Assembly: GCA_965208125.1 (NCBI GenBank)
Contig: OZ242320.1
Span: forward strand, 2,592,001 to 2,656,000
DNA: 64,000 bases
Direction: 5' to 3'
From: Candidatus Latescibacterota bacterium
Lineage (GTDB): Bacteria > Latescibacterota > UBA2968
The position numbers and the translations under genes are program-made. The stretch's first letter is position 1. Every line of letters begins with the position of its first letter. Shown in pieces: positions 1-64,000 of this stretch. The notes under the pieces were generated by a model that saw nothing but the letters and a program-made list of their open reading frames with translations, was not told the origin of the DNA and ran no database searches.

Positions 1-8567: not shown

Positions 8568-11500
8568 TTATGCCTCTTCTATGGTTAAGGTTCCATACGC
8601 CACTGGTTCAGCGATAACGTCTGCTTTCTCTAGGGCATTATCCAATTCTTGGATGCGTCTATCGTAGTCAGCGGTTGCGCTCTTGATCTGTGATTGACGC
8701 ATCCTTTGTATTTTTTCGTCGTTTGCCTGTGCAAATTGTTCGACAAGAAGTGCCATGCGTGCCTGGTGGCTCGTTGACAGGCTCTCTTTTCGGTACTTCG
8801 CTAACTCCTGATTCCGTTGCTGATGATCTGTGCGTTCTATGGACCACAACTTATAATGATGAGCGTCTAATTCATCCCAAACAGCAGCGTTGCTTCTGTT
8901 CTGGCTATCTGCATCCACTGCTTGCTCAAGAAGATGACTCAAGTGAGGTGTTACTGCCTCTGAAGGGGCAATTGGCTTGAGCATCAAGTCCTCCCTGATG
9001 CCCTGGAACCGCCATTGGTAAATAGCAAATTCATAACGGCCGACAGGTACTTCATTGGTCTGTGTCTTCAGGCTTACGATGACTCGTTCCTTCGTATCCA
9101 ATGACTTCGCCGCCTGTTTTACCAAGGGATGGAGCGGCATGACAAAAGCGGCCTCGGGGTGCTGCGTGGCGCAGTCTTGATCAAAGGTTATGGATAAGTG
9201 AGGGTCTCCGCCCTTCAGCCAATTCTCCCAATCGCGATAGCCCGTCGTATTCTGTCGGGGAAGTTGCCGAAAGTCACGCAATAGAATATTGCGTGCATCT
9301 TGTGAAAGACGAAGCGTTTTCAAGGGCCTTTCTCCAAGAATAAAGGCATGAGCTTTCCCACATTTTCGCTGTAGATAGAGCGCGACAAGCCTTTGTAGGG
9401 AAGTCGGCTCCAACCAAAAGCTTGAGGCACCTTTAATTTCTTTCTCCATCTGGTCTTCAGGAAGACGAATACCGAAGAGCTCCATTTGTTTCTGTTCCAG
9501 TTTATCTTGTTCTTGTATCAATCGAATCTTGTTATCTGCTAACTGCTGCAACTTAGCTCTTCGATCCTCTTCGGTCAAAGAATAATTCTCCGCTATATTT
9601 TTGACCTCTCTGGTGATTTCCCCGAGTATTTCTTCGCTGCTGCCAAGAGCATTATTGAACACGCCTATGCGAACAAGACAACGCTCATAAATGTCTGCGT
9701 CAACTGTTCCGGGAGTGATCAAATTGACAATAGCGACGGTCTCGCTCTGCTGACCCTTGCGGTCAATGCGACCAATCCGTTGTTCAACGCGCATTGGATT
9801 CCACGGTAGATCATAATTCACAATACAATCGCAAAACTGGTAGTCCAATCCTTCGCAGCCGATTTCTGAAAACAATAAGACATCAAGAGTGTCGCTATCC
9901 TCCCGCGGCTTCTCAAAACGGCTCCGAAGCGCAACTCGCTCTTCATCGGGCGTCCCGCCGTGAATCATGCCGACGCGAACGCCATCTGCTTTGAGATGTT
10001 TATAAAGATAGCCAAGTGTGTGTCGAAAGCTACTAAATAGCATAATTTTGTTGTTGGACAAGCTCTGTTTTTCCCGGATGACTTTGCGAAGGGCCTCCAA
10101 CTTTGGATCATAGGGATCAAGAGATCGTGTCTTCTCGAGTATTACTTGGATTTGCGATTGGATGGAACCAATGTCATCGCTTGATGGGACAGATCTCATA
10201 TCGTCGGCTTCGTCCCATTCTAATTCGTCGAGATGGCGACTTAAAATATCCTTGAGAAAAGGAGCTAATCCATACAAACAACTCGCGGCTTGTCGTCGGA
10301 TCGTGGTCATCATGAATTTGACGTTGATATCCCCATGGAGCCTACGGAATATCTCTGCTTGTACCTGGAGCAAGTCGTAGTGAAGTTGTTGCTGTGAAGC
10401 GGTAAATGGAACGTTGACGGTTTCCGGTTTTCTAATGGTAAACGTGCCGATATCTCGCCGCCGCGTTCTGTTGATAATTCCCGAGAACGTATGCAATGAT
10501 TCAATATCAGTGATGAGTTGCACCCTTTCATCGGCGGCAATACGACCTCCAGCCAGTCGTTCATGGATTCGTTTAAATTCAGGATTATTGCGGAGAATCG
10601 CCCGACCCCAAGACGTTGCGGCTGCCTGGTCAAGGGCTTCTATGGTCCGCGCTGTCCAATCTTGCTCCTGTGTACGTACATAATCCACAGCTTGGTTGAT
10701 GAATGGGTTTGGCTTTGCCATGTGTTCAAAGCTCTCATGATCCAGGATGAGATCGGAACGGAGCGTGTTCAGCAGAACAAATAAGTCATGGCTGCCAAGC
10801 TGTATAGGCGTAGCGGTCAAAAATATCGCGGCTTCGGCGTGGTCGCAGAAAAATCGCACGGCTTGATGAGAGTAAGTACTCTGATTGCGAATATGGTGGG
10901 CTTCATCGACAATCACAAGGTCGAATCGTGGAGGTGGATCCAAGTCCAGCAGACCTTTTCTGCTTTTTCCTCTACCCCTTCTTTTTGAACCGTGAAGGAG
11001 CACCTCGTCAAATAACGAGTAAGGAAGAATTGTTCGCTGGTGTTGTTGGGGCCATACGCCTTCCAGGTCCATTTCCTTGATACAGGATCTCAAGATAGGT
11101 CCATTGAGATGAGTGAAACGCTCGTCAAATCGTTTCATCTCGTTCTCCCATTTGCGTTCGGTCACCAATGGGCGTGGACATATAATGAGGACAGAGTTGA
11201 TGTCACGTCTGGCTTGCAACTCCCGTAGGATCAATCCAGCCTCAATGGTCTTGCCTACACCCACGCCATCTGCGATCAGTAGTCTCGGACGGTCTGATCG
11301 AATGAATCTTAGCACTGGGCGAAACTGGTAGGGTATAAAGTCAACGCGAGCCGCGTTGAGTGAATACAAGTTTGATAGGCTCGGATGCTGTATTTGTAGG
11401 GCGGTCAAGTAGGCGTGGAACTGATCGCGCGAAAGAGATTGAAAGTCGTCTTCGGGTTGCTCTCCGGCCTTCAACTGAGAAGCGTAATACGTGTGGATAT

Positions 11501-11624
11501 TTCCCTCTGTAAAAACCCTAACCCGATCCTCATTCCCACCCGGCAATACCTCAACAACCGCTCCCTTCACAGAAGAATCGGACTTCAAGACCACAATTTG
11601 TCCCTGTGAAAATTCCATCTCCAT
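8568..11624 (-). CDS. SNF2-family helicase/ATPase (RapA/DrmD-like)
   Basis: YQFRPV, LIADGVGVGKTIEAG (Walker A), IVDEAHH, LTATP, CEGLDYQ, NYDLPWNPMRVEQRIGRIDR. Confidence 0.92.
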   Translation of the reverse strand: MEMEFSQGQIVVLKSDSSVKGAVVEVLPGGNEDRVRVFTEGNIHTYYASQLKAGEQPEDDFQSLSRDQFHAYLTALQIQHPSLSNLYSLNAARVDFIPYQFRPVLRFIRSDRPRLLIADGVGVGKTIEAGLILRELQARRDINSVLIICPRPLVTERKWENEMKRFDERFTHLNGPILRSCIKEMDLEGVWPQQHQRTILPYSLFDEVLLHGSKRRGRGKSRKGLLDLDPPPRFDLVIVDEAHHIRNQSTYSHQAVRFFCDHAEAAIFLTATPIQLGSHDLFVLLNTLRSDLILDHESFEHMAKPNPFINQAVDYVRTQEQDWTARTIEALDQAAATSWGRAILRNNPEFKRIHERLAGGRIAADERVQLITDIESLHTFSGIINRTRRRDIGTFTIRKPETVNVPFTASQQQLHYDLLQVQAEIFRRLHGDINVKFMMTTIRRQAASCLYGLAPFLKDILSRHLDELEWDEADDMRSVPSSDDIGSIQSQIQVILEKTRSLDPYDPKLEALRKVIREKQSLSNNKIMLFSSFRHTLGYLYKHLKADGVRVGMIHGGTPDEERVALRSRFEKPREDSDTLDVLLFSEIGCEGLDYQFCDCIVNYDLPWNPMRVEQRIGRIDRKGQQSETVAIVNLITPGTVDADIYERCLVRIGVFNNALGSSEEILGEITREVKNIAENYSLTEEDRRAKLQQLADNKIRLIQEQDKLEQKQMELFGIRLPEDQMEKEIKGASSFWLEPTSLQRLVALYLQRKCGKAHAFILGERPLKTLRLSQDARNILLRDFRQLPRQNTTGYRDWENWLKGGDPHLSITFDQDCATQHPEAAFVMPLHPLVKQAAKSLDTKERVIVSLKTQTNEVPVGRYEFAIYQWRFQGIREDLMLKPIAPSEAVTPHLSHLLEQAVDADSQNRSNAAVWDELDAHHYKLWSIERTDHQQRNQELAKYRKESLSTSHQARMALLVEQFAQANDEKIQRMRQSQIKSATADYDRRIQELDNALEKADVIAEPVAYGTLTIEEA

Positions 11625-11637
11625 TATTTATCTTCCT

Positions 11638-11802
11638 ATTGAGTTTGGTGGTGAGTTTCTCTGCCAATTCATCCAGTATTTCTGGACAGGTTAATCCTTC
11701 AATTTTGCCCTGTCGTGTCAGTTCAAGACAGCGATATGGGTTACCTCCCCAGCCGATACCAGACAACAGAATGTTTGTATCATAAACGACTATGGGTTGC
11801 AT
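11638..11802 (-). pseudogene. Truncated PIN-family TA toxin (N-terminal ~55 aa)
   Basis: VVYDTNILLSG..WGGNPYRCL...EILDELAEKL; the frame runs into the SNF2 gene and stops at 11551, lacking the C-terminal acidic catalytic residues. Confidence 0.75.
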
Positions 11803-12047
11803 TCACGATCCTCATGGATGAGGTCATCGACAAAATTCTCGCGTTCTGCTTCGCTCATCGTGTCCCAATCCAATCCCCGAGACGCACATAACTTTCGAAA
11901 CTGCGTTTCGGCATAGTCCATGCCTTCCGCCCGACTGGTTTCTGCCTGTTCTGCAAGCGCGAGTAATACTGCTCGCTTCTCTTCCGGCGGTATCTGCTGG
12001 ACAAAATCAATGACCTGATCGGTTGTTAATTCAAGGGTCAAATTCAT
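11790..12047 (-). CDS. Putative antitoxin of the PIN module
   Basis: 85-aa acidic protein overlapping the PIN start by 13 bp; GLDWDTMSEAERENFVDDLIHE tail. Confidence 0.65.
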   Translation of the reverse strand: MNLTLELTTDQVIDFVQQIPPEEKRAVLLALAEQAETSRAEGMDYAETQFRKLCASRGLDWDTMSEAERENFVDDLIHEDRECNP

Positions 12048-12093
12048 GTCAATCCATGTATTGAGAAAGTTTAGTTAGCCGCAGCCAGTGGCT

Positions 12094-13155
12094 TCACAGC
12101 CGAATCCAATCTGATAGGTTCTCGTGCTGGAAGATCATGGTCTCCTGGATGTTCGACATCCGCCCCTTTCCCGCTTCTTTGGCTCGTTGGTACATCGCAT
12201 AAGCAATAGCGACATCGACATAGGCCAGGCCAACTGCGTTGAAGTAGGCCCGTTCTCCGGGGGTCTCTCTTCCTCCTTTTTCACCGGAGACGACTTCGAC
12301 GAGGTTCGCGTAGATGTCTTCGTCCGAAAGTTGCCCATCTTTGTACATACGACTGAGCGTTTGCGTTCTGTGCTTTACGGTTTCCCAATCGTCGCACACA
12401 ATTTTGTCGCATTGTCTCGCCACGTCGTATTCGTCCTCCCAGCCGCCGATATGGCTGTAGAAAGTTCCGGGCTTTATCCATGCCGCTTTGAGAAGTGGGG
12501 CTTGTGCGCTCGTGGCTGTGACGAGAATGTCGGCGCCCTCTATGGCCCGCTGTGCGTTTGTATGGGCTGCGGAAAAACGCATGTCGCGAAAGAGTGTCGC
12601 CATTTCGTTGATGAATTGCTGCTCTTCGTGGTCATGCTTGGCAGAGACCCGGCACTCCTCAAGGCCTGGAAACACCGTCTTCATGGCGATCAAGTGCATC
12701 TTGGCCTGTTCTCCTGCCCCAATGAAGGCAATGCTCTTAGAATCCGGCCTTGCGAAATGCCTGGCGGCAATGGCTCCCATCGCGCCTACGCGCATATTCG
12801 AGCACAGTGTGCCGTCCATAAAGGCAATGGGGTAGCCTTTCTCGATCTCGGATAGGATGAAGACTGCGGAGAGATTCTGCTGGCCGTATTTCTCGGGATT
12901 GAACGGGAATACGGATACCCACTTAGCCCCACATATTTTTTCGGGCAAGAGTGTTGCCGGCAGGCAGTTAATGCGATCCTGGGTGTCTTCATTGAAGATC
13001 TGAACTACTTTTTCTGGAAATAGGATGTCGTTTTTTTGGTAGGCGAGCATGGCGTTTTCCGCCGCGCTTATGGCCAACCGTATGTCCAGGCATCCGGCTT
13101 GCAGGAGGTCTTCTTGAGAAAGAAAGAGACATTCGATGCGATGCTTATCCGTCAT
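12094..13155 (-). CDS. Ornithine cyclodeaminase/mu-crystallin family protein
   Basis: AKWVSVFP.NP, SNMRVGA, FIGAGEQA, VGLAYVD; start at ATG 13155 after AAGGAG. Confidence 0.88.
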   Translation of the reverse strand: MTDKHRIECLFLSQEDLLQAGCLDIRLAISAAENAMLAYQKNDILFPEKVVQIFNEDTQDRINCLPATLLPEKICGAKWVSVFPFNPEKYGQQNLSAVFILSEIEKGYPIAFMDGTLCSNMRVGAMGAIAARHFARPDSKSIAFIGAGEQAKMHLIAMKTVFPGLEECRVSAKHDHEEQQFINEMATLFRDMRFSAAHTNAQRAIEGADILVTATSAQAPLLKAAWIKPGTFYSHIGGWEDEYDVARQCDKIVCDDWETVKHRTQTLSRMYKDGQLSDEDIYANLVEVVSGEKGGRETPGERAYFNAVGLAYVDVAIAYAMYQRAKEAGKGRMSNIQETMIFQHENLSDWIRL

Positions 13156-13168
13156 GGGTTCTCCTTTT

Positions 13169-14209
13169 TTAGAGATTAACGCGCAGATTGCCCGCGTGAT
13201 GCGAGTCCAGTATGCCGAGCATGATCTGAAGTGTTTTTCTGGCTTCGCGTGCGGGCGATACGAGTGTGCCGCCGTTTTCGAGGACGTGGATGAGTTCTGA
13301 GACTGCGCCAATTTGTCGGATCGATATATACGGCTCCACGGGAACCGCTGCATGCGACCACCAGCGCGGCTCTTGTTGTGTGATTACCTCGAATTTCTGA
13401 TCTGAGATTTCAATCCGTCCATTTTCACATGTCAGAGAAAATTTCGATCCGTTAAATGCCATTTTGTGGCAGTTGTAAAATGCGCGGACATCATTGTCAA
13501 AATGGATGTACGCCGATGCATAAGGGTCGGTCGCCGGGTCGTGTCCGCCATCGCCTTTGTATTCGGTGAAGTGCTCGAATCCGGGTTCCAGTTCGCCGAC
13601 CAGCCATTCGGGGTTTGCTTCGGCAAAAAAGCACATCATGTCGATCATGTGCGTGCCGTTGCGGAACATCATGGCGCGCGTTCCGAATTGGTCGCAGACG
13701 ATGGTTCGCAAGCGGCCCATTTCGCCGGATCGGATCATTTCCCGTGCTTGTAGATAGCTCGGATACCAGCGGCGCGTGTGTTCAATCGAGAGCGGTACGT
13801 TATTTGCTTCGGCTGCTGCGATCATGCGGTCGGCGTCGTCCATGGTTGTGGCAATGGGTTTTTCGCACAGGATTGCCTGTGCCGACCCCTCGGCGGCGGC
13901 TACTGTGATATCGGCGTGTGCGTGATCAGATGTCACGACACTGACGAGGTCGGGTTGCTCTTTGTCCAGCATTTCCCTGAAATCTGTGTACGTGTTCACA
14001 TCGGGCCAGACGTCGCCCCATCGCTCGCAGAAGTCATCCAGTACCTCCTGACGCAGGTCGCATACGCCGACGACTTCTGTCTGTGCGTGTTTGTGATATG
14101 CCGATGCGTGAGACGGTGGCATGGCACCGAAAACAGGTCCTCTCGTTTCGTGCGGGCGGCTGGCACCAATGCCCGTCAAGCCTACGATTACAGCGCGGTA
14201 CGTGTTCAT
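13169..14209 (-). CDS. Gfo/Idh/MocA family oxidoreductase
   Basis: IVGLTGIG, LCEKPIA, GTHMID. Confidence 0.9.
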   Translation of the reverse strand: MNTYRAVIVGLTGIGASRPHETRGPVFGAMPPSHASAYHKHAQTEVVGVCDLRQEVLDDFCERWGDVWPDVNTYTDFREMLDKEQPDLVSVVTSDHAHADITVAAAEGSAQAILCEKPIATTMDDADRMIAAAEANNVPLSIEHTRRWYPSYLQAREMIRSGEMGRLRTIVCDQFGTRAMMFRNGTHMIDMMCFFAEANPEWLVGELEPGFEHFTEYKGDGGHDPATDPYASAYIHFDNDVRAFYNCHKMAFNGSKFSLTCENGRIEISDQKFEVITQQEPRWWSHAAVPVEPYISIRQIGAVSELIHVLENGGTLVSPAREARKTLQIMLGILDSHHAGNLRVNL

Positions 14210-14310
14210 CTTATACCTCCTATTGAAAATAAAAACGATTTGTTTATATTCAAATGGACAAATAGAATGACCAGTTATATATTATGCTAAATTTAAACGG
14301 AGCACACGAT

Positions 14311-14535
14311 ATGAAAACAATTGGAGCCTCAAAGTTCAAGGAGCAGTGTCTGGCCTTGTTGGATCAATTGGATACCGAAGGTTTGGTCGTTACCAAACGC
14401 GGCAAGCCGGTCGCGTGCGTCATACCTTATGACCAATTGTGCGCTGATCTGATCGGCAGTTTGCGTCACAAAGTCAAGGTTCGTGGCGACATCTTTACGA
14501 CCGATGTCCAATGGGAAGCAGATGCTCAATCTTGA
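14311..14535 (+). CDS. Phd/YefM family antitoxin
   Basis: IGASKFKEQCLALLD...VVTKRGKPVA; overlaps the downstream PIN gene. Confidence 0.88.
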   Translation: MKTIGASKFKEQCLALLDQLDTEGLVVTKRGKPVACVIPYDQLCADLIGSLRHKVKVRGDIFTTDVQWEADAQS

Positions 14536-14890
14536 TACGCATATCCTTATCTTCGCGGTCAGTGGCGATCTTCGACCAGCCGAGCAGGCCTTGTTGTCGC
14601 AGAACAGGTGGTCTGTTTCAGCCATTGTGTTCTGGGAACTGGCTAAGCTCGTTCAACTCGGTCGTCTTGATATGGACCTCGATGACCGAGATGTGGTCCG
14701 CACACTGAGCCGTCTGCATGTGTGGCCGATTGATCTTGCTGTTGCGCGTGCCTCAACTCAACTCGACTTTCGAAGCGACCCTGCGGACGAACTTATTGCC
14801 GCTACCAGCGTCGTTCATGATATTCCATTGCTCACACGCGATCGCACCATGCGACGTTCAAAAGTTGTTCCAATGGCCTTGCAGGTCTAA
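14522..14890 (+). CDS. vapC: VapC (PIN) toxin
   Basis: LDTHILI, SAIVFWELAKL, DPADELIAAT, LLTRD. Confidence 0.9.
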   Translation: MLNLDTHILIFAVSGDLRPAEQALLSQNRWSVSAIVFWELAKLVQLGRLDMDLDDRDVVRTLSRLHVWPIDLAVARASTQLDFRSDPADELIAATSVVHDIPLLTRDRTMRRSKVVPMALQV

Positions 14891-14902
14891 TGGTCAGACT
14901 TT

Positions 14903-15952
14903 TCAATCTAGTAAACGATTAACCACATGGTCCTCTGTTGTGATGAGAGGATGTTGTTCATTTTGCAAGGGCAAGGTGACTGGTTCGCCTGTGTGTGCGG
15001 CTTGATAGGCGGCTGTCGTGAGCAGGGCAACGGATAGTCCGTCTTCTGCACTGGTGACGGGTGTTGTGTCTTGTTCGATGCAGTCGATGAGATGCGACAC
15101 ACAGGCCGCCAATCCCGCTGCTCTGGGTGGTGGCGTATCGACGAGTTTTCCGTTGACGGAATATCCCAGTCGATCTACCTGAACCCACGCGCCTTCGCCC
15201 GTGATGTTGACGCAATCGAATGTGGCATCCTCGCTTCGTGCCTTTGATCTTCCTGCGGTGAGTGTTGCCGTGAAATTGGGATATTCACACCAGAGCGTGG
15301 CAATGTCTTCTGTGCCAAATTGCTCGTATTCCTCAAAATAGAGATTTTGCATTTGGCAACTCACCCTGTTGGGCATGCCAAAAAACCAGAGCAGAGCATC
15401 CACAGTATGGCTACCCAAATTCATCAGTTCACCCCCGCCATTTTGCACGGCTGGCGTCGGATAGCTTACATAAGCCATGAGGTCGCCAAAAAATTGTTTT
15501 ACGCTGTTGTGGGCATATGCGGAGATATGTCCGTATTCGCTCCGGTCAAGGGCTTCTTTGAGTCTTATCATCGCGGGCGAAAATCGCGAAGGATAGGTTA
15601 GCAGTACTTTGTTTGATGCGCTGGCGACAGTATCGACTAATTCTCTGGCTTCGACAACGGTTCGCGCGATGGCTTTATCGACCAGTACGTGTTTGCCACA
15701 GTCGAGTGCTTTTTTGATCAGGGTGCGTTTGAGATAAAAGTCCGTGCAGATGGAGACGATATCCACGTTCGGGTCTTCCAGTACTGCGTCGTAGTCTCGC
15801 GCGACTTTAAGGCCGTAAAGTTGAGATAGTGCCTCGCCTTTGCCTTTGTGGTGCTCTGCCGCTGCGACGATTTTGCAATCTTCTCGTTCATGCCAGATCG
15901 GGCCGTAACTATTCTGGTGCGCCCGATTGCCAATGAGTCCAATGCGATACAT
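14903..15952 (-). CDS. Gfo/Idh/MocA family oxidoreductase
   Basis: GKHVLVDKAIA, GGGELMNLGSHTVD. Confidence 0.87.
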   Translation of the reverse strand: MYRIGLIGNRAHQNSYGPIWHEREDCKIVAAAEHHKGKGEALSQLYGLKVARDYDAVLEDPNVDIVSICTDFYLKRTLIKKALDCGKHVLVDKAIARTVVEARELVDTVASASNKVLLTYPSRFSPAMIRLKEALDRSEYGHISAYAHNSVKQFFGDLMAYVSYPTPAVQNGGGELMNLGSHTVDALLWFFGMPNRVSCQMQNLYFEEYEQFGTEDIATLWCEYPNFTATLTAGRSKARSEDATFDCVNITGEGAWVQVDRLGYSVNGKLVDTPPPRAAGLAACVSHLIDCIEQDTTPVTSAEDGLSVALLTTAAYQAAHTGEPVTLPLQNEQHPLITTEDHVVNRLLD

Positions 15953-15955
15953 GGT

Positions 15956-16777
15956 TTATTTCCCTCCGTAGGTGGGCGATGAAAATTCGGGCTGCTGCGA
16001 CCAGTGGTCAACTTTTCCCATTACCCTGTAGAGTTCGGGGCGCCGGTCGCTCAGATGGTTTTCATCGGATACGTCTTTGAGATCGACTTTGTGGATTAAC
16101 ACGTCGGGTACGTTGGATTGCAATTTTGCCGCGACTTTGCCGTGCGGGTCTGTGACCAGGGCTACGTTGGGATGCGTGAAGCACACAAACATCTGATTTT
16201 CATAGGATCGCGTGCGCATCCACCATTCATTTTCTTCATGCCACATGCCATAGGTTGGCATGAGACAGATTTTCGCGCCTTTGAGCCGCAATGTGCGAAT
16301 CGATTCGGGCCATCGGCGGTCCGCGCAAATGACTATGCCTACTGTGCCAATGTCGAGGTCGAATACGGGCAGGTCATCGCCGCGCACAAAACGGTGATCG
16401 TGCGATTGTAGATGCGTTTTGTAATATGTGCCGACAATTTTTCCCGCGCGGTTCACTAATATAGCGGCATTGTAAAAATATCCCGCGCGTTTTTCAGTGT
16501 ATCCAAAAACGATGTGGGTGCGCGATGCGCGTGCCATTTTGCATACCTGTTGGATGTACGCGCTTTGCTCGACGTCCTGAGCGACTTCGGCAAAGCGCTC
16601 TGCGGTCCAATTTTTTTCGGTTACTGCATATCCGTCCAGGAAGCATTCCGGGGTTATGAATACGTCTGTATCTTTTCCATGTGTTTCAAATTGTTTTTCA
16701 AATATCGTCCAATTTTTCTCGACATTCCATTTTTCGGGCATGGCTTTCAGCATTCCAATTTTGATTTTATCGGACAT
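15956..16777 (-). CDS. Carbon-nitrogen hydrolase (nitrilase superfamily)
   Basis: E-K-C triad: TPECF, YYKTHL, ICADRRWPE. Confidence 0.9.
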   Translation of the reverse strand: MSDKIKIGMLKAMPEKWNVEKNWTIFEKQFETHGKDTDVFITPECFLDGYAVTEKNWTAERFAEVAQDVEQSAYIQQVCKMARASRTHIVFGYTEKRAGYFYNAAILVNRAGKIVGTYYKTHLQSHDHRFVRGDDLPVFDLDIGTVGIVICADRRWPESIRTLRLKGAKICLMPTYGMWHEENEWWMRTRSYENQMFVCFTHPNVALVTDPHGKVAAKLQSNVPDVLIHKVDLKDVSDENHLSDRRPELYRVMGKVDHWSQQPEFSSPTYGGK

Positions 16778-16792
16778 ATGGTTTCTCCTTAG

Positions 16793-17938
16793 CTATACGC
16801 CCCTCAGAGCCTGCTCAAAGTCCGCGCATAAGTCCTCTGCGGCTTCGATGCCGACTGCTACTCGGATCAGTCGCTCGGAGATTCCCGCGTCGCGGCGTTC
16901 TTCTTCGGTGAGTCCGGAGTGCGATGTTTGTACGGGGCGGGTGATGAGTGTTTCGATACCGCCCAGGCTGGGTGCGGAGATTGGCAATTGTAGTTTCGAT
17001 ATTACCTCATCAGCTACGCGGCTGTCGCCAGCTATTTCAAAGCTCAATACGCCGCCACATCCGTTAAATAGTGTTTTTGCACAGTTGTGTTGCGGATGGC
17101 TGGGTGAGCCAGGATAATTTACGCGTTCTACGGCGGGGTGGTTTTCCAGAAAAGAAGATAGTGCGTGTGCGTTTTCGTTTTGTTTTTCCACGCGCAGGAC
17201 GAGTGTTTTCATGCCGCGTAATAAGAGAGAGCAGGCGTGTGGGTCCAGGCAGCCGCCCATGATGTTCAGACGATGCACAATGCGGGTGATCAGGTCATGT
17301 GATCCAATTGCACAGCCAGCGACGATATCCGAATGTCCGTTCAGGTATTTTGTGCAACTGTGCAAGGAGAGGTCAAAGCCCATTTGTAGAGGGCGGAAGT
17401 TTACTGGCGAGGCAAAGGTGTTGTCGATCATGGAGATGAGGTTGTGGGATCGGGCAAAGGCGACGACGGATGGGAGGTCGGCGACTTCGAGAAGGGGATT
17501 GCTCATGGTTTCGACATAGATGGCGCGGGTTTCAGGGCGTATCAGTTTTTCCCATTCATGTGGCGCGTTTCCGGATACGAAATCCACGTCGATTCCAAAG
17601 TCGGCGATGTCGCGTGCCAAAAAAACGCGCGTTCCGCCGTAGAGACAATTTTGTGCGAGGAGGTGGTCGCCTTTTTTTAGTACGGTCAATAGGGCGGTGG
17701 TTATGGCTGCCATGCCCGATGCGGTGACTACGGCGGCTTCTCCGTCCGCGATTTGTGCCAGTTTTTCATGGACCACGGTGTGATTGGGGGTGTTGTTCAG
17801 GCGCAGATATTTTATGTCGTGATAACTGTCTTCACTGCTGTATGAAAATGTGGCACTCTGAAATACGGGTAGCGCGACCGCGCCTTCGTATTTTTTTTCT
17901 TCTTCACCTGCGTGGATTAATTGCGTTTCAAGGTTCAT
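16793..17938 (-). CDS. Cys/Met metabolism PLP enzyme (cystathionine gamma-synthase/lyase family)
   Basis: ASGMAAI, DNTFASP, HSCTKYLNGHSD (PLP Lys), SLGGIETL. Confidence 0.92.
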   Translation of the reverse strand: MNLETQLIHAGEEEKKYEGAVALPVFQSATFSYSSEDSYHDIKYLRLNNTPNHTVVHEKLAQIADGEAAVVTASGMAAITTALLTVLKKGDHLLAQNCLYGGTRVFLARDIADFGIDVDFVSGNAPHEWEKLIRPETRAIYVETMSNPLLEVADLPSVVAFARSHNLISMIDNTFASPVNFRPLQMGFDLSLHSCTKYLNGHSDIVAGCAIGSHDLITRIVHRLNIMGGCLDPHACSLLLRGMKTLVLRVEKQNENAHALSSFLENHPAVERVNYPGSPSHPQHNCAKTLFNGCGGVLSFEIAGDSRVADEVISKLQLPISAPSLGGIETLITRPVQTSHSGLTEEERRDAGISERLIRVAVGIEAAEDLCADFEQALRGV

Positions 17939-17956
17939 GAGAGGTTCCTCGGTTAT

Positions 17957-17984
17957 GTAGGGGCGGTGCCCCTGTGCCCGCCCC
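17957..17984 (+). repeat. GTAG-type REP palindrome
   Basis: GTAG-GGGCGG-tgcccctgtgc-CCGCCC(C); same class as the 51566-51725 cluster. Confidence 0.7.
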
Positions 17985-18105
17985 GCTAAGATAGGCGTCA
18001 TTAAGTTATTGTCCTCATCCTTGCTCTATGATTATACATTTCGGTGTTGGGAGCAACCCAAAACACCATTGCCTTATGCTATCCGGGATAATTGCCTGTT
18101 TCCAC

Positions 18106-18134
18106 TTGACAGTATATGGCAGTTTTGATACTTT
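18106..18134 (+). promoter_or_regulatory. Sigma70-like promoter for tRNA-Arg
   Basis: TTGACA-17 bp-TACTTT. Confidence 0.6.
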
Positions 18135-18187
18135 TATTCGTCTTACGACATTGTGTTGTCTCAAATATACTTAAGTTCTTGATTTTA

Positions 18188-18264
18188 GCGGATGTAGCTC
18201 AACTGGATAGAGCACCTGACTACGGATCAGACGGTTCCGGGTTCGAATCCTGGCATCCGCACCA
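18188..18264 (+). tRNA. tRNA-Arg (ACG)
   Basis: GCGGATG/CATCCGC acceptor stem, D arm AGCTCAACTGGATAGAGC, anticodon loop CT-ACG-GA, GGTTCGAATCC, encoded CCA. Confidence 0.96.
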
Positions 18265-18270
18265 GATAAG

Positions 18271-18311
18271 AAAAAGGGGTTACATCGCAATGGTGTAACC
18301 CCTTTTTTTTT
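18271..18311 (+). terminator. Intrinsic terminator after tRNA-Arg
   Basis: aaaaaggggttacatc...ggtgtaacccc followed by a T run. Confidence 0.85.
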
Positions 18312-18333
18312 CAAAGTAAAGGCGGGGAGTTAT

Positions 18334-19584
18334 ATGACGCGCTTTCTAAAACGTAGCCTGTTTGCTCTGTTGGCTGCTTTTCTGGCCTTGCACCCAATTT
18401 TCGCGGCTGAAATTCCCCAGGGAGATCCCGCAGAGTTGGGGTTTTCTGCAGAGCGTCTTGCGAAGATCCAACCGGCAATGCAAGCGCTCGTGGATTCTGG
18501 GAAGTTTGCTGGTGTTTTGACGTTGATCGCCCGAAAGGGCAAGATTGTGCATTTTGAGACTGCAGGTTTGCGCGATAGGGAATCGAATAAGCCGATGACA
18601 GAGGATACGCTTTTTCGCATTTATTCTATGACCAAACCGGTTACCAGTGTTGCGATTATGATGCTTTACGAAGCGGGCAAGCTGAAGCTGGACGATCCGG
18701 TGTCTAAGTTTATTCCCGAATTTGCCGATACAAAGGTCTATACGGGTGGCGGGACCGAGAATCCTGTACTGGTGCCGCTCAAGCGCGAGATAACGATTGC
18801 GGATTTGCTGTCGCATACGTCTGGTTTGACGTATGGTATTTTTGGGCGGACATCCGTGGATACGCTTTATCGGATTGCGAATCTGTATTCGTTCAATTCA
18901 AATGCCAAATATGCACAAAAGGTGGCTCAGCTTCCTCTGCGTTTTCAGCCCGGCACCCGATGGCTCTATAGCGTGGCGACCGATATCCTCGGCAGCGTGG
19001 TTGAGGTCGCTTCAGGTATGTCTTTAGGCGAGTTTTTCTCGCAGCGCATTTTTGTACCTTTAGAGATGGTCGATACGAGTTTTTACGTGCCGGAGGAAAA
19101 GCGTGACCGCCTGGCTACGCTGTATGGAAAGGACGATGAGGGCAATTTGGAGGCGCGTAGCCTTCGGAGCAATACGCGGCGCAATGCACGGGAGTCCGGC
19201 GGTGGCGGGTTGGTGAGTACGGCTCGGGATTATCTCCGTTTTTCCCAGATGTTGCTCAATGGGGGCGAGTTGTACGGTACGCGTATTTTGAAGCCGGAGA
19301 CGGTCCAGCTTATGGCGAGCAATCATTTGCCTGAGACTGCGCGTTATCGACATCGCCAGCGCAAGAGCGATGGTTTTGGGTATGGTTTTTCTGTGATTGT
19401 AGATGAGACGGAGACGACGTGGGAGGATAGAAATGGGACGTATTATTGGTCGGGTATTGCCAAGACGCATTTCTGGATTGATCCGCAAAATGAGATGATT
19501 TCTATGGTGTGGACCCAGTTGCGCGGATCGGGCAATATTACGCGGCCTTTCCAGCCTCTGGTTTACAAGGCGCTTGTGGAGTAG
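18334..19584 (+). CDS. Secreted serine hydrolase, beta-lactamase/EstB family
   Basis: Signal peptide, IYSMTK (SxxK), LLSHTSGL, WLYS, WSG. Confidence 0.9.
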   Translation: MTRFLKRSLFALLAAFLALHPIFAAEIPQGDPAELGFSAERLAKIQPAMQALVDSGKFAGVLTLIARKGKIVHFETAGLRDRESNKPMTEDTLFRIYSMTKPVTSVAIMMLYEAGKLKLDDPVSKFIPEFADTKVYTGGGTENPVLVPLKREITIADLLSHTSGLTYGIFGRTSVDTLYRIANLYSFNSNAKYAQKVAQLPLRFQPGTRWLYSVATDILGSVVEVASGMSLGEFFSQRIFVPLEMVDTSFYVPEEKRDRLATLYGKDDEGNLEARSLRSNTRRNARESGGGGLVSTARDYLRFSQMLLNGGELYGTRILKPETVQLMASNHLPETARYRHRQRKSDGFGYGFSVIVDETETTWEDRNGTYYWSGIAKTHFWIDPQNEMISMVWTQLRGSGNITRPFQPLVYKALVE

Positions 19585-19590
19585 GGAGGC

Positions 19591-19619
19591 TTGACAAAAG
19601 TATCGAACTTTATTAGGTT
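19591..19619 (+). promoter_or_regulatory. Sigma70-like promoter for tRNA-Glu
   Basis: TTGACA-17 bp-TAGGTT, 20 bp upstream of the tRNA. Confidence 0.65.
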
Positions 19620-19639
19620 GTCGCCATCATGTTGTGAGT

Positions 19640-19715
19640 GACCCCGTCGTTCAGTGGCCTAGGACACCAGACTCTCACTCTGGAGACGGGGGTTCGACTC
19701 CCCTCGGGGTCACCA
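19640..19715 (+). tRNA. tRNA-Glu (CTC)
   Basis: GACCCCG/CGGGGTC acceptor stem, CCAGA-CT-CTC-AC-TCTGG anticodon arm, GGTTCGACTCC, CCA end. Confidence 0.96.
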
Positions 19716-19741
19716 GAAAATAATAGTGTTTTTTTTATCTG

Positions 19742-19777
19742 AAAAAGGTCGTGGGGAATAAACCCTCACGACCTTTT
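19742..19777. terminator. Bidirectional terminator between tRNA-Glu and the convergent island operon
   Basis: aaaaggtcgtgggg...cctcacgacctttt. Confidence 0.8.
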
Positions 19778-19803
19778 GTTTTTTGTCTTTGCCCAAAGTT
19801 TAG

Positions 19804-20349
19804 TCAAATAAGATCCTGGAAAGATGCAAATTGCATGACAAATCGATTCTGCGCCAGAGAGCATTTGATTGCGTCTGCTTGTGATACAGTGAGTATGCTT
19901 TCGTGTATGGCTTTGAGCAAAATACCTGGTGTATTCAACAAATAGCCCTTTCCCAATTCATACTGAATTTCTCTGGAAATTAATTTATTTTTTTCCTCAT
20001 CACAGGCCATTATCCATCGCCGACAAGTCGCAATGGCCAAACACGCAGCCTCCCCATCTCCCATTTGCTGTCTGTATCGCGTATAAGAAAGCAATTCGTT
20101 TTGATCCGCTATCTCAGTCTTTCTAAGCCATCCTTCCCCCAATGCTTGATCCAAAACGAGCCGCTGTGCTGGATATGTAATTTCCGCATAAACTTCTTCG
20201 GGAATATAAAAAGCGTATATTTGCAGTTTTTGGAGAATGTCCAAGCGATCAATTTTGATAAAGTTGATCAGAATATTTGCATCTGTAATCACACATGATT
20301 GACCATCTGTTCTCTTCTGCACGAGATCACTCCGGGAGATAGACCCCAT
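19804..20349 (-). CDS. PIN-domain protein (DUF3368-like putative ribonuclease toxin)
   Basis: VITDANILINF, PEEVYAE, MGDGEAACLAIA, MACDE; overlaps the upstream gene end by 23 bp. Confidence 0.82.
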   Translation of the reverse strand: MGSISRSDLVQKRTDGQSCVITDANILINFIKIDRLDILQKLQIYAFYIPEEVYAEITYPAQRLVLDQALGEGWLRKTEIADQNELLSYTRYRQQMGDGEAACLAIATCRRWIMACDEEKNKLISREIQYELGKGYLLNTPGILLKAIHESILTVSQADAIKCSLAQNRFVMQFASFQDLI

Positions 20350-21643
20350 GTTCAATATCGTCTTCAAATCCCATGCAGGATAGTATCTCGTCTATGACAT
20401 CATCAAATCCCACTTGTTTTGCGAGATTGACCAATTTTCTGTACGTGATTACGTGACGGCGATAGGCTTCGATGGCTAGACCCACGAAATTGAGATCAAA
20501 ATTGCTGACAGAGTGTTCTCGTCCTTTTTTTTCTTTTGGTTCTTCTCGCCCTTCTTCAATTTTTAGGTATTGTGCAACCTGTTTTGCTTCTTCTTTTTGC
20601 TCAAAGAGTTTATGAAATGCGTCTTCGGAAAGAACCTTGGTGTTTCTCAATCTGTACAAGGCGGCTTCAAAGCTGGTTCCAAAGTACGTATAGAGTTTGA
20701 CCACATCGTAAAGCGTGATGATTTGTGAGGATGCCAGGCGGCGGTGATGCCCCACAATAGGATCAGGGCCAGGTTGCTCGGTATAGGCCAACAGCCTTTC
20801 TCTGCTGGACGCACCTTTGCCGATATTTTTTAGAAATTGACTCACGCCTTCTTCTGGCATGAGAAACGCCGCTGCAAAAGCATTCGCACGCACTTCGAAT
20901 AAATCGCGGTCGTTTGAGATTTTGCTGATAGTAATGCCTTTATCCCGGTCAAGCAATATGTGACTGTATTCATGGGCGATGGTAAATGCGACTCGAGCTT
21001 TCGCCCTATCAAACTGTGCTTCGTTGATGACAATACACAACTGCGTCTCTGCATTAGCTATAAAAATACCGGAGATATGATCCTCCAAATTTTTCTTTAT
21101 AACTGGTATGCCTTGAGATTCCACCAACTCTTCCATGTCGCGGATAGGATCAATCCCCAACTCAAGACGACTGCGTTCCGCCTCTGCTGCATGTTCGCCC
21201 ATTTGAATGGCTTCCCAAACATTTTTGGGTTCACCATAAGCATATACAGGCGGTAGGTTCCGTTCCTGATCCAGATCCAAAAGTTTTTTTAAATTTCCAT
21301 ATTCTCTAAGGAGTTCGATCGCGTCCCTCAAAGAATTATAGGAGATGTGATTTTGCACGAGGTCTGGATGAGCGCGAAATAGAACGGCCAGTGCGTCTTT
21401 CTCGACAGCCCTTTCTTCTAAGAAACTGGCCATATCTCTCCCATAAAGACGCGATAGATGCATGAGTTCAATTGAACTGACCGTCCGTTGACCAGACTCG
21501 ATCTGAGAAATTGCAACACGGGTAAGCGCAACGTGACTTGCCTGAGCGTTGTGTGCAAGCAAGTCGGCAACCTGCTGTTGGGTCAATCCGATTGCTTCAC
21601 GCGCACTTTTTAATCGTTGTCCCAATTCTCTTTGCGTCAGCAT
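20327..21643 (-). CDS. XRE-family HTH fused to ImmA/IrrE (COG2856) metallopeptidase
   Basis: LGQRLKSARE..GLTQQQVA...ISQIESGQR HTH; FTIAHEYSH (HExxH); EVRANAFAAAFLMP. Confidence 0.92.
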   Translation of the reverse strand: MLTQRELGQRLKSAREAIGLTQQQVADLLAHNAQASHVALTRVAISQIESGQRTVSSIELMHLSRLYGRDMASFLEERAVEKDALAVLFRAHPDLVQNHISYNSLRDAIELLREYGNLKKLLDLDQERNLPPVYAYGEPKNVWEAIQMGEHAAEAERSRLELGIDPIRDMEELVESQGIPVIKKNLEDHISGIFIANAETQLCIVINEAQFDRAKARVAFTIAHEYSHILLDRDKGITISKISNDRDLFEVRANAFAAAFLMPEEGVSQFLKNIGKGASSRERLLAYTEQPGPDPIVGHHRRLASSQIITLYDVVKLYTYFGTSFEAALYRLRNTKVLSEDAFHKLFEQKEEAKQVAQYLKIEEGREEPKEKKGREHSVSNFDLNFVGLAIEAYRRHVITYRKLVNLAKQVGFDDVIDEILSCMGFEDDIEHGVYLPE

Positions 21644-21705
21644 TGCATTATCTCCTGCATATAAGTTTGAAAATAAGCCTCATCAATTTATTACTCATCA
21701 GTGAT

Positions 21706-23208
21706 TTACATATAAAATTTATATTTTGGCTGCACGATGCCCCCGTCCGGAATATGTTTCATGATATCCCCGATCTTTGATGAGAAAGAGCGCGTGATGG
21801 GCATTCCATCAGCAAACGAACAGTTGTTTACATTCATCTTCGTAAGCACCAGGATTTCCCGGAGAAGGTCCTTTGGGGCACTCCCTCCGTGATGCTCAAC
21901 GATTTGCCAAGGTTCAGGCACATAGGAGCTTGGATAAGTCTCCAAATAGGGAATAAAACCCATAGTAAATAAAAAATGCTGATCTTCCTCAATAGAGAAA
22001 TAAGTGCCACGGAGAGGAGGATATTTGCCTTCCCTGAACAGACGCACGCCTGTCTGCCTCAAGGCTACAAAATCGCTTTCGCATCCGCGGAATACTTCAT
22101 CAATGCCTTCATAGAACCCGTCAAGTTCGTTGTATTCTCTGTGTTCTGGACCCCAAAACTCGGATGATTTGTGAATCACGACGCGACGAGGTGGGATGCC
22201 AGTCACTTTTACGTATTCGTTCAGCGTATTCCGGATGAGTTTACGAGCAGCATCTTTTGTAAGATGTGGTGCGCGTCCGCGTTTTTCTGAATCCCATTCA
22301 AAAGGGTCGCCTCTCAGTACTAGGCCTTGACCCAAATGGTCGAAGGCTTGAGAGACACTTGATCGGATGGTCAACTTGTCGCTTAGATCCTGTGCAATAT
22401 AGAAGTTGACGCCCACAAAACATACGTCTTTTTCCAGTGCTGTCGGCCGCCAGGGTATTCCGTCAGCCTTGTAATATTGCGCTGTACAGAAATTCCACGC
22501 GCGGGTTGCCCTTTCTTGGAGAGCACCTTTTCCAACTACGGTTCGGCGCTGCAGAAGTTGAATAGGGATACCCCACCTCATTGTTCGCGCCTTGATTGCA
22601 CGGCGAAAATTGAGATGAAAGTTGCCAGAAACCCTTATGCTATGAGCCTCTTCCACAATTTCCGAAGTAAGTGCGAGGACAATGATGTCTGGAGAAGGAG
22701 AGGTGGTGGCCAGACTCTCAACTTGACTGTCGAAAAATTCGACCAATTTCCAGATACGCTCTTGCTTGTCTTCTATGGACAGAACAGCGGCAAGTTCTCT
22801 AGGTTGGACAATCCTTTCCCAGCGTTCGTTCATTTGGAAGCAGGATTGGAATGTAGAGTTCCTATTAAATCCCACAAAATCCCTATTTAAAATTTTCTCC
22901 AGTCTGGTCCGTTGTTCGTCTTGGAATACATCCTCACCAAACAATTCTCCTGGAACTGTCTCGAGTTGGTGGGTTTTTTTGACGTTTTCGCTTTCGATGG
23001 TTGAACCACATTCCTCAATCCATTCCTTTGCGCCAGAAATAGTTTCTCGCGTACCTACAAATCCGAGCTTGATCTCGGAACAATGAAGGCCAGATACGTT
23101 GATACCAAACGGCCCGAATTCTGCCAACCCTGTCTTGGCATCTTCATATTCGAAATATTTGTTGAACTGAAGCTTAGGTTCTTCCAGATATTCAATATTA
23201 ATATTCAT
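21706..23208 (-). CDS. Short prokaryotic Argonaute (MID-PIWI, catalytically inactive), 500 aa
   Basis: YLEEPKLQF..GL..FGP N-terminus, NFRRAIKA, WNFCTAQYYKA.GIPW, VVIHKSS, YPPLRGT, LTKMNVN, C-terminal YKFYM; GVNF and HKS replace catalytic Asp positions. Confidence 0.92.
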   Translation of the reverse strand: MNINIEYLEEPKLQFNKYFEYEDAKTGLAEFGPFGINVSGLHCSEIKLGFVGTRETISGAKEWIEECGSTIESENVKKTHQLETVPGELFGEDVFQDEQRTRLEKILNRDFVGFNRNSTFQSCFQMNERWERIVQPRELAAVLSIEDKQERIWKLVEFFDSQVESLATTSPSPDIIVLALTSEIVEEAHSIRVSGNFHLNFRRAIKARTMRWGIPIQLLQRRTVVGKGALQERATRAWNFCTAQYYKADGIPWRPTALEKDVCFVGVNFYIAQDLSDKLTIRSSVSQAFDHLGQGLVLRGDPFEWDSEKRGRAPHLTKDAARKLIRNTLNEYVKVTGIPPRRVVIHKSSEFWGPEHREYNELDGFYEGIDEVFRGCESDFVALRQTGVRLFREGKYPPLRGTYFSIEEDQHFLFTMGFIPYLETYPSSYVPEPWQIVEHHGGSAPKDLLREILVLTKMNVNNCSFADGMPITRSFSSKIGDIMKHIPDGGIVQPKYKFYM

Positions 23209-24562
23209 CGTTTTCCTCGGGAGTTCTAAATAAGTCATCCAAGAGATGCATCTGTCCAGTATCCTCAGTCTCCTCGTAGATGGCAAGGTCGTGGGAGATG
23301 GCGAAGTTGGCAATGAATGACAATGGTTCTTTTTCAATGGTCATTGCGGTTTTGAAGTCCAGCTTTATGTCAATAGCCGGCTTGCTTTCTGATAAAATAT
23401 CCGCCCAAAATAAGACGTGATTCAACACTTGGAGATTTCTTTCTCTTGCTTTTATTCTTGTTGTATAGGGGCCGACCTTTTCGTTGTCATATGGTACTTT
23501 ACCGTCTTCAGTGAAGAAATACTTCGGAATAATTTGAAGGTACCACGATTGGCTGATGTACTTGAAGGACAGATTGACGGCAAGATGTCTCCAGAAACTG
23601 TCCGAGCCGTATTTGAAAAATTTCGCAACGGTTCGCGCTGGAGCCGCTCTACCGGTCCTCACATTAAGCCAGTCTTGCTTGAATTCCAAACCTGTTTCAT
23701 CCTGCCGGGGAAAATAGTTGCGCCTGAAATTCGAGTTGTATCTGAGGCCGCATCTTCTTAAATGGATGCCCAGAAGTTGATTTAAAAGAAAAACATAATC
23801 TTTGCGGCGCAGATCATCAGTAGTCCAATGCTCGGCAGGCATATTAGCAATATCACTTATGTTGCAGAAATTCCGCAAGGTGCATCGGTGGTTGTGCAGG
23901 TCGGAGAAAGTATATAACCGGTCTTCAAAGATACAAAATGGAGGTCTAAAACCTTCGATTTCGTTTCTCAGGTCTTTATAATTCTTATAATCCGTGGGCG
24001 CATGGGTGATAATTTTGGGCGTGCGTTTGACTAGTAGGAGGTTGGAAAATAGCCTTTCTTTTTGTTCCATTGATATGCGAGGAGGACTTACCCCGGCAAT
24101 CCCGCATATCTGCTTATAGCAATTGGGAGTAAAGATATCAGACGCTTTGTCAAAGGTGATGTGGAAGGGGGCTTGGAAGCTTGATGGAGTGCTCTGAAGG
24201 TAAGACTTTATGTCTTTCCAATACAGTCTGTCATCTTGGGGATTATAGACAATGAACAGCACTGGAAACGTGGCATTATACCAATATTCAAGATCCTTTT
24301 TTTTAACAGGCGTAACGAAGTTGGTCTCGGAAGATTGCTGAACGTAGCTCTCACCCGACTTGGCTTGTACCTTGATTATCCCTCCATTAGTCTCAAAGCC
24401 TTTACCATCGGATTTGGGAAGGACAACTTCTATTTCACCGTCAATGCCGAAGTCGTCCTTTGAGATTTCCCGAAATATGCATTTCATTTCGTTGACAACT
24501 TCACTGATACGGTTAAGCCCCTTCCACTCCTGAAATTTTGATGGCAGAACAGTTTTGGACAT
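23198..24562 (-). CDS. DUF4365 PD-(D/E)xK-type nuclease-APAZ fusion (DREN-APAZ-like effector)
   Basis: DDFGIDGEIE...KVQAKS nuclease motif, LEYW..PV.FIVY; ERLFSNLL APAZ start, WRHLA...YLQIIPKYFFTEDG...ERN..V; 11-bp overlap with the pAgo start. Confidence 0.88.
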   Translation of the reverse strand: MSKTVLPSKFQEWKGLNRISEVVNEMKCIFREISKDDFGIDGEIEVVLPKSDGKGFETNGGIIKVQAKSGESYVQQSSETNFVTPVKKKDLEYWYNATFPVLFIVYNPQDDRLYWKDIKSYLQSTPSSFQAPFHITFDKASDIFTPNCYKQICGIAGVSPPRISMEQKERLFSNLLLVKRTPKIITHAPTDYKNYKDLRNEIEGFRPPFCIFEDRLYTFSDLHNHRCTLRNFCNISDIANMPAEHWTTDDLRRKDYVFLLNQLLGIHLRRCGLRYNSNFRRNYFPRQDETGLEFKQDWLNVRTGRAAPARTVAKFFKYGSDSFWRHLAVNLSFKYISQSWYLQIIPKYFFTEDGKVPYDNEKVGPYTTRIKARERNLQVLNHVLFWADILSESKPAIDIKLDFKTAMTIEKEPLSFIANFAISHDLAIYEETEDTGQMHLLDDLFRTPEENDEY

Positions 24563-24677
24563 GCTGAATTTCCTCTTAAGATATAAACCTGTCAATCATT
24601 TCTGATAAACAGCAATATTTTGACTAAATTGAGGCTTTAATAATGTATCTGATCCTTTCATATATGTCAATATTAAA

Positions 24678-24768
24678 TTTGTATTTTAATTTTAAATACA
24701 AAAAAATAAAACAATATCTAAAGAGTTTACAATAGAATAGGGAAGTTAAGTTTATTTAACTTCCCTAT
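24678..24768. promoter_or_regulatory. Two inverted repeats in the AT-rich leader of the pAgo operon
   Basis: tttgtattt-N7-aaatacaaa (24678-24702); atagggaagttaa-N6-ttaacttccctat (24737-24768). Confidence 0.6.
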
Positions 24769-24870
24769 CAAATTCAGGCAAATTTTGACATGCTTGTCAC
24801 TCATCACGTCATCTAAACCCTATCTTTTTTTCTTGTAGCCTTCCAATATTCAGCCGGTGTGTAATATCAG

Positions 24871-25065
24871 TTACTCAGTCTCATCAGCATCAATAAGTAT
24901 CTGTTCATACAAATCAGCAGAGACGCGAAAGTCGCAGGCCAATAATCCATCTATCAACGGCCTAATGGTTGGCAATAGACCTTTGCGCTTCGCCGATAAC
25001 AGAACCCCTAATGTGCCAATGACAGGCAACCTCAACCAGTGAGCCAATCTACGTCCATAGCTCAT
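24871..25065 (-). pseudogene. DUF3368/PIN toxin remnant (N-terminal PIN core missing)
   Basis: MSY directly followed by GRRLA..LRLPVIGTLGVLLSAKRKGLL...FRVS..LYEQIL, the family C-terminus. Confidence 0.75.
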
Positions 25066-25315
25066 CAGCCTGAAGTCGTTCGCGTTTCCATTCCTCCGCA
25101 TTGAGATCAAAGAAAGCAATGCCCAATTGAGATGCATGCTGAATAAATTCCCAGCGTGACATGTCCAATAATTGAGCCGCTTTGCCACTGGATATGCTGC
25201 CTCGGCGATATAGCTCCAGAACAATCATTTCACGAGCCGTTTCTTGAATAGGCTGATTAAGTTCCTGTAATAGAACTGCCAGATCAGCATCAAGAGTTAC
25301 TGTGACGAGTGACAC
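25049..25315 (-). CDS. UPF0175-family antitoxin
   Basis: LELYRRGSISSGKAAQLLDMSRWEFI; GTG start after AGGAG. Confidence 0.85.
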   Translation of the reverse strand: MSLVTVTLDADLAVLLQELNQPIQETAREMIVLELYRRGSISSGKAAQLLDMSRWEFIQHASQLGIAFFDLNAEEWKRERLQADELWT

Positions 25316-25396
25316 AACAATCTCCTATTTGATGTTTTTTTACTTCTTCTAACAAGAAAATGTAAAAGACTCACCACAGAAAGTCAATCAACGATC

Positions 25397-25426
25397 ATCT
25401 GCATTTATCTGCGTTCATCTGGGTTC
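25397..25426. repeat. 10-bp tandem repeat x3 (ATCTGCGTTC-like)
   Basis: atctgcattt-atctgcgttc-atctgggttc. Confidence 0.7.
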
Positions 25427-25500
25427 AGGCTCGAAGCGATGTACAACTGCGCCAGCAGTTCATTACTCGCCTTCATTCTGCGGATAAACATGATTTCAGC

Positions 25501-25590
25501 CTACAGCCCCCGCAGAGCCGATAGTGCTTCGGCGACTTCTTTTCCTTTTTGTTCGATGATGTTGAGCAGGTCTTCGGAGCGACTCTCCTC
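25501..25590 (-). pseudogene. Probable C-terminal remnant of a type I RM methyltransferase (HsdM)
   Basis: Start-less frame EESRSEDLLNIIEQKGKEVAEALSALRGL*, resembling HsdM tail helices. Confidence 0.45.
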
Positions 25591-25650
25591 GATATTGTTT
25601 TTTGGGATGGACTTACAGGATAAGTTTGGAGCAAACGCGTTTGACGTGCT

Positions 25651-26655
25651 TCAGATGACCGCCGCTTCATCTATGGAAAAGAGATTTTGTTCAGAGTCAA
25701 GCGTCGCTGTGATACCATTGGGAAGAATCATTTGAGGACTCGTATGCCCGATATCTACTTGTGTCAGGATGGGAAAATCAAATGCCGATGTATAGTAACC
25801 GATCAATGATTGAAGTAACTCTTCCTGGTCTTGAGATAGGTTGTTTATTTTTCCTGTGATCAAACCAGAAATTTTCTCAAAAAGACCGATCTGCTGGCAT
25901 TGTGCAAGGGCTTCCTCGGCATACATAAGAACCGTGTTTCCCATATTGACCTCTTCCAGATAAAGAATTTTACCGTGAAATGAAGGCCAAAATGGAGTAC
26001 CATTCAATATCGGCAGGGTATGGAGATTGCCACCTATAAGAGGTCCCTGCGCTCTGCCACCTTTGAGCCAATGCCAACCAGAATTATTTTTCATTTTGCG
26101 CGGGCTGTCTTCCCTGGGCATATCATCTGTCCAGGTCTCCGGTGCCTCCAATGGTCCCGGGGCGATTGGTGTAAACAGGACATCTTTGATACTTTCGAGT
26201 GTATAACTCAAGGGTTTCGGATATTCGCTGAGACCGTTGAGCAGGGTTGGGCCGTGGAAAGTGACCATATTGAGACGGGCGTAGATGCCAAGTAACAGAG
26301 CTGTATTCGCGCTGTATCCCATCAATATCTTAGGGGAACGCGCAATCAAATCCCAGTCGAGCAAGGGAAGGAGGGCATTGGTACCAGATCCTCCTGAGAG
26401 ACAAAAAATCGCTTTGATGTCCGGGTCAGCAAATAGGTCGTGGAGATCATCGACACGCAATTGGGGGGGGGGATTCAAATGTTCGCGTTGATGGCGTGCG
26501 TTATTCGCTATTTGAACTTTCAAACCGAGATCTTCAATAGCTGCCATGGCGCGGGAAAGCCAATTTTTAGTAAAAGAAAAAAATGAGGCAGCGGGCGATG
26601 CGATTCCCACGGTATCACCGGGTTTTAATCTCGGCGGTTTGATTATGTTACTCAT
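25651..26655 (-). CDS. S66 peptidase (LD-carboxypeptidase/MccF family)
   Basis: PPRLKPGDTVGIASPA, GYSANT (GYSD variant), GGNL, LYLEE, DIGHT. Confidence 0.9.
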   Translation of the reverse strand: MSNIIKPPRLKPGDTVGIASPAASFFSFTKNWLSRAMAAIEDLGLKVQIANNARHQREHLNPPPQLRVDDLHDLFADPDIKAIFCLSGGSGTNALLPLLDWDLIARSPKILMGYSANTALLLGIYARLNMVTFHGPTLLNGLSEYPKPLSYTLESIKDVLFTPIAPGPLEAPETWTDDMPREDSPRKMKNNSGWHWLKGGRAQGPLIGGNLHTLPILNGTPFWPSFHGKILYLEEVNMGNTVLMYAEEALAQCQQIGLFEKISGLITGKINNLSQDQEELLQSLIGYYTSAFDFPILTQVDIGHTSPQMILPNGITATLDSEQNLFSIDEAAVI

Positions 26656-26656
26656 A
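26543..26656. repeat. 114-bp direct repeat, copy 1 (5' end of S66 gene)
   Basis: Aligns without gaps to 28047-28160 (offset 1504 bp), roughly 90% identical by eye. Confidence 0.92.
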
Positions 26657-26756
26657 CTCTGAATCTCTGATTTCAACATGCCATTGACTTCCTGTTTTTA
26701 TTTTGTGATTTTAAAAAACAACTTTATATTTTTTAGACAAGCGAGAGGAGGTCTAT

Positions 26757-27359
26757 ATGTCATCTATAAAGATGCCAAAATTTAAAGAACGGAAAGCTGC
26801 TCAAGTTACACGTTTATTCATACAGTGCAATGGTGACAAAAGTTTCAGTACACGCAAACTGCTTAAGTTGATCTATCTTGTTGACAGAAAAGCATTGGAG
26901 CTATGGGGGTTTCCAGTAACCTATGATACGCCCAAAAATCTTCCGTATGAGGGCCTCATGCCTGGCCACACGTATGATCTTATCGATCCTCCAAAAAAGA
27001 AAAGAAATGCCCTGTTTATGTCTGGATCTAGCTACTGGTATCATTATTTTTGCAGGTCCAATGAGGGTCATTATACCATACCAACTGAACTAAATCCAGG
27101 AACAGCAGATCTATCTCGTGCTGAGATTGAGTTGGCCGGGAATATCTTTGATCAATTTGGATATAAGACCGATGAACAATTGGATGATTATTGCCGCACT
27201 TTGCCCGAATCAGGCCATTCAGAAACGCCACACGGGGACATCGATTGGAAGGTTCTTCTTCAGGCTGTTGGTTGGGCAGGTAAGGATTTGGCAGAAATAA
27301 AGAAAGATCTTGAATTTCAGGCAAAATTTGAGGGTCTTATTACGGCAGGAGAAATATGA
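26757..27359 (+). CDS. Panacea (DUF4065/SocA) domain antitoxin
   Basis: FKERKAAQV...KLLKLIYLVDR.AL..WG.PVTYD; LSRAEIE...IFDQFG. Confidence 0.82.
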   Translation: MSSIKMPKFKERKAAQVTRLFIQCNGDKSFSTRKLLKLIYLVDRKALELWGFPVTYDTPKNLPYEGLMPGHTYDLIDPPKKKRNALFMSGSSYWYHYFCRSNEGHYTIPTELNPGTADLSRAEIELAGNIFDQFGYKTDEQLDDYCRTLPESGHSETPHGDIDWKVLLQAVGWAGKDLAEIKKDLEFQAKFEGLITAGEI

Positions 27360-27748
27360 GCTTAGCGGGTACGTGTGTCGTTCATCCCGATTTTGGAGGT
27401 GAGCATCTATGTATATTCGTGACAGACTATGCAAATTATAGAGATAGCGAGATAGAAGCTGTCATTGTAAACATCACATCCTGGCATCAGAGAAAGGACC
27501 AGACGCTTATTCTTATGCCAGGAGATCACGATTTTATAACCAGAAAATCAGTTGTTGCCTATCGTTCGGCTTGTCTGCTTAAAGAATGGCAGGTCAACCG
27601 TGTTTTATCGTTTGGAACAGAACAGCCCCCGGCATCCAGAAACTTATTGCTTAAAATTGGTAATGGTCTTCTTAGATCTCTCTTTACCCCAGAGGATGTA
27701 AAAGATTTTTATCTTCAATATTCGCGGGATAATAATGGACCTGTATAG
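27356..27748 (+). CDS. Putative toxin partner of Panacea (MazF/PemK-like fold suspected)
   Basis: ATGA overlap with the antitoxin; HLCIFVT...VIVNITS...DQTLIL.PGDHDFITRKSVVAY. Confidence 0.65.
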   Translation: MSLAGTCVVHPDFGGEHLCIFVTDYANYRDSEIEAVIVNITSWHQRKDQTLILMPGDHDFITRKSVVAYRSACLLKEWQVNRVLSFGTEQPPASRNLLLKIGNGLLRSLFTPEDVKDFYLQYSRDNNGPV

Positions 27749-28046
27749 CTGTAATTAGTTAATTTTATAAGGCTTATTTGTGTGTGGCCTATCTCCTGTT
27801 TCTGGCAGGGATAGGCCCTTTCTTTGTGCTCATGATCTGTAATACAATATTGAGGTTCCAGGCAAGCTGTTTTTCTGGCCACTCACGGCGGTACGTTCCC
27901 TTTTTAGTTTTTGTCTTAAATTTATTACACGCTGTGTAATAAATCTGATCGGTCCCTGAGTAAGCGAGATAAACCTCATTTCCACTTACAAGGCAAATAT
28001 CCTTTCCTTTATTTTCACCAGCAAATCCGCAGGCTGTCTGATCTGG

Positions 28047-28160
28047 GCCAGGGCACGGGAAAGCCAATTGTTAGTAAAAGAAAAAAATGAGGCAGCGGGC
28101 GAGGCGATTCCCACAGTATCACCCGGTTTTAATCTCGGCGGTTTGATTGTGTTCTTCATA
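28047..28160 (-). pseudogene. 114-bp direct repeat, copy 2: truncated duplicate of the S66 gene start
   Basis: MKNTIKPPRLKPGDTVGIASPAASFFSFTNNWLSRALA vs MSNIIKPP...FTKNWLSRAMA, then unrelated sequence. Confidence 0.9.
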
Positions 28161-28239
28161 TTCTTTTTTAAAATAAAATGTTGCGTATATATTTTACTGG
28201 GTGTGCGTAAATTAGAAACACGCAACAAGAGCTATGACA

Positions 28240-28436
28240 GAAAGCCATCAGCCAAAACCATCACGCACAGCGCGTGAGTCCGTTTCGCAGCGGACATCCG
28301 TTGTCCATCCAAACTCGAAAGGCCACCTTCTTTTGTTTTTGCATACAAACGATTTGCGCTGTGCAAGCCCCCCGCAGGGGCGCCCTTTTTTTGCTTCATT
28401 TTTTTGGGCGCGCAAAAAAATGAAGTCGCCGAAGGC
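28240..28436. repeat. Structured non-coding element at the right end of island 2
   Basis: Hairpins cttcatttttttg-ggcgcg-caaaaaaatgaag (28394-28425), gccgaaggc, cccc-gca-gggg. Confidence 0.5.
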
Positions 28437-28565
28437 AAAAAAGAAAAATATTAAAAAAACTCTATACGTCGTTATACCACAACAAATGAATTATCCACAC
28501 CCTTCATATATTTAGCGCCTGAAAATAATACGCTATGTATATGTTTTATGCAATAGGGCTATGGA

Positions 28566-29219
28566 ATGAATAAGAAAAATGGATTTAAGCCCATAGTGAT
28601 CGGCATTTCGGGGGGATCCGCCGCGGGCAAGACGACTTTTACGGATATACTATCTGATAGGCTCGCAGATTTTGGACCCGTCGTGCTCAATCAGGACAGC
28701 TATTTCCGCGATTGGTCAGCGCTGCCAGAAGACGAGCGCGAGATCAAGCGGACGGCAAACCATCCGCGGGCTGTGCTGTGGGAGCATTTGATCGCACATG
28801 TGAAATGTTTGCGGGAAGGACAGGCGATTGAAATGCCACCGCCCGGTACGCGGGCTTTTCGGCGAGGAGATGATCCCCAGGAGATTGCGCCTGAGAAGCT
28901 GGTTATTGTGGAAGGGCATTTGATTTTTTCGCAGGAGGCGCTGAGGGCTTTGCTGGATATTAAGCTGTTTTTGGATGTGGATACACACGAACGGGTGCTC
29001 AGGCGCATGTTGCGCAATACGTCGAGTGGGATGTCGCTGGAAGATGCGGTGGCATGGTATCGCCGGGATGTCGTGCCCAATTATCGCGTCTATACGGAGC
29101 CGACGAGTGTGTACGCGGATTTGATCGTGCCGTTTGAAGGGGATGTGCAAGTAGCCGTAGATGTTGTGGCAAATGGCATACGCAGGATGATTGTGGATGG
29201 GAAGGTTCACGATAGATAG
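28566..29219 (+). CDS. Uridine kinase family protein
   Basis: IGISGGSAAGKTT, QDSYFR, NHP.A, IVEGHL, YADLIVP. Confidence 0.85.
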   Translation: MNKKNGFKPIVIGISGGSAAGKTTFTDILSDRLADFGPVVLNQDSYFRDWSALPEDEREIKRTANHPRAVLWEHLIAHVKCLREGQAIEMPPPGTRAFRRGDDPQEIAPEKLVIVEGHLIFSQEALRALLDIKLFLDVDTHERVLRRMLRNTSSGMSLEDAVAWYRRDVVPNYRVYTEPTSVYADLIVPFEGDVQVAVDVVANGIRRMIVDGKVHDR

Positions 29220-29292
29220 CAAGTATGGCTTGCCTCGCGTGTTTTCTGGTCGTAAATTTGTTTGTGATATGTTTGCAAGTCCATGAAAGGAG

Positions 29293-30129
29293 ATGATTAC
29301 TATGACTGTTCAATCCGATTGGGCTGTTCTCACAGATGAACAGCGGCAGTTTTTTGAGGACAATGGGTATCTCTTGATCGAAGACGCGCTGCCACCCGAT
29401 GTTGTCGCCGAACTCAATGCGGCGGCTGATGAAATTTATGACAGGGAAAAGGCTGCTGGTGGCCTGGAGAAAACGGGCAAGCTCAACTTGAGGAACTGCA
29501 TTGTGCATCACGATGCTTTTCTTCAGTTGCTCGACTGGCCGACCACGGCGCCTCTGGCGTGGCAGATCCTCAACTGGAATATCCAGATGATTACCTCGCA
29601 TCTCATTGTTTTGCCCTCTGGTCCAGAGCCTCCGGAAGAGGTAAAGCGCAAGGGTGGGTATCACCGCGATGGCGGTTCGTCTTCCAGAGAGATGACCGAA
29701 CCCCATCCGCGCATTCTGCTCAAAATTGCGTACGCCATCAGCGACCAGACAGATCCCGCATCGGGGGCGACACAACTCGTGCCCGGAAGCAATCGGCTAT
29801 TTGGCAGGCCTGCGATTGATCCGGCAACGGGGCATCCTCGGGGAGCGATCAATATGAATGTCAAGGCGGGTTCGGCATTTATTTTTGAACAGCGCACCTA
29901 TCACGGTATTGGCAAAAACTGGTCGGGCTTTCCGCGCAAGACCATTTTTATGGGCTATGCGTATCGCTGGGTCAAGCCTATGGATTATATCGATATGCCC
30001 GATGAACTCGTTGCCCGCGCAAATCCCATTCAAAAACAACTCCTGGGTGTGGTCTCTGATCCGCTCAGTTTTTATATTCCGCAAGCGCAAGATGTGCCTC
30101 TCAAAGAGCTTGTGGAAGAAGGTGTGTAA
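29293..30129 (+). CDS. PhyH family dioxygenase
   Basis: LTDEQRQFFEDNGYL, YHRD, GATQLVPGS, RTYHG. Confidence 0.88.
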   Translation: MITMTVQSDWAVLTDEQRQFFEDNGYLLIEDALPPDVVAELNAAADEIYDREKAAGGLEKTGKLNLRNCIVHHDAFLQLLDWPTTAPLAWQILNWNIQMITSHLIVLPSGPEPPEEVKRKGGYHRDGGSSSREMTEPHPRILLKIAYAISDQTDPASGATQLVPGSNRLFGRPAIDPATGHPRGAINMNVKAGSAFIFEQRTYHGIGKNWSGFPRKTIFMGYAYRWVKPMDYIDMPDELVARANPIQKQLLGVVSDPLSFYIPQAQDVPLKELVEEGV

Positions 30130-31836
30130 TTACTCGTCTGTCACACACCCCTCAGAAGCCGTTTTTACGTTTTTGATGTATTTGTAGAGGGTGCCGCGGT
30201 TGGCTTTGTACGGCGGTTGGGTCCAGGCTGAGCGGCGTTTTTCGAGTTCTTCGGCAGAGACGTCCATGTTGATCTCGCCTTTTTGGCTGTCGATGATGAT
30301 CTGATCGCCGGTTTGGACGAGGGCGATGGGGCCGCCTTCGATGGCTTCGGGAACGACGTGGCCGATGAGAAAGCCGTGCGATCCGCCCGAAAAACGCCCA
30401 TCGGTAATTAGCGCGACATCCTGTACCAGCCCCGCGCCGGCCAGTGCGGATGTAGGGGTGAGCATTTCCGGCATGCCGGGTCCGCCTTTGGGGCCTTCGT
30501 AGCGGATGATGATGACATTGCCTTTTTCGATTTTGCCTTGTTCGAGGGCGGCGAGCATGTCTTCCTCGCAGTCGAATACATTGGCCGCGCCTTTGAATAC
30601 CTCGCCTTCTTTGCCCGTGATTTTTCCGACCGAACCTTCCGGTGCCAAATTCCCACGCAAAATTTGCAGATGCCCCGTTGGCTTGATGGGGTCATTAAAG
30701 GGGCTTACGATATCTTGCTGTCCTTCACCCGTGCCATAAGGGGGAAGGCCTTTTATATCGGCGAGATTTTCGGCAATTGTTTTGCCCGTTACTGTCATCT
30801 GGTCGCCGTCGATGAGATTGGCGTCGAGGAGGAGTTTCATCATTGCGGGTGTTCCGCCGATGTCGTGAAGCTCTTCCATGACGTAACGCCCAGAGGGTTT
30901 GAGGTCACACAGGAGGGGTGTTTCGTTGGATATGTGTTGAAATTCGTCGATGTCGAGGTCTATGTCATAAGCCCGGGCAATGGCGAGCAGGTGGAGCACG
31001 ATATTGGTGGAGCCGCCCGTGACAACGGCGAGGCGAATGGCGTTGAGAAAGGATTGCTTGGTGACGATGTCGCGCGGTTTGAGGTCGGCTTCGAGCAGGG
31101 CGCGAACAGCGTGACCGGCGTGGATACATTCGGTGTGTTTGTCGGGGTCTTCGGCGGGTGTGCAGGAGGAATAGGGCAAGGAGAGGCCCATGCATTCGAT
31201 GGCGCTGGCCATGGTATTGGCGGTGTACATGCCGCCGCAGGCACCGGCACCGGGGCAGGCGTGTTCGACGATTTCCTGGCGTTCGGCATCGCTGAGCGAG
31301 TCTGTGAGAAATTCGCCGTAGCTTTGAAAGGCAGAGACGATGTCGAGTTTGCGTTCTTCGCCTTGAATGGTGGCGCAACCTGGTTTTATTGTGCCGCCGT
31401 AGATCATCAGGGCAGGGCGGTTGAGGCGGCCCATTGCCATGACCACGCCGGGCATGTTTTTGTCGCAGCCGGGCAGTGCGATCAGGCCATCGTACCATTG
31501 CGCGCCCATGAGGGTTTCGATGGAGTCGGCTATGAGGTCGCGGGATTGAAGGGAGAAGGACATGCCGTCTGTGCCCATGGATATGCCGTCGGATACGCCG
31601 ATGGTGTTGAAGCGCAGGCCAACGCATCCGGCTTCGGTGACGCCTTTTTTTGTTTCGGCGGCGAGGTCGTTGAGGTGCATGTTGCACGGGTTGCCTTCAT
31701 ACCAGACCGAGGCGATGCCGACCTGCGCTTTGTCCATGTCGGCGCGCGTCAGTCCGGTGGCATAGAGCATGGCCTGAGATCCGCCCTGGGATTTTCTCTG
31801 GGTGATTTGTGAGCTGTACTTATTCAGTTTTGCCAT
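30130..31836 (-). CDS. ilvD: Dihydroxy-acid dehydratase
   Basis: [47 protein letters not shown]. Confidence 0.97.
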
Positions 31837-31929
31837 TGAAGATTTCCTTTCGTAGATGAACTTTGTCTTATTTTTTCGAGGTTGTAATTTAACCGAATTG
31901 TGGGAGACGTGTCAACAAGGGTGTGGAAT

Positions 31930-32466
31930 ATGGCTGACTATGTGTTGCAGGATTATTTGCGCGTGGGACTGAATTTGGTGTTTGTGGGGTTTAATCCGAG
32001 CTTAAAGTCCGCGGAAATTGGGCATTATTACGCGGGGCGGGGCAATCAGTTTTGGCCGTTTTTGTACGAGGCTGGGCTGACAGATCGATTGTTGGAGCCA
32101 CGGGAAGATGCGACTATTTTGGATTATAATATCGGGTTGACCGATATTGTGAAGGGGCGAGCGACGCGGGGGATTGGAGATCTGACGGATGGCGATTATG
32201 TGTCGGGTTTTGAATTGTTGCGCGAAAAGATGCAGATGTATCGACCGCGGGTGATTTGTTTTAATGGGAAGAGCGGATACGCCAAGGTGATGGGCGGGAA
32301 GCGAGATTACGGTTTGCAAGATGAGATGCTGGAAGGCGCAAAGCTGTTTCTCGCCCCGTCAACGAGCGGTGCGCTGCCTATGCCGAGGGTTGAGAAATTG
32401 CGGTATTATCGAGAGTTGAAGTCTTTTGTTGATATTTGTGTCCAACCTGTGAAGGAGCGAAGATGA
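31930..32466 (+). CDS. mug: G/U mismatch-specific DNA glycosylase
   Basis: FVGFNPS..SA..GHYYAGRGNQFW, GLTDIV, APSTSG. Confidence 0.9.
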   Translation: MADYVLQDYLRVGLNLVFVGFNPSLKSAEIGHYYAGRGNQFWPFLYEAGLTDRLLEPREDATILDYNIGLTDIVKGRATRGIGDLTDGDYVSGFELLREKMQMYRPRVICFNGKSGYAKVMGGKRDYGLQDEMLEGAKLFLAPSTSGALPMPRVEKLRYYRELKSFVDICVQPVKERR

Positions 32467-33872
32467 AGCGACCGAATATTTTGTTTGTCATGACCGATGA
32501 CCACACGCCGCGCGAGATGAGCAGTTATGGGAATCCGATTTTGCATACGCCCAATCTGGATCGCATTGGGAATGAGGGTACGCGGTTTAACAATTGTTTT
32601 TCGACTAATGCACTGTGCGCGCCTGCGCGGGGCACGGTGCTGACGGGATGTTTTTCACATGTCCACGGTATTCGGGGAAATTCCGAGAGGGCCGATGCGA
32701 TTGAGTTTCTGGATCCGAATGTGCCGACGTTTCCCGAGTTGCTTCGCGATGCGGGATACAAGACCGCGTTGTTTGGCAAGTATCATATCCGGCAGGATCC
32801 GCGCGGTTTTGATACGTGGTGTATTCATCCCGGGCAGGGCGTGTATTTTGATCCGACGTATATCGATAATGGGAAGGAAGTGCAAAAGGAGGGGTATGCC
32901 ACGGATATAACGACGGATATGGCACTTGAATTTTTGAAGGGGTTGAATGGCGAACAGCCCTTCTGCCTGGTGTATCAGTTTAAGGCGCCGCATCGTCCGT
33001 TTACGCCTGCACCCCGGCACGCGCATCTTTTTGATGATGTTGAGATTCCCCAGCCGGAGACGTATGGAGATGATTTTGCGACGCGGAAGATTGCGGCTCT
33101 GGCAGAAGATATGAAGTTTGATATTAGTCTGGCGCCCGATTACGACGATATACCCGAGGGCTTGAGTGAAGGGGAAAAGAAGGACTGGATTTATCAGCGT
33201 TTTATGAAGGATCGGTATCGCACGATTTACGGTGTGGATGAAAATCTGGGGCGGGTGCTGGATTATCTGGATGAGACAGGTTGGGCTGACGATACGCTGG
33301 TGATTTACACGTCGGATCACGGGTATTTTTTGGGCGATTACGGGTGGTATGACAAGCGGTTTATGTACGAGCCGTCGATTCGCATTCCGCTGGTGGTGCG
33401 TTATCCAAATGGGGGTATTAGCGGGAATGTGACCGACGCGCTGGTGATGAATGTGGACTTTGCGCCGACGATTCTGGATTTTGCGGGTGTGGAAATTCCC
33501 GAAGGTGTGCAGGGAGAGAGTTTGCGTCCGTTGCTCCAGGGGACAGAGCCAGATGATTGGCGTACGTCTGTTTATTACGCCTATTTTGAGGATTCGTGGG
33601 TGTTGCACGGCAAGGGGGCAGAGGCGATGTCAGAGCCGTCATTCCAGTATTTTACGCCGCACCGCATTGGCCCGCACCGCGGCGTGCGTACAGACCGCTA
33701 CAAGTTGATTGAATATTATGCCGAGGGCGATTATTGGGAGTTGTTCGATTTGCAAGAGGATCCCAATGAATTGCGGAATGTGTACGATGACGCCGCGTAT
33801 GCAGATCTGGTGGTGGAATTAAAGGCTGAGTTGAGAAGGTTGCAGGCGCAGTATGGGGATTTGAGTGTGTGA
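32463..33872 (+). CDS. Formylglycine-dependent sulfatase
   Basis: RPNILFVMTDDH, CAPAR (CxPxR), GKYH, YTSDHG, DKRFMYE. Confidence 0.93.
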   Translation: MKRPNILFVMTDDHTPREMSSYGNPILHTPNLDRIGNEGTRFNNCFSTNALCAPARGTVLTGCFSHVHGIRGNSERADAIEFLDPNVPTFPELLRDAGYKTALFGKYHIRQDPRGFDTWCIHPGQGVYFDPTYIDNGKEVQKEGYATDITTDMALEFLKGLNGEQPFCLVYQFKAPHRPFTPAPRHAHLFDDVEIPQPETYGDDFATRKIAALAEDMKFDISLAPDYDDIPEGLSEGEKKDWIYQRFMKDRYRTIYGVDENLGRVLDYLDETGWADDTLVIYTSDHGYFLGDYGWYDKRFMYEPSIRIPLVVRYPNGGISGNVTDALVMNVDFAPTILDFAGVEIPEGVQGESLRPLLQGTEPDDWRTSVYYAYFEDSWVLHGKGAEAMSEPSFQYFTPHRIGPHRGVRTDRYKLIEYYAEGDYWELFDLQEDPNELRNVYDDAAYADLVVELKAELRRLQAQYGDLSV

Positions 33873-33874
33873 AG

Positions 33875-35287
33875 CTATTTTTTGGGCATGTACACGTCGG
33901 TCGCAGAGCCGAGGTGGATTTCTGAGGCTATGCCGATGGATTCGGCAAGCGAGGGATGGGGGTGAATGGTGTGGGCAATGTCTTCGGCGACGGCAGCCAT
34001 TTCAATGGCGAGCACGCCTTCGGCGATGAGGTCGCCCGCATGGGGTCCTACAATGCCCATGCCGAGTACGCGTTGGGTATAGGGATCGACAATGAGCTTG
34101 GTCTGGCCTTCGAGGCGTCCAATGGCATGCGCTTTGCCCAGGGCAGCCCAGGGGAAGCGCACGATATCGACTTTTCGGTCTTGTTTGAGAGCGTCGGTTT
34201 CGGTCAGGCCCACCCATGCAATTTCGGGGTCGGTGTACACGACGGAGGGGATGAGTGCGTCAAAAGACGCGGGTTCACCGGCGAGAACTTCGGCGGCGAT
34301 TTTGCCTTCGTGCGCGGCTTTGTGGGCAAGGCCGGGGCCTGGGACGGCGTCGCCGATTGCAAAGAGGCGGGGGTCGTTTGTACGCATTTGTGAATCGACT
34401 TCGATGAATCCCTGATCATTGGGTTCAATGTCTGTGTTTTCAAGGCCGATATTGTCTGTATTTGGGCGTCGGCCAATGCAGAGGAGGACGCGGTCGAATA
34501 TTTCAGATGTTTTCGATTCTTCGCCTTCCCAGTGTACTTCAATACCGGTGTTGACTTCTTCGATATGCGTGACGCGCGTGCTGGTGTGTATGGCGCTGAA
34601 TGCCTGACGCAATCGTGTTTCGAGTGGTTTGACCAGGTCGGGGTCGGTGCCGGGCAAGAGGGTGTCGGTCATTTCGACGACTGTGACGGCACTTCCCAAT
34701 GCGGCGTAAACACTGCCGAGTTCGAGGCCGATGATGCCTCCGCCAACGACGAGAAGGCTTTTGGGTATTTCGTCGAGATCGAGTGCTGTTGTCGAGTCCA
34801 GAATGCGCGGTGTGTCGAGCGCGAAAATTGGGAGGACAACAGGGCGTGAGCCTGTGGCGATGATGGCGTGCTCAAATTCGACGCGGTCGATATCCCCATC
34901 ACCTGTGATGGACGCACTTTGCGAATTCTCGAATTGCGCGTAGCCCGTCAGGTGGGTAACCTTGCGCTGGCGCACCAGGCCAGACAGACCGGTCGAGAGG
35001 CGGGTGATGATGTTGTCTTTCCAGCCGCGCAGGGCGTCCAGATCGATTTTGGGATCGCCAAAGGTGAGGCCATAAGTTCTGGCTTCGCTGGCTTCGGTGA
35101 TGAGTTCTGCAACGTGGAGCAGGGCTTTGGATGGGATGCATCCGCGCAATAAACAGGTGCCACCGAGGTTGTCGTCGGCATTGACCAGGGTGACTTGCAG
35201 ACCCAAGTCAGCAGCGCGAAAAGCCGCTGTATATCCGCCGGGACCGCCGCCGATTACGAGGAGATCGGTTTTGTGCGTTTCGGCCAT
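33875..35287 (-). CDS. lpdA: Dihydrolipoyl dehydrogenase (E3)
   Basis: GGGPGGY, GGTCLLRGCIPSK, IHPHPSLAE. Confidence 0.96.
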   Translation of the reverse strand: MAETHKTDLLVIGGGPGGYTAAFRAADLGLQVTLVNADDNLGGTCLLRGCIPSKALLHVAELITEASEARTYGLTFGDPKIDLDALRGWKDNIITRLSTGLSGLVRQRKVTHLTGYAQFENSQSASITGDGDIDRVEFEHAIIATGSRPVVLPIFALDTPRILDSTTALDLDEIPKSLLVVGGGIIGLELGSVYAALGSAVTVVEMTDTLLPGTDPDLVKPLETRLRQAFSAIHTSTRVTHIEEVNTGIEVHWEGEESKTSEIFDRVLLCIGRRPNTDNIGLENTDIEPNDQGFIEVDSQMRTNDPRLFAIGDAVPGPGLAHKAAHEGKIAAEVLAGEPASFDALIPSVVYTDPEIAWVGLTETDALKQDRKVDIVRFPWAALGKAHAIGRLEGQTKLIVDPYTQRVLGMGIVGPHAGDLIAEGVLAIEMAAVAEDIAHTIHPHPSLAESIGIASEIHLGSATDVYMPKK

Positions 35288-35301
35288 GTGATTTCTCCAG
35301 T

Positions 35302-36567
35302 TTATCCGCCCATGAGCATGAGTTCCGGGTTTTCGAGTGCATCGACGATTTTTCGCATAAATCGCGCGCCGTCGGCGCCGTCAATAACGCGGTGATCATA
35401 AGATAGTGCCAGAGGCATGATGAGGCGAGGTTCGATGCGGCCCTCGCGCACGGTGGCTTCTTCTCTTGCGCGTCCAAATCCCAATATTGCAACTTCGGGG
35501 TGATTGACGATGGGGGTAAATTCGCCCACGCCCAGGCTGCCGAGGTTGGTGACGGTGAATGTGCCGCCTTGTAGTTCGTCGAGGCCAATTTTGCCGGTGC
35601 GCGCGCGCTGGCTGATGTCGCCGAGTTCGAGAGCCAATTCCAGGATGTCTTTGCGATCGACGTCTTTGATGACGGGAACGAGTAAGCCGCGCTCGGTGTC
35701 AACGGCGATGCCGAGGTTGTAGTAGTGTTTGAGAATAATTTCATTGGCACCTGCATCGAGGCTGGCGTTGAATTGCGGAAAGGTCTTAAGCGCGGTGATG
35801 ATTGCTTTTAGCGCGAGGACCGTTGGCGTCAGTTTGGCTCCCAGTGCTTCGGTTTTTTCTTTATTGCGCTGCCGAAATGCCTCGAGGTCTGTGACGTCTG
35901 CGCGATCAAATTGCGTGACATGAGCCACCTGTTGCCAGGCCTGGCTCATATTTTTTGCTATAATTTGCCGGACTTTGCTGAGGGGGTGGCGCTCGATGTT
36001 GCCCCATCTCGAGAAGTCGGGCAATTCGACGGGTGCGGTTGGTGCGATACCACCTGTTTGCCGGTCGCGCACAGCGGCTTTGACATCGTCTTGTGAGATG
36101 CGTCCACCGGGACCTGAGCCAGCGACCTGTGTGAGATCTACGCCGAGTTCTCGCGCGAGTCGCCGCGTGGATGGGGCTGCGGGAATGGGATCGCCGTTGG
36201 ACGCGGGTGCAGGTGGTCTGGCTACAGGAGGTGTTGGTTCGGGTGCTCTGGTGGTGGGTTCGGGTTTTTCTTCTGGTGCAGGAGCTGGTGCTTCGGCTTC
36301 CGGCTCAGGGTCTGCTGTGACTTGTTGTTCGCCTTCTTCAACGGAGATCAATAAGCTGCCTACGGGCACGCGGTCTCCGGCATTAATGTGTATTTTTGTG
36401 ATGGTGCCAGCAACACTGCTGGGTACTTCAACGAGGGCTTTGTCGGTTTCGAGTTCGACCACGCTCTGATCGATTTCAATCGTATCGCCTTCGGCAACGA
36501 GTACGCTGACAACATCGCCGGCTTCTACACCTTCGCCGAGATCGGGAAGTTTAAATTCGGTTGCCAC
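35302..36567 (-). CDS. aceF: Pyruvate dehydrogenase E2, single lipoyl domain
   Basis: ETDKA lipoyl Lys, AAPSTRRLARELGVDL, SYDHRVIDGA. Confidence 0.93.
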   Translation of the reverse strand: MATEFKLPDLGEGVEAGDVVSVLVAEGDTIEIDQSVVELETDKALVEVPSSVAGTITKIHINAGDRVPVGSLLISVEEGEQQVTADPEPEAEAPAPAPEEKPEPTTRAPEPTPPVARPPAPASNGDPIPAAPSTRRLARELGVDLTQVAGSGPGGRISQDDVKAAVRDRQTGGIAPTAPVELPDFSRWGNIERHPLSKVRQIIAKNMSQAWQQVAHVTQFDRADVTDLEAFRQRNKEKTEALGAKLTPTVLALKAIITALKTFPQFNASLDAGANEIILKHYYNLGIAVDTERGLLVPVIKDVDRKDILELALELGDISQRARTGKIGLDELQGGTFTVTNLGSLGVGEFTPIVNHPEVAILGFGRAREEATVREGRIEPRLIMPLALSYDHRVIDGADGARFMRKIVDALENPELMLMGG

Positions 36568-36592
36568 GAGACCTCCTTAATCGCGGATTGAG

Positions 36593-39298
36593 TTAATAAT
36601 ACGTCGTGACGGGGCCTGCCGATATAGGATCGACTTTCTCGGGATCAATGCCGAGTTCGTCGATGGCTGTGGCGACCTGTTCGCGTTTGATTTTACCTTG
36701 TTTTGCCAGGACGTGAAGCGCGGCCACAGCGATGCACTCAGCGTCAACTTCAAAATGCCGACGCAGAGCCTGGCGCGTGTCGCTGCGCCCAAATCCATCT
36801 GTACCGAGGACCATCATGTCTTCGGGTACCCAGGGGCGAATCATTTCGGGCAGGGCTTTCATGTAATCGGATGCAGCGACGATCGGACCATCGGTTTTTT
36901 CGAGTACTTTGACGATGTACGGCTTTTTCTTTCGCCGCGTTGGGTGCAGCATGTTCCACCGTTCGGTCTCAAGTGCGTCTCGCCGCAATTCTTTGTATGA
37001 GGTGACGCTCCACACGTCGGCAGAAATATTGTATTCGGCGGCGAGGATTTCTTGCGCGCGCAGGGTTTCGCGGAGGATGGATGCACTGCCAAAGAGCTGA
37101 ATCTTGTGCTGGCCCTGTTGTGTTTCGTGCGTTTTGAGCGGATAAATGCCTTTGACAATGCCTTCTTCAACACCTTTGGGCATGGGGGGATGTTCGTAGT
37201 TTTCATTGCCCAGGGTCATGTAGTAATAGACATCTTCCTGTTCCTGGTACATGCGTCGAATGCCGTCCTGGATGATGATGGCAATTTCGTAAGCATAAGC
37301 CGGGTCATAGGCAATACAGTTGGGAACGGATGAGGCGAGAATGTGGCTGTGTCCGTCTTCGTGCTGGAGACCTTCGCCGTTGAGCGTGGTGCGTCCGGCT
37401 GTTCCGCCCAAGAGAAAGCCCTTGCAGCGGATATCGCCAGCCAGCCACATGAGGTCGCCCACGCGCTGGAAACCGAACATGGAATAGTAGATGTAGAATG
37501 GAATGGTGTTGACGCCGTGTGTGGCATAAGCTGTGCCAGCGCAGATGAATGAGGACATGGCACCGGCTTCGTTGATGCCTTCTTCGAGGATTTGGCCGTC
37601 CTGGGCTTCTCGATAGTAGCTGATGTTGCCCGCGTCAACGGGTTCGTATATCTGCCCCAGGTGCGAGTAGATGCCGAGTTGCCGAAAGAGGGAATCCATA
37701 CCAAAGGTGCGGGCTTCGTCCGGAATGATGGGGACGAGCAGTTTGCCGATGTCTTTGTCGCGGGCGAGTTTGGCAAACAGACGCGCAAAGGCCATGGTCG
37801 TAGAAGCCTGGCGGTCACCTGTACCTTTGAAGGCTTCGTCAAATACCTCGCGCGAGGGTGCTTGAATGGGTTTGGCCCGAACGCTTCGGGCGGGCAAATA
37901 TCCGCCGAGTTCGCGGCGTTGTTGTTGCAAGTACTGCATTTCAGGGCTGTCGTCGGGGGGACGATAAAAGGGTGCTTTGCCCACTTCGCTGTCGGAGATG
38001 GGGATGTCAAAGCGCCGTTTGAATTCACGCATTTCGTCTTCTTCGAGCTTTTTTTGCTGGTGGGTCATGTTGCGGCCTTCGCCAGCTTCGCCCAGGCCAT
38101 AGCCCTTGATGGTTTTGGCCAGGATGACCGTTGGTGCGCCCTTGTGCTCCACAGCGGCTTTGAAGGCGGCGTACACTTTTTCGGGGTCGTGACCCCCGCG
38201 ACGCAATTTTTGGAGTTGTTCGTCCGAGAGGTGTTCGACCATTTTGAGCAGGTCGGGATGGGTGCCAAAAAAGTCGCGGCGGATGTATTCACCGGATTCG
38301 ACGGTGTATTTCTGGTATTGACCATCGACGACTTCTTCCATGCGCTGCTGAAGCAGGCCCTGGGTGTCTTTTTCGAGAAGCGGGTCCCAATCGTCTCCCC
38401 ATATCACTTTGATGACATTCCAGCCGGCGCCGCGAAATACCTGTTCGAGTTCTTGAATGATTTTGCTATTGCCGCGCACGGGACCATCGAGGCGTTGCAG
38501 GTTGCAATTGATCACAAAGATGAGGTTGTCGAGTTGTTCGCGGGTTGCCAGGCTGATGGCGCCGAGGGTTTCGGGTTCGTCTGTTTCGCCGTCGCCAACG
38601 AAGACCCAGACTTTGGAATCGCGAGTTGATTTGAGGCCGCGGTCTTCGAGGTAGCGGTTGAAGCGGGCCTGGAAGATGCCCACGAGGGGACCAAGGCCCA
38701 TTGATACCGTGGGGAATTGCCAGAAGTCGGGCATGAGATAGGGGTGGGGATAGGAAGACAGGCCGCCGGGATTGCGGAGTTCTCGGCGAAAGTTTTCGAG
38801 ATGTTCGGTGCTCAGCCGACCTTCGAGGAAGGCGCGGGCATACATGCCGGGCGAGGCATGGCCCTGGAAGAAGACCTGGTCCCCGGAGAAATCGCCATTG
38901 GGTGCTTTGAAGAAGTGATTTTGACCCACTTCATATAGCGTGGCAGCCGATGCAAAGGTGGAGATGTGACCGCCAATGCCATCGGCTTCTTTGTTGGCAC
39001 GGGTGACCATGGCCATGGCATTCCATCGCACGAGACTTTTGATGCGGCGCTCGATTTCGCGGTCGCCCGGATAGGGCAGTTGTTTGTCGAGTGGGATGGT
39101 GTTGATATAAGGCGTATGGGGTGCAAAGGGTATGTCAACGCCCAGACTTTTTTGCGCTTCTTGTTCGAGGCGGTCGAGCAAATAGCGCACGCGGTCGGGA
39201 CCGCCGTGTTGCAGAACATAAGCCAGTGATTCGATCCATTCTTCGGTTTCGATGGGATCGGTATCGCGAAATGTATCTGGTGCGACAGAATCGGCCAT
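36593..39298 (-). CDS. aceE: Pyruvate dehydrogenase E1, homodimeric type
   Basis: GGHISTFAS, QGHASPG, GDGETDEPE, PDEARTFGM, GEGLQHEDGHS. Confidence 0.97.
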   Translation of the reverse strand: MADSVAPDTFRDTDPIETEEWIESLAYVLQHGGPDRVRYLLDRLEQEAQKSLGVDIPFAPHTPYINTIPLDKQLPYPGDREIERRIKSLVRWNAMAMVTRANKEADGIGGHISTFASAATLYEVGQNHFFKAPNGDFSGDQVFFQGHASPGMYARAFLEGRLSTEHLENFRRELRNPGGLSSYPHPYLMPDFWQFPTVSMGLGPLVGIFQARFNRYLEDRGLKSTRDSKVWVFVGDGETDEPETLGAISLATREQLDNLIFVINCNLQRLDGPVRGNSKIIQELEQVFRGAGWNVIKVIWGDDWDPLLEKDTQGLLQQRMEEVVDGQYQKYTVESGEYIRRDFFGTHPDLLKMVEHLSDEQLQKLRRGGHDPEKVYAAFKAAVEHKGAPTVILAKTIKGYGLGEAGEGRNMTHQQKKLEEDEMREFKRRFDIPISDSEVGKAPFYRPPDDSPEMQYLQQQRRELGGYLPARSVRAKPIQAPSREVFDEAFKGTGDRQASTTMAFARLFAKLARDKDIGKLLVPIIPDEARTFGMDSLFRQLGIYSHLGQIYEPVDAGNISYYREAQDGQILEEGINEAGAMSSFICAGTAYATHGVNTIPFYIYYSMFGFQRVGDLMWLAGDIRCKGFLLGGTAGRTTLNGEGLQHEDGHSHILASSVPNCIAYDPAYAYEIAIIIQDGIRRMYQEQEDVYYYMTLGNENYEHPPMPKGVEEGIVKGIYPLKTHETQQGQHKIQLFGSASILRETLRAQEILAAEYNISADVWSVTSYKELRRDALETERWNMLHPTRRKKKPYIVKVLEKTDGPIVAASDYMKALPEMIRPWVPEDMMVLGTDGFGRSDTRQALRRHFEVDAECIAVAALHVLAKQGKIKREQVATAIDELGIDPEKVDPISAGPVTTYY

Positions 39299-39566
39299 GG
39301 TAAAACCCCTTTGTTCTGTGGTGCAATGACGGGTATTTACAATAATATACGCGCGTATCCAAATGTCTCTTCTGTGCGTGAAATTTACGAGGGATAATGA
39401 ATTTTGTCAAATGTAGAGCGTATTTTTTTGCGAGAGAATGGCAAATTTTAAGGAAATGTATTTATATAAGATGTTGTTAATTAGTAAAATGATATTATTA
39501 GTTGACCGGTTGGTAAAATATGGCAAAAAACAGGGCATCTCGCATCTTCCGGGAGGAGAAGAGATG

Positions 39567-39959
39567 TCAGGCGTCCGGTACTTGTTGTCCCCGATGGCAG
39601 GTCTGGCAGGTGATCTGGGTGAATTGTCCTTCTTTGAAGTCTTTGAGGATTTCACCATTGATTTTTTGCGTCATGGTAATCATGAGGCGCGCAATGTCTT
39701 TGCGGGGGTTTTCGTCTGATGCAAAATCGTAAGTGGATAGGGATTGGCCTTCTTCCCCTTTGTGGCAAGCGTGACAGCGCACGCCCAGTGCTTTGCTAAA
39801 GTCTTTCATGTACTGCATGAGTTGCGCTTTTTTGATGTCTTTGGGCAGGACTTTTAAGTTGGTGTAGGTGTCGGGAATTTGGGCGAATGATGCGGTGACG
39901 ATCAGAGAGATGAAGGAACTGATTGTGAGAATGAGCGCGATGAGTAGCGTGCGGTTCAT
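39567..39959 (-). CDS. Exported diheme c-type cytochrome
   Basis: Signal peptide; NLKVLP...M....ALGVRCHACH and ITCQTCHRG. Confidence 0.85.
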   Translation of the reverse strand: MNRTLLIALILTISSFISLIVTASFAQIPDTYTNLKVLPKDIKKAQLMQYMKDFSKALGVRCHACHKGEEGQSLSTYDFASDENPRKDIARLMITMTQKINGEILKDFKEGQFTQITCQTCHRGQQVPDA

Positions 39960-39972
39960 GGTGCCTCCTGAG

Positions 39973-40065
39973 GAAGTGTGAAGTGTGAAGTAGGAAGTGT
40001 GAAGTGTGAAGTACCAGCCTATGGACGGTTGGGCAGGGCCTTCTAACTTCTCCCTTCTAACTTCT
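39973..40065. repeat. Heptamer tandem repeats (GAAGTGT/GAAGTAG) with a downstream complementary tract
   Basis: gaagtgtgaagtgtgaagtaggaagtgtgaagtgtgaagt ... cttctaacttctcccttctaacttct. Confidence 0.8.
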
Positions 40066-41091
40066 TCCTTCTCTTTTTAGCCATTGCAGTTGATTTGTTT
40101 GCGGAAAAGCGGCGATGGGGTTTTCAAGGGGTCCAATGCCTTCAAAGGTCATGCATACGCGATCGCCTTCGCGCAAGCCGCTTTCGAGATCGTCGTCAGA
40201 AAAAACAATGGGTGTGCCCCAGTAGAGGATTTGCAGGGTGTCGGGTTCAAGAGGTAAACGGGAAAAGAGCGATCTCTCGAGGTGAAAGAGGCCGTCGGGC
40301 ATGTTGAGATGGTTTTGCCCGGTATGCCCTTCTTTGCAGGCTATGCGCGTGTTGTTGCGTATCACTTCGCAAGAGACGGCTACGCTGCTGTCGTCGAAAG
40401 CCGATTCGGTGACCATCAGGGGACCGAGGCTGGCGCAGCCGTGGGACCAGTTTTTTGCCTGGGGTAAGTTGAGGGGGTTTTCGGCTTCGATGCCGTTGTC
40501 GGTGTAGTCGTTGCCGCCTGTGTAGCCCAAACGCTCAATTTGGCCGGTGGCATTGAGGCCGTAGATGGTTACGAGTTCTGTTTCGGGTACGAGGCGCTGG
40601 GTGTTGTCTGGATGGGATATAGAGCCACCGTGTCCGACGAGGGCAGCGGTGTCGTTTTTGGCAAAGAGTTCGGGAGTGCCGCCCTGCGCGCATTCCCGAT
40701 ATTTTTGATCATAGACGTTGACGGCATCACCGGTGGCTTGTTTGGCTTCGATTTCGCGCAATTTGGCGCTGTCTTCGTGGGTGACGCCGGCCAGCCAGAT
40801 CCGCAATTTGTGTGGCGCATCTGTTGGTGCGGTTACCGGGCTGATGAGGTGCGGTTGATTGGGGTCGCCCGTGTTGTCCAGGAGGTCGCGGAGTGATAGG
40901 CGCGGCGCATTGCGGATGTTGATTGACTCTACTGTGGTTTCAATGCCGTTTTTGTTGCCTCCGTGGCGGTAGTAGAGGTCGTGAAGCGAAGCCGGGTGGA
41001 GGGCGCAGGCTGTGAGGTCAAAGACTTCGTCGCCTTTTACAAGCCCCAGGCGAGATCCCCGCTCGGGTTGTGCGAATTGCAATAGTTTCAT
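40057..41091 (-). CDS. Fumarylacetoacetate hydrolase superfamily protein (sugar-acid dehydratase-like)
   Basis: IWLAGVTH..SA..RE, PELFAK, VPETEL, GYTGGND...IEAENPL.LPQAK. Confidence 0.82.
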   Translation of the reverse strand: MKLLQFAQPERGSRLGLVKGDEVFDLTACALHPASLHDLYYRHGGNKNGIETTVESINIRNAPRLSLRDLLDNTGDPNQPHLISPVTAPTDAPHKLRIWLAGVTHEDSAKLREIEAKQATGDAVNVYDQKYRECAQGGTPELFAKNDTAALVGHGGSISHPDNTQRLVPETELVTIYGLNATGQIERLGYTGGNDYTDNGIEAENPLNLPQAKNWSHGCASLGPLMVTESAFDDSSVAVSCEVIRNNTRIACKEGHTGQNHLNMPDGLFHLERSLFSRLPLEPDTLQILYWGTPIVFSDDDLESGLREGDRVCMTFEGIGPLENPIAAFPQTNQLQWLKREGRS

Positions 41092-41218
41092 AGTTTCCTC
41101 GGTGTTTGTGGGATGAAAAACAAGAATAGTTATTATTGGGGCACCTGTAAAGCAGATAATTAGGTTCGCAATTGCGCGCTTTTTTTTGCATATTGAGGAA
41201 CAAAAGGAGGCGGGTCTT

Positions 41219-41998
41219 ATGGCAATAGCACTGATTACGGGCGCGTCGAGCGGTATTGGTTTGGAATTGGCGCGGGTGTTTGCGGCTGATGGGGTTGATG
41301 TGATTTTGTCGGCTCGGTCCGAGGGTAAGTTGCATGCGCTGGCGAGAGAAGTGCAGGAGAAGTATGCTGTAAAGGCTGAGGTGATTGTGGCCGATTTGTC
41401 CGTGTCGGGTGAGGCTGAGAAGGTTTATGACCGGGTCGTGGAATTGGGATGGGATGTGGATTATCTGGTGAATAATGCCGGGTTTGGGGTTTATGGTTTT
41501 TACGCGGAGACAGATTGGTTGGCCGAAGCGGATATGTTGCAGGTGAATATTGTCGCTTTGACGCATTTGACCAAGTTGTTTTTGCCGGATTTGATCGATA
41601 GAGGTCGAGGAAGAATTTTGAATGTGGCTTCGACTGCGGCGTTTCAGCCCGGTCCGAGGATGGCCGTGTATTTTGCGACTAAGGCGTATGTGTTGTCGTT
41701 TTCAGATGCGATTGCCAATGAGTTAAAGGGTACGGGTGTGAGCGTGACTGCGCTGTGTCCAGGGGCAACGGAGACGGGTTTTCAACGCGCTGCAGGTGCA
41801 ACGGGTTCGCGTTTGTTTGATATGCGCGGATTGCCCACGGGTGCCGATGTGGCAAAATATGGGTACAGGGCTATGCAAAAGGGCAAGCGGGTCGCTATTC
41901 ACGGGTTGATTAGTAAGATACTGGCTTTTACTGTGCGCTTATTACCTCGACGGATTGTTGTTGCAACGACGAGAGCGTTGATTGCGAGGAGTGATTAA
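41219..41998 (+). CDS. SDR family oxidoreductase
   Basis: ITGASSGIG, NNAGFG, YFATK. Confidence 0.93.
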   Translation: MAIALITGASSGIGLELARVFAADGVDVILSARSEGKLHALAREVQEKYAVKAEVIVADLSVSGEAEKVYDRVVELGWDVDYLVNNAGFGVYGFYAETDWLAEADMLQVNIVALTHLTKLFLPDLIDRGRGRILNVASTAAFQPGPRMAVYFATKAYVLSFSDAIANELKGTGVSVTALCPGATETGFQRAAGATGSRLFDMRGLPTGADVAKYGYRAMQKGKRVAIHGLISKILAFTVRLLPRRIVVATTRALIARSD

Positions 41999-43287
41999 GC
42001 CAGTGCATCTGCCTGTGCGCGGCTCTTAGATAGAAAGCGGTCCAGTTGCAGGCGCTCGGCATGGTTGGAATTGAGGCGAATGCGCAGGTGTACGTCGTTG
42101 CCCTCATAATCCCGGGTCAGTATTTCGCTGTGGGTGTAAAGTTGTGAGAGGAGTTTGCCTTCACTTTGTGGCACCTGAAGTTTCAGGGTGACTGCATCGG
42201 CAGCCAAAAAATCACATATCCCATTTTTGACCGCGTCGAGAGCAGCGGCATCGAGCGCAGAAATTGCAAGCGCATTGGGATTTTTTGCGCAGCGTTTTGC
42301 AATTTCTTTTTGTCGTTCAGAATCTGCGAGGTCCATTTTGTTATAGACAGTCAGGGCGGGTTTGTCATCAATTTTGAGTTTTGTGAGGACTTCGCTGACT
42401 GTGATCATTTGCATTTTGTATTGCGAATGGCTGGCATCGACAACGTGAAGGAGCAGGTCCGCCTGTACGGCTTCTTGTAATGTGGCGCGAAAGCAGGCAA
42501 AGAGGTGGTGCGGTAAGCGGTTGATAAAGCCGACGGTGTCGGTGAGCAAGATGGGGCGATGGCTGTGTACATCGACGCTGCGCGTGGTGTTGGTCAAAGT
42601 GGCAAAAAGCTGATTTTCGACCAGGACATTTTCACCTGAAAGCCCGCGCATAAGCGTGGATTTGCCCGCGTTAGTATAGCCTACGAGCACAACGTTAAAA
42701 CTATGGCTGCGCCCTTTGCGGCTGGTGTCCATTTGACGTCTCACTCGTTTGAGGCTGTCATGGAGGGATTTTCCGCGCTGTTCGATCCACCTGCGGGTGG
42801 TTTCGGTGTGCGTTTCACCCGAGCCGAGGCCTGCGCGACGTTCTGCGTGGGGATTAAACTGGCGAATGCGTGGGCGCAAATAACGCAGGTGGGCCATTTG
42901 TACTTGAATTTGTGCGGTGCGTGTGCGTGCGTGTAAAGCAAAAATATCGAGGATGAGCAGGCTGCGATCGAGGATGCGTATCTCAATATGGGTTTCGAGG
43001 TTGCGCATTTGCGAGGGCGAAAGGTCATTGTCAAAGATGATCGCGTCGATATCTCTGTTTTTGGCCATTTCTCGAAGTTCGTCGATTTTGCCCGAACCGA
43101 TATAGGTGGCTGGATCGGGTTTGTCGCGATTTTGCAATGTGCGATCAATTACCTCAAAGGTGGCAGTGGTGGCCAGGTGCGCGAGTTCTTCGAGAGATTC
43201 TCTGGCGCTGCGTGTGGAGATCCCGCGTTGCGCCACCCCAACGAGAACGGCACGTCGTATGCCCTGTGCGTCAAAGATATGATCCAT
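41995..43287 (-). CDS. hflX: GTPase HflX
   Basis: YIGSGK, LSPSQMRNLE, LILDIFA, GYTNAGKST, LFATL, DTVGFI, NKMD. Confidence 0.92.
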   Translation of the reverse strand: MDHIFDAQGIRRAVLVGVAQRGISTRSARESLEELAHLATTATFEVIDRTLQNRDKPDPATYIGSGKIDELREMAKNRDIDAIIFDNDLSPSQMRNLETHIEIRILDRSLLILDIFALHARTRTAQIQVQMAHLRYLRPRIRQFNPHAERRAGLGSGETHTETTRRWIEQRGKSLHDSLKRVRRQMDTSRKGRSHSFNVVLVGYTNAGKSTLMRGLSGENVLVENQLFATLTNTTRSVDVHSHRPILLTDTVGFINRLPHHLFACFRATLQEAVQADLLLHVVDASHSQYKMQMITVSEVLTKLKIDDKPALTVYNKMDLADSERQKEIAKRCAKNPNALAISALDAAALDAVKNGICDFLAADAVTLKLQVPQSEGKLLSQLYTHSEILTRDYEGNDVHLRIRLNSNHAERLQLDRFLSKSRAQADALA

Positions 43288-43332
43288 GTTGCCTCCTGAG
43301 TTTTTAGCTTATATTCATGATAAGGTGAAGAT

Positions 43333-43863
43333 ATGTTGATGCAAAGTGAAATCGCTGGAGTAGGACGGCGTCTGCTGGCAACGGTGCTGGATTTTGTGAT
43401 TTTGCACCTGGTGCTGACGGTGGTTCTGCGCAATATGCTGCTATCGCCTGCGGGTGTGTGGATGGTAGATTTTGTTTTTATTGTGATATATTCCGCGATA
43501 TTTGTGGGGGTTATGGGCCAGACGCCGGGCAAGATGTTGTTGGGGTTGCGCGTGATTGATGCCCAGGGTGGTGGGTTGAGTTATGGGCAGACGTTTCGGC
43601 GTGCGGTGGTGAAGTGGGCGCCGGTTTTTGTGCTGTTTATTGTGATGGCTCTGTTGACGCCAGAGGAGTTGTACCAGCGTCCCTCAGATGGAGAGGGGAT
43701 CGAGATGGTAGAGGTGGAGGCGGAGTCTGCTGTGGCTTCTTCGACCGCAATGGTGATCGGTACGGTGGTCTGGGTGGTGTTGATTCACATGGCGCGCCGC
43801 CATCCCGATGGTCAGGGGATTCACGACCGCGTGGCAGAGACGTATGTGATTAAAACGAGGTGA
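43333..43863 (+). CDS. RDD family membrane protein
   Basis: RRLLATVLD, GQTPGKMLLGLRV, HDRVAETYV. Confidence 0.9.
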   Translation: MLMQSEIAGVGRRLLATVLDFVILHLVLTVVLRNMLLSPAGVWMVDFVFIVIYSAIFVGVMGQTPGKMLLGLRVIDAQGGGLSYGQTFRRAVVKWAPVFVLFIVMALLTPEELYQRPSDGEGIEMVEVEAESAVASSTAMVIGTVVWVVLIHMARRHPDGQGIHDRVAETYVIKTR

Positions 43864-43866
43864 TGA

Positions 43867-46170
43867 TTATCGGGTGCCTGGAATAAAGAAGACAGCATCT
43901 TTTTTTGTGCTCTGATCGGCGTTTTTATCTGTGATTGTGAGTTTGAGGGTGTAGCGTCCGGGCGCGAGGTTGCTGAGGGGCATTTCGAGATAGGTGTTTT
44001 CGTCGGGGTTTGTACCGACTTGATCAAAGCTGAGGCCAACGGCCTCGGTATTTTTTTTGCCCAATTTGGCGAGGAGGGATACGAGCGCGAAACCGGTTTC
44101 CTGGCGTTTTTGCACTTCGTAGGAGATGGTGTAGCGCGTCTGTCCAAATTCGTCGCGTTTGAGGTTGTAGATTTCAAAGTAAACGTACATGGACATGCCG
44201 GGGACAAAGGTTGCCGAGGGCTGCGGCTGAATGTAGAGGTCGCCGCGCACAAAGGATGTGTCGGGTGCGCGATCCGCTTCGATGATGCGGGAGGCGATCT
44301 GGATGTCGCTCATCATCAGATGGCTTTTGTCGTGATAGGCGGGCAAGTGAAGATTGGCCTGGCGATATGCGCCAATACGGTTGGTATTTTGACGCCACGC
44401 TTCAACGGCCAGTTCATATTCGCCGGGTTCGGCGATGTGGTGTACGCCGCTCAGGGCTTGTAAACCCCGGTCCCGGATATCATCGGTAATGTCGATGGCC
44501 AATGCACTTTTGGTGTTCTGAAAATTGAGGGCGCGAGGGTAGATAAGCGCGGTGCGGCGTTCGACGACCACAGTGGTGTCCGGATCTGTGGGCAGGGCCA
44601 CATTGTCTAAAGGCAGGCCAAATATGACCTGCAATTCGGTTTTGTTCTCCGGTCCCCGAAAGGTGAGGGTGTCGAAGTAAAAGTCGAGGGGTTCGAGCGC
44701 TTCTATGCTGTACAATTCGGGTTCTACTGCCGCGAGCGATTGGGCGAGGGTGGCGGGGTTAAATTCGTTGAGGCGCTGAATCACGCTCATATACGAGCGC
44801 CCGGAGGATTCGGCATTGGCGAGATCTTCTTCGGTTAGCGATGGGACGGGGGCAAAATCGTAGTTCCCGCCCAAAAATTCATCGGTAAATGTAAATTCTG
44901 CGCCCTGTCCGAGGTCTTTGTATAGCCATACTTCCCAGGGGACAGAGGTCCAGCCGCTGGTCGTTGTGACAGGACGGTAGTCTGTAAAGCCCATATCGCC
45001 CACGCGACCTATGCCACCTTGCTCCATGGTGCGAATCGGATAGACGGGACCGACGAAGTTGGCCTCAATGCCCGCATCGCCGTAAATTGCGTACGCTCTT
45101 TGTTCTTGAATGCGCTGTACGTCGAGTGGGACAATGGCATTGAGTTTTCGGGAGGTGGAGATGTAGTCGGGTTCGCCATATCGGATGTAGATTTCTCCTC
45201 GGCGATCCCACGGCCACTTTTTGCCAAAATGGGTTCTCGCATGCCATATCCTGCGGTAGTGTTCGGCTCGGCGCAGTGCGCCTCCCGAGGTTTTAAAGGG
45301 ATCTTTTTGCAACCAGAAGCGTGTGAGAAAACGCTCGCGTTGTGTTTTGTCGTCCGAGGCTGACGCGAGGCGGTAAGCGCGCGCTTCGGCTCTTGAGCCG
45401 ATGTAAGAGATGTCGTCAAAGAGAGGCTGTTCTTCTTTCGGCAGGGTCTCGATATAGCGTTGAAATGCCGCCAGTGCGCCTTCGTGGTCGCGTCTTTTTA
45501 TGAGGGTCTGGGCGAGCAATGGCAGTGCGCGGGGGTCTCGCATGCGCGATGTGATGTCTTCGAGGTCGCGGTATTTTTTGGCTTCGTATAGCGCGTAGGC
45601 AAATTGGTATGCGGTTTCGTGGTCTTCGGGGTTGCGCTCGAGGTATTTTTTGTAGTAGTAGAGCGCGACCTGATGCGCGCTACCTTCTTTGCGATGGGCG
45701 CGAGCGAGCAGGAGATAGGGCGAAGACAGGTCGGGGAATCGCGCAATGGTTTGTGAGGCCGCTTTTCGTGCGCGGCTTCCAGTGTCTTCGAGTGCGAGCA
45801 GGGTTTTGATAAGGCGGTCGTGGGCGTCCGCATCTGTGGTGTCGATGGCGACCGCTTTTTCGTAGTGCGACAACGCGCGGTCGGGTTTATTGTGCAGATT
45901 TTGGTACACGCGACCCAGGCCCGTGTGGGCAATTGCGAGGTTGGGGCGTAAGGCGAGTGCATTTTGAAAGGCTGCTTCAGCGCTGTCGGCTTCTTCAAGG
46001 CGCAAATAGAGCAGGCCCATGCGCGCATAGTTCGCCGATGAATCAGACGCGGTAGCCAGATCTGCTTTCAACCGGTTGATGACGTCGTGGAGGTCGCGGT
46101 TTTGCGCGAATCCCGTGCTTGCAAAACTGATGAGGAGTAGATAAATGGTTGAGTAGAAGACTTTGTGCAT
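43867..46170 (-). CDS. Exported TPR + GWxTD-domain protein
   Basis: Signal peptide, TPR-like helices, FW...DP...EHYRR..A...F...WDRRGEIYIRYGEP, EVWLY. Confidence 0.8.
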   Translation of the reverse strand: MHKVFYSTIYLLLISFASTGFAQNRDLHDVINRLKADLATASDSSANYARMGLLYLRLEEADSAEAAFQNALALRPNLAIAHTGLGRVYQNLHNKPDRALSHYEKAVAIDTTDADAHDRLIKTLLALEDTGSRARKAASQTIARFPDLSSPYLLLARAHRKEGSAHQVALYYYKKYLERNPEDHETAYQFAYALYEAKKYRDLEDITSRMRDPRALPLLAQTLIKRRDHEGALAAFQRYIETLPKEEQPLFDDISYIGSRAEARAYRLASASDDKTQRERFLTRFWLQKDPFKTSGGALRRAEHYRRIWHARTHFGKKWPWDRRGEIYIRYGEPDYISTSRKLNAIVPLDVQRIQEQRAYAIYGDAGIEANFVGPVYPIRTMEQGGIGRVGDMGFTDYRPVTTTSGWTSVPWEVWLYKDLGQGAEFTFTDEFLGGNYDFAPVPSLTEEDLANAESSGRSYMSVIQRLNEFNPATLAQSLAAVEPELYSIEALEPLDFYFDTLTFRGPENKTELQVIFGLPLDNVALPTDPDTTVVVERRTALIYPRALNFQNTKSALAIDITDDIRDRGLQALSGVHHIAEPGEYELAVEAWRQNTNRIGAYRQANLHLPAYHDKSHLMMSDIQIASRIIEADRAPDTSFVRGDLYIQPQPSATFVPGMSMYVYFEIYNLKRDEFGQTRYTISYEVQKRQETGFALVSLLAKLGKKNTEAVGLSFDQVGTNPDENTYLEMPLSNLAPGRYTLKLTITDKNADQSTKKDAVFFIPGTR

Positions 46171-46419
46171 GGATAATCCTTAGTAAGTGCCGCGGTAGTT
46201 TTTACACGTTTGTTTGGGTTTTTGGTTTCTTTTTAACATTAAAAACTTTTGTTGAATTTCTCAATGACTTTTGCGACTTATGAGGCTGTAAAGGTATAAA
46301 TATATCTAATTTTCTTGACTTAGTTGAAGGGGCGTTTTATTTTCCGTCTGAAAGCGATGTGTGCGGGATAGGCACACAGGCAGGGATGTCTATGCTCTCA
46401 CTCGAATGAAAGGGCATTT

Positions 46420-46881
46420 ATGACGTTGATGGAGATTCTGTCGGGCAAATCGGTCATTATCGGGCTTAAGGGACAAAACAAGCGGGAAATTCTCGAAGAG
46501 CTTGTTAATGAACTCGAAGTAGGCGATAAAATTACTGACCGAGATAAGGTACTCCAGGCGGTTTTGGACCGCGAAGATATTATGAGTACGGGTATTGGGC
46601 ACGGTATTGCCATTCCCCATGGGAAGTCGGAATATGCCACGACGTTGGGAGGTGTGCTGGGCATCAAGTCAGAAGGTATCAATTTTAATGCTTTAGATGG
46701 TAAAAAGACCTACATTTTTTTTCTTTTGGTTTCGCCTCTGGATGTCTCGGGACCGCATATTAAAGCCTTAGCGCGTATATCACGAGTGCTTAAGGGAGAG
46801 GATTTTAGACAGCGTTTGATTGGCATTAGAAATCGCGAGGAGGCTCTGGCGATTATTGAGACAGAAGATAAGAAATACTAA
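46420..46881 (+). CDS. PTS IIA (Fru/Ntr-type) domain protein
   Basis: RE..MSTGIGHGIAIPH phospho-His motif, HIKALARIS. Confidence 0.9.
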   Translation: MTLMEILSGKSVIIGLKGQNKREILEELVNELEVGDKITDRDKVLQAVLDREDIMSTGIGHGIAIPHGKSEYATTLGGVLGIKSEGINFNALDGKKTYIFFLLVSPLDVSGPHIKALARISRVLKGEDFRQRLIGIRNREEALAIIETEDKKY

Positions 46882-46907
46882 TAAATATCATAAGATTTTA
46901 CCCTATG

Positions 46908-46935
46908 CCTGCTTTGCAGAAAAGCAGGTTTTTTT
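46908..46935 (+). terminator. Intrinsic terminator
   Basis: cctgcttt-gcaga-aaagcagg followed by T7. Confidence 0.7.
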
Positions 46936-46950
46936 GTTTGAGCATTTTTT

Positions 46951-49011
46951 ATGTTCGGTATTTCATTTACAAATCCAATGCTGTTGCACGGTTTGTGGGC
47001 GGCGCTGTTGCCGCTTGTGATTCATTTGTTGAATCGGCGTCGTACGGTAACGGTGTCGTTTTCAAATGTGGCGCTTTTGCAAAGGCTCCAGTACGACCGC
47101 ATGCGACGGCTAAAATTAAAGCATCTCGCGTTACTCATTTTGCGAACTCTGCTCATTGTTTTGCTGGTACTGGCTTTTGCGCGTCCGACTTTGAGTGGGG
47201 GTAGTGGGCAGGTGGGCGATGCGGGTACGGCGGCGTTTATTTTGCTCGATCGTTCGTTGAGTATGCAATATCGCACAGCAGAAGGTACGTTGTTTGAGCG
47301 GGCGCTTCGCAAGGTACAGGCTCTGTTGTCCCTGTTTGATGAGCGCGACGATGTGCGGCTGGCACTGATCGACAATGGCGTTGAGGAGGTCGATGTGATC
47401 TCGCCAGAGCGGTTGCGGTTGCTTACAGATACGCTGCAACCCGGTTTTAGCAGTACAGATTTTGAGGCGGGATTGCAATTGGCTTTGTCGCATTTGTCCG
47501 GGTCACAGATGCCCAACCGCGAGTTGTATTTTGTAACAGATCGCGCTTATAATGGATGGACGAATTTGCCCGATACATTGTCAAATTTGGACGATATGTC
47601 GGTGTACATCCTTTCCGAGCGGCCTTCGCAAGTTGCCAATATCGGCATTGGGCAGATCAATACGACTTCTCCAGAGGTCGGGCGTTCAACCGCGCTGGGG
47701 ATCGAACTGATCAATTACGGCGCGGCAAATCGAGGCGATGTGCCTGTGCAGATATTTTTAGATGGTCGGCGCATCGGCCAGGATATTGCCCATGTGCCTG
47801 CGGGCGGGCGTCGCAAATTGCATACGTCGTTTGTGCCCAAAACAGGGGGGGATGTTTCCCTGCGTGTGGAAATAGGAGAAGATGATCTCGAGGCCGATAA
47901 CAAGTGCGTGACAGTGTTGCGCGTTCCAGAGCGCATCCGCATTTTGCTGGTAGGGGATGCGTCCTACGAGTCTTACTATCTCGCAGAGGCTTTGTCCGTT
48001 GTCTCAAGCGAGGTGGTACAGGTTAAACCCGAGCGCGTATCAGATCAGGTGTTGGAAGATATTGATGTGGTTTTTTTGTGCAATGTTGCGCGGCTTTCTA
48101 CAGGTGGGATTGCCGCTTTGCAAAATCGAATATCGCGCGGGGTTGGCCTGGCTATTTTTTTAGGGGATCAGATTGATGTCCGATATTATAATGAGCATGT
48201 GTTACCCGCGCTTTTTCCCGCTAAATTACTCGGTACGCGGGGCGCGTTGTCGGGTGCTTATCAGGCTTTGCAGACGGTTTTGCCCGATCATCCCATGCTG
48301 TCGGGTCTGGAACTCAAAGGGGCATTTCAAAGTCCGCGTTTTTTTGTTTCTTATCGGGTTTTGCCTGCGGCAGATGCACAATCTGTGTTGTCCTTTGCTT
48401 CGGGAGCACCCGCGCTTCTCGAAGCGCGCAAGGGCAATGGGCGCGTCGTGCTGTTCGCGTCTTCGGTGAGTGCGAATTTGGGATGGAATGACGCGCCGCT
48501 TTCCGGTTTTTTTGTTCCATTTGTGCATCGCCTGAGCGGATATCTGGCGGCTGGGGCGTTTGGTCGATCTGACTATCGCGTCGGTCAAGTTGTGTACAGA
48601 GATATCCGACGGGAAAATGCTTCTGAAGCTGTTCTTCAGGCACCGGGTGGAGAACCCAGAACAATTTGGCCTCAACAACGCGGCTTGCAATCGGTGTGGC
48701 CGGTTGGGGTAGTAGATGCGCCAGGGCTGTGGGAAATTTTTGCGCGCGAGCGCGTCTCTGATCGCTTTGCCGTTCAGATTGATGCGCGCGAACCCGATTT
48801 GACCCCGGTTCCGATAGCGCGACTCGAGGCACTTTTTGGTAAAGATCGCTTGCGCGTTGTGGATGGCAAGGCCGATTTGAAGGAGGCGATTCTTTCTCAG
48901 AGGCACGGCCAGGAGCTTTGGCGATGGGTGTTGTTGATGGCCTTGATGGCGATGGGTGCAGAGATGCTCATTGCACAGTCTGCGCGCACGAGCCGCGGGA
49001 CGCAACCTTGA
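46951..49011 (+). CDS. BatA N-terminal / vWA domain membrane protein
   Basis: FTNP..L...LPLVIHLLNR..F, LAFARP, LDRSLSM MIDAS motif, C-terminal ELWRW TM helix. Confidence 0.85.
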   Translation: MFGISFTNPMLLHGLWAALLPLVIHLLNRRRTVTVSFSNVALLQRLQYDRMRRLKLKHLALLILRTLLIVLLVLAFARPTLSGGSGQVGDAGTAAFILLDRSLSMQYRTAEGTLFERALRKVQALLSLFDERDDVRLALIDNGVEEVDVISPERLRLLTDTLQPGFSSTDFEAGLQLALSHLSGSQMPNRELYFVTDRAYNGWTNLPDTLSNLDDMSVYILSERPSQVANIGIGQINTTSPEVGRSTALGIELINYGAANRGDVPVQIFLDGRRIGQDIAHVPAGGRRKLHTSFVPKTGGDVSLRVEIGEDDLEADNKCVTVLRVPERIRILLVGDASYESYYLAEALSVVSSEVVQVKPERVSDQVLEDIDVVFLCNVARLSTGGIAALQNRISRGVGLAIFLGDQIDVRYYNEHVLPALFPAKLLGTRGALSGAYQALQTVLPDHPMLSGLELKGAFQSPRFFVSYRVLPAADAQSVLSFASGAPALLEARKGNGRVVLFASSVSANLGWNDAPLSGFFVPFVHRLSGYLAAGAFGRSDYRVGQVVYRDIRRENASEAVLQAPGGEPRTIWPQQRGLQSVWPVGVVDAPGLWEIFARERVSDRFAVQIDAREPDLTPVPIARLEALFGKDRLRVVDGKADLKEAILSQRHGQELWRWVLLMALMAMGAEMLIAQSARTSRGTQP

Positions 49012-49098
49012 CTTTTGTAATTGGTGCGCGTATTTTTGAATTTTGAGCAGGCACAGAGGCGCTGTCCCTACTTCATTTGAACGATAAAGGATGTTTTG

Positions 49099-51543
49099 AT
49101 GGCGAAAAATTTGATTATTGTTGAATCACCTGCCAAAGCGCGGACAATTTCTCGATTTGTGGGCAAGGACTACAAAGTTGCCGCTTCTATGGGGCATGTG
49201 CGCGATCTTCCCGCACGCGAATTGGGCTTTGATGTAGAGAGTTTTGATCCCAAATACGTCGTGTCGCAAGACAAGCGCAGCGTGATTCAGGCGCTTAAAA
49301 AAGATATTGAAAAAGATACGACTGTATATCTGGCAACAGACGAAGACCGCGAAGGGGAATCTATTTCGTGGCATCTGATTTCCGCGCTGAGGCTTAAAAA
49401 TCAGCCCATTAAGCGGATTGTGTTCCACGAGATTACCCGGTCTGCGATTTTGCACGCGCTTGAAAATCCCCGCGAATTGGATCAAAATCTGGTCGATGCA
49501 CAACAGGCGCGTCGCATTTTGGATCGCGCTGTGGGATATCAGTTGTCGCCTTTGTTGTGGCGAAAGGTAAAGGGCGGATTGTCAGCCGGGCGCGTACAGA
49601 GTGTGGCGGTGCGGATTATTGTTGATCGGGAACGGGAGATTCGGGCGTTTAAGCCAGAGGAGTATTGGAGGATTAAATCCGATTTTAAGGATCCCAAATT
49701 TCAGGCTGAATTGACGCGGCAGAATGGCAAAAAAGCGTCTGTGAAAAATGAAGCCGAGGCCAAAGCTATTGAGGCGAGTGCGCTGAAGGGACAATTTGTC
49801 GTGACAGAGGTGGTCGAGCGCGAGGGCGTGCGGCGGCCCGTGCCTCCGTTTACGACATCGACGCTGCAACAAGAGGCGTCTCGCAAGCTAAGTTTTTCCG
49901 TGTCGCAGACGATGCGGGTTGCGCAACAGCTTTACGAGGGCAATTTTGAAATTCCCGGATATACCGGCGGTTTGATTACGTATATGCGTACCGATTCGGT
50001 GAGTTTGGCCGAGCAGGCGGTGAATCAGGCGCGGGAGGTGATCGCGCGGGAATTTGGTCGGGATTACACCGTGGAAAAGCCCCGCCGATTTGCCAATAGA
50101 ACCAGGGGGGCGCAAGAAGCGCACGAGGCAATTCGTCCGGCGGATTTGTCGATTAAACCCAACCGCGTTAGAGCACATCTCGATCCCCGACAATTTCGGC
50201 TGTACGATTTGATCTGGAAGCGCACGTTGGCGACGCAGATGGCCGATGCGCGCATTGCATATACAACGATTCGCATTCGGGCAGGTGAAGCGGGTGAATT
50301 GATTTTTGAGGCAAAGGGACAGCGCGTTTTATTCCCTGGATTTTTGAGGGTTTATGCCGAGGGGTCCGATAATCCAGATGCGGACGTTAGCAACAAAGAT
50401 GTGATTTTGCCCAGGGTTGCTAAGGGACAGGTGCTCAATTTGGAGAAGTTGCATTTGGAGCAGTTGTTTACCAAACCGCCCGCGCGTTATACCGAGGCTT
50501 CGCTGGTGAAGAAGCTCGAGAGCGAGGGTATTGGGCGCCCTTCGACTTATTCGCCGACGATTTCGACGATTCAGAGCCGGGAATATGTGGAACGCACGCG
50601 GGATAAGAAACTCAAACCCACAGATATCGGCGAGGTGGTGAACGATTTTCTGACGGAGCACTTTCCCGATATTGTCGATTTGCGTTTTACGTCGCATCTC
50701 GAAGACGATTTTGACGAGATTGCCCAGGGCAAAAATTCCTGGAAGGCGATGTTGGAAGGGTTTTATCCGCCGTTTAATAAGCGGGTAGAAGACAAAAAGT
50801 CGGTTGATAAAATTGGGCGCAGTCTGGGCAAAGATCCCAATACGGGGCGCGAGGTGAGTGTGCGTTTTGGACAGTATGGTCCCTTTGTTCAGATTGGTAG
50901 TGCGGGTGAAAAAGAAAAGCCCCAGTTTGCATCTTTGCCATCCAATCGGAGTATTTTTGATATTGAATTGGCCGATGCTCTCAAGTGTTTTGAATTGCCG
51001 CGCAAACTCGGGCAAAATGATGCGGGCGATGAGGTGCAGGTCAATAGTGGTCGGTATGGTCCCTATGTGCGAATAGGTCGCAACTTTTTCTCCCTGCCAG
51101 AGGGAGAGGATCTGTTTGCGGTGACGCTGGATCGCGCGCTGGAGATCGCGGCGGCTGAGAAGGATCGCAAAGCCAAAAATGTGATTCAGGATTTTGGCGA
51201 TTTCCAGGTGCTCAATGGGCGGTATGGTCCTTATATTCGCAAAGATGGAAAGAATTACAAGATTCCCAGAGGGATGGATGCGGCGACATTGGACCGCGAG
51301 ACGCTCGAACAATTCATGCAGGGCGGAGCAGGCGGCAGGCAGTCGCAGAATGTGATTCACGATTTTGACGGGATTCAGGTTCTCGCCGGGCGCTATGGTC
51401 CTTATATCAAACACGATGGAAATAATTACCGCATTCCAAAGGGCGTAGAGGCGTCGTCTTTGACGCAGGCGGCTTGCGAGAAAATTATCGCTGAAAACCC
51501 GGCGACGAATAGGAGAAGGTCGAGAAGAAGAAGTAGGAAGTGA
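49099..51543 (+). CDS. topA: DNA topoisomerase I with C-terminal GRYGPY-type repeats
   Basis: IVESPAKA, ATDEDREGE, SAGRVQS, ITYMRTDS (catalytic Tyr), GIGRPSTY. Confidence 0.97.
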   Translation: MAKNLIIVESPAKARTISRFVGKDYKVAASMGHVRDLPARELGFDVESFDPKYVVSQDKRSVIQALKKDIEKDTTVYLATDEDREGESISWHLISALRLKNQPIKRIVFHEITRSAILHALENPRELDQNLVDAQQARRILDRAVGYQLSPLLWRKVKGGLSAGRVQSVAVRIIVDREREIRAFKPEEYWRIKSDFKDPKFQAELTRQNGKKASVKNEAEAKAIEASALKGQFVVTEVVEREGVRRPVPPFTTSTLQQEASRKLSFSVSQTMRVAQQLYEGNFEIPGYTGGLITYMRTDSVSLAEQAVNQAREVIAREFGRDYTVEKPRRFANRTRGAQEAHEAIRPADLSIKPNRVRAHLDPRQFRLYDLIWKRTLATQMADARIAYTTIRIRAGEAGELIFEAKGQRVLFPGFLRVYAEGSDNPDADVSNKDVILPRVAKGQVLNLEKLHLEQLFTKPPARYTEASLVKKLESEGIGRPSTYSPTISTIQSREYVERTRDKKLKPTDIGEVVNDFLTEHFPDIVDLRFTSHLEDDFDEIAQGKNSWKAMLEGFYPPFNKRVEDKKSVDKIGRSLGKDPNTGREVSVRFGQYGPFVQIGSAGEKEKPQFASLPSNRSIFDIELADALKCFELPRKLGQNDAGDEVQVNSGRYGPYVRIGRNFFSLPEGEDLFAVTLDRALEIAAAEKDRKAKNVIQDFGDFQVLNGRYGPYIRKDGKNYKIPRGMDAATLDRETLEQFMQGGAGGRQSQNVIHDFDGIQVLAGRYGPYIKHDGNNYRIPKGVEASSLTQAACEKIIAENPATNRRRSRRRSRK

Positions 51544-51565
51544 GAAATGTGAAGGGTGAACAACC

Positions 51566-51725
51566 GTAGGGGCGAAAAATTTTTCGCCCGTTGTTGTAGG
51601 GGCAATCCCTCGTGGTTGCCCGTTGTTGGTAGGGGCGAGGCATGTCTCGCTCATCATCGCGGCCCCTGCTTAAAACATGCAGGGGCAGGCTATAGGGTTG
51701 TAGGGGACGGCCCCTGTGTCGTCCC
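51566..51725 (+). repeat. Cluster of four GTAG-REP palindromes plus one extra hairpin
   Basis: GTAGGGGCGAAAAATTTTTCGCCC; GTAGGGGCAATCCCTCGTGGTTGCCC; GTAGGGGCGAGGCATGTCTCGCTC; GTAGGGGACGGCCCCTGTGTCGTCCC; gcccctgc-ttaaaacat-gcaggggc. Confidence 0.85.
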
Positions 51726-51797
51726 GTGTGTCATTGCGGCATGATGTTGAGCCGCAATCCAGAAAGTTTTAAAAGACTGTGTGAAGCGGGGTGGTCT

Positions 51798-52643
51798 ATG
51801 GAATGGGATGACATTGCGCGGCGGCGCATCAAAGCGGGCGGGTATAGAAGACAGAAGACGTATGATACCTTCGGTTTTATTTTAACGGAAGAGTTGATCA
51901 TTCCGTCCGCGAGGATGGGTGATATTGATCTCGATGCGTTTCGGACTTTCCTGCGTATGCAGGGTCTCGATACAGAGGAGGAACCACAGTCTGAGATTGC
52001 TGATGATTTGTGTAATAGACGTGTTCTAATTGAGTTTGATAATGTCCTGCGTCCGACGCTCTATGGATTGATGGCGTTCGGCAAAGAGCCGCAGGCGCAT
52101 CCGCGGACAACGAATTTTTTCGTCGAGTGTGTAGCCTACCTGGGCGAGGATCGAGCGTCGGATGTTATTCTCACCGGCGAGGGGAAGGGACGTCTTGAAG
52201 AGCAAATACGCCGGTCGGTCGGATGGGTTCGCGGTTTGGGATGGAAGGAGAGCTACCACGGTCTTGATCGGGTGGAGACGCCACTAATTCCCGAGAAGGC
52301 ACTGCGCGAGGCAATCGTCAATGCTGTTGTTCACCGGGAGTACGCGATTACAGGGTCGAAGGTGTTGCTCGAAATATTCCGCGACCGTATTGATGTGACC
52401 AGTCCAGGGACTTTTCCAAATCACATGAGTGTCGAGAATGTCCGCTCGGGCGGCAATCCCCGATCCCGCAATGAGTTGATGGCAAATGCCATGCTCGTCG
52501 CGCGCTTGATGGAACAGCGAGGACGCGGATGGCCCGTGATGCGGAGAGAGATGCGAGAATTTAACGGCACTGAGCCGGAAATCGTGCAAGACGAGGGCGG
52601 GAAGTTTGTGCGGGTGACGTTTAGTAAAGGGGTAGAGGGGTAA
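51798..52643 (+). pseudogene. AlbA_2/'RecG C-terminal' ATP-binding protein lacking most of the N-terminal AlbA domain
   Basis: ALREAIVNAVVHREY, IFRDRIDVTSPG, RN..MA, MEQRGRG; N-terminus only ~25 aa with no EFK motif. Confidence 0.7.
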
Positions 52644-52646
52644 CGT

Positions 52647-52820
52647 ATGGCTAATAGAGAGGACACCTTAGCAACTTTCCGTCGTGTGCGTGCGATTCAA
52701 GCCGTTGATGAACTTCAAAAGCAATCGGTTGAAAATGGTCTTAATAATATGGATTTGGAAGAGGTAAACCGCGAAATTCAAGCCGTGCGAGCCTTGCCCA
52801 CTGCTCAGGAAAATACTTGA
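52647..52820 (+). pseudogene. 57-aa ORF resembling the C-terminal half of a Phd-type antitoxin
   Basis: MANREDTLATFRRVRAIQAVDELQKQSVENGLNNMDLEEVNREIQAVR (below the ORF-track cutoff); no toxin follows. Confidence 0.55.
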
Positions 52821-52859
52821 TGGTGCGACTATCATTTGAGATGAGTTTTTTTAAATGTT

Positions 52860-53747
52860 ATGAAAATATCCATTACCCAATTCCTCACTCATCTATCGCG
52901 GCAGCGGCGATTGTCCGATCATACGTGTGCGGCATATAACACGGATCTGGATCAGTTCGCCGCTTTTTTGCAGGGGCGTCAGGTGGATCGCGTGGAACAG
53001 ATTGATCGGAATGCGGTGCGGGATTTTTTGGGATTTTTGCACAATAGGGGATTTGGTCGGCGGTCTGTTGCCCGAAAGCTGGCGGCGGTGCGAACGTTTT
53101 TGAGTTATTTGTGCAGTGCGGGCGATTTGGACCGGAATCCAGCACTCGATGTGCGTCCGCCCAGGCAGGATAAGATATTGCCCGTTTATCTGGATGTTGA
53201 CGAGGTTGCCCGCGCGATGTCTCTGCCGTCGCCCAATACGGTGTTGGGATTGCGCGATCGGGCGATTTTGGAGTTGTTTTATAGCGCGGGGATTCGATTG
53301 CGCGAGCTTGCGGGTCTCAAAATTGAGGCTGTGGATCTGGCAGATAAACTGGTGCGGGTTGTGGGCAAGGGCAATAAAGAGCGATTGGTTCCTTTCGGGG
53401 AACCGGCCCGGGTTGCGCTGGTGGCTTATTTGACGCGGCGGGAGGAACTGGTTTCTGATCAGACGACGGATAGACGGCACTTGTTTTTGGCGCGGTCTGG
53501 GCGTCCGCTGAGTCCCAGTGGTATTCAAGGTCGCGTTGCCCGGTATCTCAGCAAAGCGACCGGGCGGTCGTTGTCCCCCCATGCACTGCGCCACGCCTAT
53601 GCAACCCATCTGCTGGATGCGGGTGCAGATCTCAATGCGGTGAGAGAATTGCTCGGCCATGCGAGTCTTTCAACCACACAGGTTTATACGCATGTGAGTG
53701 TTGAGCGGTTAAAAAGAGCCTATCGACAAGCGCATCCACGGGCGTGA
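52860..53747 (+). CDS. xerC: Tyrosine recombinase XerC
   Basis: LRDRAILELFYSAGIR, GKGNKER, HALRHAYATHLL, LLGHASLSTTQVYTH, AHPRA. Confidence 0.9.
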   Translation: MKISITQFLTHLSRQRRLSDHTCAAYNTDLDQFAAFLQGRQVDRVEQIDRNAVRDFLGFLHNRGFGRRSVARKLAAVRTFLSYLCSAGDLDRNPALDVRPPRQDKILPVYLDVDEVARAMSLPSPNTVLGLRDRAILELFYSAGIRLRELAGLKIEAVDLADKLVRVVGKGNKERLVPFGEPARVALVAYLTRREELVSDQTTDRRHLFLARSGRPLSPSGIQGRVARYLSKATGRSLSPHALRHAYATHLLDAGADLNAVRELLGHASLSTTQVYTHVSVERLKRAYRQAHPRA

Positions 53748-53795
53748 AAAAATAATGTGGCATTATCACCAACACTTTCGACATCTAAATTAGAC

Positions 53796-55472
53796 ATGCC
53801 TGCGCTCGCGTCTCACGTCTTACATCTTACCTTTTTCTTTCTTTTTTTAGCCTGTGCCCGGCAGATGCCTCCGCCGGGAGGACCGCTCGATAAAACGCCG
53901 CCGAGGGTAGTTGATACAGTGCCCGCAGATGATTCTGTGCGAGTCGGGTTGGATACTCGGATTCGCATTCGCTTTTCCGAGGCGATGGATCGCAGGTCGG
54001 TTGAGCGGGCGTTATTTATTTCGCCACAGAGGGCTGAGGAATTTGATTTCAAGTGGCGTGGGGATGTGCTGGAAATTCGATTGTCCGATGGCTTGCAGGC
54101 CGATCGGACGTATCTGGTTACGGTGGGGCAGGAGAGCGCGGATGAGTGGCGCAACCGCATGCGGTCTTCTTATAGTTTTGGGTTTGCGACGGGGGATCGC
54201 TTAAATCGCGGGGAACTCAATGGGCGGGTGTTGAAGTCTAAGGGACAGACAGGACAGGTAGTGGATAGAGGCATTCCACCACAAGTTTTTGTTTGGGCTT
54301 ATGATCTGTCTTTGGTGATGGCACCCGATCCGGGACGAGACCGTCCCACGTATGTGACACAGCCCGATGAAACGGGTCATTTTGTATTGCCGCGGTTGGG
54401 GTCTGGGAATTATCGGATATTTGCTTTTGGCGATCAGAATAATGATCGCGCGTATTCATCAGGCGACTTGTTGGCACTTCCGCCCGGCGATGTGGTGCTC
54501 ACCGATGAGGGGCGCGTTCGCCTGGGGGATCTCAAACTCGCGGTGCGCGATACATCAGCACCTGCGCTCGTTGCCGCACGCACGCCAGATCAACAGCATG
54601 TTTTGATGCGATTTGATGAACCGGTGCGCGTTTTAGGCGTTGAAATAACCGACCTGTCGGTGTTGGAGATATATCAAGATCCCGTTGACTCGAGCGGGGT
54701 AGGGTTGATTACCGAACTGCAAACGCGAGGTGTGGAATACAGGGGGCGGGCTGATGTCGCAGATCAGTGGGGGAATCGCGATACCACAGATGTAACGGTG
54801 CGAGGCGATGGTACGCGCGATCGACGCGCGCCAGAGGTGCTGGCTCGCGCACCAGTGGAGAATGCCGAGAATGTTTTGCCAACGGCTGTAATTCGCATGT
54901 TGTTTTCCGATGCGATGCGTGTAGATGTCGTGTCTGACTTCTGGATAGCGTCGGATTCGACGGTTGTTCCCCAGGGATATTTTGAATGGGTTGCGCCCAA
55001 TCATCTCGTGTTTACACCGGATAGTCTGTGGATGGGTGGTGAGACGATTCGGCTCATTGGAAATCGCGAAAAACTCCTGGATATTGGCGGTAATGTTCTT
55101 TCTGAACCGATTTCGTTTGTTTTTTCTGTGATGGATACTGCGGCTCTGGGGCGCGTTTCCGGGACGACTTCTTCTTCTGATGTGGTGATATGGATGGAGG
55201 GGTTGACGCATGACTTTTTTTTAGAGCAGGTTTTGCGGGATACGACGTTTAGTTTGACGAATTTGCTTCCGGGGACGTATCGCATTTCCGGATTTTTAGA
55301 TCGCGACCGCAATGGCCATTGGATGTCTGGGCAAGTCCATCCGTTTGTGCCCGCGGAGCCTTTGATCGCGCATGCCGATACTGTGGAGGTACGGGCGCGG
55401 TGGGAGACGGAGGTGGAGAGGTTGGATTCCAAAATCTGGTGGATGTTGCCACCTGAGGAAAAGAAACCGTGA
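53796..55472 (+). CDS. Lipoprotein with Ig-like (Big_5) domains
   Basis: FLAC lipobox, PPPGGPLDKTPP, IRFSEAMD; start uncertain (53757 or 53796). Confidence 0.8.
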   Translation: MPALASHVLHLTFFFLFLACARQMPPPGGPLDKTPPRVVDTVPADDSVRVGLDTRIRIRFSEAMDRRSVERALFISPQRAEEFDFKWRGDVLEIRLSDGLQADRTYLVTVGQESADEWRNRMRSSYSFGFATGDRLNRGELNGRVLKSKGQTGQVVDRGIPPQVFVWAYDLSLVMAPDPGRDRPTYVTQPDETGHFVLPRLGSGNYRIFAFGDQNNDRAYSSGDLLALPPGDVVLTDEGRVRLGDLKLAVRDTSAPALVAARTPDQQHVLMRFDEPVRVLGVEITDLSVLEIYQDPVDSSGVGLITELQTRGVEYRGRADVADQWGNRDTTDVTVRGDGTRDRRAPEVLARAPVENAENVLPTAVIRMLFSDAMRVDVVSDFWIASDSTVVPQGYFEWVAPNHLVFTPDSLWMGGETIRLIGNREKLLDIGGNVLSEPISFVFSVMDTAALGRVSGTTSSSDVVIWMEGLTHDFFLEQVLRDTTFSLTNLLPGTYRISGFLDRDRNGHWMSGQVHPFVPAEPLIAHADTVEVRARWETEVERLDSKIWWMLPPEEKKP

Positions 55473-55861
55473 TGTTTTTTTGGAAATATCGAGATCAGTT
55501 GTCTCAGGTGGGTGTTGTTATTGGTCTTCTGGTATTGATATGCGTGGTGTTGTTTTATCAGTTTACATATCGCACGCCCGAAGACGCAGAGCGAGAACGC
55601 GCCCGCATTATGTTGCAACGCATTGCGACTCTACAACACGCATATCGCGCAGAATATGGCACTTATTTATCTATTGATGAAAAAAGTAATGGCGGTATTT
55701 TACAACTCAATAATGTGCCCGGACGTTTTCGCTATCGGGTGACGGTTTCAGAGGATGGTTTCAAAGCGTATGCAGAAGCGGATTTTGATCGAGATGGCAA
55801 AGCCGAGGTGTGGGTGGTGGATGCAAGGGAATCAGAACCGGTACTCAAACATGAGGATTAA
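55469..55861 (+). CDS. Pilin-like small membrane protein
   Basis: N-terminal TM; AR..LQRIATLQHAYRAEYGTY and FKAYAEADFD.DG...VW resemble a type IV pilin globular domain. Confidence 0.55.
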   Translation: MMFFWKYRDQLSQVGVVIGLLVLICVVLFYQFTYRTPEDAERERARIMLQRIATLQHAYRAEYGTYLSIDEKSNGGILQLNNVPGRFRYRVTVSEDGFKAYAEADFDRDGKAEVWVVDARESEPVLKHED

Positions 55862-55865
55862 TATT

Positions 55866-58379
55866 GTGAAAAAGATATGTGTTATCGGCCTTTTGCTCGC
55901 TCTGTGGGTTGGTGCAGAGGGGTATGTGATTCTTACACGACAAAATTCGCGTGAACGTATTGTGACACTTCGCTGGTCACCCTCTCGGGCCCAGGCCGGT
56001 ATTCCCTTTGTGGTCAATGCCGGGAGTTTTCCTTTTCCCGAGGCCGAGGTGGTGCGGATCGCACAGCAGGGGTTTAACGACTGGGGCGGGGTGCCGTCGG
56101 CATTTATTACATTTGAATATGAAGGTACAGCACAGCTTGAAGTGGCGGGTAATGATAATCGCAATGTGATTTTTTTCGATACGACGGGAGAGGTTATAGG
56201 AGCACCTGAGGGTACGGGGGTCATTGCAATTGCACGGGTCATCGAGAACGACGACGGTTTTATTACGGATACGGATATTGTTTTTAATGGACGAGATCAC
56301 GAGTTTTCGATTGAGGTGAATAACACGCCTGAGAATCTGACCGATCTTCACGCTGTGATGACGCATGAAATCGGTCATTTGTTGGGGCTGGATCACAGCC
56401 CCTGGGTGGGTGACCCCGAACTGCGACCGACCATGTTTCCCTATAATTTGGACGAAGCGCCGCGTGCGGAGCGTTCTCTGGAAGTCGATGACCGCGCGGG
56501 TATAACGGCGATATACCCTGTGGAAGGGTTTACTGGCGGTGTGCGTGGACAAGTTCTGGATGCCGATGGTCCCACATTTGGCGTGCATGTGGTGGTCTAT
56601 CAGGCGGGAACAGATTCCCTTATGTTTGTCGCGAGTGCTTTGTCGGGTTCGGCTGGTGAACAAAAAGGACCCAATGGCGATGGGCGTTACGAAATTCTCG
56701 GGTTGCCCCCGGGTGATTACCACGTTGCGATTGAGCCACACCATCGCGCAATTTCGGCTGATAATTTTGGCGGTATTTTTCAGACATTATATGATGAAAG
56801 ATTAGAAAGAGAGTACTATAATAATGCGTTTTTGAAAGACAATGCCCAGATCATACGCGTTGAAATCGACCGCGTGATAGAAAATGTCGATTTTGCGATT
56901 GGACCTTCTGTGGCGGGCGCGCCCTTTATTCGGGAGACTATTTTTCCGGCCAATACGCCCGATCCCAATGGCCCCTATCGCTTTTCGGCAAGGGTGACCG
57001 ATAATACAGGGGTGGCAACGGTTGAATTGCATTATCGGGTCAATGGCGGGGGCGTGCACGTGCTGCCAATGATCCCTACGGGTAACGATATTTTTTCCGC
57101 TGAACTCGACGGACAAAGTGTGGGATCGCGGGTTGAATATCGGGTGGTTGCGCGCGATGGCGATGGCAATGAAACGCCTTCGCCGCCACCTGAATTGCCC
57201 ATGTTGCAATTCGATGTGATATCCCTTTCTGGAGCTCCCGTACTTTTTGTTGCATTGCGAGATGAAGATATGGTGGCCGTTATTGATATGGGATCGGATG
57301 AAGAGGTGGCGCGCATTTCCACTGGCGCGGGCCCCTTAAGTGTTTTGATGACACCGGATCAGCGCTATTTGTTTGTCGCCAATACGGGGGGGGCTGTCGG
57401 CACATCTGAAAATCGGGTCACGGTTATCGAGACTGCCACGCATCAGGTGGCGGCGAATATTACGGTTGACAATGCGCCTCTGGATCTCGCGTTGAGCGCA
57501 GATGGGCAGTTGCTCTATGTCACCAATTCACAGTCTAAGAGTATTTCGGTTATTGAGGTGGCGAGTTTGACTGTGCGCAATCGCATTCGGGTGCCGGTTG
57601 TTAATGACGGCGGTCCCTATGGCGTGGCGATTCATCCGGATGGAAAGCGGCTTTATGTCACAGATATCCAGGCCAATCAAGTGCTGATTGTCGATACCGC
57701 ACTCAGAGCGACGGTTGGTCGCATTGATGTGATTGAGGACCCCCGCTCATTGGTTATATCTGCGGATGGAAAGCGGTTGTATGTGTCGGGAGGGGACTTT
57801 GGTGACGTTGGCAGTGGCGGTGTTGTGGTGATTGATACCGAGTCGGAGTCTGTGGTGACAACGATTTCTATAGATGGTGGAATCTTTCGCCTTGCTTTAT
57901 CGCCGGATGGTTCGCGGTTATACGGAACCGATCGCGCGAATGCCCAATTGGTCGTCGTCGATGTGGCGCAGAATCGCGTTGTGAATACTGTCCAGGTTTT
58001 GCCCGAAGGTGAAGAGACGCGTTCTTTGTTTGTGTCGCGCGACGGGTCGCAGATATATGTGGCGAACCAGAATTCGAATGAGTTGGTTATTTTTGACGCG
58101 GAGTCGTTTCAGATTTTGAAAACGCTGAGTTTTGAAGATAGACCACGCGGTATAGCAGTGCGCTCTCAGCCGGCTGTGTTTCTGCCCTTGCGGGAGATAG
58201 CCGCTCAAGCGGATTTCGATGGCAGTGGCAAGATCGATTTTGGAGATTTTCTTCTGTTTGTTGCCGCTTTTAGTGCTGAGAGTCCCGATGCGCGTTTTGA
58301 CTTAAATGAGGATGGGCAGGTCAATTTTGGCGATTTTTTGTTATTTACCAGTGTTTTTGGAAAAACGGTAAGCGCGTGA
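55866..58379 (+). CDS. Secreted matrixin-type metalloprotease + YVTN beta-propeller + dockerin-like C-terminus
   Basis: HEIGHLLGLDH + Met-turn TMFP; LFVAN/LYVTN/LYVT repeats; DFDGSGKIDFGDF and DLNEDGQVNFGDF; start uncertain (55851 or 55866). Confidence 0.85.
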   Translation: MKKICVIGLLLALWVGAEGYVILTRQNSRERIVTLRWSPSRAQAGIPFVVNAGSFPFPEAEVVRIAQQGFNDWGGVPSAFITFEYEGTAQLEVAGNDNRNVIFFDTTGEVIGAPEGTGVIAIARVIENDDGFITDTDIVFNGRDHEFSIEVNNTPENLTDLHAVMTHEIGHLLGLDHSPWVGDPELRPTMFPYNLDEAPRAERSLEVDDRAGITAIYPVEGFTGGVRGQVLDADGPTFGVHVVVYQAGTDSLMFVASALSGSAGEQKGPNGDGRYEILGLPPGDYHVAIEPHHRAISADNFGGIFQTLYDERLEREYYNNAFLKDNAQIIRVEIDRVIENVDFAIGPSVAGAPFIRETIFPANTPDPNGPYRFSARVTDNTGVATVELHYRVNGGGVHVLPMIPTGNDIFSAELDGQSVGSRVEYRVVARDGDGNETPSPPPELPMLQFDVISLSGAPVLFVALRDEDMVAVIDMGSDEEVARISTGAGPLSVLMTPDQRYLFVANTGGAVGTSENRVTVIETATHQVAANITVDNAPLDLALSADGQLLYVTNSQSKSISVIEVASLTVRNRIRVPVVNDGGPYGVAIHPDGKRLYVTDIQANQVLIVDTALRATVGRIDVIEDPRSLVISADGKRLYVSGGDFGDVGSGGVVVIDTESESVVTTISIDGGIFRLALSPDGSRLYGTDRANAQLVVVDVAQNRVVNTVQVLPEGEETRSLFVSRDGSQIYVANQNSNELVIFDAESFQILKTLSFEDRPRGIAVRSQPAVFLPLREIAAQADFDGSGKIDFGDFLLFVAAFSAESPDARFDLNEDGQVNFGDFLLFTSVFGKTVSA

Positions 58380-58395
58380 TATGCAATAATTCCCG

Positions 58396-58437
58396 AAAGA
58401 TAAAAAAGCTCTGGATGCCCGGAGCTTTTTTATCTTT
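58396..58437 (+). terminator. Intrinsic terminator
   Basis: aaagataaaaaagctc...gagcttttttatcttt. Confidence 0.8.
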
Positions 58438-58503
58438 GCGCTCAAATTGTGGTGTATATTGCAATGGTGTGTGACTTTTTAGCTTTTTTACAAGGAGGAT
58501 GTG

Positions 58504-59367
58504 ATGGCGTTTGGACAGGGTGATTATGTCTATACGGTGCAGGAAAATTGGTGGTCGTTGCCCGAAGGCTGGTCGTTTGGATGGGTACCGGCGGTGGCTG
58601 TTGATTCGCAAGACCGCGTTTATGTGTACAGTCGCAGCGAGCACCCGATGGTGGTTTTTGATCGCGAAGGCAATTTTTTGTCTTCGTGGGGCGAAGATGT
58701 GTTAAAGGATGCGCATGGCATTTATATCGATGCAGAAGATCACGTCTATTGTGTGGAGCGCAATACGCATTGTTTGCGGAAGTTTAGCTGTGATGGCGAG
58801 TTGTTGATGACGGTGGGGACGCCCGATCGGGAAGGCGATGAAGGCGAGCCGTTTCGGTTGCCGACCGATGTCGCGTTTGATTCTCAAGGGTTTATGTATG
58901 TGTCCGATGGGTATGGCAATGCGAGGATGCACAAGTTCACGCCCGATGGGGAGTTGATCAAGTCCTGGGGAGAACCGGGTACGGGACCGGGACAATTTGA
59001 TCTGGTGCATTCTGTGCGGGTCGATAAGGATGACCGTTTGTGGGTGGCAGATCGGAGCAACAATCGCATTCAATTTTTCGATACCGAGGGCAATTTTCAG
59101 GGAGAGTGGACGGGTTTGCACCAGCCCGATACTGTTTATATTGATGACGACGATGGGGTGGTTTATATCGCGGAGTTGGATCAGCGGGTGAGTATCTGGA
59201 CGGTTGATGGCGAGAAATTGTCTGAGTGGGGGCGCGGGGTTGAAAGCGATATCCCCGGTGAGTTCAAGAAGTGCCCGCACGGTATCTGGCTGGATTCACA
59301 CGGCGATTTGTATGTGGGGGAAGTGCAGACAGATGCCCGGTTGCAAAAGTTTATCCGGGAAAGATAA
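58504..59367 (+). CDS. NHL-repeat protein (PAL-like family)
   Basis: VAVDSQDRVYV, PTDVAF, DGYGNAR, WVADRSNNRIQ, PHGIWLD. Confidence 0.88.
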   Translation: MAFGQGDYVYTVQENWWSLPEGWSFGWVPAVAVDSQDRVYVYSRSEHPMVVFDREGNFLSSWGEDVLKDAHGIYIDAEDHVYCVERNTHCLRKFSCDGELLMTVGTPDREGDEGEPFRLPTDVAFDSQGFMYVSDGYGNARMHKFTPDGELIKSWGEPGTGPGQFDLVHSVRVDKDDRLWVADRSNNRIQFFDTEGNFQGEWTGLHQPDTVYIDDDDGVVYIAELDQRVSIWTVDGEKLSEWGRGVESDIPGEFKKCPHGIWLDSHGDLYVGEVQTDARLQKFIRER

Positions 59368-59374
59368 GGCAGTG

Positions 59375-60229
59375 ATGATTGAGGGTATTGTCACTTATGG
59401 CCGGATGATTAAATTCGGCCACAGTATTTTTGCCTTGCCATTCGCGCTTTCGGGCGCGGTATTGGCGGCGGCTGGATATGGGATTTCGTCCGAGCAGGTG
59501 TTCTGGATTGTGGTGGCGATGGTGGGCGCGAGAAGTGCGGCTATGGGTTTTAATCGGCTTGTGGATCGGAAAATGGATGCGGCCAATCCGCGCACGGCCA
59601 ATCGCGAGTTGCCGCAAGGAGTTATTTCGGCAGGTGCTGTGAAGGTGTTTGTGTGCGTTTTTTCTGCGCTACTCGTTTTTGCGGCTTATAAGTTAAATCC
59701 ACTGTGTTTGATGCTGTCACCTGTGGCATTGGGTATTGTGTTTTTTTATTCTTATACAAAGCGTTTTACGTGGACTACGCAGCTTTTTCTCGGGTTGGCA
59801 TTGTCTCTCGCGCCCGTGGGGGCATGGATCGCAGTGACGGGACAATTGGATGCGAAGATTTTACTGCTCGGTGGCGCGGTGTTGATGTGGGTCGCGGGAT
59901 TTGATGTGATTTACGCCTGTCAGGATGCCGAGTTTGATCGGCGGTTTGGGGTGTATTCGATTCCGCAGAAGTTTGGGATTGGTCCCGCGTTGTGGATTGC
60001 GCGGTTATTTCATGTGATTGCTTTTGGTTTGATGGTGTGCGTGGGACAGGTGTTTGAACTGGGGATGATTTATGTAGCTGGCGTGATGTGCGTGGGATGT
60101 TTGCTGATTTATGAACACTATTTGGTGAGGCACAGAGATTTGTCAAAGGCGGGTATGGCGTCTTTGACAATGAATGGTGTGGTCAGTGTGGTGTATTTTG
60201 CGGGGACGCTGGCCGATTTGTTGTTGTAA
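59375..60229 (+). CDS. UbiA-family polyprenyltransferase (MqnP-like)
   Basis: IKFGHSIFALPFA, NRLVDRKMDAANPRTANR, YSYTKRF, FDVIYACQD. Confidence 0.9.
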   Translation: MIEGIVTYGRMIKFGHSIFALPFALSGAVLAAAGYGISSEQVFWIVVAMVGARSAAMGFNRLVDRKMDAANPRTANRELPQGVISAGAVKVFVCVFSALLVFAAYKLNPLCLMLSPVALGIVFFYSYTKRFTWTTQLFLGLALSLAPVGAWIAVTGQLDAKILLLGGAVLMWVAGFDVIYACQDAEFDRRFGVYSIPQKFGIGPALWIARLFHVIAFGLMVCVGQVFELGMIYVAGVMCVGCLLIYEHYLVRHRDLSKAGMASLTMNGVVSVVYFAGTLADLLL

Positions 60230-60256
60230 TTCGCTGTATCTGGGATTCTGTTTGCT

Positions 60257-60850
60257 ATGAAACGAATTACGGTTGCAATTACAGGGGCAAGTGGGGCTAT
60301 TTATGCGTTGCGCACGTTGCGCGCATTGCTGATGCGCGAGGTTGCGGTGGATGTGGTGATATCCGAATTTGGCTGGATGTTGCTTCGAGATGAGGCGGGC
60401 TTTGAGGGGAAACAGCGAGATTTTGGTGGTTTTATCCGGGAACTTTATGGTGTTTCGGTGGATAATATGGCACTGCACCCGTTTAAGAATCTCGCTGCAA
60501 CGCTGGCGAGTGGTTCGGCGCAGTCAGATGGCATGGTGGTGGTGCCGTGTTCGATGAAGACACTGGCGAGTATAGCCCATGGGTTGTCGCGCAATTTGAT
60601 TGAACGCGCTGCAGATGTCGCGTTGAAAGAGCGCCGGACGCTCATTATCGTGCCGCGGGAGACACCGATGAATTTGATTCAACTGCGCAATATGGTGGCG
60701 GTGGCCGAAGCGGGTGCTGTTGTGGTACCGGCGATGCCAGCATTTTATCAAAAGCCGGAGACGTTCGATGATTTGGCGGATTTCGTCGTTGGTCGAATTT
60801 TGAGTTTATTGGGCATTGAGCACGATTTGTATCCGGCATGGGAAGGGTGA
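60257..60850 (+). CDS. ubiX: Flavin prenyltransferase
   Basis: ITGASG, ASGS, PCSMKTLA, RAADVALKERR, RETP, PAFY. Confidence 0.95.
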   Translation: MKRITVAITGASGAIYALRTLRALLMREVAVDVVISEFGWMLLRDEAGFEGKQRDFGGFIRELYGVSVDNMALHPFKNLAATLASGSAQSDGMVVVPCSMKTLASIAHGLSRNLIERAADVALKERRTLIIVPRETPMNLIQLRNMVAVAEAGAVVVPAMPAFYQKPETFDDLADFVVGRILSLLGIEHDLYPAWEG

Positions 60851-60936
60851 AGGGTAAAGTGTGAAGTGTGAAGAAGCACCTGTTCTGGGGCGATGTTGGG
60901 AGGACTTCTCACTTCTAACTTCCTACTCCTTACTTC
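60842..60936. repeat. Inverted pair of heptamer repeat tracts between convergent genes
   Basis: gaagggtgaagggtaaagtgtgaagtgtgaag ... acttctcacttctaacttcctactccttacttc. Confidence 0.75.
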
Positions 60937-63079
60937 AAAAGCCGACTGCTGATTGCTGGTAGATTTTTTCCGTGAAGTGTGCCCAGCCTCTCCAGCGGTC
61001 AATACCCGTCAGGCGCAGGTCAATTTCGTCGCCGATCTCTACGGGATAACCCGGATAGATGACGGTTTTGAAGGGGTGGTCGAGGAGTTCTACGAGGACG
61101 CCGCGCATTTTGAGGTGGAGAACAACGGCGCGAAATTCCCGACCAATCTGATTCTCCCACGATTGTAATATCAAATCGCGGGTACGGTGGTGTACCAGGT
61201 CGTCGATGAGGTCCTGTGTTTCCCACATGCGGTAGCGCAGGGTATTGAGGTCGTCAACCTCGTAAAGGGATTGCTCGGTTTTTAGGTAGTGATCGATCTG
61301 GCGTTGCATTACGAGGTCGGTGTATCTGGTTGTGGGTTGGGTGATGGGACAATAATGCGATATGCCATAGCCGTGATGTGTTTCTGGCGTTGTGCTGAGG
61401 CCGATGTTTGGGGTCTGGCGGTGGCGTTCGTGGCGGCGTACAACGGAGTGGGAGATTTGGATGATGGTCTCAATGTTTTCAATGGGGTCGCGCATTTCGT
61501 AAATTGCGGGGAGGCTCTTATTATCACACCACCGCCCAACAGCTATGCCAGCGAGCAGGGATAGTTCAATGGCAATGTGATGCGCGGAATTTGGGGGTGA
61601 TTGTTCTTCGAGGTCGTGCATGGCCGTTTGCCGCGTTTTGTAGAGGCGTGCGGATAATTGCGAGAAGAATTGTATGGCGCGGTGCTGCGGGTGAGCAGGG
61701 TCGTTTAGTGCATGGTCGATGTTTTCAGGTGAAAGGTCCGCTTTGTTTATTGCGGCCGTTTGCGCGATACAAAAATCTTTGAGGCGGCCATCCCGATTTA
61801 CGCGCCAGAAGATACTGAGTGCTGGATGCGCTTTGTCGCTTTGGAATTGGCCCAGGTCGTGTGAAAAGCGCGTTGGTAGCATGGGAATGGGATGATCGGG
61901 AAAGGGAATGTGCGCCATGCGCTCGGCAGCGTCGCGGTCAATGTGCGAATCTTTGGGGATGAGTGCGCCGATATCTGGAATGTGTACGCCAAACTCTGCG
62001 CCTCCCAAGAGCCTGCGACGGTATGAGAGGGCGATGTTTGGGTGATCGGGCGGGTGTATTACAAAGACGGGTTGTTTTTTTCGGTTTCCATAAGCGGGCG
62101 CGAGTGTTTCTGCCTGGCGGATGGCGAGGTCTGAAAATGCAGTTGGAATTTCGGCGCGGAGCAAGTCGAGGTTTTGATCGCGTTTCCAGACCTTTTTTTT
62201 AATGAGTAGTTCGACTGCGGATTTTTGGCGGTTTTTTTGGGTTTTGCAAATTTCAGAGATCAATGCCTGCGCTTGAGTTGCGTATTGGGATTCACTGCCC
62301 CACAATGCGTATTGTCGAATCTGTTCCAGATAGGTTTGCTGGCGTGGGGTCAGCGTGTGTTCTGCGATGGATTCGTCCTGATTCGCCATGGCGTGGATAA
62401 ATTCTTCTCGTTCTTCATCCCGGTCTTTTCTAAGTTTGTGGCGTTGGCGAAGGACATTTACTTGACCGGCCGTATAGGGCGAATACGAGTTGGAAGATTG
62501 AGGCTGAAAATAAGGAGAAGTATGGTGCAGGTGAAGATAGAGGGCAATCCATTGTGTCGCATCGATTTCTGTGTTGTAGAAGAGGTCGGCGATTTCTGAA
62601 AGCGGAAGCGGGGTTGCAGATTCAACGGCGATTTCCCAGACGGCTTCGAGGTCTATTTCCCGGCTCAAGGTGCGGACGGCCGTTGCATAAGTTTTGAGTG
62701 GTACATCGGTTGATGAGGTGCCGGTGAGATAAACGAGGTTGGTGTGGCGAAAGCGGAGGCGCCGACCATCTTCTGATAAAACTGTGATTTCGGAAATTTT
62801 GCGGGGCAAAACAGCCTGGCATGTTCCCAGGAGCAGGCGTTTTCGAAAGCGAAACAGGATAATTTCATCCTGGATAGGTGTGCCGGGTAACCTACCTTTT
62901 GTATGGGGCGCATCTTGGGAACTCGGTATTCCATCTTCATCCAGACGGCCCGTGTAGCGCTCGTTGGGTTGGTTTTTGTGTTCATTTCGGATGATCAGAC
63001 CGTAGATGCGTTTGACAAGGCTGGCGTAGAAGTAGAGATAGCGATTTGAGATTGTGACTTCGCGTTTGGATTTTTGCAT
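60935..63079 (-). CDS. RNB-domain (RNase II/R-like) protein, degenerate active site; start uncertain
   Basis: GVHIPD, IDRDAAER...FPD..IPMLP, HHGYG...Y...TQPTTRYTDLVMQRQI, C-terminal S1-like region. Confidence 0.8.
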   Translation of the reverse strand: MQKSKREVTISNRYLYFYASLVKRIYGLIIRNEHKNQPNERYTGRLDEDGIPSSQDAPHTKGRLPGTPIQDEIILFRFRKRLLLGTCQAVLPRKISEITVLSEDGRRLRFRHTNLVYLTGTSSTDVPLKTYATAVRTLSREIDLEAVWEIAVESATPLPLSEIADLFYNTEIDATQWIALYLHLHHTSPYFQPQSSNSYSPYTAGQVNVLRQRHKLRKDRDEEREEFIHAMANQDESIAEHTLTPRQQTYLEQIRQYALWGSESQYATQAQALISEICKTQKNRQKSAVELLIKKKVWKRDQNLDLLRAEIPTAFSDLAIRQAETLAPAYGNRKKQPVFVIHPPDHPNIALSYRRRLLGGAEFGVHIPDIGALIPKDSHIDRDAAERMAHIPFPDHPIPMLPTRFSHDLGQFQSDKAHPALSIFWRVNRDGRLKDFCIAQTAAINKADLSPENIDHALNDPAHPQHRAIQFFSQLSARLYKTRQTAMHDLEEQSPPNSAHHIAIELSLLAGIAVGRWCDNKSLPAIYEMRDPIENIETIIQISHSVVRRHERHRQTPNIGLSTTPETHHGYGISHYCPITQPTTRYTDLVMQRQIDHYLKTEQSLYEVDDLNTLRYRMWETQDLIDDLVHHRTRDLILQSWENQIGREFRAVVLHLKMRGVLVELLDHPFKTVIYPGYPVEIGDEIDLRLTGIDRWRGWAHFTEKIYQQSAVGF

Positions 63080-63109
63080 GGTTTTGCCTCGTCTCTGTCG
63101 CCCATTAAT

Positions 63110-63139
63110 AAAAAGCCCCGGTGTGTGACCGGGGCTTTT
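63110..63139 (-). terminator. Intrinsic terminator after the DUF1501 gene
   Basis: aaaagccccggt-gtgtg-accggggctttt. Confidence 0.8.
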
Positions 63140-63163
63140 ATAGTTTCAGACGATGCCGGGTGC

Positions 63164-64000
63164 TTAACGGTTTCGGAAGGCATCGACAAATCTCAAGAAA
63201 TCGCCAAACCCAACGTTGCCATCGCCGTCTAAATCGAATTTGGCTTCATTGCTGCCATAGGCCTGGGCAAATTGGAGAAAGTCGTTAAAGTCGAGTTTGC
63301 CGTCGGCATTAAAGTCAACTTTGGCGAGATCGAGCCTTGGTCTGAGAATGGGAATGTGAGACGTATTGGATGAAAAGATGCTTGAGACAACATCTTGTGA
63401 TACGTCAAACCAATCGTTGAGCACCGAGGCATAGACATGGCGGAAGTCGTGATCGTAGTAAAAGTCACCGCGCCTGTCAACCTGTTCAAAGTTGGGCTGT
63501 GGACCTGCAATACCCGCATTGATCGATGGGCCAAAGAAGAACATGGGCGCTGATGTGCCGTGATCGGTGCCTGCGCTGCCGTTTTCTTTTGTTCGACGAC
63601 CAAATTCCGAAATGCTCATGCCGAGCACGCGGTCTTGCAATTGATGTTGCCGCAGGTCCTGAACAAAAGCCGTGACTGCTCCGTTGAGCTGGCTCATCAG
63701 GTTGTTGTGGCGGTTGAGCTGATTGGAGTGTGTGTCGTATCCGCCCTGTGAAACCAGATACACTTTGGATTGTAAGCCGCCAGCGATCAACCGCGCGACC
63801 AGACTGAGCTGGTTGGCGAGCCCATTATTGGAGGGGTATTGAACTCTGTTCGCGCCTTTATTTGCGGCATCTCTGACTTGTGAGGAATATTGAAGGGATT
63901 CAAAGTTGATGCGGCGGATAAAGTCGAGTTCATATCCTGCCGGTGTGGGGATTTTACCGTCTTCGATAATTTTGTTGCCCTGCTCCACGAGATTGACAAA
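63164..64000 (-). CDS. DUF1501 domain protein with dockerin-like C-terminus (5' end outside window)
   Basis: GGYDTH, SEFGRR..ENGSAGTDHG, DFRHVYASVL; DFNADGKLDFNDF and DLDGDGNVGFGDF; frame open to 64000. Confidence 0.88.
   Translation of the reverse strand, partial: FVNLVEQGNKIIEDGKIPTPAGYELDFIRRINFESLQYSSQVRDAANKGANRVQYPSNNGLANQLSLVARLIAGGLQSKVYLVSQGGYDTHSNQLNRHNNLMSQLNGAVTAFVQDLRQHQLQDRVLGMSISEFGRRTKENGSAGTDHGTSAPMFFFGPSINAGIAGPQPNFEQVDRRGDFYYDHDFRHVYASVLNDWFDVSQDVVSSIFSSNTSHIPILRPRLDLAKVDFNADGKLDFNDFLQFAQAYGSNEAKFDLDGDGNVGFGDFLRFVDAFRNR

Follow-up and report, generated by a model that had tools for sequence, protein, structure and literature searches.

The four co-directional genes A, B, C and D, which the open reading frame list places on the minus strand at 19804-24562 of the window (the whole 64,000-nt stretch of DNA analysed), are best explained as a mosaic in a defence hotspot adjoining a tRNA-Glu gene. 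According to this explanation, to which as a whole we give a probability of roughly 0.55, a resident unit consisting of the promoter module P_C, the HTH-peptidase gene C and the PIN-like toxin gene D carries a separate, horizontally acquired, canonical SPARDA cassette of two genes (A and B), swapped in between P_C and the C ribosome-binding site and probably co-transcribed with C and D, with C masking D. The locus is regarded as a mosaic and not as a purpose-built four-gene system because the same slot in related bacteria holds other defence systems. The gene identities, the boundaries of the cassette, the promoter homology, the variability of the cassettes and the purifying selection on C are direct observations; the binding of C to D comes from a structure model, and the single transcript, the binding of C to P_C and any trigger of its peptidase are inferences.

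P_C is a hairpin-box-promoter module of about 150 nt that lies upstream of gene A. Its core promoter, TTGACA-17 nt-TACATT (24642..24670, minus strand; 10/12 in the promoter scan), aligns with the same element in six related genomes (G008, G009, G010, G015, G016 and G018), and the head of the module (24721..24765, minus strand) consists of a hairpin, GGGAAGTTAA/TTAACTTCCC (24740-24765), and a conserved box with TTGTAAA (24726-24732). In the alignment of the seven loci (A7), 35 columns spread over the hairpin, the TTGTAAA box and TTGACA-17-TAC(A/C)TT are invariant. Pairwise local alignments of the promoter regions are not significant by themselves, and homology is drawn from the seven-way alignment together with a pattern scan. 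The P_C pattern occurs once in its own genome (control pattern, 0) and 17 times in the 31 genomes of the family; seven of these matches were judged by eye to be the true module, and they fall in exactly the seven genomes that have a C-type gene of 74-100% identity. A 10-mer search recovered the box and the -35 flank in 5/6 cassette heads, a count equalled by one of 30 shuffles. P_C and the spacer between B and C have no motif in common. By eye, the core signature can also be read in the metagenome loci L135 and L137, where it precedes C by about 75 nt.

In G016 and G018, the module sits directly 5' of C, at a distance of 52-87 nt, and in the other five of the seven genomes (G008, G009, G010, G015 and G000, the genome of the window) it is followed by a co-directional cassette and then by C. 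SPARDA is therefore considered to occupy a slot between P_C and C. The cassettes found in this slot are SPARDA in G000, a different short pAgo system (SMEK-APAZ and pAgo) in G008, CBASS in both G015 and G010, and CBASS-like genes with a type III restriction-modification (R-M) system in G009. The segment swapped in here (21657..24641, minus strand) comprises the 5'UTR, A, B and the larger part of the spacer. It is missing from G009, G008 and G015, in all of which the sequences on either side of it are homologous to those of the window. G009, for instance, is 92-94% identical at the nucleotide level up to 21655 and 90-91% identical from 24720, with other genes in between, and the homology of all three genomes ends 12-14 nt 5' of the C ATG. 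In other strains, contigs depart from this sequence at 21644 and at 21656/21657. In sequencing run X3, the SPARDA segment has a word depth of 4.3 with 0 mismatches, and C has a depth of 50-100 from strains that diverge at 21656/21657. The adjacency of SPARDA and C-D is thus not random. In four further congeners, a type II R-M cassette is followed by a short C that lacks the peptidase; a looser P_C pattern (regex) is unmatched in these four genomes, so the frame of P_C and C is not universal at the hotspot.

The SPARDA cassette would fill the space from the P_C transcription start to the C ribosome-binding site, and since it lies inside the space between P_C and C, all four genes would most likely be transcribed together from P_C, ending at the hairpin after D. 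This hairpin (19743..19777) is GC-rich, with 14 pairs, 7 of them GC, and T/A runs on both sides, and would be the terminator of the operon. The 62-nt spacer from the pAgo stop to the C start (21644..21705, minus strand), which forms the 3' junction of the cassette, folds no better than its shuffles (z +1.15), and the scan detected no terminator- or promoter-like site in it or in the 3' part of B. A single four-gene transcript from P_C is likely, given that the scan shows neither a terminator nor a promoter ahead of C. One RNA-library contig (3496 nt, about 92% identical to the window) bridges C, B and A over 20776-24178; such a library can hold DNA, and a contig spanning two genes does not by itself establish a single transcript. 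The sequences of G009, G010 and G015 contain by eye a second promoter-like element just 5' of C, and the frame of P_C and C thus does not force co-transcription in those genomes. The first-pass annotation had proposed the four genes as one expression unit that has overlapping genes, a 62-nt spacer and one terminator at its end; the arrangement is as it stated, and one expression unit appears likely from a promoter upstream of SPARDA that is homologous to C's own in two congeners, and from a B-C boundary free of predicted terminators and promoters. The gene identities that it proposed from the letters (DREN-APAZ, short pAgo, XRE-HTH/M78 peptidase and PIN-like protein) are likewise borne out by Pfam, PADLOC and Foldseek.

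Gene A (23198..24562, minus strand) encodes a 454-aa effector in which a DREN (DUF4365) nuclease is fused to APAZ, and it overlaps by 11 nt with gene B (21706..23208, minus strand), which encodes a short MID-PIWI pAgo of 500 aa. A matches Pfam DUF4365 (E 2.6e-24) and, over residues 3-427, the PADLOC model Aga_REase-PNTD1-PNTD2 (E 9.1e-82), and PADLOC SIR2- and TIR-APAZ models match its residues 166-442. In an alignment to the solved SPARDA chain 9qbq_A, the D...E...QxK nuclease motif is conserved as D41, E45 and Q66-x-K68. Passages of the study on NbaSPARDA (10.1101/2023.06.08.544223) describe SPARDA as a two-component system and the D41/Q60/K62 triple mutant as inactive. B matches pAgo_I (PADLOC, E 5.3e-149), and its closest solved chain is the SPARHA pAgo 9om4_B (E 2.4e-86), with the SPARDA pAgos 9qbp_B, 9qbl_B and 9jsb_A also matched. 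As a member of the short-pAgo class, B is presumed to be catalytically dead (no PIWI tetrad). The pair shares the nuclease motif, the APAZ fusion and the adjacent MID-PIWI protein with SPARDA systems such as NbaSPARDA (PDB 9jsb) and 9qbq/9qbp, but the solved subunits are distant, A matching at E 1.6e-19 and B being nearer to the solved SPARHA pAgo, and the pair differs from them in its position within another operon's leader, downstream of that operon's promoter. By analogy with the family norm, this SPARDA would work alone: the pAgo, carrying a guide RNA, would detect invader DNA and thereby set off the DREN nuclease. In the genome collection, the nearest pAgo loci (72-52% identity) belong to MAGs and genomes titled Acidobacteriota, Chloroflexota, Planctomycetota and others. 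A search of 60 relatives found no close pAgo; the best match, in G008, is 40% identical across its matched part and 33% at full length. Close SPARDA relatives occur in 25 other contexts without C or D.

Gene C (20327..21643, minus strand) encodes a 438-aa protein, a putative antitoxin and repressor, with an XRE-type HTH, an M78 (ImmA/IrrE/CapP-like) Zn-peptidase domain and a helical C-terminal domain. Pfam recognises Peptidase_M78 (E 1.7e-14) along with HTH_19, HTH_31 and HTH_3, and the best PADLOC model is RmrA (E 6.3e-27), with capP at E 1.1e-16. The HExxH motif, H224-E225-x-x-H228, is invariant in 13 sequences, as is E250-x-R-A-N. CapP and IrrE are the nearest folds, with CapP 7t5t as the top Foldseek match (E 1.7e-3) to a model of moderate confidence (pLDDT 69 overall, below 50 for residues 264-306). 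CapP-type peptidases are marked by a GAF domain and a cysteine-switch loop. The capP profile matched C over profile positions 9-124 of 242 only, and a CapP-type GAF domain was not found by the profile search or in the structure model of pLDDT 69, because the C-terminal part of the model is all-helical after residue 310. C scored 62.7 bits against the NCBIfam spr1629 antitoxin family, far below the cutoff of 335 bits. In the window, the turn of the HTH contains an insertion of 27 nt, or 9 aa (21536..21562, minus strand), that might weaken DNA binding. This insertion is missing from the 12 other aligned C homologues, from all 7 of a second comparison and from a contig of run X2 with C-D only, and is kept in the RNA-library contig of the ~92% identical relative, which also carries SPARDA.

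C persists in three congeners in which D is replaced or deleted, and C is under purifying selection even where D is missing, with a dN/dS of 0.18 between G008 and G015, both without D, and of 0.12 between G000 and G009. In G008 and G015, a Panacea antitoxin and a 121-aa gene lie downstream of C, compared to a DUF3368 PIN gene in the window. C may thus have a role that is independent of D, most plausibly as a repressor of its own promoter, and if C represses P_C, it would set the expression of whichever cassette occupies the slot.

Gene D (19804..20322, minus strand) encodes a PIN-like toxin of the COG2405/DUF3368 family. Its start is more likely GTG 20322, which gives 172 aa, lies 4 nt past the C stop and is preceded by GGAG, than the alternative ATG 20349, which would create a 23-nt overlap with C; the GTG is favoured because D homologues are most often 172 aa long. 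D itself has no Pfam match at E<=0.01, and PF11848/DUF3368 is found in 64/64 of its homologues. The AlphaFold2 model (pLDDT 93.3) has a PIN fold with VapC PIN toxins as best Foldseek matches (probability 1.00, TM 0.43-0.65), and PADLOC reports PDC-S70 (E 3.2e-9). Consistent with the COG2405/DUF3368 assignment, acidic active-site residues are conserved: D14, E47 and E91 are invariant in 30 sequences, along with N20 and G90, and D108-E109 among the 14 closer ones. In 26/42 metagenome loci, the gene immediately 5' of the D homologue is C (11 loci lack room and 5 lack C), as it is in all 14 loci with at least 39% identity and room upstream. The same order is found in G010, G016, G018, G044, G031, G011 and G032, as well as in the second loci of G016 and G018. 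In structure prediction, the C-D complex had a median score of 0.77 over three runs, compared to 0.00 for the highest-scoring of 3 controls; in the benchmark, the mark of the C-D complex is reached by 58/80 solved complexes and 2/110 mismatched pairs. The runs agree in at least 92% of contacts, partner pLDDT is at least 89, and the predicted interface spans D residues 84-91 and 108-116, including conserved acidic residues. Based on this model, C is predicted to bind D, which would mask its PIN active site, and may in this way neutralise the putative toxicity of D.

The resident unit resembles RosmerTA (RmrA/RmrT), also described as HTH + DUF955 + PIN, as C combines an N-terminal XRE HTH with an M78 HExxH domain and has a conserved pairing with a small downstream toxin. 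Passages of Matelska et al. 2017 (PMC5499597) name a three-component toxin-antitoxin arrangement of HTH-DUF955 (COG2856) with a COG2405 PIN for a Geobacillus strain, those of PMC10440598 report the ImmA/Rosmer antitoxin node as paired with PIN-like toxins, and passages of 10.1101/2022.05.11.491447 have the same kind of C-D architecture. The same HTH-M78 fusion directly 5' of a COG2405/DUF3368 PIN-like gene is seen here, but with a defence cassette between the promoter and the antitoxin gene, which is absent from the passages of PMC5499597 and PMC10440598. The suggestion in the first-pass annotation that the combination is undescribed thus holds, within those passages, for the inserted cassette, but not for the HTH-DUF955 and COG2405 PIN operon, which is in print. 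With CapH/CapP, ImmR/ImmA and DdrO/IrrE, C shares the pairing of an M78 peptidase with an XRE HTH. Passages of 10.1101/2022.04.27.489752 associate CapH/CapP regulators with defence operons, CBASS among them, note that some are fused, and mention a DISARM locus that includes a vapC-like gene together with a CapH-CapP fusion. CapH/CapP are described there as upstream and on the opposite strand of the operon that they control, whereas C is at the 3' end and on the same strand; regulation by C is putative, and no GAF-like part of CapP was matched.

The first-pass annotation had proposed a relay specific to the four-gene set, in which SPARDA-made DNA fragments activate the M78 peptidase of C, which then cleaves itself or its own HTH, freeing the PIN protein and derepressing the operon in a two-stage abortive response. 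Passages of 10.1101/2022.04.27.489752 and 10.64898/2026.05.16.725639 on CapP/IrrE-type peptidases that are activated by ssDNA and cleave HTH repressors are consistent with this idea, as are the likeness of the C peptidase to CapP and IrrE (capP profile; 7t5t ranked first), the promoter that is probably common to all four genes and the predicted binding of C to D. However, 80 pAgo loci elsewhere, including 25 close SPARDA loci, contain no C or D homologue by tblastn, and the 42 metagenomic D loci contain no A or B homologue (pAgo or APAZ gene), arguing against co-evolution; C is retained whether CBASS, R-M or nothing lies 5' of it, and D is lost or replaced in three congeners. In addition, the capP match covers part of the profile and the C-terminal region of C is all-helical in the model, with no GAF domain found, a domain named among the ssDNA-binding parts of CapP in passages of 10.64898/2026.05.16.725639. 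A dedicated relay is not supported by these comparisons and is very improbable, and peptidase activation by SPARDA-made fragments is speculation. The same linkage counts are what one would expect if SPARDA and C-D were autonomous neighbours in an island, without coupling and with C-D relying on its own weak promoter within or close to the spacer. A profile search adds a single pAgo locus of the 80 (L074), with an unrelated downstream XRE-M78 gene inside a type I R-M locus; the region is a low-G+C island of toxin-antitoxin and defence genes, and in L135, L137, L148 and L144 the gene 5' of C is on the opposite strand, so that C-D can stand alone. Against mere adjacency, the promoter module of SPARDA is the one found directly before C in G016 and G018, neither a promoter nor a terminator is predicted in the spacer, and cassettes in 5/7 genomes lie exactly between P_C and C. 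Uncoupled adjacency is the most serious competitor, with perhaps a one-in-four chance.

It is rather unlikely, but conceivable, that C-D, or C with whichever toxin follows it, acts as an addiction module that stabilises the hotspot and its cargo, with the common promoter as a by-product of exchange between the arms P_C and C. The homology flanking the variable cassette in G008, G009 and G015 fits arm-mediated exchange, the toxin modules 3' of C vary (DUF3368 PIN, or Panacea antitoxin with the 121-aa gene), and other toxin-antitoxin-like genes crowd the island. Purifying selection on C with D deleted or replaced would, however, be unneeded for an antitoxin without a toxin, and in four congeners the peptidase-less short C persists without an adjacent toxin. 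Equally tentative is a reading in which P_C and C form a portable socket, a promoter and its own 3' XRE-HTH/M78-peptidase repressor between which abortive cassettes (SPARDA, other short pAgo, CBASS, R-M) are plugged. C would then keep down the expression of the costly cargo and of the PIN toxin; ssDNA or DNA damage would switch on its peptidase and end this restraint. Such damage could include SPARDA collateral cleavage, resulting in positive feedback and release of the PIN nuclease.

Short Argonaute systems are regarded as complete in two genes, and the control of their expression is poorly understood. The slot of the mosaic favoured here holds two unrelated short pAgo systems, two CBASS and one R-M between a conserved promoter and an HTH-peptidase gene. 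Here, in a concrete form that can be tested, a resident switch resembling a toxin-antitoxin module or a regulator would govern defence cargo, and two short conserved arms illustrate how recombination can exchange cassettes. Should C repress P_C, Argonaute systems would come under control of the CapH/CapP kind, with the genes laid out in a new way; if C proves to be a portable repressor, short Argonaute systems would have their first associated regulator, one that parallels CapH/CapP but is encoded 3' of its cargo and on the same strand. If C does not repress P_C, the locus would be a clean example that island adjacency, and even co-transcription, does not amount to a system.

As in other defence hotspots and islands, variable cargo lies between conserved flanks beside a tRNA gene, the cargo at this hotspot being SPARDA, another short pAgo system, CBASS, type III R-M and type II R-M. 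Unlike defence islands, the arms here are a promoter and its own putative regulator gene and not core genes, and the cargo would therefore sit inside a transcription unit. The fixed edge of the hotspot is the tRNA-Glu(CTC) gene (19640..19715, plus strand; ARAGORN), whose flank is syntenic, at 90-97% nucleotide identity, in G008, G009, G015, G002, G004, G005 and G011. The island around the locus is low in G+C and crowded with toxin-antitoxin-like and defence genes.

Four open reading frames lie on the minus strand in the same direction. A (24562..23198, 454 aa) matches Pfam DUF4365 (E 2.6e-24) and, over residues 3-427, the PADLOC nuclease-APAZ model Aga_REase-PNTD1-PNTD2 (E 9.1e-82), and it overlaps by 11 nt with B (23208..21706, 500 aa), which matches PADLOC pAgo_I (E 5.3e-149). 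C (21643..20327, 438 aa) carries HTH_19/31/3 matches together with Peptidase_M78 (E 1.7e-14), and PADLOC ranks RmrA, the model of the RosmerTA antitoxin, first for it (E 6.3e-27), with capP next (E 1.1e-16). The PIN-like D probably starts at GTG 20322, 4 nt past the C stop, because the resulting 172 aa is the commonest length among its homologues; the ATG at 20349 chosen in the first-pass annotation is less likely. Neither B nor D has a Pfam match at E ≤ 0.01, and the NCBIfam matches all fell under that collection's cutoffs. PF11848/DUF3368 is nevertheless present in 64/64 of the D homologues found, the best structural matches of the AF2 model of D (pLDDT 93.3) are VapC PIN toxins, and 30 sequences share an invariant D14, N20, E47 and G90-E91, to which the 14 closer ones add D108-E109. 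A scan of the 62-nt B-C spacer found no terminator- or promoter-like site, and the spacer folds no better than its shuffles (z +1.15). Past D stands a hairpin (19743-19777), and then tRNA-Glu. The four co-directional genes first noticed here are confirmed. The G+C content is 0.39-0.48 at 20-29 kb of the window vs 0.50-0.58 in the flanks.

By sequence, A and B form a SPARDA pair, a type of system that has been termed two-component (10.1101/2023.06.08.544223), and every SPARDA feature compared was found in them. Aligned to the solved SPARDA effector 9qbq_A, the A protein conserves D41, E45 and Q66-x-K68; NbaSPARDA is reported to be inactivated by a D41/Q60/K62 triple substitution (10.1101/2023.06.08.544223). 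The solved chains closest to B are the SPARHA short pAgo 9om4_B (E 2.4e-86) and the SPARDA pAgos 9qbp_B, 9qbl_B and 9jsb_A. The C-D pair likewise shows all the compared features of the HTH-DUF955 + COG2405 PIN operons (described in PMC5499597) and of RosmerTA (described in 10.1101/2022.05.11.491447), and ImmA/Rosmer antitoxins that pair with PIN-like toxins have been described as well (PMC10440598). C differs from CapH/CapP, which are reported to lie upstream of their own operon on the opposite strand (10.1101/2022.04.27.489752), in its layout, and no GAF-like part was matched in C.

Seven congeners share synteny at the tRNA-Glu site, where their flanks have 90-97% nucleotide identity. In the window, SPARDA lies upstream of C and D downstream. 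In the related genome G009 (C 96% identical at the protein level), three CBASS-sized genes (426/147/166 aa) and type III Mod and Res genes take the upstream position and D is deleted. G008 (C 82%) has a SMEK-APAZ gene with a short pAgo other than B (33% identity to it), separated from C by a 72-nt spacer, and G015 (C 84%) has a CBASS cyclase with two small genes; in both, a Panacea antitoxin and a 121-aa gene follow C. C-D is found in other flanks in G010, G016 and G018 (C 74-76%, D 74-77%), and in G010 a CBASS operon of cyclase, 144-aa gene and patatin lies directly upstream of it. The homology of the window with G009, G008 and G015 ends 12-14 nt 5' of the C start codon. In the sequencing run that best covers the stretch, the SPARDA part has a word depth of 4.3 with zero mismatches, and C has a depth of 50-100 that comes from other strains, whose contigs part from the window at 21656/21657. 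Another run contains C-D only, with D skipped in some contigs. SPARDA is thus one cassette among several that replace one another, and the same holds for D among the downstream modules, with C as the constant element.

The same hotspot holds a shortened form of C of ~231 aa in G002, G004, G005 and G011, in which residues 1-173 are joined to 355-438 and the peptidase is absent; in three of these four genomes it lies behind a type II R-M cassette (C5 methylase and two unknown genes). The short-C loci (L197 in G002, L198 in G004, L199 in G011 and L200 in G005) are syntenic with the window at 12-20 kb and 25.5-26.7 kb.

A shared module was found upstream of the cassettes. This module, P_C, consists of a GGGAGG...CCTCCC hairpin (with arms GGGAAGTTAA/TTAACTTCCC at 24740-24765 in the window), a box containing TTGTAAA (window 24726-24732) and, 55-67 nt past the box, a promoter element that reads ATAT-TTGACA, 17 nt, TAC(A/C)TT; in the window this element lies at 24670-24642 and scores 10/12 in a promoter scan. 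A 7-way alignment of the module has 35 invariant columns. Its pattern matches once in the window's own genome, where a control pattern matches 0 times, and 17 times in 31 family genomes; 7/17 of these matches are this module, as judged by eye, and the others lie in unrelated conserved loci. The genomes with these seven matches are precisely the 7 in which a C-type gene (74-100% identity) is present, and a looser P_C pattern gave no match at short-C loci L197-L200. In G016 and G018 nothing lies between the module and the start of C, which are 87 nt and 52 nt apart, respectively, and a co-directional cassette of 2.5-7.5 kb separates the two in the window genome and in G008, G015, G010 and G009. 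By eye, TTGACA-17-TACATT is also seen ~75 nt upstream of C at the metagenome loci L135 and L137. Read most simply, P_C would be the promoter of C, with the cassettes filling the space from its transcription start to the C ribosome-binding site.

This homology rests on the 7-way alignment and the pattern scan, together with k-mers sought across many loci. Pairwise local alignment of the sequence upstream of A with that upstream of C in congeners was non-significant, with the score reached by 23/300 shuffles for G018 and 218/300 for G016. Fewer shuffles reached the score for the sequence upstream of C in the window vs G018 (3/300) and for upstream of A vs upstream of C within the window (3/300). 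A shared operator was considered for these similarities and rejected, as the signal is that of the conserved last pAgo codons, and the score for the 62-nt spacer alone is reached by 935/1000 shuffles. The best common 10-mer in 13 cassette heads and C leaders, present in 8/13 vs a shuffle maximum of 6 (30 shuffles), was rejected as an operator too, being the TTGTAAA box with no evident palindrome. Neither the shared-motif comparisons nor this 10-mer search of cassette heads and C leaders thus found an operator for C.

G009, G010 and G015 have a second promoter-like element and a shared leader before C, as judged by eye, and the spacers of the pAgo-bearing loci in the window and in G008 are only 62 and 72 nt long and are without such an element. 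With so short a spacer and no second promoter-like element, the four window genes therefore most likely form one operon. An RNA-library contig of 3496 nt, ~92% identical to the window, spans C, B and A over 20776-24178; it shows that the C-B-A junction exists in a second lineage, and as evidence of co-transcription it is a weak hint at most. The RNA-library contigs of run X1 lie outside 24209-24700 and those of X2 outside SPARDA, gaps from which no inference is drawn.

The first-pass annotation had proposed that the four genes are a SPARDA-specific system, in which SPARDA would act through the peptidase on the PIN protein as a relay with a two-stage abortive response. At the other loci searched, the two pairs were not found linked. 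Among 183 confirmed relatives of the pAgo (one genome per species), the best 80 loci were searched by tblastn with the four window proteins: B was found in 80/80 and A-like APAZ proteins in most, and C or D in 0/80. At 25 of these loci DREN-APAZ is accompanied by a full-length pAgo of 52-72% identity, and the downstream room is at least 1.5 kb in 24/25 and at least 2.6 kb in 20. When the 80 loci were searched with profiles of 13 C and 30 D sequences, D-like ORFs were absent and five weak C-like ones emerged: three with the HTH only, one M78 protein ~6 kb upstream of a pAgo and one at L074, a Bacteroidota MAG locus. From the opposite side, D homologues were found at 42 metagenome loci, with an A or B match at 0/42, among them 9 at which the sequence upstream of C exceeds 3 kb. 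C lies directly upstream of the D homologue in 26/42, there is no room for it in 11, and the five that have room but no C are all at most 32% identical to D; at L135, L137, L148 and L144, C and the gene before it lie on different strands. No close homologue of the window pAgo occurs among 60 relatives, where the best match, in G008, is 40% identical over the matched part and 33% over the full length; the nearest pAgo relatives are P0001 (93%) and P0002 (85%). Because linkage is lacking from both the pAgo and the D side, and HTH-DUF955 + PIN operons are already published, a SPARDA-specific four-gene system is unsupported. What stands of the relay is that a shared operon is likely and that a peptidase switch is conceivable.

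At L074, an XRE-M78 gene lies 0.45 kb downstream of a DUF4062(TIR-like)-APAZ/pAgo pair, and the type I R-M genes hsdS and hsdR enclose both, which is another instance of defence genes nested within an operon.

The modeled C-D complex has a median score of 0.77 (three runs) vs 0.00 for the best of 3 controls, a mark reached by 58/80 solved complexes and 2/110 mismatched pairs; as the C-D model used the analysis's own alignments, these counts apply to it only approximately. Contact agreement between runs is at least 92% and partner pLDDT at least 89. This supports binding of D by C in the model, although part of the score may mirror a likeness to VapBC-type complexes, since such complexes are already solved. 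The predicted interface brings C 394-406, 429-438 and HTH residues 54-61 against D 84-91 and 108-116, with conserved acidic residues within, the arrangement to be expected of an antitoxin that masks a PIN site. C is more than a putative antitoxin of D; its dN/dS is 0.18 between G008 and G015, both of which lack D, and 0.12 between the window genome and G009. The model of C itself, of moderate confidence (pLDDT 69), has an HTH like those of R-M controller proteins and ImmR and a peptidase like CapP and IrrE, while Foldseek gave no match at E ≤ 0.001 and a PDB sequence search returned 0 chains. It is plausible that C acts as a repressor at P_C. The HTH turn of C contains a 9-aa insertion (window 21536-21562, minus strand) that is missing in the other 12 of 13 aligned homologues; it is also in the RNA-library contig of the ~92% relative with SPARDA and is missing in a C-D-only contig of run X2.

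The general idea of an HTH-peptidase and a toxin beside defence genes has precedent, because one study reports CapH-CapP fusions, 15 in number, and a DISARM locus where a vapC-like gene accompanies such a fusion (10.1101/2022.04.27.489752). Supplementary files apart, the papers listed on prokaryotic Argonaute with ImmA, on SPARDA and on COG2856 with defense yielded no HTH-peptidase gene tied to short Argonautes and no cassettes between an HTH-peptidase gene and its promoter. The new element is the conserved promoter/HTH-peptidase frame with interchangeable defence cassettes, two of which are short pAgo systems.

Other Argonaute and XRE-M78 genes occur in these genomes. L124 (G000:C1:902000-921000), outside the window, is a second Argonaute locus with a SIR2-APAZ-pAgo fusion of 1059 aa that adjoins a ResIII helicase, a DNA methylase and a pentapeptide-repeat protein. 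In the same genome, a second XRE-M78 gene, 37% identical to C, is followed by an AAA_21 ATPase and no PIN gene; it lies 6.7 kb from the fusion, with an opposite-strand gene between them, and is taken as a case of island co-occurrence. At L125 (G015:C1:3547000-3566000), a 580-aa SIR2-APAZ protein is found with a small ORF and a 405-aa short pAgo, with no M78 gene within 10 kb, and a weak D-like 171-aa ORF (E 2.5e-4, one internal stop) lies 3.6 kb upstream.

The window holds further TA-like genes. Just upstream of the P_C hairpin, at 24871-25224 on the minus strand, lies a 117-aa DUF3368 ORF, which looks truncated because its G009 counterpart is a full 156-aa ORF with an 86-aa partner and ~280 nt absent from the window. 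At 26757-27748 on the plus strand, the gene of a 200-aa SocA/Panacea-domain protein and a 130-aa ORF overlap and are a likely PanA/PanT-type TA pair; a related pair, Panacea plus the 121-aa gene, takes the place of D in G008 and G015. Finally, a ~270-nt element at 28241-28507 recurs in the window's own genome, where the copy at L124 has 80% identity, and in many places in G009.
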